From: Anthoceros angustus
Taxonomy: Eukaryota > Plantae > Anthocerotophyta
Assembly (NCBI GenBank): GCA_010909165.1
Contig: VJWM01000019.1
Span: 62,001 to 126,000 of the forward strand
DNA: 64,000 bases
Direction of reading: 5' to 3'
Shown: one piece after another, positions 1 through 64,000 of the stretch
Position numbering within the stretch: position 1 is the first letter of the stretch
Layout of the letters: each line of letters opens with the position of its first letter
Made by a program: the position numbers and the translations under genes
Notes under the pieces: generated by a model
The model's database searches: none
The model's input: the letters and a program-made list of their open reading frames with translations, nothing else
Told to the model about the DNA's origin: nothing

Positions 1-3000
1 CTACAAAGAATCAAGAGTGTTTTCCGTTGGTACGGTCTAGGTGTCACTTTCTCCCCAAGAGGGAATGGAAAACCTATAACAACGATACAATACAAAGAAT
101 CAAGAGTGTTCTTGTTGGTACGGTCTAGGTGTCACGTTAAGATAAAGATCACAAGATCGAGGCCACTGAGCTTGAAAATTGCATGCTACTTGGTTCTTGC
201 GAGTCACGGTGTCGACTTCAAGCAATACCATGCCATAGTGAGGAAGATGATAAAAGACCACAAAGATCGACGAAATGATGATGATGTCGTGTCACCGCGC
301 ATATGACCTCGGCAAGACCACGCCTCGGTGAGGGTTAGAGCCTCACCATGCTTGTAAGATGTCTTGGAGCAAAACGTGTTGAAGTAGGACACTGGAGAGA
401 AGACGAAGATGAAGTCATTGTCGGATAATGAATGACAACATACACGTACTAGTCGTATGAAAATATTAGGATTACATTGCATATACTTAAAGAGAGAGCT
501 TAATATAAGCGTCTTAATTGAGCCTACTTGGAGATCATAGCTCTTTAATTGAGCTTGGTATGGTCTGGAGAGAATATGTTTGAAGACAGCATGGAAATAA
601 CAGAGGATGCCTACATCAAAAACATTTGGACCGCCAGAGAGACTATGAAGTGGTGTGCAAACAATGGATACGAGGAACCAAAGGCGCCTAGCTTGGAGGA
701 AGCATCTAGATGCGTGAAGATGTTGGTGAGAAAATCTTCAATCAATGACATAGATTATAATCCCGAGGTGGAAGTAGATGAGGACGCAATTATCAAGACG
801 TGGATGATGATGTACATGAAGAACACGAACAATCGGATAAAAGACTTTAGTAATGGAGAAAATGTAGGTATTAAGACCGATGAGCAATTGGAGGAAGACT
901 TAAATATCAAAGAGGGTTTTCACATTCATGGAAGACTTAAATTATGAAGTACACCGACCAAGACTTAAGTAATGAAGAAGATATTGATGAAGAATTAAAT
1001 GATGGAGAAGATTGTGACAAAGACTTTAAGTAATGAAGAAGATTTTGAGGAAGACTTTAGTGATTGAAAGAGATTCGGATGAAGACTCAAGTAATTAAGG
1101 AGACACTCACGAATTCATGATGAAGTCAAGGTCGAGTATGAAGCATTGTACAATGAATGATAAAATATTGATCTAAGGAATATGTACGAGGTATGCATAA
1201 GGACAAGAACAAAAGTTTGACCGTTTATAGCTTTTGCGATGGAGTTGGCCACGCACATGTATGGCTCTTTGTCCTTACTTACTTGGCCTGGAGTTCCGGT
1301 GAACCCTAAGCCCACGAAGGGGTAGGAGCTACAAACAAGAATTGCAAGGGCTCCTCATGAGCGGATGGAAGAAATTATTCATGAGCATGGATGGCATGCT
1401 CGATGGAGGCTAGGGTGGCAAGCTTGTGAGTTCAACCTATCCCACTTGCGTTGTGTATGGACACCGCCTACTTCAGACATTCCCTTCATTGGCTGCCTTT
1501 TTGCTTCCTACAGAAAGCCCTTTGAAACAGTCACCGATCTCCGGATAAATTGTCGCCACGCTTTAGAATTGCAACCGAGCCCATGATGGGGTGTGTTCGA
1601 CGATCCTCTTGTACCTCACTTGCTTTCCCTCTTTCATTACCACGTTTCCAAAACCTAACACCTTGATTGTCCTTGGCGTGTGCTCCCCAAAGAAAGAAAA
1701 GGAGGAGGGAATAGCGCTGAGCTGCAAAGGTCTTCTCGACAGCCCATCTCACCTCCTCCATGCTCGTATGCGATGCTCAATCGATGTAGGAATTCAAAAT
1801 ATAGGAATCCGGACGACGATCCGGGTGATGTCACCGCAAGTTACTTTGTGATAGCTAGATTGATGATGGTAGACATAGTTACTATTTGGAACCTCACTTG
1901 GAGGCTACAATAGAGGGATGGTGGATTGCTCCATATGCAGACAATCGAAATGATGTGTTGAGACATGTGTAAGAGCATGGTTAATTAGTTTTAATTGTAC
2001 GACAAATGACATGATAGGTTGAGACATGTACAAGAGCATGCACAATTTGGATAAATGACATGATATGTTGAGACATGTATAAGAGCATGCCTAATTTGTT
2101 TTAATTATATGATAAATGTATATTTTTCCCCAAGAGGGAATGGAAAACCTATAACAACGATACAATACAAAGAATCAAGAGTGTTTTCCGTTGGTACGGT
2201 CTAGGTGTCACTTTCTCCCCAAGAGGGAATGGAAAACCTATAACAACGATACAATACAAAGAATCAAGAGTGTTCTTGTTGGTACGGTCTAGGTGTCACG
2301 TTAAGATAAAGATCACAAGATCGAGGCCACTGAGCTCGAAATTGCATGCTACTTGGTTCTTGCGAGTCACGCAGCGACCGACTTCAAGCAATACCATGCC
2401 ATAGTGAGGAAGATGATAAAAGACCACAAAGATCGGCGAAATGATGATGATGTCGTGTCACCGCGCATATGACCTCGGCAAGACCACGCCTCGGTGAGGG
2501 TTAGAGCCTCACCATGCTTGTAAGATGTCTTGGAGCAAAACGTGTTGAAGTAGGACCGGAGAGAAGACGAAGATGAAGTCATTGTCGGATAATGAATGAC
2601 AACATACACGTATTTAGTCGTATGAAAATATTAGGATTACATTGCATATACTTAAAGAGAGAGCTTAATATAAGCGCCTTAATTGAGCCTACTTGGAGAT
2701 CATAGCTCTTTAATTGAGCTTGGTCGATACGGTAGCTTACTCGAGATAGATTAGGAAGGATGTCATTCCAAGTGAGGGTCATTATGTTGTAAGATTAAGA
2801 AAAATTGGACCCAAGTGAAGATTATTGCATTAGAAAGTTAAATTGTTGTAAGTAGCTACTATTCTAAATTTGGAGCATAGTGTAATAGTAGTATTCTAAG
2901 CATAATAATAACATAAAATGAACAATACTATAGTTAGCTCATGGCCCTTTATAAAGGTTTAGCGGCCTAGAATTCATAAGAAACACTGTACTATAGTTAG

Positions 3001-6000
3001 CTCATGGCCCTTTATAAAGGTTTGGCGGCCTAGTATTCAAAAGTTCTATCGTTAGCTCATGTGTTTCGTTCTTCACTTGTGGTGTAAAGTATATCTCAAC
3101 ATCAAGATATTATATGTTTTGTGTCCTATATATTTTGCTACGTGTCGACTTTATGTGTTTCGTTCCACACTTGTCGATAAAGCATATCTCAACAACGTAT
3201 GAAAAGATTATAATTGCATCACCTATATTTGAAGATATACATGTATTAGCTCTTCAATTGAGCCTACTTGGAGATCATAGCTCTTTAATTGAGTTTACCC
3301 AGATAGTAGGTCCTCCATTAAAGATTCTTCTCTAGCTTATTAATAAGCTTTCAATACCAATATATTGGACTTGTTATATTGGTACTTGTGGAGTGAACAA
3401 TTCACGAATGAAGATAACAAACTCATCAACTTCGAGAGTTCGGAAGAGGATACAATATCCGTTCTCCACACTCATTCCAAAACCAATCACATACTCGAAG
3501 ATGGCGAGTGGTCCTTTACGTGCACCTCAATGTCTTCAGACGATTTCCCCTTCCAACAGTTGAAGCAAAAGAGTCGGATATGGGTGGTCAGATGCACCCA
3601 TGCCTTGGCCGGGTCCAAACGACATGTGGATGTGGAAAAGTTTCGGTAAGCCTCAAAACGTGATCCATATTGGGCGAGTAGATCTTTGACCGCTCCACTA
3701 GCGTTTTGCAAGAATAGCGAAAGGAGCAAGACCTTTAAGAGCAAGGAAGCATTCGCAGATATATGAAAAGAAATTATCCGAATTAGATGTGGATGATTTT
3801 TCTTATCTTTTCAATGGAAAGTGCCTATCAAAATTGAAGTTGACGACTCTATTGATAATCGGAGAGAAGACAAAGATAAAGTCGACATCGAATACAAAGC
3901 ATCATCAAGACTTACTTTGTGTGGACTCACTTCTTAATGAATCGACATCGGCGACTTTGGAAAAGTCATATGTACAAAGAAGGAAGAGGAAGACTCGATG
4001 ACGCAGATGCGGATTTGAAGCGTTTTTGTGCAAAGTTCATGTCAACATCCTCATCTTTGAAGAGGTCGCTCACGAGTCCAACCACGGTAATGATTTTGAG
4101 AGCAAGAAAACCGCGAAAAACCTAGACAATTTGCAAAGAAACCTCTTGTAGAGCCATCGCCTTCCCAAGAAGGTAGCTTGCCTCAAGCAAGTCTTGTGCG
4201 GGTGGATACGGTGGTGAAGCCGCCATCTTACCTTCTCGCCTATTTCAAGGAGGCTCATGGCGAGCCTGTGACCGTGGTCTCTGGAGCCGTTCGAAAAGAA
4301 ATGTTTTGGGCTTGGTATGGTCTTTGGGAGAGAATATGTTTGAAGACAGCATGGAAATAACAGAGGATGCCTACATCAAAAACATTTGGACTGCCAGAGA
4401 GACTATGAAGTGGTGTGCAAACAATGGATACGAGGAACCAAAGGCGCCTAGCTTGGAGGAAGCATCTAGATGCGTGAAGATGTTGGTGAGAAAATCTTCA
4501 ATCAATGACATAGATTATAATCCCGAGGTGGAAGTAGATGAGGACGCATCAAGACGTGGATGATGATGTACATGAAGAACACGAACAATCGGATAAAGAC
4601 TTTAGTAATGGAGAAAATGTAGGTATTAAGACCGATGAGCAATTGGAGGAAGACTTAAATATCAAAGAGGGTTTTCACATTCATGGAAGACTTAAATTAT
4701 GAAGTACACCTGGACCAAGACTTAAGTAATGAAGAAGATATTGATGAAGAATTAAATGATGGAGAAGATTGTGACAAAGACTTTAAGTAATGAAGAAGAT
4801 TTTGAGGAAGACTTTAGTGATTGAAAGAGATTCGGATGAAGACTCAAGTAATTAAGGAGACACTCACGAATTCATGATGAAGTCAAGGTCGAGTATGAAG
4901 CATTGTACAATGAATGATAAAATATTGATCTAAGGAATATGTACGAGGTATGCATAAGGACAAGAACAAAAGTTTGACCGTTTATAGCTTTTGCGATGGA
5001 GTTGGCCACCGCACATGTATGGCTCTTTGTCCTTACTTACTTGGCCTGGAGTTCCGGTGAACCCTAAGCCCACGAAGGGGTAGGAGCTACAAACAAGAAT
5101 TGCAAGGGCTCCTCATGAGCGGATGGAAGAAATTATTCATGAGCATGGATGGCATGCTCAAGATGGAGGCTAGGGTGGCAAGCTTGTGAGTTCAACCTAT
5201 CCCACTTGCGTTGTGTATGGACACCGCCTACATTACATTCCCTTCATTGGCTGCCTTTTTTGCTTCCTGAAAGCCCTTTGAAACAGTCACGATCTCCGGA
5301 TAAATTGTCGCCACGCTTTAGAATTTGCAACCGAGCCCATGATGGGGTGTGTTCTGACGATCCTCTTGTACCTCACTTGCTTTCCCTCTTTCAGTACGAC
5401 GTTTCCAAAACGTCTAGATGCGTGAAGATGTTGGTGAGAAAATCTTCAATCAATGACATAGATTATAATCCTGAGGTGGAAATAGATGAGGACGTAAATA
5501 CTGAAGACGTGGATGATGATGTACATGAAGAACACGAACAATCGCAAAGACTTTAGTAATGGAGAAAATGTAGGTATTAAGGCTGATGAGCAATTGGAGG
5601 AAGACTTAAATATCAAAGAGGGTTTTCAAATTCATGGAAGACTTAAATTATGAAGTACACCTGGACCAAGACTTAAGTAATGAAGGAGATATCGATGAAG
5701 AATTAAATGATGGAGAAGATTGTGACAAAGACTTTAAGTAATGAAGAAGATTTTGAGGAAGACTTGAGTGATTGAAAGAAATTCGGATAACGGTAGGAAG
5801 GAAGGAAGGTCGAGAAGCATCGAATGAAGGAAGGAAGGTCGAGAAGCATAGAATGACTTCATGTGTGCCTCGCACTTGCTAGGATGATTTTAAGAATGGC
5901 CCGGTGAGAATTAGTTGAAAAGTATGATCAAGGTCATTAGAGGTGTGCCTGAGTTAAGTTTTGAAACATGTAGGACTCTTTATTGAATAGGGTCCAGGTA

Positions 6001-6830
6001 ATTTGAAGATATACATGTATTAGCTCTTCAATTGAGCCTACTTGGAGATCATAGCTCTTTAATTGAGTTTACCCAGATAGTAGGTCCTCCATTAAAGATT
6101 CTTCTCTAGCTTATTAATAAGCTTTCAATACCAATATATTGGACTTGTTATATTGGTACTTGTGGAGTGAACAATTCACGAATGAAGATAACAAACTCAT
6201 CAACTTCGAGAGTTCGGAAGAGGATACAATATCCGTTCTCCACACTCGATTCCAAAACCAATCACATACTCGAAGATGGCGAGTGGTCCTTTACGTGCAC
6301 CTCAATGTCTTCAGACGATTTCCCTTCCAACAGTTGAAGCAAAAGAGTCGGATATGGGTGGTCAGATGCACCCATGCCTTGGCCGGGTCCAAACGACATG
6401 TGGATGTGGAAAGTTTCGGTAAGCCTCAAAACGTGATCCATATTGGGCGAGTAGATCTTTGATCGCTCCACTAGCGTTTTGCAAGAATAGCGAAAGGAGC
6501 AAGACCTTTAAGAGCAAGGAAAGCATTCGCAGATATATGAAAGAAATTATCCAATTAGATGTGGATGATTTTTCTTATCTTTCAATGGAAAGTGCCTATC
6601 AAAATTGAAGTTGACGACTCTATTGATAATCGGAGAGAGAAGACAAAGATAAAGTCGACATCGAATACAAAGCATCATCAAGACTTACTTTGTGTGGACT
6701 CACTTCTTAATGAATCGACATCGGCGACTTTGGAAAAGTCATATGTACGAAGGAAGAGGAAGACTCGATGACGCAGATGCGATTTGAAGCGTTGTGCAAA
6801 GTTCATGTCAACATCCTCATCTTTGAAGAG
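1..6830. repeat. Complex mosaic of near-identical repeated blocks (degenerate TE/satellite-like region, possibly partly mis-assembled)
   Basis: About 1-550 recurs at about 2160-2720; about 550-1650 recurs at about 4310-5410; about 3228-4065 recurs at about 6002-6830; about 705-1080 recurs a third time at about 5412-5790. Copies differ mostly by 1-3 nt indels. No intact recognisable ORF. Confidence 0.85.
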
Positions 6831-7098
6831 GAACTGACGGACGTAAGTGACATACAGCTCCCCTGGTCCTTCTAGAGCTGTTGCTCAAGAGGTTATACTC
6901 CGACATCTTAATACTTTCATCAGACAAAAATTTAATAAAGGAGTGGCTGACGAGAGCCATCCGCTTCACATTGCCAAAAATGTCAACGAATCTGTTTCAT
7001 TTCTGGGATAACCAGATACAAATGGAGGTTTCATAGAAAACGCCTCTAATGCCCTTACGGTCCGCCGGCAAGCAGCTGAACTATAATCATGTTGCAAT

Positions 7099-7836
7099 TT
7101 ACTGGGGCTTGTGAACGATGAAGGAGCAGCACTGGACCTGCCTCATGTTATCGAAGCCAAGGACACGGATGTAGCAGCCAGGGTAGGCAGTCTTGCAGCT
7201 CTCAATCTCTCTCAGCACGGAGGCAGAGTCGGTGCACCCGAACATGGGCAGCTTCCACATTGTCCAGTACCGGCCGCCGTAGTACCCGGGCTGGCCCTGC
7301 AGGGTGGTGATGGTACCGCTCTGCAAAAATCATCCACAATGTGGGCAAAGATCCGAACCCTGGACATTAACACGCATTCAAACCCAAGGAGACCATGCAT
7401 ACCGGGTCGAACTCGAGGCAGGGGATCCACTTCTTGAGGAGCATGTAGTCGATCTCCTTGGCTATTTGGTCGTCGGTCAGAGGCGGCAGGTAAGAGAGGG
7501 TCTCGAACCTGGGGTTGTCAATGGGGGTCCACACCTGTGCAGCAGAGACAAGCACAGAGAGTGAGTGTGCAGAGCAAGCCACATCTTGCGAGGGAAGCAG
7601 CAGCAGCGGCAGCTGCAGCGCTAGCAAGGCCGGACGCTCACCTGCATGCAGTTCACACGGCTGCCGTTGCTCACGGTCTTGGAGCTCAGGTCGGCGGTCC
7701 TTCCAGAGAAGACAGCGCCGGACTTAAGGCCCACGAAAGCCCTGACGGTAGAGACCTCCGACACGGTGCTGCTGGGGGAAGCAGCGGCGAAAGCAGCCGG
7801 TGCCACCACGGCGGAGGAAGCGACCAGGGAAGCCAT
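7099..7836 (-). CDS. rbcS: Rubisco small subunit precursor, 182 aa; exons 7836-7642, 7534-7403, 7320-7099
   Basis: Transit peptide [16 protein letters not shown]...SRVNC followed by [46 protein letters not shown] and [14 protein letters not shown]. Two phase-0 GT-AG introns join the exons in frame. Confidence 0.98.
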
Positions 7837-7994
7837 GGCGGCAGATCGGGTAGCTCTGCGGAGGACAAGTCCTGCTGCAGGTGAAGAAAGAACAGAAAGC
7901 GTGGAAGCTGTGACTGGAAGAGGAAGTCTCAGGCTGTTGCTGAAATAGGGGGAAGGAGAGACCATCCACAGCCACACGAAGGCTTGGCGGAGAA

Positions 7995-8130
7995 GGATAA
8001 GAGAGGATTGCCTAGCGCTGGCGCGGCCTTCCACTTTCCCTCTCTTTTTACTGGAACACGAGTCATTTTCCTGATATCTGCATAATACCGGCCCCTGGGA
8101 ATGTAACCAGATCGGATAAGAGGGGATTGC
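7995..8130 (-). promoter_or_regulatory. Two copies of a 17-bp I-box (GATAAG)-containing motif upstream of rbcS
   Basis: GGATAAGAGAGGATTGC (7995-8011) and GGATAAGAGGGGATTGC (8114-8130), about 160 and 280 bp upstream of the rbcS ATG. GATAAG is the established I-box of light-regulated rbcS promoters. Confidence 0.6.
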
Positions 8131-8329
8131 GTCCCGCTGTCGCAACCGACAAACACCATCCCTGGGGAAGATGTACATACAGTACATGCCTACAGTACAT
8201 GGTGATGTCCCGTCATCGGGAAGGCACGCTCGCCTCGTTTGTAAACAATTCTAGCCAGTCGTATGGCGTGGAAGATAACTCGGCCTGTGATAGAACGAAT
8301 TAAAGTGTGTGGTGGTCATCGATCGTCTG

Positions 8330-9665
8330 CCGAATGAGTTGCAAGATGATCAGATGGTGAGGAAGGAACGAACACGTATGCAAAATGTGGCGGGCTGGAA
8401 GATGCATTCCAGGTTTTTCACGTATATTGGCCTCACAGATGTGGTTTTAGGGAATACCCTGAAAGCAGGCGTGGATGCTTGAGAAAAGACATGCTACTGG
8501 GGTACACAGCGCTGGGGGTCTGCTTGATGAACATGTATGCAGAATAATTCGGAGTAGATGGGCACCTTCTTCTGCCACACTTCGGAGACGGGGCCATGCA
8601 GCTGTATCATGAGATGTGCAGATCAAGCTTGAAGCCCGGGATCCTTGTTTTTGTGGCGGCCGTACAGCCGTGTGGAAGGGGAGCAGAGCTTAGAAACGGG
8701 GTAGCAGGTAGGTGCACGCGGATGTATTGGCCAATGCACTTGAGCATCATTCGTTTCTAGGTCTTTGCTGGTGGGCATGTCTGCGAAGTGTTGAAGCGTA
8801 GAAGATGTGTCTGATGGGATTCGTGAAAAGGATGACGTGACGTGGGATGGGATGGTGAGAAGGCCCTTCGGCTCTACAGTGTTGAGGAAAAGGAAGGCAT
8901 TGCCGTTCATAACACTGTGATATTTGTGATAAGCATCCTGCAAGCATGCGCAAGTGTGGGTACCACAGGTGCGAGGATGTGGGTACCACCCCTTGTTCAA
9001 GGAGTGTTGGAGTGTGGCATTCCATGATGGCAGAGTACTCCCAGCAAGGCGTGTGCTAGTTTGGGTGCCCCAGCTTCGGAGGACAGAAAGCAACTGCATC
9101 TTGAGCAGGGCAAGGGCATGTGAAAGGGAGGGCACCCTAACTTTGGAGAAGGGAAAGCAGCCACATGCACAAAATGTGTAGCAAGAGTGGTTCCGAAGAA
9201 ATGTGTTTGTGGCCCAACTGTTTGCTGACTTTGTACGCAGGGTGCGGCAACCTAGAAGACGCACAGAACAAGTCCAAGTTTACTAGTATGTACGCAAGCT
9301 GCGGCAGCCTGGAACAAGCTCAGCGAATTTTTCGCCAACTTTAAGCACCAAATATCGTGACCTGGGATGCATTGATAGCTGCGCGTGCCTCTCGTGACGC
9401 AGCAGATGGCTTTGCAACAATTCGACCGCAGTGGCCATGATAGCAAACTGCTGCACTCTTGCAAGTATTCTGAAGGCGTGTGGGAATGCTGCAGCACTGG
9501 AAAGGGGGTAGTTGGTCACTTGCGATTCCTGCCATGGATGCACATGTTTTCCGTCGGACCGTGCCGTCCACATGCTTCTCCAGTGTGGCAACCTGGAGGA
9601 AGCCCAGATGGTGTGTGACGGGATGCTGACGATAAGTTTCGTCACATGAACTGCCGTGATTACAG
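8330..9665 (+). pseudogene. Degenerate PLS-class PPR pseudogene
   Basis: Remnants TATGCAAAATGTGGCGGGCTGGAAGATGCA (YAKCGGLEDA, about 8377), AACATGTATGCA, and AACACTGTGATATTTGTGATAAGCATCCTGCAAGCATGCGCAAGTGTGGGT (NTVIFVISILQACASVG) resemble the intact PPR at 32829-35822. Many frameshifts and stops. Confidence 0.8.
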
Positions 9666-11019
9666 GGTGCGAAAGGGAGCCCGCAACACACAGGCACCAC
9701 AACAGGGCAGAGAAAAACGCCACGACGCGGACCGGAGTTCCCACGGCAATTCTCAGACTTCTTGGGTTTCTCGGGTTTACAGGGGTTTGTGCAGGCCACC
9801 TTCGGATGGAAACATGACGAAAACCCCAGCAGAAGTGAACGGGGGCCGCAAGAACGGGGACAAGCTGTGTCTCCGACTGTTTCCGGGTTTTCTGGACTTG
9901 TATCGGCTCCGTGAATCCATGATGTGTCAAGCCATTCCTTTCGTAACGGCTGATTTGTTCGACGTCGCACACACACACCCTAACTTCGAGTTGAGGGAGC
10001 AACGGAAAGTCTTCAGCTACTTGGGTAGAGCACAAAAGGCAAACAAAGAAGACCGCGGTATACAAACTGCACGAACCGCACTTCTTAATGTTGCAATGGC
10101 TTGTATGAGGCAATCATTTTGCAGCATTGAGCATAGACAATAAGAGCAAACATATTTAAAATTTGGTTCACGCACTGTAATTAGCCAAGTTTCATATGAA
10201 GGTTAAGTGCAAGGGTGGTTGCCAAAGCTTTTTCAGCGACGATGGTTTCTTTCTTGTATTTACCAAAACACGATCAAAGTACGAAGGGGTGGTAAATGAG
10301 TGCATGCAGATGTTCTTGTGGCTGAACAACACACACATGGGTTAGTGCTCTACATAAGCATTATTTAGAATCTCCTGAGAGAACAATATTAGAGTTGCTC
10401 AAGGACTTATTTCGTGACAGAAATCAAACTGAGAACTCAACAATTATGGACAGACATCTCCCCGCTACATTGAGCAAGCATTTCCCAAACTTGGTCAGTT
10501 CATAGGAGCAACAGGTTTTTGTTGCTCCGGGCTTCTCATTTCGTGGCCGTTGGGCATATCAATTGAATTTGTACTACGACGAGGCCCAACATCGGCCATG
10601 GCGTCCCCATACTCACCCAGTAGATGGCCCACCCCGGGCCTGCCCATTAGTCTACCCTAAAGCGTACTTTGCGATAGCTTAAAGGTACCATGACGAAGTC
10701 CTTCCTCAAAGTTTGTCCTCACCTCTCTAGACGAAGCTCAAGTTCAATTCTGGACTATTGAAGTGGACGCCAATACTAGATTTGAGGAATCTACCCGTTC
10801 CGTGTTTTCGTCTCTCAGGACTCCCTAAGGTCCTGCATTTATTTGTTTGTTTGTTGTTCCTCTTAATTAATTATTTCGGCAAGACCCACTCTAAAAAAAA
10901 AAGAAGGTACCATGACGTATGCCCTTTTGTACCAAGGACCCCCGTTGTAGGTTCCCCCTTAGCCCTCTCCCTTCAGCTCTCCATTATATTGATGTTGATT
11001 GAGGGGGAATATCGACTCG

Positions 11020-12750
11020 AAGAAATCAACCTCAGGTTCTGAGTGCACACAGTCCTCGGTACAAGTTGCAAAGCCCCAAGGGGCACATTTGCTCTCATCC
11101 CTACACTTCCTATCTTTCGTAATCGTTGTTGGAACAGGAGAAGAGTACACAAGTAGAGAACATAAGTATTTGCTAGAATGAGTGATTTGTCTTGTGTACA
11201 ATGCATCTTATGTAGTCTCACCGGAAGGGTGTCACTGTTCATGTGGGGGTATGCCTAACTATCTAAGTCTGTAGTAATCAAATACTCAACCCTCGGACTA
11301 GATATGTTAGGCGAATGGATTATCCTATCTAGGGAGGGCACAGACTCCAAGGAGAAGATCACAAGCCATGTTCTTGTCCCGTTGTAAGCTCTTTGTTAAA
11401 ATGTCGGCACCCATATGCTCCGTGGGACAGTATTTCAGTCGAATCTCCCCTACACCACACTTCTCACGCACGTAATGGTAATATTGGAGATCAATATCCT
11501 TGGACTTGGAGATGAACTTCGAGTTGCCAGCAAGGGCGAGAGCGGATTGGTTGTCATTTCATCGTGGTAGGCTTCTATTGTGTCATCCCTAATTCGTCGA
11601 GGAGCCTTTAAGAGGAGGCTCACAAGAAATGATAAACAAGACCATGTATAGGAGCCTAGCGGGTACACTTTCTCGGGTTGTTGTTCATGGTGTATTCATT
11701 GGCCTCATTCTGTTGCCTTCTTGCAAAATCGATGTTGTCACGACTTGAAAGTATCTTGACCTGCTCAATGGCTTCATGACCACTATGTGTGCTCTCCTAT
11801 TTGTATATCTACGAGATGCACATACTTCTAGCTACTCCATGTACTTTCGCTCCTCGTCAATCTTGGGGGTTCTTGGTCAAAAGCGAAATCAACCTCGTGT
11901 TCCGAGCACACCTCAGACAAGTTGCAAAGCCCAAGGCACATTTGCTCTCATCCCTACACTTCCTATCTTTCGTAATCGTTGTTGGAACAGAGAAGAGTAC
12001 ACAAGTAGAGAACATAAGTATTTGCTAGAATGAGTGATTTGTCTTGTGTACAATGCATCTTATGTAGTCTCACCGGAAGGGTGTCACTGTTCATGTGGGG
12101 GTATGCCTAACTATCTAAGTCTGAGTAATCAAATACTCAACCCTCGGACTAGATATGTTAGGCGAATGGATTATCCTATCTAGGGAGGGCACAGACTCCA
12201 AGGAGAAGATCACAAGCCATGTTCTTGTCCCGTTGTAAGCTCTTTGTTAAAATGTCGGCACCCATATGCTCCGTGGGACAGTATTTCAGTCGAATCTCCC
12301 CTACACCACACTTCTCACGCACGTAATGGTAATATTGGAGATCAATATCCTTGGACTTGGAGATGAACTTCGAGTTGCCAGCAAGGGCGAGAGCGGATTG
12401 GTTGTCATTTCATCGTGGTAGGCTTCTATTGTGTCATCCCTAATTCGTCGAGGAGCCTTTAAGAGGAGGCTCACAAGAAATGATAAACAAGACCATGTAT
12501 AGGAGCCTAGCTGCGGGTACACTTTCTGGTTGTTGTTCATGGTGTATTCATTGGCCTGCCTCGCTGCTGTTGCCTTCTTGCAAAAACTGACAGTGTCACT
12601 GCTGACTTGAAAGTATCTTGACCCGTGCTCAATGGCTTACTGTTGACCACTATGTGTGCTCTCCTATTTGTATATCTACGAGATGCACATACTTCTAGCT
12701 ACTCCATGTACTTTCGCTCCTCGTCAATCTTGGGGGGTTCTTGGTCAGCA
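11020..12750. repeat. Direct tandem duplication of an about 860-bp degenerate TE-like segment
   Basis: About 11020-11880 is repeated at about 11885-12748, giving near-identical ORF translations (11450-11668 vs 12301-12540). Differences are small indels. Confidence 0.85.
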
Positions 12751-14959
12751 AACAGGGGTGCGTCAACGACAAGCGGGGTGGATGCAAGCTTATAATCAAG
12801 CAATATGGTGAAACTAGTTAGTGTGTTCAATGTAATATTGGGTCTGACTTAAGGCTGGTGATGCCTCCATGCGGAAGGGCATCGCCCTTTTCATCGGTGG
12901 GAGAGTAGGCCGTAACTAAGGGCAGCCCTCCATAGGAGCCCCCCGAGTACCTTTTGGCAGGGCAATCCCTTGCTTGGCAACCCCAACGACAAGTGTAAAC
13001 TTGGGCCTGCTTCTACTGTAGCTTCTATTATAAACTGCCTAGGCATCACCAATGTGATTGCCGCAAACATCATGAGGCCGTCCGCGAGCGCTCTGATATG
13101 CGGCACACCTTTAACTACGAGTGCGTGGGGCAGAGGGGGATGGGGGGATCTGCGCGTGCTTGCAGGATTCCCTTCCGCGATTTCAGCCGCTGCAGTGTGA
13201 AAAAGGGCCATGCACCAATGTGTATATGCTCCCCAAACCAAATTGTTGCCAGGCCAGTCTTGTAAGGGGCATCCAGGGCTTGGGCATTAGCATCAGCATT
13301 GGCATCGGCATCTGAGTTACCAGTGACCACAAATCTATTCCAGATTGGGCATTTCAATGCTGAAATTAAGAGACCATCAACATTGGAGATGGCTGACGCT
13401 ATCCATAATGTCGCATGCAATGAAGCAGCACATTGGGAGGCAATTCTTGCATTCAAGGGGGCGTAGAGGACATTGTTGTAGAAGCAAAGTGCGATCAACC
13501 TCTATGATTGGTGTGTCGCCCAAGGCGTGATTTAATGGACAATTGGTGTCTAAGCGCTTCATATTGATGGTGTTTTGCCGTGGAGTCTGATATCATTGGC
13601 CTAGGAATAGGGAAATTGAGAGAGAAGGGGCAGTGTGCCTTGCCCGCTGGGAAAAGCATGTTTTAAAGGGTTCGATTCAGGTATCTTCTTGGATCTCAGG
13701 ATGAGCGAGTTGTTATGAATCACTAAGGGAGCAATTCATGACTATCTGACCTAGTTTCTCAGGAGATCAAGGTTGATGTGAAGACTTGTGTGTGTCCAAA
13801 GGCAGAGTTTGAGGGAGGCAATATTTGGGATGTTGTCATAGTTCGTGTGGTTATAATGGTCAAATAGCCAACTATCATAGGTTGTCGATGGCTTCGACCC
13901 TCAAATGGATAGATAGCTGATCCTTTCTCCACTGTTTGCCAAGATATAGATAGGGCCTAAGGCTTGTCATAACCATCAAGGTCAGGAGACTTGCGCTGAT
14001 ACCATGAACAATGTCTCTTAGCATAGGGGTTTGTCTCCGAACCCCATTTTGGCCCCAACCATCCAGAAATGCACATGTCTCATTTCACTGTTTTCAGCGA
14101 TTTGCGAACCCACAGCCCATGCATCCGAGCCCAAAAGAAGACCTTAATGTGCCGAGCGTCCGCACAAATGCCGGACACACCTTTGTACCAAGTGGCCGGA
14201 TGACTGGCGCACTTATGCTCCAAAGAGCTGGAGTGCGCCGGACGTCCGGCAAACTTATACTCCAAAGAGGTACAATGCACCGGGTTTGGAGAGGACTGCG
14301 TTGATATTTATGCAGGCAAACACTTTCGTTTAAGTTGCCTGTGCACACTAGCCACCGCACCAACTCTCACATTAATTCTCTTTTCAAACCCCATGATTCA
14401 GAGCAATCCCAGACGGCAGGCATACCCTGTTTGACCTGCCCCCTCCATGTCGGAGATAAGGTGCACTTAGATTTGCAGCTTTAGGCCCGCAGGCGAGAAT
14501 TGGGCAAGATAAAGGATGGTGAGGCCTCTCAACTCTTCTTGATCAAACTCTTCGGAGCTTACATTTCTTCTTGTCAAGTCCGTACCGCTTTCAACCTTAG
14601 TCTACCCATGGGTGGCACATGGTGCAAGTCAGATCTCTTGGTGAAGCTCGGATATAGTTCGTCTCTGAACACCTAGCTGCACCACAGCTGTAGTGGGCAT
14701 CATAGTGGGTATAGCAGGTCCTCCTTCAAAGCCTCACTGAAATACTCAGCCATTTGGTCAAAATCCCCAGCTAAGGCGATAAGCCCTCTTTCTTCAGATA
14801 CTCGTTGGCTCTCACTAGGGCTCGCAGTGGCCAGGCAGATGCTCTCTTATACTTGTGTTCGACTGCATCCGATAGGCTTTCATTACTCAAGGAAAAATCA
14901 TCTATTCTCTTTATTTTCTTGCTTCTCTGCAAACATTGTGAAACATTATCGTCTTCAAA

Positions 14960-16320
14960 AGGTTGGCCATCAGAAACCACCATCATACATGTCAAATTTT
15001 AGAAAATGTATAAACATTTATGAAGTTTGCAGTTTTATGGGTTTAGCTTCTGTGTACAGGAGATTTGTACATATGTTTGCTAAGATAACAGCCCCCATAA
15101 CTGACCTCTTAAAGATGACGAAAGCTTGGAAGTAGGATGCTGAATGTCAAGCAGCATTTGAATACTTGAAGATGAAATTGAGTATTACTCCAATATTAGG
15201 AATGTATGATTCCATGAAGGATGTGTAAGTGTACAGCGATGCCTCAGACATGGCCATAGGTGGAGTGTTGATGCAAGACCATAAGCTGATAGCTTTTGAG
15301 TCAAGGAAATTGCATCCTTGAGTTGAATTATCGTACCTATAAAAAGGAAATGATTGCTGTCATTTATTGTCTGAAGGTATGGAGACACTATCTCTTTGGC
15401 AGATCTTTTGTGCCCTATATTGATAATATTAGCACAACATACTTCTCTGATCACTTGAAGTTGAACGCGAGACAAGCTAGATGGCAAGATTTCCTAGCTA
15501 TGTATGATGTGACTCTCAAGTATAAACCTGGAAAAGAGAATAAGGTTGCAGATGCGCTGAGTCGCAAAAAGAGTCAGGAGGTAAAGACAATGGCAATACT
15601 AGTTGAATCTATGGACACTCAGAAACAGATTAAGAAAGCATATCTGCAGGATCTAGATGTTCAGGACTAGATTAATGGAATAGAGTAGAAAGGAAGCAAA
15701 TTCAAACTGAGGGATGGTTTGTTGATACACAAATAGAAGAGGATTATGATCCCAAATTCTTCAGAACTGAAGAGCAAATTGTTGCTTGCTGAATGTCATG
15801 ATGTACCAAGTGCAGATCACCGTGGAATTGACCCCACTTATGAGAAGCTAAGGAAACTGTTTTATTGGCAAGGAATGTATCATGATACAGTGGATTATGT
15901 CAAGGCAAGTGTTGTTTGTCGCAGGATAAGGTGGATCAAGTTAAACCAAGAGGTTTGCCACAACCCTTACCTATTCCAAGTGGACCATGGAAGAGTATCT
16001 CCGTGGATTTCACCATGCTTTTGCCACCCATGTACAACTATCATGATAGTGGTAGATAGATTCACCAAACAAGCACATTTCATCCCAACAAAGAAATGAG
16101 TGACATCTTCTAAGGTAGTCAATTTGTTTAAAAAATATGTATACAAATACCATGGCTTGCCCATGCAAATTGTGAGTGATAGGGATCCAAGGTTCACGGG
16201 AGAATTTTGGCAGCATTTGATGAGAAGCTTGAATGTGGAATTATGTATGAGCATAGCTTACCATTTTGGCAGAATTTAATAAAAAGCTTGAATGTGGAAT
16301 TATGTATCAGCATAGCTTAA
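14960..16320 (+). mobile_element. Decayed Ty3/Gypsy LTR retrotransposon pol (RT end, RNase H, integrase)
   Basis: SFMGLASVYRRFVHMFAKITAPITDLLK; KEMIAVIYCLKVWRHYL...LNARQARWQDFL...YKPGKENKVADALSR; integrase zinc-finger remnant ECHD...HRG; IVVDRFTKQAHFIP; IVSDRDPRFT. Multiple stops and frameshifts. Confidence 0.95.
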
Positions 16321-16367
16321 GACATTATGTCTTCCTATTACAATTGCAATTGGGGATGCCGATTGGC

Positions 16368-16436
16368 GACGATGGCAGCCCGTTGTACAGAACTTAGACT
16401 GGACGATGGCAGCCCGTTGTACAGAACTTAGACTGG
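16368..16436. repeat. Two-copy tandem repeat of about 34 bp
   Basis: GACGATGGCAGCCCGTTGTACAGAACTTAGACTG repeated twice. Confidence 0.9.
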
Positions 16437-19436
16437 CCGTCAGTAGGTAGTTATCTTCACGAGGGACATATGGACAACATCACTCGGATATGGTCCCTGG
16501 ACTTGACATGCTTTGAACATAGCGAGATTTGTGCTCAGCAACAATCCTCTGACCTTGGCTGCATGTGCGGGCAACAGCAAATTCTTCCTGCTCTCACCCG
16601 ATACTTATGCATCATCTCTCACAAAAGGGTTCCCGTCTCCTGCCTTGAGGATTGACATTCATAGCAGTAAACTTTGCAGCTTCAATCCAGTCGGACAATA
16701 AGGACATTCTGCCCTCTTTCACAGAGATCTGCCACAGCACGCATCTATATGTACGACAATTCTTAAAATTACAATTGTATTCATTCGGTTCAGCACGAGC
16801 ATGGAATTCACGCTGACAAAATCAAGGGTAGCCACCAGAAACTGTACATAAATGTACGAAAATCTTTCCTTCGACGCACGCAAGCATTTGAAACACAGAA
16901 GAGAGTTAACATGGCAAACGCATGCCTTAAAATCGTCCACCACGTCCACAAGAAAAACGTTCCCCTCCCTAACCTTCCGGCTAGCCACTACGAGATGACA
17001 TAGCTAAACCACATTCCTAACAAGTCCGTACGCGACAAGCATCAAGCCAAGAGTCTCCGCCTTCTGCACCAGCGGGGCCCGCAATTCACAGCGAAAGAGA
17101 TCAAATTCCGGCATCACGCTACAACAAACCCTAGAGGAAGACCAGGACATGAGTCGGCAACGCTAGAAAGCATGTCCTCGACTCCGAAACAGCTGAAGAA
17201 GCAAAGAGAGAGCGGCGATGTTGCTGGCTGCAGGTGTTAAACGCGACCAATTCTGCAGCCAAGCCAGGTCTGGAGCCACCGAAGGTCGGAACCAGCCGCG
17301 TGGCGGCGCATTACACGTTCCCGGGCGCCGCTACACAGCGAGACGCAACACAACACGGCAGCTCCCGCAAAAGGCGTGTGCAAGAAGCATGATCCACCAT
17401 CCTATCCAGTGCGAGGGCGCACCGGCACCACAAGCGCAGAGCGGCCGCAAGCAGGGGAATAGCAAATGCGGTATCGCCGGGAACCGCCAGTTTCGCCACT
17501 TCCGCCACAAAAGCGCAGGTAAGCAAACCAGTGAACCCGGACCGGTTTAGGGCCCGCAACGGGGCCCAGGAATCTCCCTGACGTGTACCTAATGCAAGCA
17601 CCGGTAACCGGGTACCACTTGGTGGGCCTCCCGAAGGTGCACGTGGCGCCGGTTATGGATGCAGTGAGATGCAGCGGGCGCGGCCTACACGGCGGCCACC
17701 GGGTACAGTGCCGGCCGGGTGCGGTGTCCGGGGACGTTGGACGAAACCAACCGTTCGCTTCCAAGCAGCGGGTGAAACGGGGGTGGTGAAAAGTGAAACC
17801 GCGGGGTGATTATTGGGTTGTGAGTCTTGCACGGCGCGACGGGCCCCGTCCAGGATGGTTAGTTACGAAGCGTCTGAACTAACCTTCAACGTATCATTGA
17901 GACACCTCTCCTTCCTCCTTTTGCTTGCTTTGCATGCTTGCTCGCTTCCTTCCTCCCTCCCTTCCTTCCGTCCTTCATCCTTTCCTTCCTTCCGTTGCTT
18001 GCTCTCCTTCCTCTCCGGGCTTCCTGTTCATCCATCCCTTCCTCCCCGCCCGCTGCTTCCGCCATCCTTCCCCTCCCGGCGTCGCGCGGTGTCGTGATCC
18101 CCTCCGCCTGGCCTTGCTGTCGCTGCTGCTGGCAATTCTGCGCCGCCTCAGGCTCTTTTTCGTCCCTTCCCGGCGCCCGGATTCCTGCTCCCATTCTCTG
18201 TACTCGCGTGCGCTGCTGCCATTGCAAGGCTTCCTCGGCGTGGGAGCATCTGGAGGCCGGATTCGGGCTGGCCTGGAGCGGAGCAGGGGAATTGCGGAGG
18301 AGGCGTGGGGCGGCGACGCGGGGCGAGGGAAGGCGAGGCATCCTCCCGTGGTGGGCAGTTCGTGGCTTGGCGCTGGAATCGCTGCGCGCCCGGTGCAGAT
18401 TGCGCTGCGCTGCTCGGAGGTGAAGGGAACTGCGGGGCCGGGAGGGGCGAGGCGCGGGACGGCGTCAGGGTTTGGGTGGGTGCTGCTGTTGCTGCTGCTG
18501 CCTGGGTGAGGTTGGGAGGGCGTGGGTTGTGTGGATTTGGAGGCTGGTGGCGCGGAATTGGAATTGTGCGGGTAGTGGCGGCTGTGGACCGATTCCCAGG
18601 CTGTTTTAAGTGGGAGGCATTGTGGGTTGGCGGGCGCGGGGGGAAATTGCTACCGGTTCGGGATTTGTGCTGTGCTTATGTGAGTGTGTGGAATTGGTCG
18701 GGGTTTGTGTGGGATCTGGGTATGTGTGGGGTGCATTTCGTGTTGCGTTTTCTGGATTTCGCTGCTGAGAGGGTTTGTGGTTGGATTCAGTGGCAGGCGC
18801 TACCGTCGGAGGGATTTTAGTCTGCACGCAGTATTGATTAGCTGATCCCTCCTGTTACAGTGCTTTCGGGAGTAACCCAGTTTGGTTGCTTGCGGGCGAG
18901 GTGTTTGGCATCGAAATTTGAGAGGTAGCTACTTCCGCACACATCCTGTTGTGTATGTATTGGTTTGCTGATGGTCCCTTCGTTCGCATCTGCTCTGAGC
19001 TCCAGTCGGTCTGTAGAGTGCACGGGTTTAGATTCAACTGCTGCCGCACGCTGAGTAGGCTTGATGGAGGGGGTTCTGACTATCTGCTTCTTCACATCTC
19101 GGCTATGGAGTTCAGCTGTCGCATGCATGCCTTGTTTGCTTGATTATGGTAGCAGGTTTGCTACTTGATTACAACTTCTTGCCAGCCGCCAGTTCCAAAC
19201 AGGCATGCTCTTAACAGGGCCGCCATAGCAAGCTCCTTTTCTCGGACCCACTGTCCTATTACAGGACAAGCTCTGTTGGCCTGGTTCTGCTGATTGTCCC
19301 TCACTTGGTGTGCCTGGTGTTCTGTGCTTCGTGAGGTAGGTCGAGATGTTGCTGGAGTCCGCTTGAATGTCTTCGTTTGATGCTTAGACTGTGGTGGTTT
19401 TTGTCTCTTCAGGCCAGTTGCTCAAGTGGATGACTC

Positions 19437-22400
19437 ATGGCAGCATCAATGAGCATCGACATCGACATAGCCAGCATGAATGGCATACATAATCCGGGAA
19501 TTGCGTTTGAGATCGAAATAGCAGAATGTGTTGGTGCCACTTCTCCTATACCGAAAAGAGTACTACAGCGTTGGCAAGAGACGCTGGACAACAAAGCCAG
19601 GTCTCCGACGAGCCTGGAGGAAATTGAGGCAAAGCTTAAAGAAGCAGATTCCAGACGACAGGTTCGTAGGTCGCTGTCTTCACTCCGTAAGCGTCTGTGA
19701 GTTTGCGTTTTTTTTTTTGGCTAGTTTTGAGATCCTCCGGCATGTCATGCAAATGAGCTGATTCGAGAAGGGTGTTGCAATCTCTGAAACAACTCGCTGT
19801 TTTTTTTGTGCTCTGCAGCAATTCCATGAGTGGCTGGTCAACAAAGCTCGCCCGAGACCAAGGACGACACCTGTTTCTCCCCAACATGAAGATCTTGCAC
19901 AACGTCTGGAAGCCAGGCTTTCCGCAGCCGAACAAAAAAGGTATGCTTCTGACATGTGGAGGGTGCGTTTCACAAGGTCCTTGCAACCGAGAAGCTGAGA
20001 CGCTAACTCCCCTTTCCGATTGCTACGGTTATCAGGTCAGAGCTTCTGGCACAGGAGCAGATGCGTCTAGCAAGGCTACACGAACTGCGTGTTGCAGCAA
20101 AAACGGAAGCGCAGCTCCGTGCTGAAAGGGAACGGGAGGAGCTAGACTTGCGAATTGAGTCGCGTGTGCAGCAAGCGGAGACGAATAGGCTGGCTCTGCT
20201 CGAGGCTGAAAGACAACGCAGGGCTGTGGCTCATGAAAGGATTGCACAGTCGGTGCTGCAACGTTCCAATCAGGAAGGACGGGATAAGGAGAGGATAGAA
20301 GCCCTTCGCACAGCGCTGTGCCAAAAAATTGCAGCTGCCGAAGAGAAACGTGCTGGTCTGATCGAAGCCGAGAAGAGCCGCGCCCAGGCGGCTGTCATGC
20401 AAGCCAGAACGGTGGCAAGAACGGTGTTGCGAGAGAGGGAACTGGAACTTAGACGAAAGCGAGAAAAACTGGAGGACCGCCTGCAAAGGGTATACTACAT
20501 ATCTATAATTTCGTATGTTGCTTTTGAATCGTTGCAAGGCTTGAGAGCGAGTTTTGCTTGGCTGTATGTTCTGCCCGCTGTACTCACGGTGACATCGCTA
20601 TGTCACAGGCCAAGAGACAGCGTGCGGAGTTTCTGCGACAGAGAGGTGGTTGCCGTGGAACTTGCCACAACCACGGCCACAAGCTGCACAAGCAGGGCGA
20701 CCAACTCTGCCGCCAACTTACGAGGTTAGTATCGCTTGAATAGTTCCGTGTGTTAGGGCTCTCAACCAACCTCTGGTGTGTGTTTAACATGGTTTGAGTT
20801 CGTTGGTTGCAGATGTTGGAGACAGTTCCGCCGGTCCAGGAGTACCACATATGCCTTGGCCCAGGATTATGCTTCATGTGCTATCAATCTGGAGTCTGTG
20901 TCTGCTCTTCCGTTTGAGCAATTGGCCGAAAGAATAACATCTCCTGCAACTTTGAGAGTCGTCAAGGCTCTGCTGGCCCGCGTAGAAAGCCGTCTCATGG
21001 TTTCCTGTGCTTCACAATCTAATGTTGCGGACTTGGTCCATCTTTTGAAACGATTGGCAACTCCAGTTAAAACCAGACCCACGTCAAGGAGGTCAGTGCC
21101 ACCGGGTGGCGTGAAGGGGGCTGCTAAAGAGAGTAGCAGATCTCAGAGTGCGGCTGCAAGAGCCAAGGATGGTCAGAGAGCCGAAGACAGAGAGCTGGAG
21201 AGATATCCTGCACGGGTGTTTCTTTGTGCTTACATGATATGTGGTCAGCCTGAGGCAGTGTTCAGCAGTAAAGGGGACCGTGAAGTTGCACTTGCAGAAG
21301 CTGCAGCAAAGCTTCTCCCCGAGTTTGAAACTTTGGTCTCAACGATTATAGATGGTCCAGCTGGAAGTCCACCGCTACCCTCCTCTCCCACCCATGGGCC
21401 CAACTTGATCATGGATGCAAGCCCTGCTCATCAAGGGTCACGGCCGTCGGCTTTCAGGCCTTTTGCTTCCCAGTTGTTGGCCTTCGATACAGCTTGGTGC
21501 ACCTATCTGTACCAGTTTGTGGCATGGAAGACAAAAGATGCTAGAGTGCTTGAAGAAGATTTGACTCGAATGGCATGCCAACTGGAGATGTCCATGCTGC
21601 AGAAGTGCAGAAGTGAGGAAGAAATGGATACAAGTGACTTGAGTCTTGATTCACAGGCCATTAGAAAGCAGGTCGGTCTCTCACCTTTGCTCTTGGACTT
21701 GCGTCTTGGAGCCCAACTGGTGGCAATATTGATTTTGTTCGTTCTTCTTCAGGTTGTTGAAGATCAGAAGCTTCTACGAGACCGAATCTTCCGACTCACA
21801 GGAGCTGCAGGTGCCGTGCGAATGGATGAAGCTCTGACAGAAGTCAAGTCTAAGTATGCAGAGGCCAGAGAGAATGGCACCCAGTTGCCTCCACCCTTTG
21901 TAGCTTCGCCTTCTGGATCACCACCAACCCCGTCCTCAGTCTCATCAGATACAGAAAGAGCTTCTGAAGGGGTGAAATCTAGGGCAAGAGTTGTCCGTTC
22001 CTTGTTCAAGTCTGCTAAGAAGGGGGAGAGTGCTCCTAAGGTGACCATGGAAGAACTTCTCAGAGATCACTCTTTCCAACTTCAGGGTGTGGGACTGACA
22101 AATGAACAGATGGTCAATGAGATACTTCATGATCCAAGTTGGGCATTGCCGGCAAGTCCGGCTCAGCAAGTCAATCCTGGTGAAGGACCTAGCTCATTGT
22201 CCAGCAAGGTAGTCGAGGTGCAGGTGAGCGATCCTGGTTGCATTTCCAACCCTGGTGGTTCTGAGGGAAACCACCAGTTAATGTTTATGGCCGGTACAAG
22301 GTCTTGCATCTAATTGTGAGGTTTTTTTATGAACACTGCAGGCACACATGCGGTCAACCATGGAGCGAGCTTTCTGGGACAGTATTGCAGAAGGTCTTGC

Positions 22401-24304
22401 TCAAAATCCACCTCATTATCAGCGAGTTGTAGGATTGGTGGCAGAAGTGAGGCAAGAGCTGGAAGCCATTGTCCCAGAAGGCTGGAAGGCAGAACTGCAG
22501 GAGTGCATGGACTTGGACCTTCTAACTCAGGTCTGTTTATATCTCTCTCCCGGTAGCTCTCCAAGGGGTTTGGCTTCTCTTTTTTGCTGATGCTAATGCA
22601 TTACCGTTATCCTTTGCACATTGGCACTTTCAGGACTGTTTTAAGTCTGACACATTTGTTTCCAGGTGCTTGAGTCTGGTATGAATGACTTCAACTATTT
22701 GAGGCGTTTATTAGACTATGCATCTAGCATTATGTTGAAGTTGGGGGCGCCAGTCCGAGATTCAGAGGCCAAAGCTGCTCATCGTTCCCTAGTGGATGAT
22801 TTAACAACTGCAGTCAGTATGCAAGGACATGATGCTTTTGCAAATGCTCTGGTGAAAGGTCTGCGATTCATTTTTGAACAACTTCAGGTTAGCTCATGGG
22901 ACCTTTTGCCCTCCTACTATCCACCTGCATGGTTTATGCAGCTTACTACTTCTTGCATGATTGTAAGTATTGATTTTGAATTGTTGCACAGGTTCTGAAG
23001 CAAGACATAAGTTCGATGCGCCTCCGTTCGCTGAAGCCTTTGATCACAGGCTCTGCTGGCATTGAGTACTTGCGCAAGGCTTTTGCAGAACGGTTCCAAG
23101 TGCCGCCTCCTCAGGCTGTTATGTCTGTTGCCGACAGCAAACTAGTTGCAGTTACAGCCAGTTTGCCACGAACTGCAGTGTGGATTGCGGAGGCGGAGCA
23201 ATTGCTGGGTACTGCAAGGAGTGAAGTGGAGGCAGCAGTTGCAGCCCTTGAACGTGTGGGGCAGGTATTCCCTCCAGCACCAGCTGGCTCGCCTGCAACA
23301 GGGCTGCCACCAGTGTTCGCGATGCGGACAGGCGGAAGAGTTGGAGGAATTGCCATCAATCAAATGGCGCAAGAAAATCCACAGAATCCAGATTCAGGTG
23401 CACAAACGATTTGTCTCTTGTCTACCTAGGCTTGTTGTGGTGACACAATGAAATGTTTGCTGGAAAGCTTAAATGTTAAGATGGTGGAATGCAGCTGAAG
23501 TGCAGCAGAGGAAGGTTGATTGGAGGTCCAATGGTATTATTGTCCGCCTTGGGTTGCTGCAAATTATCTGCAAGTCAGAGGGCGCAACCGAAGACTCTCT
23601 TCCAGAGACTTTAGGTCTCAATACGGGAAGAATCAGGGAATCACAAGCAGAGTTCCAAAGTATCACTGTTACAGCGACAGGGTGAGCCTTTTCTGTCTAG
23701 GCAGACTAGTTTAATTGTGATCTACTTACCGTTAGCTTTTGAGACTGCTGACCCTGTTGATGCATGCTGTGCTTACTATTGATATCTGAGCGTTGTGGGC
23801 CCCCCCTTCGACAGGTTGCTGCTTGCAAGGCAAGGATTGATTGGACGTGGCGTTCATGGAGCTGAGCTGGAAACAACGTTAGAAAAGGGTTGGAAAGAGC
23901 TTGAAGCGTTGCTGAGTGAGCCTGGCACAACAGTTCCTCAAATTGGAGCTCTCTTGGCTCGAATATCGTCTGCAAATGCGACAGAAGCTGAGAAAACACT
24001 AGAGACCATCACAGCATGTGAAGAGTTGATGACACGGGTTCTGGGACGGAGCTTGGCTGCAGGTGACCCTGTCTTTTCCCGAGTATCAGCTGCGGTGAGG
24101 TCCAGTATTTGGGTGCTTCTGGCCTTAGGGAAAGGAGCCGAAGCGGTTGCCATTGTCGAGTTTATGCTCAAGAGGATCGGAGGAGGTTTTCTACTTCACC
24201 GAGTTATAAAAGCAGTGGATGCCATAGAGGTGGTGGCCGGCGTGACTTGCAAGGTGCATGAACCCTGGTATGCTGCTTGCATTCAAGCAGCTTCTGTAAT
24301 ATGA
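19437..24304 (+). CDS. Plant T-complex protein 11 (TCP11)-like protein, about 11 coding exons (19437-19661, 19819-19940, 20036-20489, 20609-20724, 20813-21671, 21753-22223, 22342-22530, 22666-22887, about 22992-23397, about 23494-23681, about 23815-24304)
   Basis: SLEEIEAKLKEADSRRQ|QFHEWL, EDLAQRLEARLSAAEQKR, QMRLARLHELRVAAK, RYPARVFLCAYMI, AFDTAWCTYLYQFVAWK, MERAFWD and VHEPWY match remembered plant Tcp11-domain proteins. Canonical GT-AG introns keep the frame. Confidence 0.9.
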
Positions 24305-24741
24305 TATCCTCTCGAAGCGGCCAGCAGTATCAATCGAGAGGTAATATTTGTACAGTACACATTGTGCAGCAAAGAGTAGGAGGCCAGATGATGCCTGTGT
24401 CTAGAATGTGTAGTTAGCGTTCTCTTCTGGTGGTATTAGGCGCATGGATGTAGAAACGGGTGCTACCATGACTGACCACTTGTATATAGCACCGATTCAT
24501 TTGATTGTTAGATAGAAGTACATTGCAAGTAAATATTCTTTGTAAATGAGATTAATCCCTGCAGCTTATCGCCTGTGGTAACTATGAGCCTCTTGGAGGC
24601 TTTGTATTAGGATATTCATTCAGAGTGAAGTGTAACACCCTTGTGACTTACATGTGTTGCGAACTCACATGGGGAATATGATTCTACTAGTAGACTGAAG
24701 GATAGTGCTAATCGTCACTGTACAGAAACCGGTTGTTGCAC

Positions 24742-25566
24742 TTAATTGCCGACGAAAATCTTCGTGGGTGGCAGGACATCACCGTCAAGCTGATACAGCC
24801 CTAGTGCTGGTCCCACAAATCTGAAAACCACCCAGCCCCCGGCTATCACGAAGATGAAGATGTAAGCAAGCTTGTTGATCCAGAACAGAACGCCTTTTTC
24901 TCCAATGTATAGCGACCAAGCCTTCTCTGGCAGTGTCATCTCATCCCATCCCTTTTGCCCCTTGGCGGATTTAGCGGGAGCTGCCACACTATCTCCTTGC
25001 CTGAGAAAACATAAGTGTGTCAGCAGAGAAAAAATCTGCTGTCTGCCGGATGCTCTTGTAGCAACAACTCGCTTGAGAGATCATAGACGAGAGGAAAGCA
25101 CCTTTTTGCAGACTTCCTTTTACTTCCAACTCCCAATCTCGCTTCCACCTCCTCAACGCCCAATTCCGAGTCCTCAGGTCCGGTGCCCTGGTCAGATTGC
25201 AAAAGAATCAGGTATGACAAATATGCCATACACGCACCAAACAAGTGCTCCCTTCCCTTCCCCATTGGCATTCTGTCAGAGAAATAGTCCTCCCGATACC
25301 TCATTCAGTCCCGCATGAACCTGCCACCTCCTGAGCCGCTTCTCTCGCACGGGACCATCCCTTTGCCAACCGCACTCAGAAGAAGAGGACGCAACGTCCA
25401 GGCACAGAGCCCGCCTGAGAGGAGAGAATGGAAGGGTAGCAGGCAGCCTACCAGGTCGGGCAAGGAAGGCAGCAGCAGAGGAGGTAGAAGACGGTGGGAC
25501 ATACGAAGGGGCAGCAGCGGGAATCGTAGGTGCGCAGAAAGAGAGAGACGCATTTGAGACGGCCAT
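24742..25566 (-). CDS. Conserved small plastid-targeted membrane protein of unknown function; exons 25566-25300, 25187-25102, 25000-24742
   Basis: Ser/Ala/Pro-rich transit-peptide-like N-terminus. C-terminal WDEMTLPEKAWSLYIGEKGVLFWINKLAYIFIFVIAGGWVVFRFVGPALGLYQLD includes one TM helix and resembles a conserved green-plant uncharacterised protein. Splice phases (0, 2) are consistent. Confidence 0.85.
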
Positions 25567-26046
25567 GAGACTGGCAAGGATCCTCCCCCCCCTAGTGCAA
25601 CGGGATCTGACCTTCAGCGCGGACGGAGCTGAAGAGAGACAAAACCCTTTATGTGTTGTGGAGTTCCTTTTATAGTCCTTACATGAGAGAGAGGCCGCGC
25701 GCCGGGGCCGGCTTCACACAGTACAGTAGTAGACTATCTCACTGCCTTCTCGTCGCCTTCTTCTGCTCTGCCTTCCTTCATAGCCTTGCATTTCCCTCGC
25801 CTCTCGCATTCCTTCCCGGGATCAGCCGCATCTGCGGTAGCGCGCGCGGCCAAGACATCTGCGGGCCGGCTCCGTCCTGAGGCGATGCGCAGGCTGAGCC
25901 TGGGCCTGAGCCTGAGCCTGAGCCTGCGAGATCGAGCGTGAGAGACGTATCAATCTCACAGTGGCCGCTACTGGTGTGTGCTGCAGCAGTGCAGGGGAGG
26001 GGAGGCGCAATTCAAGAAGCGTGACCTGACCGCCAGATCTGGTGCC

Positions 26047-26289
26047 ATGTCTGCCGCAACGTCAGTTCCCAAGTTCGGGTCGTGGAAATTGCACGAGTCC
26101 ACCATCGACTACTCTACGGCCTTCGCCCGCGCCCGCGAGAGCAGAGCGGAGAGCCGCGGGCTGGTGGCCTCCCATCTCTCCGACGACAAGGACGACGATG
26201 ACCTGGAGGAGTCCCGGTTCCACGACCCGCCGAGCAGGAAGTCCAAGATCCTCAGCTACTTCTGCTTCTCCCTGGGCCGCATGAGGTAG
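26047..26289 (+). CDS. Small NOI/RIN4-family protein, 80 aa, single exon
   Basis: N-terminal VPKFGSW (AvrRpt2-cleavage consensus VPxFGxW), then DYSTAFARAR (NOI YTxxF-like), and a C-terminal basic/Cys tail (KILSYFCFS) typical of membrane-anchored NOI proteins. Confidence 0.8.
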   Translation: MSAATSVPKFGSWKLHESTIDYSTAFARARESRAESRGLVASHLSDDKDDDDLEESRFHDPPSRKSKILSYFCFSLGRMR

Positions 26290-27318
26290 CGAGCGTGAGC
26301 CTCGCGCAATGCGCTATCCCGCAACCGCAACCGCACCAGATGGCCCGCAAGTGTGAGATTTTGTGTGAAGTGCAGCAGAATTCGCTGCATCGCAGAATTG
26401 AGTGGCGGATGACTCCAAAACAGAAGAAAAAATTGTTGATTGCTTAGAGCGGTGCATATGAATGCCATTGCCATCGATCTCGGTGTTTGCAAGAGGATTT
26501 GTGCAACGCATTTCCCTTCCACTGCAGTCGAGACAATCCATCATCCCCTGCTTGCACGCGTCCCAGTGTGATCAAATAAAGTTCGTTCTTTTGCATTCAC
26601 CCGCTGCGTCTCTTGAAAAATTCAACAACTGGCAGGAAAGCGCAGATCGGCGGCAGGCAACATCCGCATTTGCAACTCGGCTGTTGTTGCAACGTTGCCA
26701 TGCATTACAAGGGAATGCGATTGCAAGGAATGCAATTCTCGTGACCCGCGGAACTCGCCAACTCTCTGACCAAACGGAACGGCCAATTTCTCTCAATCAA
26801 CTGGACTGTAGTGGACACAAGCGTACGACGGCCAGCACGTGGCGGCCACGCTCGTCCCCATGGCGCTAGTCTTACGACAGCACATGCCTGATTGCTTTTC
26901 AGAACAGTAACGCGTCCCGGAAAATGGCTAATGGAGGAGGAAAAGAAAATACGTCGGCTTGTCTTCGCCGGTGTGGCATCTCGGTCGCTGGCCCGCTGAG
27001 ATACAGTACCTACGCACCTTGTCCCGGTTGCACTCACGATTATGCTCTGATCGATTCCTCCCGCAATTCGCTTCACCGAGAAGGCCAAGTCCCGCCCAGT
27101 TTGGCACTGCGTCTCTGCTGCTGCGTGGAAAGAAGGAAACTTGGGTGCTGGGGGCGGCGGCAATGACAATGGTAGAGCTCATCAAAGATCGAAGTGCAAA
27201 CCCTGAATCCCACCTCCTAGAAAATGGACACTTACCAGCAAATTGGGAAGACAAGTGACGAGAATAATTAATAAAACTTTATATAGGTATTATCAAGAAA
27301 TACATAATTATAATGCTA

Positions 27319-28364
27319 TCATTTGAATTGAACATTCGTCCTAAACGACTGCCCAAAGCTCCAGTTCGGTGGTGCAACATTATTTGCAATGACTCTTTCT
27401 CCATCTTTTGTTGTCACTTGAAAACTTAAACTTTGACCCACTAGCATTTCCTTGCTTTGCCAATTTTGTCCCCAATTGCGGGTCATGGGCAACCACCCTG
27501 TTTTTGAACCCTTCACCGATACGGCAGAGACCACTCCATTTCCACCAACATTGTATACAAGAACTAAGTTAAACCACGAATTGCCAGTTATCACAAAACC
27601 CAATCCTCCTTGTCTTGCACAACGGACCCTGTTGATAAGAATAAGACTTGACTTGTTAATGAAAACATTGAATCATTAGATTAAAAGCACATAAAACAAC
27701 CCAAACACATGCACACGTACCTTCTATACTGGACTGGTACAATGCCCGCATGCCAATCCGCAATTTTACGGAAAGCTGGCTCAGCCATATCAAAATGCTC
27801 TAGGGGAGGGTTGCACCAACCTCCATTGTCGCTCGGCTTATTGGACGGTGGGCAAAAGTTTGTACCAGTAATAATTGTGGAAGGATTACCCTTGTTGCAA
27901 GCATCTTCTCCCCAAAGTGTTTTGCCCCAACAACGAATTTCAAAACAAGCACCACAAGTTGACCCATTGAGAAACAAAGTTGTACTCAAAGCAGCGTTTT
28001 GTGTGCCATAAACTTTGCCGAACGTTTTACCGTACCCACAAGCACTTCCTGCAGTATAGTAAACCATAAATAAATTTCAGGATAATATATATATATATAT
28101 ATAATAATTTATGAATAGAAAAAAACTTAGCATACTAAAGTCTTCAAATAGCGAGTTTGTTAAGTGTTTGATTTAAAACAAACTACATAGTTAAGTACCT
28201 TCCGTGCCGCTTCCATCATATTCTCCATAAAACGTCGCATGAGCCTTCTTCCAACCACTGTGACCATCCTTTCCTCCAGTAGCTTTCTGCATACCATCAT
28301 GTGGTCCATGTGCACATGCTAGTGAAAGCCATGCGAAAATAAAAAGAGCAAGAATAGTCATCAT
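27319..28364 (-). CDS. EXPA: Alpha-expansin (copy 1); exons 28364-28199, 28048-27721, 27628-27319
   Basis: Signal peptide, WKKAHATFYG, SACGYG, AALSTTLFLNGSTCGACFEIRC, TNFCPP, GGWCNPPLEHFD, GIVPVQYRRVRC, WLPMTRNWGQNWQ, WSFGQ. Typical two-intron EXPA layout. Confidence 0.95.
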
Positions 28365-28949
28365 GAAATTCCCCCACAATCTGAAAGACAAATTGCACAT
28401 CATTAGTCTTCACATGTTGAGATATATGACAAAAATACTCATAAGTCTTAGCAATACAACAAGTTCTAAGAAATCCACATGCTCTTAGCATGACCAATAA
28501 AAATAAAAAGAAGAACAAGTTACCACAAGAGAAAGGAGCTTCTTGAAAACTCTAGCACATGTGCAAATAGATAAAATTTGAGGATACCAAACAGTGTAGT
28601 TCTAGCTACATATATACTAATTGTGTTGGATATATATCGATCATCTTTCCTTTGGGCTTTATTTTTTCCGTTGAAGTATGTTGATTATTCATTCTTTCAT
28701 ATATCTACTTTTTTTACTATCAGTGTATTTAATTTTTAAATATAACATTCTTATTCTAATGATAAAAATAAATAAATAAATATTAATTTGAAGATAAAAT
28801 CAAGCCCATTTTTTCATCTAAAGCAAAACACCTAAGATAACAAAAAGTATACAATTATAGAACACCATTTAGCATCCAAGACATCTTACCCATGTTCATA
28901 TTGCACACATTGGTTTCATTTCAAGAAATCTTCATTCACATATATATGT

Positions 28950-29300
28950 GCGTAGCTTGTTTGTAGAGTGGCATGACGCACCTTCTACCAAGCTTTTTGA
29001 AAAGAACACAACGAGGGCTCTAATCCTTGTACATGCTTCTCAAGTATCGACAAATACACTCAACATGGTTGGGAATGCAAGCAGTGCTATTGAATAAGCT
29101 AAGATCGCACATGAAATAGTCAGCAAGTATATACCCACGTGAAGTTGACTTAAGGTATGAGAGATTGGATCATGTAGTCCACTGGAAGCAATCCTCACTC
29201 ACAGAGGTATGTATGACTTAGAAGGTACTACCAAATGCTTCTTCCTATGTTGTATGGGGTACGATGGTTTCCCAAGTGCGAGACTTGCGACACGTAATAA
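28950..29300. pseudogene. PPR-derived fragment related to the pseudogene at about 31900-32650, with one block inverted
   Basis: 29021-29185 matches 32431-32576 in direct orientation; 28952-29015 matches the reverse complement of about 32580-32645. Confidence 0.65.
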
Positions 29301-29386
29301 ACAAGTTGCTTGTATCGTCAATTAAACTGGACAATAAAAATGATTTTTTTAAAAATTCATTAAAAAATACACAATATTATGACGCA

Positions 29387-30756
29387 TCATTTGAATTGAA
29401 CATCTGTGCTAAAAGACTGCCCAAAGCTCCAATTTGGTGGTGCAACATTATTTGCAATGATAGTTTGTCCATCTTGTGTTGTCACTTGAAAACTTAGACT
29501 TTGACCAATTAATTTTTCATTGCTTTGCCAATTTTGACCCCAATTCCGGGTCATAGGCAACCAGTTTGTATTTGTACCTTTTACCGACATAGCAGTTACC
29601 ACTCCATTTCCGCCGACATTGTAAACAAGGACCAAATTAAACCACGGATTGCCAGTGATCACAAATCCCAATCCTCCTTGTCTTGCACAAGGGACCCTGT
29701 TAATAAGAAAAGGACAGAATCTATTAATGAAAACGTTGAATCAATGAATTAAAGGCATATAAGATGAGCCAGAACAAATGTGTACATACCTTTTATATCG
29801 AATCTGCACGATGCGATGCCAATCCGCAATTTTTCGGAAAGCCGGCTCAGCCATATCAAAGTGCTTTAGTGGAGGGTTGCACCAACCTCCAGAATCACTC
29901 GGCTTGTTGGATGGTGGGCAAAAGTTTGTACCGAATAATTGTGGATTCCCTTGTTGCAAGCATCTTCTCCCATAGTGTTTTGCCCCAACAACGGATTTGA
30001 AACAAGCGCCACAAGTTGCCCCATAATCAAACAAAGTTGTACTCAAAGCGTTGAATCAATGAATTAAAGGCATATAAGATGAGCCAGAACAAATGTGTAC
30101 ATACCTTTTATACTGAACGGGTACGATGCCAGCATGCCAATCCGCAATTTTTCGGAAAGCCGGCTCAGCCATATCAAAGTGCTTTAGTGGAGGGTTGCAC
30201 CAACCTCCAGAATCACTCGGCTTGTTGGATGGTGGGCAAAAGTTTGTACCAGTAATAATTGTGGACGGATTCCCCTTGTTGCAAGCATCTTCTCCCCATA
30301 GTGTTTTGCCCCAACAACGGATTTCGAAACAAGCGCCACAAGTTGCCCCATAATCAAACAAAGCTGTACTCAAAGCAGCAGTTTGTGTACCATAGACGTT
30401 GCTATATTTTTGACCGTAGCCACAAGCACTCCCTATAAAATAGCAAACCATAAATAACTTTAAGAAGATCACATGTAAATATAAATATTACAAAAAAAAT
30501 AAAAAATATGTTAGCCACATATAATCATAAATAGAAAATTATGAACACTGATTTAAAACAACATACACAATTAAGTACCTTCTGTGCCGCTTCCATCAAA
30601 TTCTCCATAAAATGTTGCATGAGCGGCCTTCCAACCATGGTGATCACCCTTTCCTCGGACAGGTCTATTTACACCATCATGTGAACCATGTGCACATGCC
30701 AATGAAGTCCATGCGAAGATGAAAAGAGCAAAAATAGCCATCATGAACTGCCCCAT
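29387..30756 (-). CDS. EXPA: Alpha-expansin (copy 2); exons 30756-30579, 30432-30105, 29696-29387; carries an extra corrupted copy of exon 2 at about 29735-30050
   Basis: Same motifs as copy 1 (AHATFYG, CGACFEIRC, HFD, NWGQNW) with identical intron positions. Confidence 0.93.
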
Positions 30757-31686
30757 AGTCTAAAAGGCAATACACGTCATTAGCCTTCACACTCCAAGAC
30801 GTATGACAAAGGTAACAAATAAGTTTTACTCAAGCTGTTACAACAAACAATATGAAAGAAAATCAATTTCTACTGCATTTTACACAAAGAGACTACCTTT
30901 CTGAAGATTTTATATTGCACTTCAATGAAATATATCAAACACCTACACCTCTAACTACATATATAGTTTATGATGTTGATGTATCTCGATAAGCTTGATA
31001 CATCTCGATCACACATCTAAGACAATAAAGAATTTATGATTATGGAACTCCACTTAACATGCAAAGGTCAATATCATAATACCCGATAGATTTCTAACAT
31101 GCACATTGACATGATACAGTCAAATATTTCGTTGTTGTCAAGATAGCTATTTTAGACATATCAAATATATGGATAAATAACATAGTACATTCGATATCCG
31201 CAGTTTAAATGTCCTTGGGGCAGATTCTTTTTGGGATAGGGAGCCGTCCCGTGAAAGTGGAATACAATGGAAAAGGAAATGGAAAACTCCGCAACTAGAC
31301 ACCCTTGGTAGTGGGAAATGGAGTGGAGGACTCCAAAGACTCCACTTCCTGAACAAAGAGAAAACTCCATCAGTCGGCAGATCCAAATTGAGATGGAGAA
31401 CTTTTTGGTTTTACTACGAGAAATAAAATAGAATAAAAAAATAAAATTCCACAATTCGATGTGTTAAGCAGATTGCTTGTGGGATAGTGGTTATCCTCTT
31501 TATAAGAAATAGTATAAATTGAAAAGAAGGTGCTAAACTTTCTTTTGGCAGGATGGATCTCGAGATAGGAATGATAAAATAAAATATATTTTGAAGTTTA
31601 GGTTTTAGGACTTAAGGTTTCGTGAACTAGTACATAGTCCGCTACACGTAGTGGTGATATAAGGTTACCTAATACTGAACTTTTTT

Positions 31687-31770
31687 TAGGAAAAACTATG
31701 CAGTCAGAGTGGTTATAGGAAAAACTATGCAGTCAGAGTGGTTATAGGAAAAACTATGCAGTCAGAGTGG
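31687..31770. repeat. 29-bp tandem repeat, about 3 copies
   Basis: TAGGAAAAACTATGCAGTCAGAGTGGTTA repeated about three times with no spacers. Confidence 0.95.
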
Positions 31771-31899
31771 CTCATGTCAGCGACTCATGTCATCTCAGCT
31801 ACCACCATGGCTTGTGGACATGGGCACACGCTGCAGCCTCTTATCGAGAGAACTTGAATGAATGTTGGTCCGAAAGATTTGAGGGCACTATTAGGTTAT

Positions 31900-32650
31900 C
31901 CGTATAATGCGTAGCTTGCAAATACATTGTCCACTATCCATATACTAAATCTGCTATTTGCTTTTTGTCAAATACCTTCCGTGCAACCTCAAGAGTCCCA
32001 CATGATAAGTACATTGCCCACACTCACATAAGACCAAATCCGCGTTTAACAACCTAAGCATGAATATGCTTGCCGCAGCTGTTGTAGCTATATGTTGGAC
32101 GATGGTTGAAGGATAGAGATGATGAATTACATTGTTAGGATAGAACCTACGGTGGCATTTGAAAAATTGAAGGGCATCTTCAGAATCTTTATTCTGAGCA
32201 CAGTCTTTCAAGATTCAACTCCATGAGACTAAGACTTAGAAACCGTATGTAAAAAGCCACACGTGCATTCTCCAGGTGCCTAGATAGTAAGAGATCCTGT
32301 TGTGATTAAGCTGGCCATGTTTCGGCGCTGCTCGAGGTTGGTACAGGCTTCTAAGATGCTCACAAATGTAGACATGTCTGGGCTCGTCTTGCTCATGTTC
32401 ATGCTGCACACATCCGCTTCGCAGGCTCTGACCCTTGTACATGCTTCTCGGTCATCGACAAATGTGACCATGTTGGCAAGCAAGCGGTGCTGTTGAATCT
32501 GCTAAGAACGCACCTGAGCATATACCCAAACGAAGGTGACTTGAGGTATGATGGACTGAATGATGTAGTCCAATGGGGGCCTTTGCGTTTCTTTCCAAAA
32601 AGCTTGGTAGAAGGTGCGCCATATCAGTCTACAAACAAGCTATGTAGCAA
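31900..32650 (-). pseudogene. Degenerate PPR pseudogene, head-to-head with the intact PPR gene
   Basis: PDMSTFVSILEACTNLEQ (L-type PPR motif) and CAQNKDSEDALQFFK (P-type) remnants with frameshifts. Confidence 0.7.
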
Positions 32651-32828
32651 TGTGAGTGACGTTTCCTAATTTTCCTTCTGTTGTTTTCTGATGCGAGGTG
32701 GTCCGTTTCTGAGTTCGATGCCTACCCACTTTCTTCTGTACGCGGCTTAGGCGAAGGGCTGTATTGCAGGAAACGAGTGGATGGCTTGACTGTTGCTTCC
32801 ATAGGCTCAGCTCGTGCACGTACAAGCC

Positions 32829-35822
32829 ATGGCTGTCTGGAGTGGGGCGATTGAGTCACTCAAAGGGCAACAGGAGCCGTTGGGGGGACAGATTTCGTGG
32901 ACCCAACAGACTGCTGGCTTTACTATTGTTCTAGGAAGAGGATCCGCTCGCCTGACTTCAAGGACGCAAGCGTTGGCAAACAGCGAAGTCGCCAAGTGCA
33001 GCACTAGTGCCAGAAAGACTTCCTCCAGCGAGGGCAGGCCTGCAGGATACGACAAAGGGTTAACTGCTGAAACCGTGAGCAAGCTATGTGAACAGGGTCA
33101 TCTCAGTGAGGCTGTTGAGGCATTGGGAGTTCTGCTGCAGACAGAGGGGTCCATTTCCAAATCCCTCCTTTACACTGTCCTGAATAAATGTGTAGTGAAG
33201 AAGGATCTGGTTCTGGGTCGCCGGGTCCATGCTGTGACGGTGAAAAAGGGGTACCAGTCAGATACGTTCCTGGGCTTCCACATCCTGCGGATGTATGCAT
33301 CTCATGGCAGGTTGCAAGACGCGATGGATGTGTTTCAAGTGATTGCCAAACCAGATGCGTTTACTTGGTCTGCTATCATATCTGCGCATATCAAACATGG
33401 ACAAGACCGAGATGCCATACGACTGTATCATCGGATGTGCAGGTCGAAGGTGAAACCAGACGGCCATGTATTTGTGGCAGCCCTTCAAGCTTGTGCTAGG
33501 GGCTTAGACTTGAAAACAGGGCAGCAAGTGCATGCTAATGTATTGGCCAGTGGCGTTGAGCCTGATTTGTTTGTTTGTAATAGCTTGGTGAACATGTACG
33601 CCAAATGTGGCAGCTTGGAAGACGCTCAGAGGGTGTTTGACGGACTTGAGCGAAAAGATGCTGTGACGTGGAATGCCATGATAGCTGGGTATTCCCAGCA
33701 GGGCATGGGGCAGGCAGCTCTTTCTCTCTACAGTGCTATGCAAGGAGAAGGTAGCGCTGTGCCTGATTCTGTGACGTTTGTGTGCCTCCTACAGGCATGT
33801 GCAAGGGTTGGTACCCCAGCGTTAGAGAAGGGAAGACAGCTTCATGCGCAGATCAAAAAACAAGGATGTCAAGCTGATGTGTTTGTGGGTGGCAGTTTGG
33901 TGAACATGTATGCAAAGTGTGGCAGCTTGGACGATGCCCAAAAAGTGTTTGATGGACTCGATCAAAAAGGGGTGGTGACATGGACTGCTCTAATTGCAGG
34001 GTATTCCCAGCAGGGCATGGGCAAGGAAGCGCTTAGTCTTTACAAGGTTATGCAAGAAGAGGGCATCGCTGTACCCAATTCTGTGACATTTGCCTGCCTC
34101 CTGCAGGCATGTGCGAATGTTGGCATCCCGTCTATGGAGACAGGGAAGCAACTTCATTCTCAAATAAGAGAACATGGACATGAAGCTGATGCGTTTGTTG
34201 CCAGCAGTTTGGTGAACATGTATGCAAAGTGTGGCAGCATGGAAGATGCTCAGAGAGTGTTCGACGGACTTTGTCAAAAAGAGGTGGTGACATGGACTGC
34301 ACTAATATCGGGTTACTCCCAACAGGGCATGGGGCAGGAAGCCCTCCGTCTCTACGGTGCCATGCAGCAAGAGGGCATCGCTGTACCCAACTCCGTGACA
34401 TTTGCGTGCCTCCTGCAGGCATGTGCACATGTGGGCACCCCAGCGTTGGAGCTAGGGAAGCAGCTGCATACGCAGATTAGAGAACAAGGACATCAAGCTG
34501 ATGTGTTCGTTGGGAGTAGTTTGGTGAACATGTATGCTAAGTGTGGCTGCTTGAAAGATGCTCAGATGGTGTTTGACGGGCTTGATCAAAAGGATGTGGT
34601 CACGTGGAACACCTTGATAGCAGGGTATTCCCAGCAGGGCATGGGGCAGGAAGCTCTGTGTCTTTACAGTGTTATGCTAGAAGACGGTACATCTGAACCC
34701 AATTCCGGGACATTTGTGTGCCTTCTGCAGGCATGTGCAAGTATAGGCACCGATGCTTTGGAGGAAGGGAGGCAGATTCATAAGCAGCTTAGGGAGCAAG
34801 GACACGAATCTGATGTGTTTATAGGCAGCAGTTTGGTGAACATGTATGCAAAGTGTGGCAGCTTGGAAGATGCTCAGAGTGCGTTTGATAGGATTGGTCA
34901 AAAGGATATTGTGACCTGGAACGCCATGATAGCAGGGTATTCCCAGCAGGGCATGGGGCAGGAAGCCCTTGGCCTGTACACAACTATGCAGAAAGAAGGC
35001 AGCACAGTACCGAATTCTGTGACATTCGTATCCCTCATTCAGGCATGTGCGAATGTGGCAGCTTTGAATCTGGGAAGGCAATTACACGCACAGATTGTTG
35101 AACATGGACTTCAAGCGGATGTGTTTCTGGCCCACAGTCTGATAACCATGTACGGAAAGTCTGGGAGCATGGTTGATGCACAGCAAGTGTTCGACGCGTT
35201 AGCGGTAAGAGATGTTGTAGCCTGGAATGCACTGATTGCAGGCTATACCTGTCAAGGAGACAGTGATTCTGTGTTTGACTTGGTCGAAAGAATGAGAGAG
35301 GATGGTATACAGCCAGTTGGCATCACATTCGTTAGTATACTAACAGCGTGCAGTCATGCTGGCCTCTTGAACAAGGGGCGAGAGTACTTTGAGGGTATGA
35401 GCAGACATTATGACATCACTCCCACCGCAGACCACCTCACATGCATGGTGGACATCCTGGGTCGTGCAGGAGAGCTGGATGAGGCATTAGATTTGATAAA
35501 GACAATGCCTGGGCTGCGCGATGGCGCAGTTTGGAGTACTCTGCTGGGTGCTTGCAGTAAGTGGAACAATGTGGATGTGGGACGTCACGCATTCGATGAA
35601 GCAGTGAAGCTGGACAACAAAGATGCCGCAGCATATGTGTTGATGTCGAACATCTATGCTGGTGCGCAAATGTGGGAACAGGCAGTGGAGATGCAGAACA
35701 TTAGAAAAACACTGGGGGCATGGAAGCAGCCGGGTCAGAGCTGGTGGACAGACATTGACGGACGGGTGCATAGTTTTCTGGTTGTTAGTAAGAAGCATAC
35801 CGGGACTGAAGCAGGGCCGTAA
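32829..35822 (+). CDS. PLS-class PPR protein (organellar RNA-editing factor): L-S, (P-L-S)x6, P2-L2-S2, E1, E2 and a WW-type PG box; DYW deaminase truncated
   Basis: Intronless ORF of about 997 aa from ATG 32829. Repeated triplets VTWNAMIAGYSQQG / VTFVCLLQACA / SLVNMYAKCGSLEDA. E motifs AVWSTLLGAC and AAYVLMSNIY. Ends KQPGQSWWTDIDGRVHSFLV...*. Confidence 0.95.
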   Translation: MAVWSGAIESLKGQQEPLGGQISWTQQTAGFTIVLGRGSARLTSRTQALANSEVAKCSTSARKTSSSEGRPAGYDKGLTAETVSKLCEQGHLSEAVEALGVLLQTEGSISKSLLYTVLNKCVVKKDLVLGRRVHAVTVKKGYQSDTFLGFHILRMYASHGRLQDAMDVFQVIAKPDAFTWSAIISAHIKHGQDRDAIRLYHRMCRSKVKPDGHVFVAALQACARGLDLKTGQQVHANVLASGVEPDLFVCNSLVNMYAKCGSLEDAQRVFDGLERKDAVTWNAMIAGYSQQGMGQAALSLYSAMQGEGSAVPDSVTFVCLLQACARVGTPALEKGRQLHAQIKKQGCQADVFVGGSLVNMYAKCGSLDDAQKVFDGLDQKGVVTWTALIAGYSQQGMGKEALSLYKVMQEEGIAVPNSVTFACLLQACANVGIPSMETGKQLHSQIREHGHEADAFVASSLVNMYAKCGSMEDAQRVFDGLCQKEVVTWTALISGYSQQGMGQEALRLYGAMQQEGIAVPNSVTFACLLQACAHVGTPALELGKQLHTQIREQGHQADVFVGSSLVNMYAKCGCLKDAQMVFDGLDQKDVVTWNTLIAGYSQQGMGQEALCLYSVMLEDGTSEPNSGTFVCLLQACASIGTDALEEGRQIHKQLREQGHESDVFIGSSLVNMYAKCGSLEDAQSAFDRIGQKDIVTWNAMIAGYSQQGMGQEALGLYTTMQKEGSTVPNSVTFVSLIQACANVAALNLGRQLHAQIVEHGLQADVFLAHSLITMYGKSGSMVDAQQVFDALAVRDVVAWNALIAGYTCQGDSDSVFDLVERMREDGIQPVGITFVSILTACSHAGLLNKGREYFEGMSRHYDITPTADHLTCMVDILGRAGELDEALDLIKTMPGLRDGAVWSTLLGACSKWNNVDVGRHAFDEAVKLDNKDAAAYVLMSNIYAGAQMWEQAVEMQNIRKTLGAWKQPGQSWWTDIDGRVHSFLVVSKKHTGTEAGP

Positions 35823-35975
35823 GGATCCTTTTTGAAAAATGAAAGTAGAACCACATGTGCTACCAGTACGTGGTCACGAATGATGATGTCTTCCTGCACA
35901 TTCACGAGCTAGAGGTGGGGTTTCTGAAGATCAGTAAAGAAGAAAGGGTTTGCCGGAATTATGGCTATCAAGAGT

Positions 35976-38900
35976 TCAGTGATCGTAACCAAAGGGATTC
36001 GAGGCAGGATCTTCACGATGCTCCTTGTAAGTTCTCACCAGGTCTTTAACAATTTCCTGAGTTTGGATCAATACAGGTGTCACCAGTTCTGCAGACAAAA
36101 GCACTGGTGAGAAACATGGGGCAAAGGCAGTAACATCAAGAGCAGAGTATTGCAATGTGGCTTTCAAAGTGGTGGGCACCTGCACTCTCTGGTGTGTTGT
36201 CAGCAAATATCTTCTTCCATTGTGTTGCAACCGCTTCAGCCCGGTCACCAAGGATGTCAACCAGATTTTTTCTCTGTTCCAGCTTTGGATCAACTTCTCT
36301 TTGCTCTGCTGCAAGTCCTGGAAGCACTCCGACTAGCTTACCTCCGTGCATTTTCAGCCTCTTCTGATCAATAGGAGGACTGTTGTCTGGCTTGTCTTCT
36401 CTCTCACATTGCATCAAGCGCCAAATCAAAGCTTCCCGCAGAAGGTAGCAAAGCCATGAAGACGTGGCTTGATAGAGAAGAGACGGGGGCTTCCGGTTGT
36501 CGTCTGCTACTTGTGACTTTCGAATTGACAGTGAGACCAGCTCCTTATGCGGTGCCATCAGAGTAATCTGATAACCAGCCTAGAGTAATAAAGGCACGTC
36601 AGATGACCAAAGTGGAAGCACTAAAACATGCAATGCGGTTGGTACTAAGATGCCATGTCTGGGGGACATAACAGTGATCCACAACGAGACTTACCTTGGA
36701 GACCAGTCCCTGCTGCTCCAGATCTCCGAGATGCAACTTCTGCCAGCAGTTTTGCACCTCGACATCTGACATATTTCCTAGAAAAAAGCCATCCAGACTG
36801 AAACTCCCAGATAAACTGGAGGTAGTGCCGCCATCTGGATCCTGTCTACTGTCATTTGTAGTAGCCTCAGATGTGAAATTCCACGTTGTTGTGGAGGTTA
36901 AAGACCGAGAAGTCCCTACTGGAGGAGCCCTTAAGAAAGACAGGACGTCAACACGATATTGGCACAACAAGAAACTTACAGCTCCAGGAAACTGACTTGT
37001 CCTATCTCCACCACCTTTAGGAAGAAGCACCCCTCCTTCCACGATCTTCCTACTACCCAACCGTGCTGCTACTATTGCACTGCTGGAGGATGTGATTCCA
37101 ACATTGGTGCAGCAGCCAGCGCTGCCATTCTCAGCTGGATTGGAAACAAGGAGTTCATGGTAATCGTGGAGGTGACATAGGAAGATGGACACAATTACAG
37201 GTGAGAGATAACTTCCAGGGAGTTCCACCTGAAGCTCATGACTAAAATGGGAACCAGACTGCAACCCTTCACCGTTGTTGATAACTGTAGACATATACAT
37301 AGCCACTGGTTTGCAGCTTGGTCCCACGCTTTCAAATTTTAGAATGAGTGTCCAATACGAAGACAGGGCGTAGTCACTGAGATTCTGAAGATCAACAGAA
37401 ACTTGAATTGAAGGAGAATTTGACAGACTGCTAGCTGTCCCTTTTGAAGTAAGAGGTGTGGCAAACACCAACTGCTCTGGAGAGACAATCCCTGAGGGGA
37501 ATTGATTTACCTGCAAGGTACAATGAAAGCCTTTCCAGCCCGTGTTCGCAGTCTTGTTTAATGGCTCAGCTCCTGGTAAGGTGGTTGGTGACAGAACCAC
37601 GGATCTAACATTTCTGTTGGACAAGTCATACGTAAGATACAAAGATACAGCGAGTTCATTGATGGCTGTGTTAATAGCACGACAATGATTCCTCACAGCC
37701 TCTGTCTGTCTGGCAATGTCTGCCACAGCTTGTAGGAGGTTCTGCACCAGAAGAATCACTTTGTCACAAGAGTTTTCACCTGAACAAACGAAAATGGACC
37801 CGCAATCCATAACCAAGAACTCTGGCTGACCTTTACTTTCTCTTTTGTCCGTGCTTGCGACATAGCCCAGCTATGTGAACTCTCGACATTAGGTCCTCTA
37901 TCATCAACCGCATTTGAAGCAGGCTCATCAAGGACTTCCACTCCAATGAGTCGTCCGCGTGTTGTCAGTACCACGAGTGGCCTGCCATTTAACGCCCTTC
38001 CAGCACCAGGATTGCCTGCTACCGCACAAATACGATCTGCTACAGGTACTGTTTTGTGTAGGAGCCTGTGCCTCAATTGCTTTCCGAATATGCGAGTTTG
38101 AGATAAAGTAGTGGATGCTGAGCCAGGCTCAAATAGTTCAGCAACAAAAACTTCAGCCCCAACTCTATAACATAAGTGCCGTGATCCAAGCATGCAAGCT
38201 GATGAAACTGGTGACTTGACGGACCACTTGTGAATCCCCACATCAGCGGTCACCTGAATGCTCCCTGCATCTTTGCAAGGGAGAAATGGGCTATCATTTG
38301 ATTCTTGACCTGTAGAAGTAAGGGCAACAACTGTACCCGACTGTCCAACAATCAGCATAATGTCTGGTCCAATAAGCCCTGCAGATTGGCCATCTTGAGA
38401 ATCAGAAGAAAGAGGGAGCAGGGCTACAATCGGTTCCTCGATGTCAAGCAGGACTCTTTTTGTCATTCTTGTCAGCCTTAAGTTAGGCATGGCATAAATG
38501 TATACCTTCCCATGGTCGTCACCTGAACTTCCCAAGGAGGAAAGAATTAGGAGACAAAGTCAGCACAGTTTACGTCTTAACCAACAGCGAGAAGAAAAAA
38601 TGGGCTACCTTGGATAAGTAGATGGCGTGGCATCATTTCCACTCCTTTTCCGGCAAGACAACTAAAGAGTGCTTCAGACAGCAAAGTGGCCATGTTTTTA
38701 CCTCCTGAATGGCTTGTTCTAGCACATGACACAAAAAGCAAACAAGTCGGCTCACTGTTTATGTCGGCTGTTGGCCTGAGACCTGTTGACAGCTGGTCAG
38801 GGTACTGCGCATTTGTGGAACCTGCTTCAAGAAGAACTGGGGATCCTGCTTGTGCCATGATAATCACCTTGAAAGACATATAACCTCAAGCATAAGCAGT

Positions 38901-39861
38901 TACTTTTACTAACATTCAGTGCTGCACAGCTGAAATGGAAGTGAACCCCCCCAATGAGCCAAGAACTTACTGAGCTACTTGTGCTAAACAGGCCAACGGT
39001 TGCAGCCTGCAGAGACCCCAGAAGTGTCTCTGCAGAGACTGAAGTTGGTGTCAAAAACTGCGTTTTCCTCGAATACCCCGAGACATTTAAGTTGGCCCAT
39101 AGCAGACGTGAGATGGCCTTCTGGTAAGCGTTCCATGACTCTCCAGTTTGCATGCCCTTGGAGAGACCTCCAGCGAGACTTTGTTTATGCACGTTTTCCA
39201 CCACGGGGCAAATACTTTCATCGTATACATCGTTATCCTCAAAGAGCTGCCATTCCTCGCCGGGGAGCTTGGAATGATCGCCAAGCTTGGCATGACTGCT
39301 TGTGTTTGGTACCAAATTCAGACCCGTAGCTGAAGTCCTACTTCTGCAAGGAAATGGGAAACCAGTTTCATCAAGATGCATGCACATGGAATATGTGGAT
39401 CAACAGTGGCTTTTTGAAAACGATGAAAAACTTAACACCAGACCTAGAGATGGAAGGGCCCTTGCTCGCAATCTCGAGAAGGAACACAGATCCATCTGCA
39501 GTGATGACCAGCAAGGAGGCACTCCGTGTACTAGTCTTTTTCCCCACTTCTGCGGTGTCCACCCCCTTTTCCTCATTGAGGTCCCCGAGCAGTAGAAAGG
39601 AAGGATCGGATTGAAATCTATAAATTGACTGCGCAGCCGATTGAGAACACCGTGGAATTAGCACCCTGCTTAATGTTCACAAAGGATCCCCCAGGCGAAG
39701 CTAACCTGCAGGACGCCGTCCTGGAACACGTGGATCAGACAGGGCGAGGCTCGGCAGGCAACCCAAAACAGCGGTGTGGGTCCTAGTGCGAATCCCGTCA
39801 GGAGAGGGCGGCCTGATATCCTGAGCTTAGCCCACTCCTTGTGCCGTGCTTGCTTCCGCAT
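35976..39861 (-). CDS. FAAP100: Probable FAAP100 (Fanconi anaemia core complex-associated protein 100) homologue, about 8 exons; last exon 36088-35976; start codon uncertain
   Basis: Colinear blocks resembling human FAAP100 as remembered: LLSEALFSCL, VLLDIEEPIVALLPL, DIMLIVGQSGTVVAL, WSVKSPVSSAC, LVVLTTRGRLI, KEKVK|NLLQAVADIARQTEAVR (coiled coil), LQNLSDYALSSYWTL, PVIVSIFL, LVRTYKEHR. Confidence 0.72.
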
Positions 39862-40634
39862 CTTTGCAATCAATAATCTCTTTACAACGCTGGTCTACCG
39901 TGGCGAGAATGCCGGCGGTGCCACAGCCGGGTCCTGAGCCTGAAGTTGTTCCCAGCTCGTGGTGCAAAGAGCTCTTCGCATTCTTCAGAAGGTGGAGAGA
40001 AAGACGGGGGGAAACTTTCTGCATCGACGAGTTATGTCCTGTGGCTCTCCACATAAACTCGATGGGCTGACAATTTGCTACGCTATAGTACTTTGGCTCC
40101 GAGACACTGGGTCGTAGGTGTGGATGTGGAGAAGATGTCGTCGGAACCTCAATGACATCTGAGGCCTCCACCATCAAGAACTGGGTTGTGTGAACATGGT
40201 GCTAATGCATGTACGTAACCCAGCCAATGCTTCAGCAAGCACCTGCTCTGCAGATATCAGTCTGCTCGTCGAGCATGAGCCTTAAGGACTAGCTTGATCT
40301 CCGCTACTCCACAGTTGCACGGCCTGCTTATCTTTTGTCTGCGTTTTTAGCAATCGCAGAAGTCATGTCAGAAGGCATCTGGTTTGGCATCAATCGCCTG
40401 AGCTCACAACATTTCGTACAGGGCTTGTGGAGGCGAGAGTTCACGACGTCATGTCATGTAACATGGTCTGCTGTAACTTTGGCTGTCGGGTTCGCCATGT
40501 TCGTTGCCCCATTGCTTAGCAAGATGGCCCTGTGCATAAACGGCATTGGTACAATTTGGCAGCGTTGCAAGAACTGCCAGGGTACATACTTATGTATGTC
40601 GCTGATTCCGTGTGGAAGAAGGGGACAAGAAAGA

Positions 40635-43600
40635 TCACAGACGAGATAGCCCGGTGATAGGTGAGGCAATGGACATGTGGATTCTGCTCAGATCCAGCTT
40701 GGGGTTTCGCCTGATGGATTTGCCCGCATGAAACATTTTCATCAGTTGCTCCAGCGCCTTGACAACCTCAACAACTGTGGGCCTGGCTGTAGTGGCGGGG
40801 TTGACGCACCACACCGCCATCTCCGCAAGCTTCAGCAGAGCTTCTGGTTTCTCAGGCACTGGCAGCCGGGGATCTAAAATGCTCAGCCCTTGCCCGCTTT
40901 CGATCAGAGGGACTGCTCGTGCGACCTGCAGCAACGACGTCACAAATAGACGGATTCTTCAACATGAGCCTATCCTTGCCAGTCATAGGATTGCCATTGC
41001 AGACAGTCACAGCACACTTCAGAATGTAACGATTACCAGATGTGATCTTGTGTGGCCTGAATTGAAGGTCCCGGTATCTAGAAGTTGTCGGCCTGTGAGA
41101 ATCTCTAACACTATGACCCCGAACCCGAAGATGTCGCCGGCCTTGGACACCTGAATGCTGCCAGTGCTCTGGCCTCGGCTCAAGGGAGAGCCAGGGAAGT
41201 GGTGCGACGTCGGTACCCACCTTGGGTCAGAAAAGAGCTCCACCTGGTCTCCGGTGGCGCAGAAAACGGCGAGGTGGAATCCGGAGATGCGGGGAGCCCA
41301 AGATTTGTCCAGCAGAATGTTTCTGGATTTCAAGTCCCGGTGGATCACGCAGGGATCCGCGAAGATGTGCAAGTACTCGAGCCCCCTGCAAACACAATGT
41401 CAGCAAGTTGTGCTTCCAAGAAATTCACTTGGATGCTGCTTCTTGGAATTGGAGATCAGGCGGTGTGGAAATCTGCGCTCACCTTGCAACCTGAAGGGCA
41501 ATGTTCAGTCTTAGCTCCCAGCCCAGCAGCAACTTGGAGTTCCGGCCTTCAGAGCCGGTGATGGGCTCTCTTGGACTCAGGGGCCCGATTAGCGCGTCCC
41601 TCAAGCTCCCGTTCTCGGGGTGCTGGAACACCAGGAGCCTGCCAATGGGGTCCGGAGAGTATCCCACCAGCTGCACCACATTGCTGTGCTTCAAGCCCGC
41701 AAGAACTTCCAGCTCTCGGTTGGCGGAATTGAAGTCCATGGACGGCGACTGCTTCACCGTCACCAGTCTGCCATCTCCCAACACGCCCCGGTAGATCTGC
41801 CCAGCACGCCCGCGGTACACCAGGTTGGCCTGGTTGAATCCGCCAGTGGCCCTGGAGATCTCGGCCACAGGGAAAACGGTCCTCTTGCTGGCGTTGAGCA
41901 GGAAGAGAGCTTCTCTGCCTATGCCTAACCGCTGCACTGAACGCTTGACAAGGCCCCTCTGCTGTATCCTTCGATTGGAGCAGCACAGCACTGTCCCCAC
42001 AACCAGCATGAAGGCCACGCCCAAGATGGATGCTGTTATGCCTGCAATCAGGGCTTCTCTGCTGGAGTGGTGCCTTCCCAGGAGTTTGTCTGGGCTGGAG
42101 ATGACGAAGCTTGCCTCCCAGCCTAGGCCGCCTCCTGCTTCCGTGGAGAACACCACCAGCATGGGGCCCTCTGTCGTGATCTGTAGCCACAGCACATGTA
42201 CACACAGAGGTCATGGGTATTCATCATCATCCATGTTCGGAAGGAGCATGTGCAGCGACATTGAAAGGCTGAGCCGGACCTGAGGAGGCGGATTGGTGAA
42301 GTTGCCAGAGAAGGTCTGGATGGGAGTGGAAGAAGGAGTTATGGCGCGTCCACTGTAAACAGCCACAGTGTCCTTGCTGCTCACTGTGTTGATTCTGCTG
42401 AAGCTCAGAAGCACAGGCGTGTGTGGCTTGCCCAGAAGTAGCCAGCTGCAGGACAGCCCCCTGCCATAGACCTGTCCATCAGGGCTGCCGTCGGAGATAT
42501 TGCCTGTTTTGCTGTTGATGATCTCTTGCCCTTGGCAGAACCCTGTCATTAAAATGTATGGCTCATGATCAGTACTACTACGACATGACGCACCAGCAGA
42601 AGACATGCAGCGGAAAATGTACACCACATTCTTTACCAGCTTCATACTTCAGGATCCAGCCGTTGGCACTGGGGCTCACAACGCTGCGGGTGCTGAAAGT
42701 GATGAGCATAGCAGGGCCTTCAACCACGGCATCCACGAGATGCTGGTCATACAAAAATCCCCCAAACTGAGAGGAGCAGCCGCTTGCAAAGGGTGAGGTT
42801 GCATTCAGTGCATCAGCCAAGGCAAGCAGCTTCCTTGAATGCTGTCCTGCAGTCCACAAGGCCGCGTTGGACAGCAAATTTGCCCCACCCAATTTGTTGG
42901 GGTTGTCCGAGCAGGAGGCAGAATCCGAGAGGATGTTCACAGGGTTATCCGGCGGCACCGCAAGAAAGATCCACCACAAGTGGATGAACTTGGCTTGGGT
43001 CACGTTCACGATCCAGCTGCACCTGAGGTTGGGGCTGTACGGCTGGAGGCCGAACTTCCCGTCCACGATGAGCCCGTTCTGGATGGTTCTCTCAGCGTCT
43101 GTTACGATCACCGTCCCCCCGCACGCATCTGAATTAAGCCCAACATACCTCCATCAGAGCCTGACATGAAAGCTACTAGTGCCACAATCTGGTAGCCTGG
43201 TGACATCCTCCAGACCTCTGCACTGCAACAACATCATCATTTCAAACACTCTCTCCAACCAAGCATCTGATGAGTCACCTGGAAGCATCTGCAGCATGCA
43301 ATTCCCGTGCTCCACGCTCCACAGCTGCTGCACCAGGAAGCGGGATCCGTAGATGCCCACCAGGTTGAAGCTCACCTGGTTGTCATCTACCACAGGGCGT
43401 GAGCTCGGGTCCGGGTTCATGATGGGCCAGGGGCACACCTGGCTAATTGTGCGATTGTCCTGGCTCCGCCATCCTTCCCCGTTGAAGGCAGTAGCCGTCT
43501 CCGCCAGCTGGCCCAGCATGCTGGAAACGAGAGTGTCCAGCCCCGAATCCGCGTTGGGCGGACTTAGCAGCGCCTGCGACTGGCTCCAGAAGTTGCAGAA

Positions 43601-44425
43601 GTCGCCCATCACTGGCTGCTTGCTCCACACCAGCTTCAGCAGCGGGCCCTGGTCCAGCGACACGGGGTACGCCCCGGAGCAGGAGCAGGAAAGAGCACCC
43701 CCCATGGCGTCGTACGCGAACTGCACATCCCGGCTGAACACTATGTAGTAGACAGCATCCTCCTGCTGCGGCAGAGTGCAGTTGAGGCCGCCGGAGCTCT
43801 GGAACGCCAGGGCAATCACGGCGTTCACATCGGCATCCGTGACATTGCCCCCGCTCCCGCTGTAGACGCACTCCGCACCCAGCGTCACATTGTTTGTGAC
43901 AGGCACCTGGTCAGGACCTTTGTACTGCCGAACAATCTCCCACCATCTCTCCACCGTGGGGAGATCTGCACCAGGCCCCGAGGTCTGATTCTGGGTGTCC
44001 GGGGTCAGGGATCGGAAGGCAGTTCTGACGACTGCTTTGCTGGGCTCCTCCCACGGCCCGAACCAGATGAGATGGACGGTGATGGGCGTCCCCATGACCC
44101 TTCCTTCTACTCCTCCTTTCAAGGAGAAATTGGCTGGAGGGCCGGATCCGGAGCCATCGTCACCCAGAAGCACTCGCTGCCGTCGCTTCTTCACGTTCGC
44201 CCCCGGGCGTGAGGCGGCATAGGAATTGACGCTCTCCAGGGAATCGACACGCCCCGGGAGGCTTCCTCCTGCATCGCGTTGATCTCTGGGGAGCGGGAGT
44301 CGGGTGAAGCGGCGATGCGGCGGCGATGCATCAACGTTTCCATGGACACCGGGCGCCGGGCGAGCGAACGAGGAGGCCGAGGCGAGCAGCAGGAGGATGA
44401 GGAGCGAGACAGCCATCTCCCACAT
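40635..44425 (-). CDS. Receptor-like (pseudo)kinase with PHI-1/EXORDIUM and two CUB ectodomains, about 1079 aa; exons 44425-43279, 43128-42637, 42542-42280, 42180-41483, 41385-41037, 40925-40635
   Basis: Signal peptide MAVSLLILLLLASASSFA. PHI-1 motifs GRVMGTPITVHLIWFGPW, PTVERWWEIVRQY, PPNADSGLDTLVS...LAETAT and FNLVG...RFLVQQLW. CUB1: CGG...YSPNLRCSWIV...MLITFSTRS...GWILKY. CUB2: CQG...GNISDG...YGRGLSCSWLL...MLVVFSTE...GWEASF. TM ALIAGITASILGVAFMLVVGTVL. Kinase with VTVK and HRDLKSRN. All five introns are GT-AG with phases 1,1,0,2,0, totalling 3240 nt. Confidence 0.88.
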
Positions 44426-44829
44426 CCAGCTCTCTTGCCTTCCATGGGAAAGCTTCCTGCAAAGCGTGTTCCGAGAGCAGGCCAAGAAAGGATGCTTCAG
44501 TGGAGCCAGTGTGGTTGCTAGGGGGCAGGTTTCCTTGCGCTAAGGCACAAAGCCGGCGCTGGGTCCATGGAGGAGGGCCAGGGAATCACGGCGGCAATTG
44601 CGAGTGAGAGATCTGTAGCCAGCACTCCGCCAGTCCTGCCAAACTTCAGGCACGCCATTGCAATCGCCCAGGAGGCCTCCAAGTGGCGACACCTGCGCTT
44701 CTCAAGGCTCAGTACATACAATATTTTTGTGGAATTTAGTTGGTAGTACGGACAACAAATAGACATATTGAATATGAGTTCAGTTTCTTGCACTTCTTGC
44801 CAAATCTTTATATCTGGACTTTGGAAGGA

Positions 44830-46030
44830 AATGTGGAGATTTTATTAAAAAAACAAGATGGGAAATCCCATCTACCCCGAGGCTAAAGGGGACAACCCAC
44901 CGGAAGGGCGGGGGAGTGGGGGAGAAGGTGCCCCCACACTAATCTACCCTGTAACCCCCAACCGCCCCCAAGATATCGCCGTCCAAGATAGGGAAGGGCC
45001 TACTTACCACTGGTGCCGCCGATGCTGCGTCTCCAGCACTCGTGACCGTCCTAAAGATGGCACGACAAATGCCCTTTGCAGGGCAATGGAAACCGGTTGC
45101 CTAAAATAAGCCACAACACTGGAAAGGGGGAGGCCAACCCCGCCCTTGTCGTTGTGGTAGGCCCTTGCACACTCCTTGATGAAACGAGAAAAAACCTTAC
45201 CCAAGGCCCCATGGGTTTCAAGAAGCTTTTGCACTCTTCTCCTCATAGCTCTCCTGCCTAGGTTTAAGGGTCAAGATTCTAAAGTGCAAGGTTTGGTCCC
45301 CATCTGGCATTACTCCCTCTCTTCAATTTCATGGGGGAGGGGGGAGGGACATTGTTCTTCGGAGGGACTTTGCATCTTGGGAGTCCTCATGGGACCTCTA
45401 GCCTTTATTTAGGGTTTTGTGGATAAGGCTTTGAAGAAGGACTTGGCCCACGTCGGCGACCTATCTCTATTAGGGGATCCTTACGTCCTGCTTTGTGTGT
45501 CGACCGGGTTATCTCACCAGGACGGTGGCTCCCTCCCCAACTTTTTGGTTAAGCCTGCGTAATTTTGATCTACAGATTATGAAGGCACTTGGAGACATTA
45601 TCGGGTCGGGGACCTTCGAGTGTGCCACATGGAGCTTTGCGCAGCGGTAGGCATCCCTTTCTGTGCTTTTGGGGGCACAGGTTTGCTGGCCATGGAGGCC
45701 TCGGCGCCCAAGGCCTTCCTTGGGAGTTGGGCCGTCTTTGCCCCTATCTTCAACGCTCATTCTAAATCCGGGATGTTCACATCTTGGAGGCCTTCGACTT
45801 GAGCATTGAAGAGGGGGCCTTCCTTTTGCAAGCTTCTCTTAAGTTGGCCAGGGAGTCCCTTTCCTCCGAGGCTAGGGCGCCCATACCTCCCTTTTCCTCG
45901 TTTTCCGTGGAAAGGCTACGTGGCCTTTAGGCTTCTCTCTAGGAGAAGCAATACGGGCAAGCGCAGCGGGCAATCCTTCTAGACTCTACTATTCTCCGGC
46001 CTGTTCATGCCCGCATCCGCTTTTGCTCGG
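44830..46030. mobile_element. Rearranged fragments of a CRE-like non-LTR retrotransposon (3' end on - strand at about 44830-45250; internal part on + strand at about 45250-46030)
   Basis: ETHGALGKVFSRFIKECA...FRQPVSIALQRA on the - strand, homologous to 46590-47470 and 49895-51820. Confidence 0.8.
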
Positions 46031-46589
46031 TATCATGCCGCGTGACACTAATCTCTGTACTTTAATTAATCTAAAGCGCTTACGTTAATTAAGTGTTTAT
46101 TAATGTTAATTAAACATGGTTAACAATAGCCAAGTGGATAAGCTGAAGTAATATGCTTAGGCATATTTCTTGCATATTATAGTGTATTCTTATGATACAA
46201 TAGCTAGTGGATAAGTTCAAGTAATATGCTTTAGCATATTCCTTGCATATTATAGTGTATTCTTAGGATATTTCGGCATGCCGAAGAGGATATCTTAGGA
46301 ATATGCCAATGCCAAGGGCTAGTATATATAGACTCTTTCAGAGGACAGCTCGGATCATAGCTTGTCCTCTTGATATGCAATGCAAGGGTGTTGTGAGGAG
46401 GCCAAAGCTATGACTCCGAGAGCGATGTGTGAGGAATTTGCGTGTTGTTCTCGTGAGGAGAGTGTGTTTGTGCCATGATGTGCGAGCTACTCCTTCCCAT
46501 TGTTATTGGTTTGCACCTATATTTGCATATTTGATTTGTTTGCTTGGTTGTTTGTTGAGGAAGTGCTTATATGAATTCAAGTGCTTACC

Positions 46590-47475
46590 TCGTGCGACAT
46601 CGGGGAAGGGAGCAGGCTCCTGGATTCTGGCTCGGCCTTGCATCCAGGGTTTTGAATCGCACCAGCTTCTTTTTCTACCGCCTGGGTTTGGTCGAGCCTC
46701 TGGCCTATTCTCTCTCAGCTTGCAGCTGTGGGGCCTCCCTCGACGACTCAGGGTCCCACCTGGCTTGTTGTCTAATTGGAGAGCAACGTATCGCTACGCA
46801 TGATGCCGTTTGCAACGTTATGCTCTTGATAGCCAAGGAGAGGGGTTATTTTCCATATAGGTAGCGTCCATATACCCTGTGCAATGGGATGTCACTTTGG
46901 GCACATTTATTTCTGAACCTAGAGCACCAAATCTATGTTGCAGATGCCGTCGTAACGGACCCTGCCCAGAACTCCATTTGTGAGCATGTCATTATCAACC
47001 CTCCGGCCTAGACGGTGGGGGGATGCGCGACTGCCAAGGTATACAATACACCTTTGCAGGATGGCCACGCCTTCATTCCCCTCGCCATTGAGACTCACGG
47101 GGCTATGGGCAAGGATTTTTCTCGGCTCATTAAGGTTTGTGCTAAAGCCTACCACCGTTGTCGGAACGGGGTGGGTCTCCCTCTTTCCTTGGTGGTGGCT
47201 TTCTTTTGACAGTGAGTATCCATCGCACTGCAGAGGGCGCTGGTCAATGCTAATTACAAGACGACGATGAGCGCAAGAGACGTGGCGTCATCGGCACTAG
47301 TTGTAGGTAGGCCTTTCCTCATCTCGGACCACAATATTATCGGGGCAGTAGGTAGCTTTGGGGTTGACATTCATGGGGGCTAGCCACCCTTGGCTCTTGA
47401 CCCTACTGGATTGTCCCCCCTCGGTTTGGGGTGGATGGGTTTTCCCATCTCTTCTTTTTAATAAAGTCTCCATTG
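46590..47475 (+). mobile_element. 5'-truncated CRE-like non-LTR retrotransposon (CCHC zinc knuckle and restriction-like endonuclease region)
   Basis: CSCGASLDDSGSHLACC...IATHDAVCNVM, YVADAVV, FIPLAIETHGAMGK and the SIALQRA region. Ends AATAAAGTCTCC. Confidence 0.8.
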
Positions 47476-49247
47476 ATCTCTCAAGTTCAAAGCACATGTA
47501 TAACTATTCTCTTGGTAATCAAACAGAAGCTCCGGAGAGAGCTCTCTATCCAAATCGCCCATTGCAAGCAAGATAATAGAGATCATATGTTACGTAACTT
47601 GTTAGCAATTACTAACAAGTTATGTAACCCTATTAAATATTAATATTTAATAGGGTTATATTATTGAATTGGCGGAATATTCAGAATGGCAGTGAACGTC
47701 ATCGACAATCCCTTGAGTACACATATGGGTTTTTCCAGCTTCATCGAAGTAAAAGGTGGTTTTAGAGATAAAAACATACAAGGTTATCTGAAATATGGAC
47801 CTTGCCAGTTGGGCAAACAACCCACCAATTAGGTTATCAACCCACCAGTTGTTGACTGGTTGATTACACTTGCTATACTCATCTTATTAAAAAAAAAATC
47901 TCACGTGGATCCATCCTCATTGTTTCAGAACGCTCCAATTTTCAACGACTAAGATCTCAGGGCACGAGACTTGATTTCAGCATTCAATCTTTAATAATCA
48001 TAGCACTTCAAGCAAGAACATTCACGTAAGTACTTGCAAATTCTTTATCTTAAGAAAAATAGCACAAGCATAAGGACTTGGTTTGAACCGTGGAAGTGTT
48101 TTCTCTACTTCAGTTAAAGAAGTTATTTTTGCAAGATATATTTACATATTGTCCATGGAGTTATGGGTTCCTCAACCCTTGCAAGAGTCACCAAGAACTC
48201 TACATTAAATACAAAATCATGAGGGATGAGCTATTGTCTAAATTTGAGTAAGGACTTCACTACTTGATCTCGAAAGCTAGCATTAGCATAAGATTCAGGC
48301 GGTCCTTTTCACTTAGAAGGGCTAGCCATATGCTATCATCGCTAGAATCAAAGAATTGCTCTGTAACCGATCCCTCAAGCTTGGCATTAACATCGGCTTC
48401 AGCTTTTGTTGCATCAATTAAAGTTGTTGTCTCAACGGCTAAAGTTTTTGTTGCATCTTTCTCGAAGAAAGGCTCCTCACTATATTTATGAGCTTGAACA
48501 TTGGTATTTTCTTTTTCCATACATATCTTGGGGCTTTGGCACCATAAGTCACCCATCCTCCTACCACATGGCCCATGCCGCCTAGCCATGGGGGCCATTG
48601 AAAGAGAAAATAAATTCGAGTTGTGCCTGGCACACTCAACCGACCACCGTCTGCTATGGACTGAAGAGGCTAAAACTTGTTTCAACATGAGAGGGTTTTT
48701 CACCGATATCATCTTCACACACAAGCATCCTCCCATGTTTTTATGAATGCCAAGTGGCACCTCCCGTGGAAACACCTTCATTAAGGAACTGCATTCCATA
48801 GTGCACTTTTTGATTCACGCTCTACATTCAAGAAAAAAGTACAACATGAGCTCACTTCCAATTGTTTATTTAAGGACACCAGGAGGATTAGGTAAAGAAC
48901 ATTCAAACTTTGCATAATGTGCTTCTACAACCTCCATAGTAATAATTGCATCAATATTCAAACCACCTTGATAGGCATCCTACGGAAGAAAATCCCACAA
49001 ATTCAAACCAAATATGACAGCACATTCAAGATATAAATACCTTACGTGGAAAAGAAGTGGAAAAGATTTTCAGTATTTCAATATTTCACATATATTACGT
49101 TCAAATTTATCTACCTCCAACTCTTTTACTTTAATTAGATAAATGTATAGCTTGTCAAGTAAAGTAATCGTAATGGTGACACTCAATATGAAGATGATCC
49201 AACAATATAGTCGGGCTATTCTTTATATGCTAGATAAAGTCTCAACT

Positions 49248-49682
49248 GGGAAACTACTATACTTGGTTTACATGAGGCCAATCTGGAGTTTCTATTCTAA
49301 ACTACTATACTTGGTTTACATGAGGCTAATCTAGAGTTTCTATTCTAAACTACTATAATTGGTTTACAAGAGGCTATTCACCTAGAAAGTTACTATCTTT
49401 TAAGTTTGTATGATCTTAGAGTCTTTCTCATATAATTGGATTTTATGAGACTATTCCGGAGTTTCACCGAGGAAGTTACTGTCTTTTAAATTTGTATGTT
49501 CTTAGGGTCTTTCTCATATAATTGGCCTATATGATACTATTCTAAAATCTCACATAGGAAGTTATCATCTTTTAAATTTGTGTGATCTAAGGGTCTTTTT
49601 TATATAATTGGTTTATATGATACTATTCTAGAGTCTCACATAGGAAGTAACTATCCTTTAAGTTGGTATGATCTTAGGGTCT
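49248..49682. repeat. Compound AT-rich minisatellite: three short units followed by about four units of about 88 bp
   Basis: AAACTACTATACTTGGTTTACATGAGGC occurs three times, then AAGTTACTATCTTTTAAGTTTGTATGATCTTAG...ATATAATTGG units follow. Confidence 0.85.
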
Positions 49683-49894
49683 TGCGACTAAGCAACTAAC
49701 CAATTTGCAAAGAACTCGAATTGATAAATTTGATCGTATTAGAAGTTATTTTATTGTATTTTATATTTTGATAGAGTCTTCAGAAATATTTTGAGTACAT
49801 CTTTTTTACTAGTAGTTCTACATATAATGATATTGTTATTTTTTATAATTTTAAAAACTAATCAATAAAAGCATGTGTTTTTGTAGGTGTTATT

Positions 49895-51820
49895 GTGTTT
49901 TCCGGGCAACTAGCAAGTCTTATTCCATTTGTCCGCTCTTTCTACGGTTCCCTATCTAACCTCTACTTTCAGCATGGGCCATGCACGGAAGGGGTTTCTG
50001 TGCTTGACTCGGCAACGGGCACGAGACACGGGGACCCCTTGGGGGATGCCCTCTTTGCCGTGGAGCACTTCAGGACGCTGTCCACTACTGCCTCCGCAGT
50101 CGAGGAGTGTCGCTTTCCGTCCGTGGTGGATGACACTCATATCTTAGGACCAGGGGACAAGGTCAAGGAGGCATTCGAACTCTTCTCCTTGGAGCTATCC
50201 CACCTGGGTTTGAGGGTTAAGATCTTGAAGTGCAAGGTGTGCTCCCCGTCGGGCATCACTCCCTCTCTTCAATATATTGGGGGGAACATTGTTTTCGCGT
50301 AGGGACTTCGCGTCTTGGGGGTACTGGTGGGATCCCCGGACTTTATTGAAGGTTTTGTTGATGCTGCTTTGGACTAGGATTTGGCCCACATCAGCGACCT
50401 CTCTCACTTAAAGGACACTTAGGTGGCATTTGGCATCCTTTCTTCCTGCTTCACGGGTCGGCCAGGGTACCTCACTAGAACGATTGCTCCCTCCCCAGTT
50501 TTTCTATCAAGCTTGGTGAAGTTTAATAAACAGGTTATGCAGGCGCTTGGGGACATCATTGGCCTAGGCACCTTCGAGTGTCCCTACCTATCGCCTTTGA
50601 AGGCACTGGTCTGCTGGACATGGAGGCCTCGGCGCCGGCGGCCTTCCTTGGGAGCTGGGCCCTCTCTGCCCTCGTCTTGGCCTCTCGGTTCTTAATCTGG
50701 GATTCCCTTATCTTGGAGGCCTTCGTCTCTGATGTTGAGGTGGAGGCCTTCACCTCCCTTGTAGGTTTCCCTAAGGTTGGCTAGGATTTCCTTGTCCTTA
50801 GAGGCCAGGGCGGCCATGCCTCTTTTTTTCCACACTCTTTGTGGACGGGCTGTGCGGCCTTTAGGCCTCTCTTTAAGAGAAGCAATTCAGGTAGACGCAG
50901 AGGGCCCTTCTTCTGGATTCTACCGTTCCCTGGCCTGCTCAAGCTCACCTCCGCTCTTGCTCAGGAAAGGGAGCGGGCTCCTAGCTTCTAGCTTGGCCAT
51001 GCATCTAGGCTTTGCGAATTGCGCCAGCCTTTTTCTCTAGTACCACGATGAGGTTTCGTCTGGGCTTGGTCCAACCTTTGGCATGTTCTCTATCATTTTG
51101 TAGTTTTTGAGCCCCCCTCGATGCCTCTGGGTCCCACCTAGCTCGCTGTCCAGATGGAGGGCAGCGTATCGCTATGCATGATGCCGTTCGCAACGTCATG
51201 TTCTTCATGGCCAAGGAGAGCGGATTTCTTTCACATAGGGAGCGCCCATACACCCTGCACAATGGTGTGTCGCTCAGGGTGGATCTATTTCTAACCAGGG
51301 GTGATCAAATCTATGTTGCGGATGTCACCATAATATACCCTATCCGGCACACTATTTGTGAGCACGTCATCATCAACCCTCCTGGTTGGGCGGCGGAGGA
51401 CGCGCGACATCTAAAGTACCCAAGTACACACCTATGCAGAACGGCCATGCCTTTATCTTCCTCGCCATCAAGACCCACGGGGCCATGGGCAAGGATTTCG
51501 GATGGTTCATAAAGGATTGTGCTAAAGCCTACCACGGTTGACGGAACGGGGTGGGTCTCCCCCTTTCCTCCGTGATGGCTTTCTTTCGACAGCGGGTTTC
51601 CATCGCCCTGCAAAGGGCATTGGCCAACGCTGTTTACAGGACGGCAATGGGCGCGGGAGATGCGTATCAGCGGTACGGTCATAAGTATGCCTTTCCTTAT
51701 TTGCCACGACATACTTGGGGCGGGCGACCCCCCTGACCCTTGGTCTATCAATGGGTTGTTCCCTATCGGCTTGGGGTACATAGGTTTTCTCATCTCTTCT
51801 TCTCTATAAAGTCTCAATTT
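49895..51820 (+). mobile_element. Longest copy of the CRE-like non-LTR retrotransposon: RT core, CCHC knuckle and RLE, decayed
   Basis: LIPFVRSFYG, SATGTRHGDPLGDALFA (QGDPL box), SVVDD (YxDD box), GSHLARC...IAMHDAVRNVM, RVDL...VADVTI, FRQRVSIALQRA. Internal stops and frameshifts. Confidence 0.85.
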
Positions 51821-52551
51821 CTCCCTTTTTTGTGGATATATACAAATCCATTATAATAGTACGAAAGGAATATAAACAGGACTATGTATCTTATGCTTTT
51901 TAGAAAAATAAAATATTTTGAGGAAAGCTATTTATCCAAACTATGAATCTTAAGTTTTTCAGAAAAATAAAATACTTTGAGGAAAGTTATTTATCCAAAT
52001 ATTCTTTGATTTGAAAACAATAAGGCACATAGTCCAAGAGAAAGCCTTTCCGTCGCTCTTAAATATTCATGAACCATCGGATCATGTAGTAATGACTTCC
52101 ATGTCTTGATGAATTTGGACGTTTTTTCCAAAGATTCTTTGGCCTTTGGACTGGACAAATTGGTGAAATATTTTGGTTATTTTTTATGATATAGAAGGCA
52201 TGATGTAGACAAAGGGTAACCTTAACATGACCTAGTGTAATAAAAAAGTTGTGCACAATGCTAAAAAACATGAGTCAAAAGGCTCAACGTGAGTGAGTAG
52301 GGCATTCTAGGGTTAAAGTTGTTTTAGTGCTGTGGACTACAATATTATATGGAGACCATAAAGGAGGAAGGTGGAAAAACATATGTACATACTAATAGGT
52401 TGTTGATAAAGTATTACTTGTTGTTGTTGTTGTTGTTAGGTTTGTAGTTGTTCTACATACAAATGTCGATTAGAGATTACTTATCCTTGTATTCTTGATT
52501 GTTTTGTATATATGTCACATATGACCAAGTCTTTGAAGAGCAATTGATACG

Positions 52552-52770
52552 TTAAGGTTATTCATTATTAATATATTAAACTATATATATCGTTGGAGTT
52601 ATCGATAAAATATAATATGCTATTATGGTTGTTCAAGATACCTGAAGTGTACTTGTTGTTGGTTAAGGTTATTATTAATATATTAAACTATATATATCAT
52701 TGGAGTTATGGATAAAATATAATATGCTATTATGGTTGTTCAAGATACATGAAGTATACTTATTGTTGAT
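52552..52770. repeat. Two-copy tandem repeat of about 110 bp
   Basis: GTTAAGGTTATT...ATATTAAACTATATATATC...GCTATTATGGTTGTTCAAGATAC.TGAAGT occurs twice. Confidence 0.85.
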
Positions 52771-55151
52771 GCGGCTATTCTGTAGATTTTTTAGTGAATT
52801 TGTAATGTGCATTTCATCACAAATAGCCCCGTATGGCTCGTGCATTTTATTCAGAAGTAGTCCCGCAGGACTCTTACAATAGGCACGTAGTGAATTTGTG
52901 AATTAGCTCCAGTTAGTGGAAGTTATTGCAATGGCCCGAGTTTGTAGTAATTGCATCTCTCTTCATAGATTGCATGGTCGCCTGAGCTTGCTCTTATGTC
53001 CAAACTTCATAATGTAAGGGCAATTAGACGTTGTCTTCTGACCAATTTTCTTGTATGTGTGTTTCCATATGGTATTTTCCGTTGAAAGTGAACTAGTAAG
53101 CTCATGATCAAAGGCTCCCATTCTGGCAAATGCTCTCCCACATACTCAAATGCCAATTGCTCGCTAGGAGTGAGTTATCGGGGATGTTGCTCAGATTTTA
53201 AGAAACCCCACCGAGTTATAAGAGGTTATGTTCTGGAATAGTATGTTAAACAACTCTTATGTGATGTCTACACTGGCTTTTGAATAGGCTGTGGTCTCTC
53301 CCGTAAGGTTACTACCTCTAGGAATCGTACTCTGGATTAGTATGTTCACACAACTCTTATGTGATGTCTAGAATGGTGTTTGAAACGGGTTATCATCTCT
53401 AGTAAGGTCAGTAACTTTAGGAATCGTCTCAACTCACACTGAAATATAAAATAAATACATAGATAAATGAAAGAAGAATCAACGAAAGAAGAATCCATTG
53501 AAAATAACATGTTTTCTTCTTTTGTTCATCTGGATCTGTTGTTTCTATTTTTTTAATTTCATGAGCGACGAGACTTCCATGGTGTACCCAAAAAGAAAGC
53601 CGCTGCATTTTCTTTTTTCTGCATATATTACATATAATGAGGTACCACATACATACGTGTCACATTAGTGTAGCACCCCAAATTCACCCATGTATGAAAA
53701 ATCAAGATTCCTCACATAGATCCCACCATTCCCCAAAGTGATCATTGTTCTTGCACAAGTTTTACTCGATCTCATTGATGATTCTAAACTCTGTCTGCAC
53801 GGCGATATGGCTTAGGCGATCCTAGTGTACCAGGATCACTCAAGCCAGATCATCGTTGTGCGAGATCATCAGTGCGTTGTGCTACATATAGCCCGGTAGG
53901 ACCATGAAATAGAAGATTGGTGGATAAGATATGGTATCCGTGACATCCAGACATGAGTTAATAGAACTCCATAGTTAAGCGTTCGAAGACGCTTCACTAT
54001 AGACTTCCAATGAGCTCACATCTAGATGTCGCTTCTTCAAGAAAAGGACGTTGTTGTGATATCACCTCTCCATTCGCTTTTGGTCAGTTATTAGGGGATT
54101 TATATATGTACAATTTTCGTGTAATTTTAATCTATGCAAGACCAATCATGAGCCCGTGATGTGCCTAGCCTTTTCTTGTGCAAGAACAAGGTTGGTCCAT
54201 CTCCTTCGCCATATCCAATACCCCGCACATCTATAACCACATAACTACAAATGCAGTGGTCCAATTTCCAAAATATGTATGTATTGGAAGTGGTGTAGAC
54301 GACCAAGGTGAAAGATGTTTGATCTAAAATAACCTTTGAATTCCTCAAAGTACTCGTATGTTTATCTAGTCCACACATAATTGTAGACAAAACTTGTCAT
54401 GTCCCTAGTTTTGCCCATAAGATGATTTGGGGGACTTTATCTATTTATAAGATGAGTTTGGTCACTTATTTGGTTATTTCTAGATGCAAAATTCTAAACT
54501 CTAGGCTTATCTTTATCATGGTTTGAGCAACTTGTTAAGAATTTTCTCATGAAATTGAAAAACAAAATTCAAATACCACATATGGTTGCGTTCTAATTAA
54601 TCAACTAAAATCACCAAAGAGGTGGTCTAAAGAAGAATTAGGGGAGATAACATCCTATTGATAGGGAGAATTTGGCTGAGCCATAACATCTGCAAGATGA
54701 GATAAAATATTCGCTGCTAAACCTTCTCTTAAAGCAATATCTATAGCGGAAGCGAGTGGCTCAGCTCTAAATTGATCTAGAGTATTAGGAGACCCAACAT
54801 CTTGTAATAAACCATCTTCTAACATGGAAGTAATATTTGGAGAACTATCATTTTGTACCTTGAAACTATTGTCTTCTTCAACAAGAAGCTACGTAGACCT
54901 ATGTTGACTTCAAGTTCTTCCAACCTCTTGGGAGAAGAACGAATGTGCCAGATCACCGATGTGCCAGATCACCAGTACGTTGTGCTGCAGAGCCTCTTCT
55001 GGCTGCTCATCTTACGGCACTGCGCGGTCGTGCCACTTTCTCCCGGAACTTTGGCCAACCCTCGCATTCCGAGGAATTCGCCCTCCTGTGGTCTGAAGTG
55101 GAAATCGTGGTTTTGGATTTCTGATGGTGTTTCTCAACTTAGTTTTTCAGA

Positions 55152-56380
55152 TTTTCAAGGCGGCAAATGTGCCTATTGAGTATTGAGTGGGACGAGCACC
55201 ATGCGGGTACTACGGTGGACAAGAGAGCGGGCAGCGTTCTCACATATGAGGGTATGGAGTCCGTAAGAAAGCATGGAATTTGTCTGAGAGGACCCATAGT
55301 GACACCAATTGGCAAGGGATTCAAATCCCTTAATCTTACTCTGCGCAGAGAGCCAGGACGGATGCTTTCACAGCATTCCAGGCTACAAGACCCTGTATGA
55401 TCATGTTGACCTTGTAACGATCCGAGAGAACTGTGAAGGAGAATTCAGTGGTCTCGAGCCTCAGGTCAGGAACCCCCGACTTTTACCTCCCAGGCAGTAA
55501 TTCCTTTGTGCAATGGTGAATAAAGGTCTTACAGTACGTGAGAGGCATTCCTGCGGCCGCAACATGTGCACCCTCAACTTCTGTAGCTTCCTTTCACGTC
55601 TTTCCATTTTCAGGTAGTCAAGGGGCGTTGTGGAGAGCTTGAAGATCATCACAAGGCATGCTAGCTTGCGTGTTGTGGAATAAGCTTTCCATTATGCTAA
55701 GGACCACAACAGGAAGCGAGTTTCAGCCATCCACAAGGCCAACATCATGAATTAAGACCGATGGGCTTTTTCTGCAGGTCTGTCTTCCAAACCTTGACAA
55801 TTGCAGGGGTACATTCTCTGCGTGATTGTTGCTTGGATGAAATGGCTGGTGGAGGTCAATACTTTTTACCATCGACAATTGCTGCATGATGGTTTTATTT
55901 CACCAACTTCGTGTCCGTTTGTGAAAAGGCAGTTTCCACACCTGGCTTGCTGTTCCAGATTCTGTTCCTTGGGTTGCTTTTGAATTTTGTTCTGACAGGC
56001 TTTTATCTTCTGTCTTGATTGTGCAGCTTGTCAAAAATCCTTCACTATTGGACGTTCTGGTTATGCCTAACCTGTATGGCGACATAATCAAATGACTTGT
56101 GTGCTGGTATTACCGGTGGCCTTGGATTGAAGCCAAGGCAAGTACTGCTGACAGGTGTACAGCTCCTGATATAGCCCGACTGGTCGTCATGTCTCCAAGA
56201 ATCAGACGATGCAAGAAGTGCTGAAACAATGTTGACTTTCTGCTAGTGTTGTCTGACATATGATGGCTGTCTTGCAGAACACGGCTAATCCAACAGCCCT
56301 CCTTTTCAGTACAGTCATGATGCTTGGACACTTAAACATGAGTCAACAGGCAGACAGTCTCCAGAATGTCCTGTAGATCA
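55152..56380 (+). pseudogene. Unprocessed pseudogene of mitochondrial NAD-dependent isocitrate dehydrogenase (catalytic-type subunit)
   Basis: [64 protein letters not shown] (in-frame TAA at 55681), RKRVSAIHKANIM, DVLVMPNLYGDII. Introns retained; frameshifts and deletions present. Confidence 0.88.
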
Positions 56381-58047
56381 TGACAAGCCTTTCTTCCTGT
56401 GTACACTGCTTCAGGTCTTGGCACGACAGGATTTTGTAAAAGTGCCGATCGACGAGGCATCAGACTGCTCTCTATTGCAGTTCCATCAATTGAAGGATAT
56501 GCAACAGTTTTTGAGTCAGCTATGTTCTCTACGGGGAGTCATTAATTGAAACAAGAGGCATCTAAAATGTGTAGCTGCAGCTCCGCCTCTTGTTCAGGCT
56601 TGTGGTCTGGTATTGACGGAGATGCTAAAGGCGGCCTAATATTGCAGAATGCAATACTGAATTGATCACTGTTCCTCTCCAGGCCGTTCATGGGCCTGGC
56701 GCGGATTTAGAGTGAGTGTTCAGCGCCCTTGATAGACACTGTAAGTCGCTGAAGGTGTCTGGAAGCGTGCTTACATTTCATACGATTAATGCAGTCAGAG
56801 ATAGTTAAATTGTTCAGCGCTGGGGAAGTGAAGTCTCTGTTCTCGACATGGAATGAAGACGCTAGAAGTGTCTGCATCGTCCGAGAAGCGGTTGTCGATT
56901 GCCACAGAAGGCCCTTGGGTGTGGTCTATTCCTGTTCTGAATGTTGTCTTGTCATTTGAACTACGGCTGAGAACCAGCATGACACGACGCATCGTTGTCA
57001 ATATTCTGGTCGCCTCGGTGGAAGCAGGAGCAGCGGAATAGGCGTGCCTGGAGATAGCGACTTGCAAGCTCACGACATCCGGCCAGTTCTCAGTCTGTTT
57101 GGTGAAAGCAGCCTGGTTCTCGGTCTGTTTGATGGAATCAGCCAGGCTGCTTTCGTGAAGAGCCAACTGCTCTGTATTGATGTGAGAGCTCATGAGTATG
57201 AACACCCAGAAATGAACAAAGGGCACCTTGTGCTTTCTAAGGAAGATGGCATGGACAAGTTGGCCTTCTGCTTTGGATGAACGAAGGATTGGAGCAAAGC
57301 GCTCGATACTTCCGAAGCGGTTCTGCAAAATGAAGTGTTGAAAGCGGTATTCATGCATGCAACAGGCCTTAATCCTCCCATGCATGTATCTCTACGAGTG
57401 TAACGGCTTCGTTGCTTAAGACCAAGAGCGTCTGCGACCTGAGCAAGGGAGGTGAACTTGGTCTCTTCTAACTCCAGCTGACGCATGCACCGCCAAGTTT
57501 TGCCGGCAGCGATTTGTCCTGTCGCTGACGAAGTATGGAGTTTACTGTGTGAGCCAGGTTGGAGACATGGAGTGACCAGCTACCATGATTGATGGGTGCA
57601 TCAGGTTTGCCGGATATCATTCCGGCTTTTGCAGGCGAGGGTATGTGGGACCTGCACCTGCATCTGGCACAGATGCACATATTTGAAACTCTGCAACCTT
57701 TCGGATTCCAAACACACACGGTCTGCCCCCAGTTTTGCCGATCGGTATCATGAAGAAGATCTCAAGTGCTGCTTTCAGTACATTTCTGTCTCTTGACGTG
57801 TCCCTAGCAGGGCGAGAGCGTTCATGTCGGTCATGCTAGCCGGGTTGTACCCGAAGTGGGTAGTTGAGGCTCGTTCTCGATCATTTTGATGCACATATAC
57901 TAGAAGAACAACTCAGTCCTTGTTGGTTGCGGTTGAAGCGAGTTCCTTGTCAGCAGAAGTTCGCCCAATCTCAAGCAAGCCTCAAACTGATTATGTGGTT
58001 CCAAACAAGTCAGTGAGTCCCGTTCTGCTTGTTTGTAGATCATCATC

Positions 58048-61000
58048 ATGGTTACATCTTCTTACAGTGTAAAGCTCAGCCGCATTCTTCCTGGACAACC
58101 TCATCGCAGATGCGTGCTTCTTGCCATCTTCCTGCTCCTAACCAGTCACAGCCAATCAGCCCAGCCTCCCATTTCCACAATTTCATCTTCGTACGCTACT
58201 AGTTCAAAGCTGACTGGGAACGCCACAGGGGTAGCTTGCGCAATAGCTGCTGACGGACTCCGATCTGTGCAATGCTGGGGGCAGGATTCGAGTCTGGTCA
58301 CAGTACCAGGTGTTCAATACGGCCCCTCCTTTGGGCTTGTAGCGGGTGCTTCCTTTTTCTGTGGCCTGTGGAGCAATTCAAGCGAAGGTACGACTAGCCT
58401 CACAAGAGCTGCTTGCTGGAGTGCCGAAAATCTCTCTCTGGAGCTTCCCTTGCCGACAGAATACAGGACCGTCGCGTTCTCTACCCTGGCCGCTGGGGCT
58501 TCGCACGTTTGCGGAATCGTCTCCAACTCCAGCGGTGAGATGTTGCTTTCCACGCACCTTGAAGCTTCAATCCGTTAGCAAGCTTGACTCCAGACTTGGC
58601 CTCCGTACTCGTTTTTCATCTTGGTCCTTGTTGATGGTGGTGCAGAGCCTTGGCATACCGGCGATGTCCTGTGTTGGGTTCCGGAGCCAAATGACACAAC
58701 ACCTGCGAAACCGGCTCAGCCTTCACCCATCTATCCTTTGGGTTCGTATGCAACCATTGCGGCTGGGAACAACTTCACCTGCGGAATCCCCGCCCTGAAC
58801 CAAACCTCGCTGGTTTGCTGGGGAGATATCCCGCCGGGGATCTCACGTTCAGCAGGCTTTGAACCCGTGGATCTAGCAAGCGGCGGCACCATCCTCACAT
58901 CCGATTTCCGAGAGACGCTCCATGATTACACCTTCTCTGCCATATCCGCCGGAGATTCCCATGTCTGTGTGCTTATTGCTTATTCCTACCAAGTGGGCGA
59001 TAGTCTCAAGCCCACGCGCCAGCCGATTTGCAGGGGAGCAGTCACCACCGGCCGGTTTCCCCTGCCCAACCCACCTGATGCTGGATTCAGTCTGCTTGTT
59101 TCAGGTGTGTTGGACGACAACCCAACTTCGAATTCGGTTTCAGCTTGCTCAAGGCAGCCACTGACTGACAGGAGCTCCCTCTCTGTTGTTCCATCTTTGC
59201 TTGAAATCACACAGGGACGGATTTCAGCTGCGGGATCAGATACAATGACAGCCGGCTACAGTGCTGGTCGGATCGGAAAGACGAGGGACCGGGGTTCCAG
59301 TTCCCCATCCCCTCAGCTCATGAAATCCGAGCTGCATCCGCTGGCGGCACCTTCGTGTGCGTAGTAGCCGACACGGTTGGCGACAACTCCGTTCTCAGGG
59401 CTTACTGCTTGGGAGAAGGGGCGCCCAAATGTCGGATATGTGGGTCCGACAGATACCTCCAGAATGGCTCTTGCGTGAGCAATAATACGGGGCTCTGCAT
59501 AAGCTGCGACACTTGTGGGGACGATGCGTGCAGCAGGATGTGCCCTCAGCATGAAGGCAACAGTGATACGTCCCAGAAGAGCGGGGACTATGCGTCCCCT
59601 GATCCGGAACCCGGCAAGGATACGAACAGGCCCTGGGTTCGCACCACCTTGGCTTGTCTGCTGGGCGTCACCTTCGTACTTGCGCTGCTGCAGCTTGTTT
59701 ACATCCTGTCACGACTGGAAATCAAAGGCCACAAATTGGTCCCAGGAATCCCAGCCTTCCGCTCTGTTCAGCACTTCCACGAGCAGGAACACTTGAAGGT
59801 GTGTTGGACTTAGTTTTTGAGGTTCCTATTTGAGACTAAGCTTTGTGAACACAGAAGTGGTACAGACGCAATGCCATGCGATATGCAATGCAGGTCACAG
59901 AGTTCACATACAGGCAGTTAGAGATGGCCACAGAAGGGTTCAGTGATAAAAATCTGGTTGGCAAGGGCAGCTACGGCCATGTGTTCAAGGGCACGGTGCA
60001 TTGCCCTGTCACAAGGCTGGTTGCGGTGAAGAGACTGGAGCACAAACCCGCCAGCTCTATGCATAATCGATTTGTGGATTTCGACAGCGAGCTGAAGCTC
60101 CTTGCGCGTCTGCACCATCCCAACCTGGTCAATCTTGTGGGGTTCTGTCATGAGAGAGGGCCGGAAGCCAAGTTCAGGGTGTCACCTCACGGCATTCGTT
60201 GTGCCATCAAGTATGCCATTCACAGGTGAGGCTCAGAGGAAGACAGTCTGCAACTTAGCCTGTTTTTGCAAGTTCACATTTGCTTCAGCATGCATGCATC
60301 TCACTGAAGTTTGGAAGCATGCCTCGTGCCCTTGAGCAGCTACAAGTACGCACAACACCATGCTGCAGCCCTCTCCGGCTCGGAAGCAGGCCTGGAGAAA
60401 CAGGAGCAGGGAATCATTCAGGACCGGCGGCTGCTTGTCTTCGACTACATGGAGAATGGCACTCTATACGACCATCTGCACGGCAAGGGTGACACTCTGG
60501 AGAGCAGCACAGTGCAGCATCTGAGCCAGCTGGTGTCCGCCTGGGCTGTGCGGTTGCGGGTGGCAGGTGTGTGTTCAAACCCTAAAACTCCATCTCTCAG
60601 TGTTTGCCCTCGGCACTGGCAAGGCAAACTAACTTGGATGCTGTGATGCCTTCATCGCGCAGCACAAGCGGCCAAGGGATTGGAGTACTTACACTGCATG
60701 GTCCCGCCGGTGATACATCGGGATGTGAAATCCTCCAACATCCTTCTGGACATGGAGTGGAACGCCAAACTGTCCGACTTCGGCATCTCCCGGCTGGGGC
60801 CGCAAGGCCAGCAGACGCATGTCTTCACCGATCCTAAGGGCACGCCGGGCTATTGGGATCCAGAGTACTTCCGCACCTACCACCTGTCCCTCAAGAGCGA
60901 TGTGTACGGGTTCGGAGTAGTCTTGCTGGAGTTGCTCACAGGCCAGAAGGCCATTGACAGGCAGCAGCACCCGGATGGAGACGCCAACCTTGTGAGCAGA

Positions 61001-61879
61001 TGCAGGTGAGGAACTCTTATCCCACTCCCGATGTCTCACTCCTCTTCCTGCTCCTGCTCCTGGAGGTTGACCGGCTTCATCCGTTGGTGCTCAAATCCCA
61101 GATCCTTAATACAGGATGGCCAGATTTCCGCAATTCTGGATCCCCGCATCCTGGAGGGAGACCGTCGGCAAACGGAGTCCATTTGCAAGCTGGGCAACAT
61201 CGCTGAGATCTGCGTGCGTGAGTCGCAGAAGGAGAGGCCAACAATGAGGCAAGTGGCATCCTGGATAGAGCAGCTGGTGCAATCTCTTTCCGGGCTACGG
61301 CACTCCCTGGACTTCGATATTGAATCTGAAACTTTCGACAACCCGCTGGTTTCCAACATCGGCCGTGGGATGGGCAAGTCTCAAAGTGTGGTCTTCAGGG
61401 ATGGGGCAGCCATGAAACATATCCCAGGTAACGTGCGCGTGAATTCCCGCAGAAATCCATCAGAGAACACCATTCCCGAGGTCCCCGACGAAGGCCTCAC
61501 AACCAGCAGCGCAGATGACTCAGGCCGGGAGACTATGGAAACCCAGCGATCTAAGCATGCTGCTGCACCGGCCCCTTGTAATGCTCCGGGCATTTGCAAC
61601 CTAGGGGTGCCTAACCCCCCAGCTCCTACATCGAGCGACAGGACTGCAAGTCCGGAGCTGTCCCCAGGCTGCAGCCAACGCTTCCAGCGCGGAAAGCGCA
61701 GTCAGCCTCCCTTCACGAAGTCCTCCCATCCCGGATGCAACCAAGACCGTGTCACACTCGGGTCCACTACTCGGTGCTGCTCCAAAATCCAAAGCCTTCC
61801 CTCAACCACCCAGGCCTGGCCCTCTTACTGCATTGAGACCAACTCTTACCATAACCAGACAATCGTTTCCAGCAGTTGA
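58048..61879 (+). CDS. CRINKLY4-family receptor-like kinase; exons 58048-58534, 58646-59104, 59215-59798, 59894-60225, 60340-60566, 60663-61005, 61102-61879
   Basis: Signal peptide; crinkly/RCC1-like repeats ([57 protein letters not shown]...LQCW); Cys-rich segment; [22 protein letters not shown]; intact kinase motifs [31 protein letters not shown]. Confidence 0.9.
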
Positions 61880-62555
61880 TGTTCCTGCAAGGATCATCTA
61901 TTCAGGATTCAACCCTGCCAAGAGCTAAAAGGACCTAGTAAAGCCTACCAGTCGAACGCAGTGTGGGTAGATCTGTAGGCTAAGTGTTCTCCATTGAGTG
62001 GATAGATCTGTAGGCTAGGTGTTCTCCATAAAGTACTTCAAGTGTTTTCTGTGATGACAGGCACCACCCTGTCAGTTCCTGGTCGTGGGATGCTCGTGGC
62101 AGTGGGCCGGAAAAGGTTCTCTGGACACGAAGAATGTCCTGGATGCTCCAGCTGGAGCCTGCTCATTGGAGAAAACAGGGCAAGTAAAGGAAAGCCAAGC
62201 ATTCACCACTGTGCAACCGTGACCATATGCAATGCACCCTCCATCAGTCGTTAGTGTCCTAGCTAGGACCAGAACAGTCCAGAATTAGTGAAAAATGCTT
62301 CAGGACAGAGGTTGCTAAGCGCTCAAACACTCTTTGTGGGAAACGTGTCTTCCATCCATTCCCACCAGTCAGTTCAAGCCAAACAAAACAGCGGTGGATG
62401 CACAGGCAAGATCTGGAGTGACACATCTGGAGTCAACTGAGCATCCGGAAGGCGAAGGTGCGGACATTTGACATGGCAATCAATCTCCTTTCACGATGTT
62501 ACCTGATCGTGAGTCGCCAAATGCAATTCCTGCAGGAGTCCCAGCAACAAGAAGC

Positions 62556-63095
62556 ATGTGCCGCCGGGCCCGGTATGCGGCGGGGCTAGCAGTGGCTTTG
62601 GCGGTCTGCATGATAGCACCTTCAGTGGACGCATCCGACCCCGAGCTGACGGCTGACTTGGCGGCACCCGGAAGCCGAAGGTGGTGGACGGCAACTACTT
62701 CACGTTCAAAGGCTTCCGCGACTTCGCAGCTGAGCAAGGATCCTTCGGCTTTCCAAGGCGAATCTGGATGTGTTCCAGCTTTGCATGGGCTTGACGTGTC
62801 CTTCACCATCTTGGAGTACTACCCGAACACCACAGATCCAGTGCACGCACCCTCGCGGCACCGAGCTCCTGTATGTCATCGCGGGCACGCTGGAGGTCGG
62901 GCTGGTGGACACCAACGCCACTCTCTACACTCAGACTCTGCAGCAAGGTGATGTCTTCGTGTTTCCCAAGGGTTTGCTGCACTACCACGTTAACTTATCA
63001 GAGGAAGTGGCAAGGTCAATTGCGGCCTACAGCAGCTCCGACCCCGGAACACTGCCGCTCACCAAAGCCCTATTTGCATCTGGTCTCCAAAGACA
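62556..63095 (+). pseudogene. Germin-like protein (cupin), frameshifted and 3'-truncated
   Basis: Signal peptide followed by ASDPELTAD; PALHGLDVSF; germin box THPRGTELLYVIAGTLEVG; GDVFVFPKGLLHY; LFAS. Frame changes, then an abrupt junction at about 63097. Confidence 0.8.
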
Positions 63096-63097
63096 AA

Positions 63098-64000
63098 GCT
63101 GGAGTTGCTCACAGGCCAGAAGGCCATTGACAGGCAGCAGCACCCGGATGGAGACGCCAACCTTGAGCAGATGCAGGTGAGGAACTCTTATCCCACTCCC
63201 GATGTCTCACTCCTCTTCCTGCTCCTGCTCCTGGAGGTTGACCGGCTTCATCCGTTGGTGCTCAAATCCCAGATCCTTAATACAGGATGGCCAGATTTCC
63301 GCAATTCTGGATCCCCGCATCCTGGAGGAGACCGTCGGCAAACGGAGTCCATTTGCAAGCTGGGCAACATCGCTGAGATCTGCGTGCGTGAGTCGCAGAA
63401 GGAGGCCAACAATGAGGCAAGTGGCATCCTGGATAGAGCAGCTGGTGCAATCTCTTTCCGGGCTACGGCACTCCTGGACTTCGATATTGAATCTGAAACT
63501 TTCGACAACCCGCTGGTTTCCAACATCGGCCGTGGGATGGGCAAGTCTCAAAGTGTGGTCTTCAGGGATGGGGCAGCCATGAAACATATCCCAGGTAACG
63601 TGCGCGTGAATTCCCGCAGAAATCCATCAGAGAACACCATTCCCGAGGTCCCCGACGAAGGCCTCACAACCAGCAGCGCAGATGACTCAGGCCGGGAGAC
63701 TATGGAAACCCAGCGATCTAAGCATGCTGCTGCACCGGCCCCTTGTAATGCTCCGGGCATTTGCAACCTAGGGGTGCCTAACCCCCCAGCTCCTACATCG
63801 AGCGACAGGACTGCAAGTCCGGAGCTGTCCCCGAACGCAGCCAACGCTTCCAGCGCGGAAAGCGCAGTCAGCCTCCCTTCACGAAGTCCTCCCATCCCGG
63901 ATGCAACCAAGACCGTGTCACACTCGGGTCCACTACTCGGTGCTGCTCCAAAATCCAAAGCCTTCCCTCAACCACCCAGGCCTGGCCCTCTTACTGCATT
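63098..64000 (+). repeat. Near-identical duplicate of the CR4-like kinase 3' region (about 60925-61832) with scattered 1-2 nt deletions
   Basis: Direct sequence match starting GCTGGAGTTGCTCACAGGCC. Frameshifted relative to the original. Confidence 0.92.

Follow-up and report, generated by a model that had tools for sequence, protein, structure and literature searches.

The gene at 40635–44425 on the minus strand of the window, by which is meant the whole 64,000-nucleotide stretch of Anthoceros angustus DNA analysed here, raises the question of whether a PHI-1/EXORDIUM (Phi_1) domain, two CUB domains, a transmembrane (TM) helix and a receptor-like kinase (RLK)/Pelle-type kinase domain are parts of one receptor and, if so, what kind of receptor this is. 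The analysis indicated that the gene is very probably the earliest-branching member found of an old, land-plant-wide and functionally unstudied receptor family with the order Phi_1, CUB1, CUB2, TM and RLK/Pelle kinase-like domain, the last of these being likely a pseudokinase.

Gene structure, transcript and domains

The reading frame starts at the ATG at 44425 and ends with the stop codon at 40635–40637. A single spliced contig of 3611 nt from run X1 was found to span 40421–44582 with 100% identity to the window over all six exons, and exactly the five introns listed in Table 1 are removed from it. All five introns read GT..AG on the minus strand, and a reading-frame check gave the phases 1, 1, 0, 2 and 0. 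The in-frame pieces (382, 163, 87, 232, 116 and 96 aa) and three split codons (D, G and R) give a protein of 1079 aa. The six-exon model that had been proposed from the sequence alone, with its GT-AG introns, consistent phases and protein length, was thus borne out by the contig, in which the two junctions singled out for checking, 43279/43128 and 42637/42542, are both spliced. The contig is an assembly and run X1 is taken as RNA by guess, so that transcription is argued from the precise removal of five GT-AG introns and not from the library record. The same exon joints were present in related organisms B and C, and the contig of organism C extends into the Phi_1 exon; intron 3 is kept in some contigs of both. 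These results show that the gene is intact and expressed and encodes a real membrane receptor-type protein of the type-I, single-pass kind. The reading of the locus as a pseudogene was rejected.

The 5′ UTR contains two upstream AUGs, one at 44568 that opens a frame of 16 codons and another at 44445 whose 84 codons are out of frame and overlap the main start. Both lie in the context CCATGG, and since this context is good, the efficiency with which the main open reading frame is translated is uncertain.

Table 1. Features of the six-exon gene, in window coordinates and in the order of transcription
Feature	Coordinates	Strand	Description	Basis
5′ UTR	44426..44582	-		Transcript contig
Exon 1	43279..44425	-	Signal peptide, low-complexity N-terminal stretch and Phi_1; ends in phase 1	
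Predicted signal peptide	44363..44425	-	Residues 1-21; hydrophobic core, then S-F-A	Read from sequence
Phi_1/EXORDIUM domain (PF04674)	43295..44107	-	Residues 107-377	Pfam match, 82.2 bits, E 5e-23
Intron 1	43129..43278	-	150 nt, GT..AG, phase 1; two codons ahead of the first Cys of CUB1	
Exon 2	42637..43128	-	Entire CUB1; phase 1-1 exon	
Intron 2	42543..42636	-	94 nt, GT..AG, phase 1; in a Gly codon, two residues ahead of the first Cys of CUB2	
Exon 3	42280..42542	-	N-terminal three quarters of CUB2	
Intron 3	42181..42279	-	99 nt, phase 0; in-frame stop inside	
Exon 4	41483..42180	-	End of CUB2, stalk, TM helix, juxtamembrane region, kinase N-lobe	
Transmembrane helix	41980..42054	-	25 hydrophobic residues, then basic residues	Read from sequence
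Intron 4	41386..41482	-	97 nt, phase 2	
Exon 5	41037..41385	-	Kinase catalytic loop and activation segment	
Intron 5	40926..41036	-	111 nt, phase 0	
Exon 6, coding part	40635..40925	-	End of kinase C-lobe, C-terminal tail of ~30 residues, stop codon at 40635-40637	
3′ UTR	40421..40634	-	As far as the transcript contig reaches	Transcript contig

The domains were assessed exon by exon, and the predicted order Phi_1, CUB, CUB, TM and RLK/Pelle kinase was upheld by domain searches, fold matches and orthologue alignment. The Phi_1 match, whose score compares with a Pfam cut-off of 25 bits, covers positions 5–274 of the 276 in the profile, and the AlphaFold model of the domain has a pLDDT of 89.9. 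Here Phi_1 sits at the N-terminal end of a membrane protein of 1079 aa, unlike the stand-alone, secreted EXO/EXL form of ~300–400 aa. The window protein shares with stand-alone EXO/EXL proteins, such as Marchantia MpEXL8, the PF04674 domain, the motif PPN(G/A)D with a long helix after it and the absence of the His of the H-E-x-x-E helix motif. Unlike the window protein, however, EXO/EXL proteins are soluble and lack CUB, TM and kinase domains. Arabidopsis EXO and EXL1 are linked to cell expansion and to brassinosteroid and carbon responses, roles that are not transferable to this gene.

The CUB scores of the individual exons were 15.1 bits for exon 2 and 20.3 bits for exon 3 against a Pfam cut-off of 21.4 bits; in exon 3 the domain is cut by an intron and the match covers 77 of the 110 profile positions (1–77). 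Orthologues whose parts align collinearly with those of the window protein each have two CUB stretches, scoring 35–62 bits. When a CUB1 profile with exon 2 of the window as its first row was compared with the PDB, only CUB chains were matched, headed by cubilin (E 3.7e-7) and followed by C1s and MASP. The AlphaFold model of exon 2 likewise had CUB domains as all of its top 50 Foldseek matches, with E values from 1e-4 and TM-scores by target of up to 0.68; this fold test concerns CUB1, CUB2 being split over exons 3 and 4. The CUB identity is therefore confirmed in three ways, by orthologue scores, by the CUB1 profile and by the CUB1 fold. The window protein has the CUB β-sandwich fold and a CUB on a phase 1-1 exon in common with animal cubilin, neuropilins, Kremen, C1r/C1s/MASP and PCPE-1, but the identity to these proteins is 11–18% and their partner domains are different.

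Relatives and the kinase-like domain

An exhaustive search with exon 1 gave as best matches Selaginella and angiosperm proteins of 814–894 aa bearing Phi_1, CUB and Pkinase domains, and ~25 further full-length angiosperm Phi_1+CUB+kinase proteins were found. The relatives include Selaginella moellendorffii XP_002962591.2 and XP_002980498.2, Amborella AMTRI_Chr01g129700, Liquidambar KAK9274295.1 and a Trema orientale ‘Phosphate-induced protein’, as well as proteins of Dioscorea and Prunus, and family members are annotated as hypothetical or carry generic names. The six exon pieces match 30+ family proteins, all in the same order and with an identity of 28–41% per exon. Motifs common to the window and its relatives are GLQPY in CUB1, GW..Y.AG.C at the CUB1/CUB2 joint and SW..(K/R)(L/I).GF in the kinase domain.

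No family member from Brassicaceae, grasses, Marchantia or Physcomitrium was among the search matches, and the family may have been overlooked because model plants are without it. A literature search for EXORDIUM together with a CUB domain and a kinase found no functional study; the one relevant item was a preprint of the metaRLK survey, in which CUB/Phi_1 is among the 20 commonest multi-domain ectodomains of RLKs (10.1101/2023.12.21.572927). The proposal that the locus represents an unrecognised or undescribed RLK class was therefore not sustained, since the same architecture is annotated in Selaginella and ~25 angiosperm genomes and its ectodomain is named in that survey.

In the intracellular part, the Pkinase profile scored 42.8 bits in exon 5 and 25 bits in exon 4. 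The PDB chains matched in sequence by these two exons all belong to RLK/Pelle, IRAK or RIPK proteins; Pto, BRI1, SYMRK and BAK1 come first, and FERONIA and IRAK4 are also among them. The lysine of VTVK and the αC Glu are present in exon 4, and the whole HRDLKSRN catalytic loop, with HRD at 41334–41342, is kept. Alignment to BRI1 showed that DFG is replaced by GFH at 41274–41282 (Asp to Gly) and that the APE Glu is absent, leaving the set of catalytic motifs incomplete. The glycine-rich loop is degenerate, and an insertion makes the activation segment ~25 residues longer than that of BRI1 or of the vascular-plant relatives. Both the Asp of HRD and that of DFG are absent from every vascular-plant relative for which this segment could be found (31/31), the HRD site reading HGN, HGH, HRS, HLN, HRN or HAN. 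The sequence-only reading had taken the kinase for a membrane signalling domain of the ordinary kind, a view that was not supported: the Mg-binding DFG Asp is missing from the window protein and from each of the 31 relatives examined. Judged by these residues, the intracellular domain is most likely a pseudokinase, or an atypical kinase at best.

The alternative that in this lineage the receptor is an active atypical kinase signalling by phosphorylation, and that only the vascular-plant members are dead, was considered unlikely. Some kinases without the DFG Asp do remain active, such as CASK, which has GFG and Mg-independent activity, and the window protein has an intact catalytic loop, VTVK lysine and αC Glu, unlike its vascular-plant relatives, in which the HRD Asp is uniformly lost. 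Set against this are the Asp-to-Gly change in its DFG motif, the missing APE Glu, the degenerate glycine-rich loop and the inserted activation segment. In addition, the loss of DFG is common to the whole family, implying that purifying selection on catalysis probably ended early.

A pseudokinase that decayed by steps would fit the distribution of the two residues. Given that the DFG loss is family-wide and that, of the members examined, only the window protein keeps HRDLKSRN, the loss of the DFG Asp probably came first, ahead of the split of the lineages, and was followed by that of the HRD Asp. On this comparison of motifs, the HRD of the window protein was taken as an ancestral state that has been kept and not as a ground for excluding the protein from the family, and the Anthoceros angustus copy most likely preserves an early stage of kinase decay.

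Age of the family and ancestry of its introns

A tree of 134 Phi_1 domains, built by a quick search with a midpoint root and with SH-aLRT as the sole measure of support, placed the fused proteins and short exon-1 fragments in one clade (45 rows, SH-aLRT 99, branch length 0.86). Within this clade the branching order was window, Selaginella, Amborella and other angiosperms, the window being sister to all others. The Phi_1 domain of the window falls outside the land-plant EXO-type clades, and stand-alone EXO/EXL proteins lie outside the fused-protein clade.

Introns 1 and 2, the phase-1 introns that flank CUB1, occupy the identical codon and phase in the window and in the Selaginella (L001) and Amborella (L002) genes. 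Identity of codon and phase in three lineages shows that the phase-1 introns around CUB1 are ancestral. The earlier observation of phase-1 introns at the EXO/CUB1 and CUB1/CUB2 borders, which had been read as a sign of exon shuffling, was thus confirmed and fits a 1-1 module exon. Introns 3, 4 and 5 are absent from the Selaginella and Amborella genes. By these sequence comparisons, the receptor family is at least as old as the last ancestor shared by vascular plants and this lineage of bryophyte grade.

The window protein resembles the vascular-plant Phi_1-CUB-CUB-kinase proteins in domain order, Phi_1 clade, phase-1 introns, loss of the DFG Asp and family motifs. It differs from them in length (1079 aa compared with ~810–910 aa), in a low-complexity N-terminal extension of ~75 residues and a CUB1 insert of ~60 residues that is lineage-specific and predicted to be disordered, both found in the window protein only, and in the activation-segment insertion, the three extra introns, GFH in place of GFG and the intact HRDLKSRN. 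These differences, together with the low identity per exon, might be read as signs of a new RLK class restricted to this lineage, whose likeness to the vascular-plant proteins would have arisen by convergent assembly of the same domains. Such convergence is very improbable: unless the relatives are mis-annotated, it is refuted by family motifs that are common across all domains, by the grouping of the Phi_1 domains in one clade with 99% support, by introns identical in codon and phase, and by the listing of the architecture in the survey (10.1101/2023.12.21.572927).

Least credible of all is an artefact in which read-through or chimeric assembly joined a secreted PHI-1 gene to a neighbouring CUB receptor kinase gene. 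In its favour, plant Phi_1 proteins normally stand alone, a contig is no proof that the parts lie on one molecule, and run X1 is without an RNA record. Such joining is nevertheless largely refuted by the exact in-phase GT-AG splice between exons 1 and 2 in organism A and organism C, by the lack of any stop or start codon separating the parts, and by the same fusion in Selaginella and Amborella, with the intron at the same codon and phase, and in ~25 further angiosperm proteins.

Two other combinations of these domains were observed. Secreted, kinase-less proteins with Phi_1 and a single CUB occur in the moss Ceratodon purpureus (KAG0602003.1) and the lycophyte Diphasiastrum complanatum (KAJ7564402.1 and KAJ7529016.1). 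As in the window protein, their CUB directly follows Phi_1, and it scores 25.8–31.5 bits, above the Pfam cut-off; unlike the window protein, they have one CUB and no TM or kinase, keep H-E-x-x-E and form a separate Phi_1 clade (SH-aLRT 99). A 914-aa protein from a EukProt transcriptome (P0022) has Phi_1, a TM helix and a complete kinase but no CUB. It joins the receptor clade weakly (support 44, branch length 1.84) and may be a precursor or an independent fusion.

The Phi_1 module and a model for the receptor

The ectodomain would serve in ligand binding and not in catalysis, because the His of H-E-x-x-E is missing from Phi_1 of the RLK type and CUB is a binding module in every solved match. 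From the sequence alone it had been suggested that the receptor might sense wall or carbohydrate status or microbial partners. BIR2, STRUBBELIG, CORYNE and MRH1 are RLK/Pelle receptor pseudokinases, and BIR2, STRUBBELIG and CORYNE work as scaffold or co-receptor. Like these four, the window protein is a single-pass receptor with an RLK/Pelle kinase fold that is missing a key catalytic residue. They differ from it in having unrelated LRR ectodomains, the likeness considered here is that of the RLK/Pelle fold, and the inactivity of the window protein is deduced from its residues. By analogy with plant receptor pseudokinases, the intracellular domain may signal through an active partner kinase, which it would serve as scaffold or co-receptor.

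To our knowledge, the biochemical action of EXORDIUM/PHI-1 is not known. A conserved receptor with Phi_1 on the outside, next to two binding modules of the CUB type, makes it possible to ask which ligands Phi_1 domains recognise; until one is identified, or a phenotype is, the finding will be of modest practical use. What was known beforehand, from public annotations and one survey (10.1101/2023.12.21.572927), is the architecture; what is new here is the single clade of fused Phi_1 proteins with the window branching first, the ancestral exon structure of CUB1 and the stepwise loss of catalytic residues.

As for the origin of the Phi_1 module, a comparison of the family profile with the PDB by sequence found no relative, and a search of the literature on the Phi_1 fold found nothing. 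In two independent fold searches, the top matches of the Phi_1 model were metzincin catalytic domains only. Foldseek gave no match at E <= 0.001, the best being ulilysin (6e-3), and the VIA-align matches to metzincins reached Z values of only 6.1–6.7, rated as middling. The H-E-x-x-E motif is kept by most stand-alone algal and metagenomic Phi_1 proteins, and it has been lost in the receptor clade and in the land-plant EXO type. If descent from metzincins is true, this loss would make EXORDIUM-type proteins ‘dead-enzyme’ binding modules. It is tentatively suggested from the model-based fold matches, as a possibility that we ourselves doubt, that the module derives from a metzincin-like hydrolase, that EXORDIUM-type proteins are such modules, and that this old family was overlooked as model plants have no members. 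Should this prove true, the receptor would be the first to connect a module of this kind directly with signalling at the membrane, and the death of its kinase in steps would be documented by the hornwort-type copy.

Gene model and transcript

Six coding blocks were identified on the minus strand from the ORF listing and the raw sequence, and alignment of public contigs to positions 40300-44800 served as the decisive test of the gene model. The result showed that a single 3611-nt contig of run X1 (a public contig set from organism A, 100% identical to the window) spans 40421-44582 and omits exactly the five introns listed in the table, all of which are GT..AG on the minus strand. That run X1 is RNA was presumed, as a guess and not from its library record; the contig was taken as a spliced message because the five canonical introns are precisely removed. 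The joints in contigs of the relatives B and C (90-95% identical) match those of the X1 contig, and one organism C contig reaches from the 3′-UTR as far as the Phi_1 exon. The locus is a real gene, and it is expressed. Both junctions singled out by the sequence-only reading, 43279/43128 and 42637/42542, were found in the 3611-nt contig, and its estimate of about 1079 aa was borne out by in-frame pieces of 382, 163, 87, 232, 116 and 96 aa, which with three split codons sum to 1079 aa.

Features of the receptor gene and its neighbourhood
Feature	Position	Strand	Remark
PPR protein gene	32814-35822	plus	intron-less 1002-aa ORF
Three long ORFs	36599-39387	minus	405, 259 and 186 aa; directly downstream of receptor gene
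Receptor gene, coding	40635-44425	minus	six exons
Intron 5	40926-41036	minus	phase 0
Intron 4	41386-41482	minus	phase 2
TM helix	41980-42054	minus	25 hydrophobic residues, then basic residues
Intron 3	42181-42279	minus	99 nt, phase 0
Intron 2	42543-42636	minus	phase 1
Intron 1	43129-43278	minus	phase 1
5′-UTR	44426-44582	minus	from transcript contig
Upstream AUG 2	44445	minus	84-codon ORF, other frame, overlapping main start at 44425
Upstream AUG 1	44568	minus	16-codon uORF
ORFs upstream of second kinase gene	58048-59813		long, no Pfam match
Second RLK-type kinase gene	59885-61282	plus	

Both upstream AUGs in the 5′-UTR stand in a CCATGG context, and leaky scanning or reinitiation may be needed for receptor translation. 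Intron 3, which carries an in-frame stop in the window sequence, is kept in two contigs, one of 2973 nt from organism C and a short one from organism B, and is spliced out in another organism B contig. The retaining form would yield a truncated, possibly secreted Phi_1-CUB ectodomain.

Domain identities and family membership

Domain searches were run exon by exon on the separate pieces. Exon 1 matched Phi_1 (PF04674) with 82.2 bits (cut-off 25), and the kinase halves on exons 4 and 5 scored 25 and 42.8 bits, respectively. The PDB relatives of these two exons were RLK/Pelle, IRAK and RIPK kinases, headed by Pto, BRI1, SYMRK and BAK1, with FERONIA, CERK1, FLS2, IRAK4 and RIPK3 further down. The CUB pieces alone fell slightly below the Pfam cut-off (exon 2, 15.1 bits; exon 3, 20.3 bits over only 77 of the 110 profile positions). 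The CUB assignment was settled by three results: orthologues aligning in the same order contain two CUB stretches and score 35-62 bits; a CUB1 profile with exon 2 as its first row retrieved only CUB chains from PDB (cubilin, E 3.7e-7, then PCPE-1, C1s, MASP and neuropilin); and the best 50 Foldseek matches of the exon 2 AlphaFold model (core pLDDT >80, disordered insert at residues 70-129) were all CUB domains.

An exhaustive HMMER search of 1.84 billion representatives showed that the best exon 1 matches are proteins from Selaginella and angiosperms, 814-894 aa long, which contain Phi_1, CUB and Pkinase and are labelled 'uncharacterized' or 'hypothetical'. About 25 further full-length members from angiosperms, with the identical precomputed Pfam set, came from an alignment-based search, including Prunus, Nyssa, Acer, Camellia, Tetracentron, Trema, Pistacia, Hevea, Punica, Actinidia, Quillaja, Asimina, Amborella and Dioscorea. 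All six exon pieces are collinear with the family proteins and have family-specific motifs in common with them in every domain. CUB/Phi_1 is also listed among the 20 commonest multi-domain ectodomains in an RLK survey preprint (10.1101/2023.12.21.572927). The architecture is thus already annotated and catalogued, and the claim of an unrecognised receptor class is not supported; the window gene adds an early-branching, somewhat atypical new member to a known, unstudied family. A literature search, in which that preprint was the sole relevant text, found no functional work on Phi_1-CUB-kinase proteins.

In a Phi_1 tree of 134 domains (quick search, midpoint root), all fused proteins fell into one clade (SH-aLRT 99), together with short exon-1 fragments from raw assemblies. 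The branching order was window, Selaginella, Amborella and other angiosperms, which matches plant phylogeny and argues for a single ancient Phi_1-CUB-kinase fusion passed down vertically. The tree position and the nearby E-type PPR gene are both consistent with a non-vascular land plant.

Splice sites of the Selaginella and Amborella loci were solved against their annotated proteins. In both, a phase-1 GT-AG intron lies in the codon two residues ahead of the first Cys of CUB1 and a second in the Gly codon two residues ahead of that of CUB2, coinciding exactly with window introns 1 and 2 and implying that CUB1 is an ancestral 1-1 exon. Such an arrangement would fit, without proving, the exon shuffling proposed from the sequence. 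The remaining three window introns are missing from both genes.

In Selaginella (GL377567.1), at least two Phi_1-CUB-kinase genes stand in direct tandem (L001:1-1295 and L001:1501-4304; 908 and 894 aa), and further paralogues (P0003, P0151) occur; the family is locally expanded there.

Ectodomain, kinase state and proposed mechanism

The Phi_1 AlphaFold model was confident (pLDDT 89.9, pTM 0.90), and no PDB relative was found by sequence. Foldseek gave ulilysin and fragilysin as best, non-significant matches, and an independent all-against-all aligner placed 14 metzincin catalytic domains on top (Z 6.1-6.7, middling by its own rating). A-H-E-x-x-E occurs on a long helix after PPN(G/A)D in most of the stand-alone Phi_1 proteins from algae and metagenomes; neither the receptor clade nor the EXO type of land plants (stand-alone secreted proteins) has the His. 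Model and motif suggest that Phi_1 may be a non-catalytic binding module from a hydrolase-like ancestor.

Alignment with BRI1 showed that the window kinase has the catalytic loop IHRDLKSRN, has S-G-F-H opposite S-D-F-G, and lacks the APE glutamate. The HRD and DFG Asp are both absent in all 31 relatives in which the segment was located, with HGN (26/31; HGH, HRS, HLN, HRN and HAN once each) and GFG (27/31; RFG, GFR, GFS and GFH once each) at the two positions. Read most economically, these alignments place the loss of the DFG Asp ahead of the lineage split and that of the HRD Asp later, in vascular plants, so that the family would be a receptor pseudokinase and the window copy an intermediate state, which might retain residual, atypical kinase activity.

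The established layout comprises a secreted N-terminus, three extracellular modules, a single TM helix and an RLK/Pelle fold without the Mg-binding Asp. In such a pseudokinase receptor, the Phi_1 and CUB modules would bind ligand and a catalytically active partner kinase would relay the signal, the mode of action of other receptor pseudokinases. Sensing of wall, carbohydrate or microbial cues, raised by the sequence-only reading, would be a hypothetical role.

Other Phi_1 proteins and neighbouring genes

A separate secreted family with Phi_1 and one CUB but without a kinase occurs in Ceratodon (moss) and Diphasiastrum (lycophyte) and forms its own clade in the Phi_1 tree. The 914-aa protein P0022/P0149, from an EukProt transcriptome, combines Phi_1 with a TM-like stretch and a complete kinase (139 bits) and has no CUB; it lacks the helix-motif His, sits on a long branch weakly placed beside the receptor clade, and may represent either a precursor without CUB or a fusion that arose independently. 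Long multi-domain Phi_1 proteins occur in the streptophyte algae Closterium and Mesotaenium (P0011, P0049, P0026); one streptophyte-algal protein of 845 aa has three matched Phi_1 stretches and another has Phi_1 fused with a cytidylyltransferase-like domain, implying that the mobility of Phi_1 as a module extends far past the EXO form.

The second kinase gene shares 35-42% identity with the kinase exons of the receptor gene, and the ORFs upstream of it may encode an ectodomain. The three ORFs that lie just downstream of it gave no Pfam match when the receptor gene's surroundings were scanned; near 40300-40372, short contigs from both organism B and organism C come to an end. The PPR protein has a C-terminal E motif of the organelle RNA-editing-factor type.
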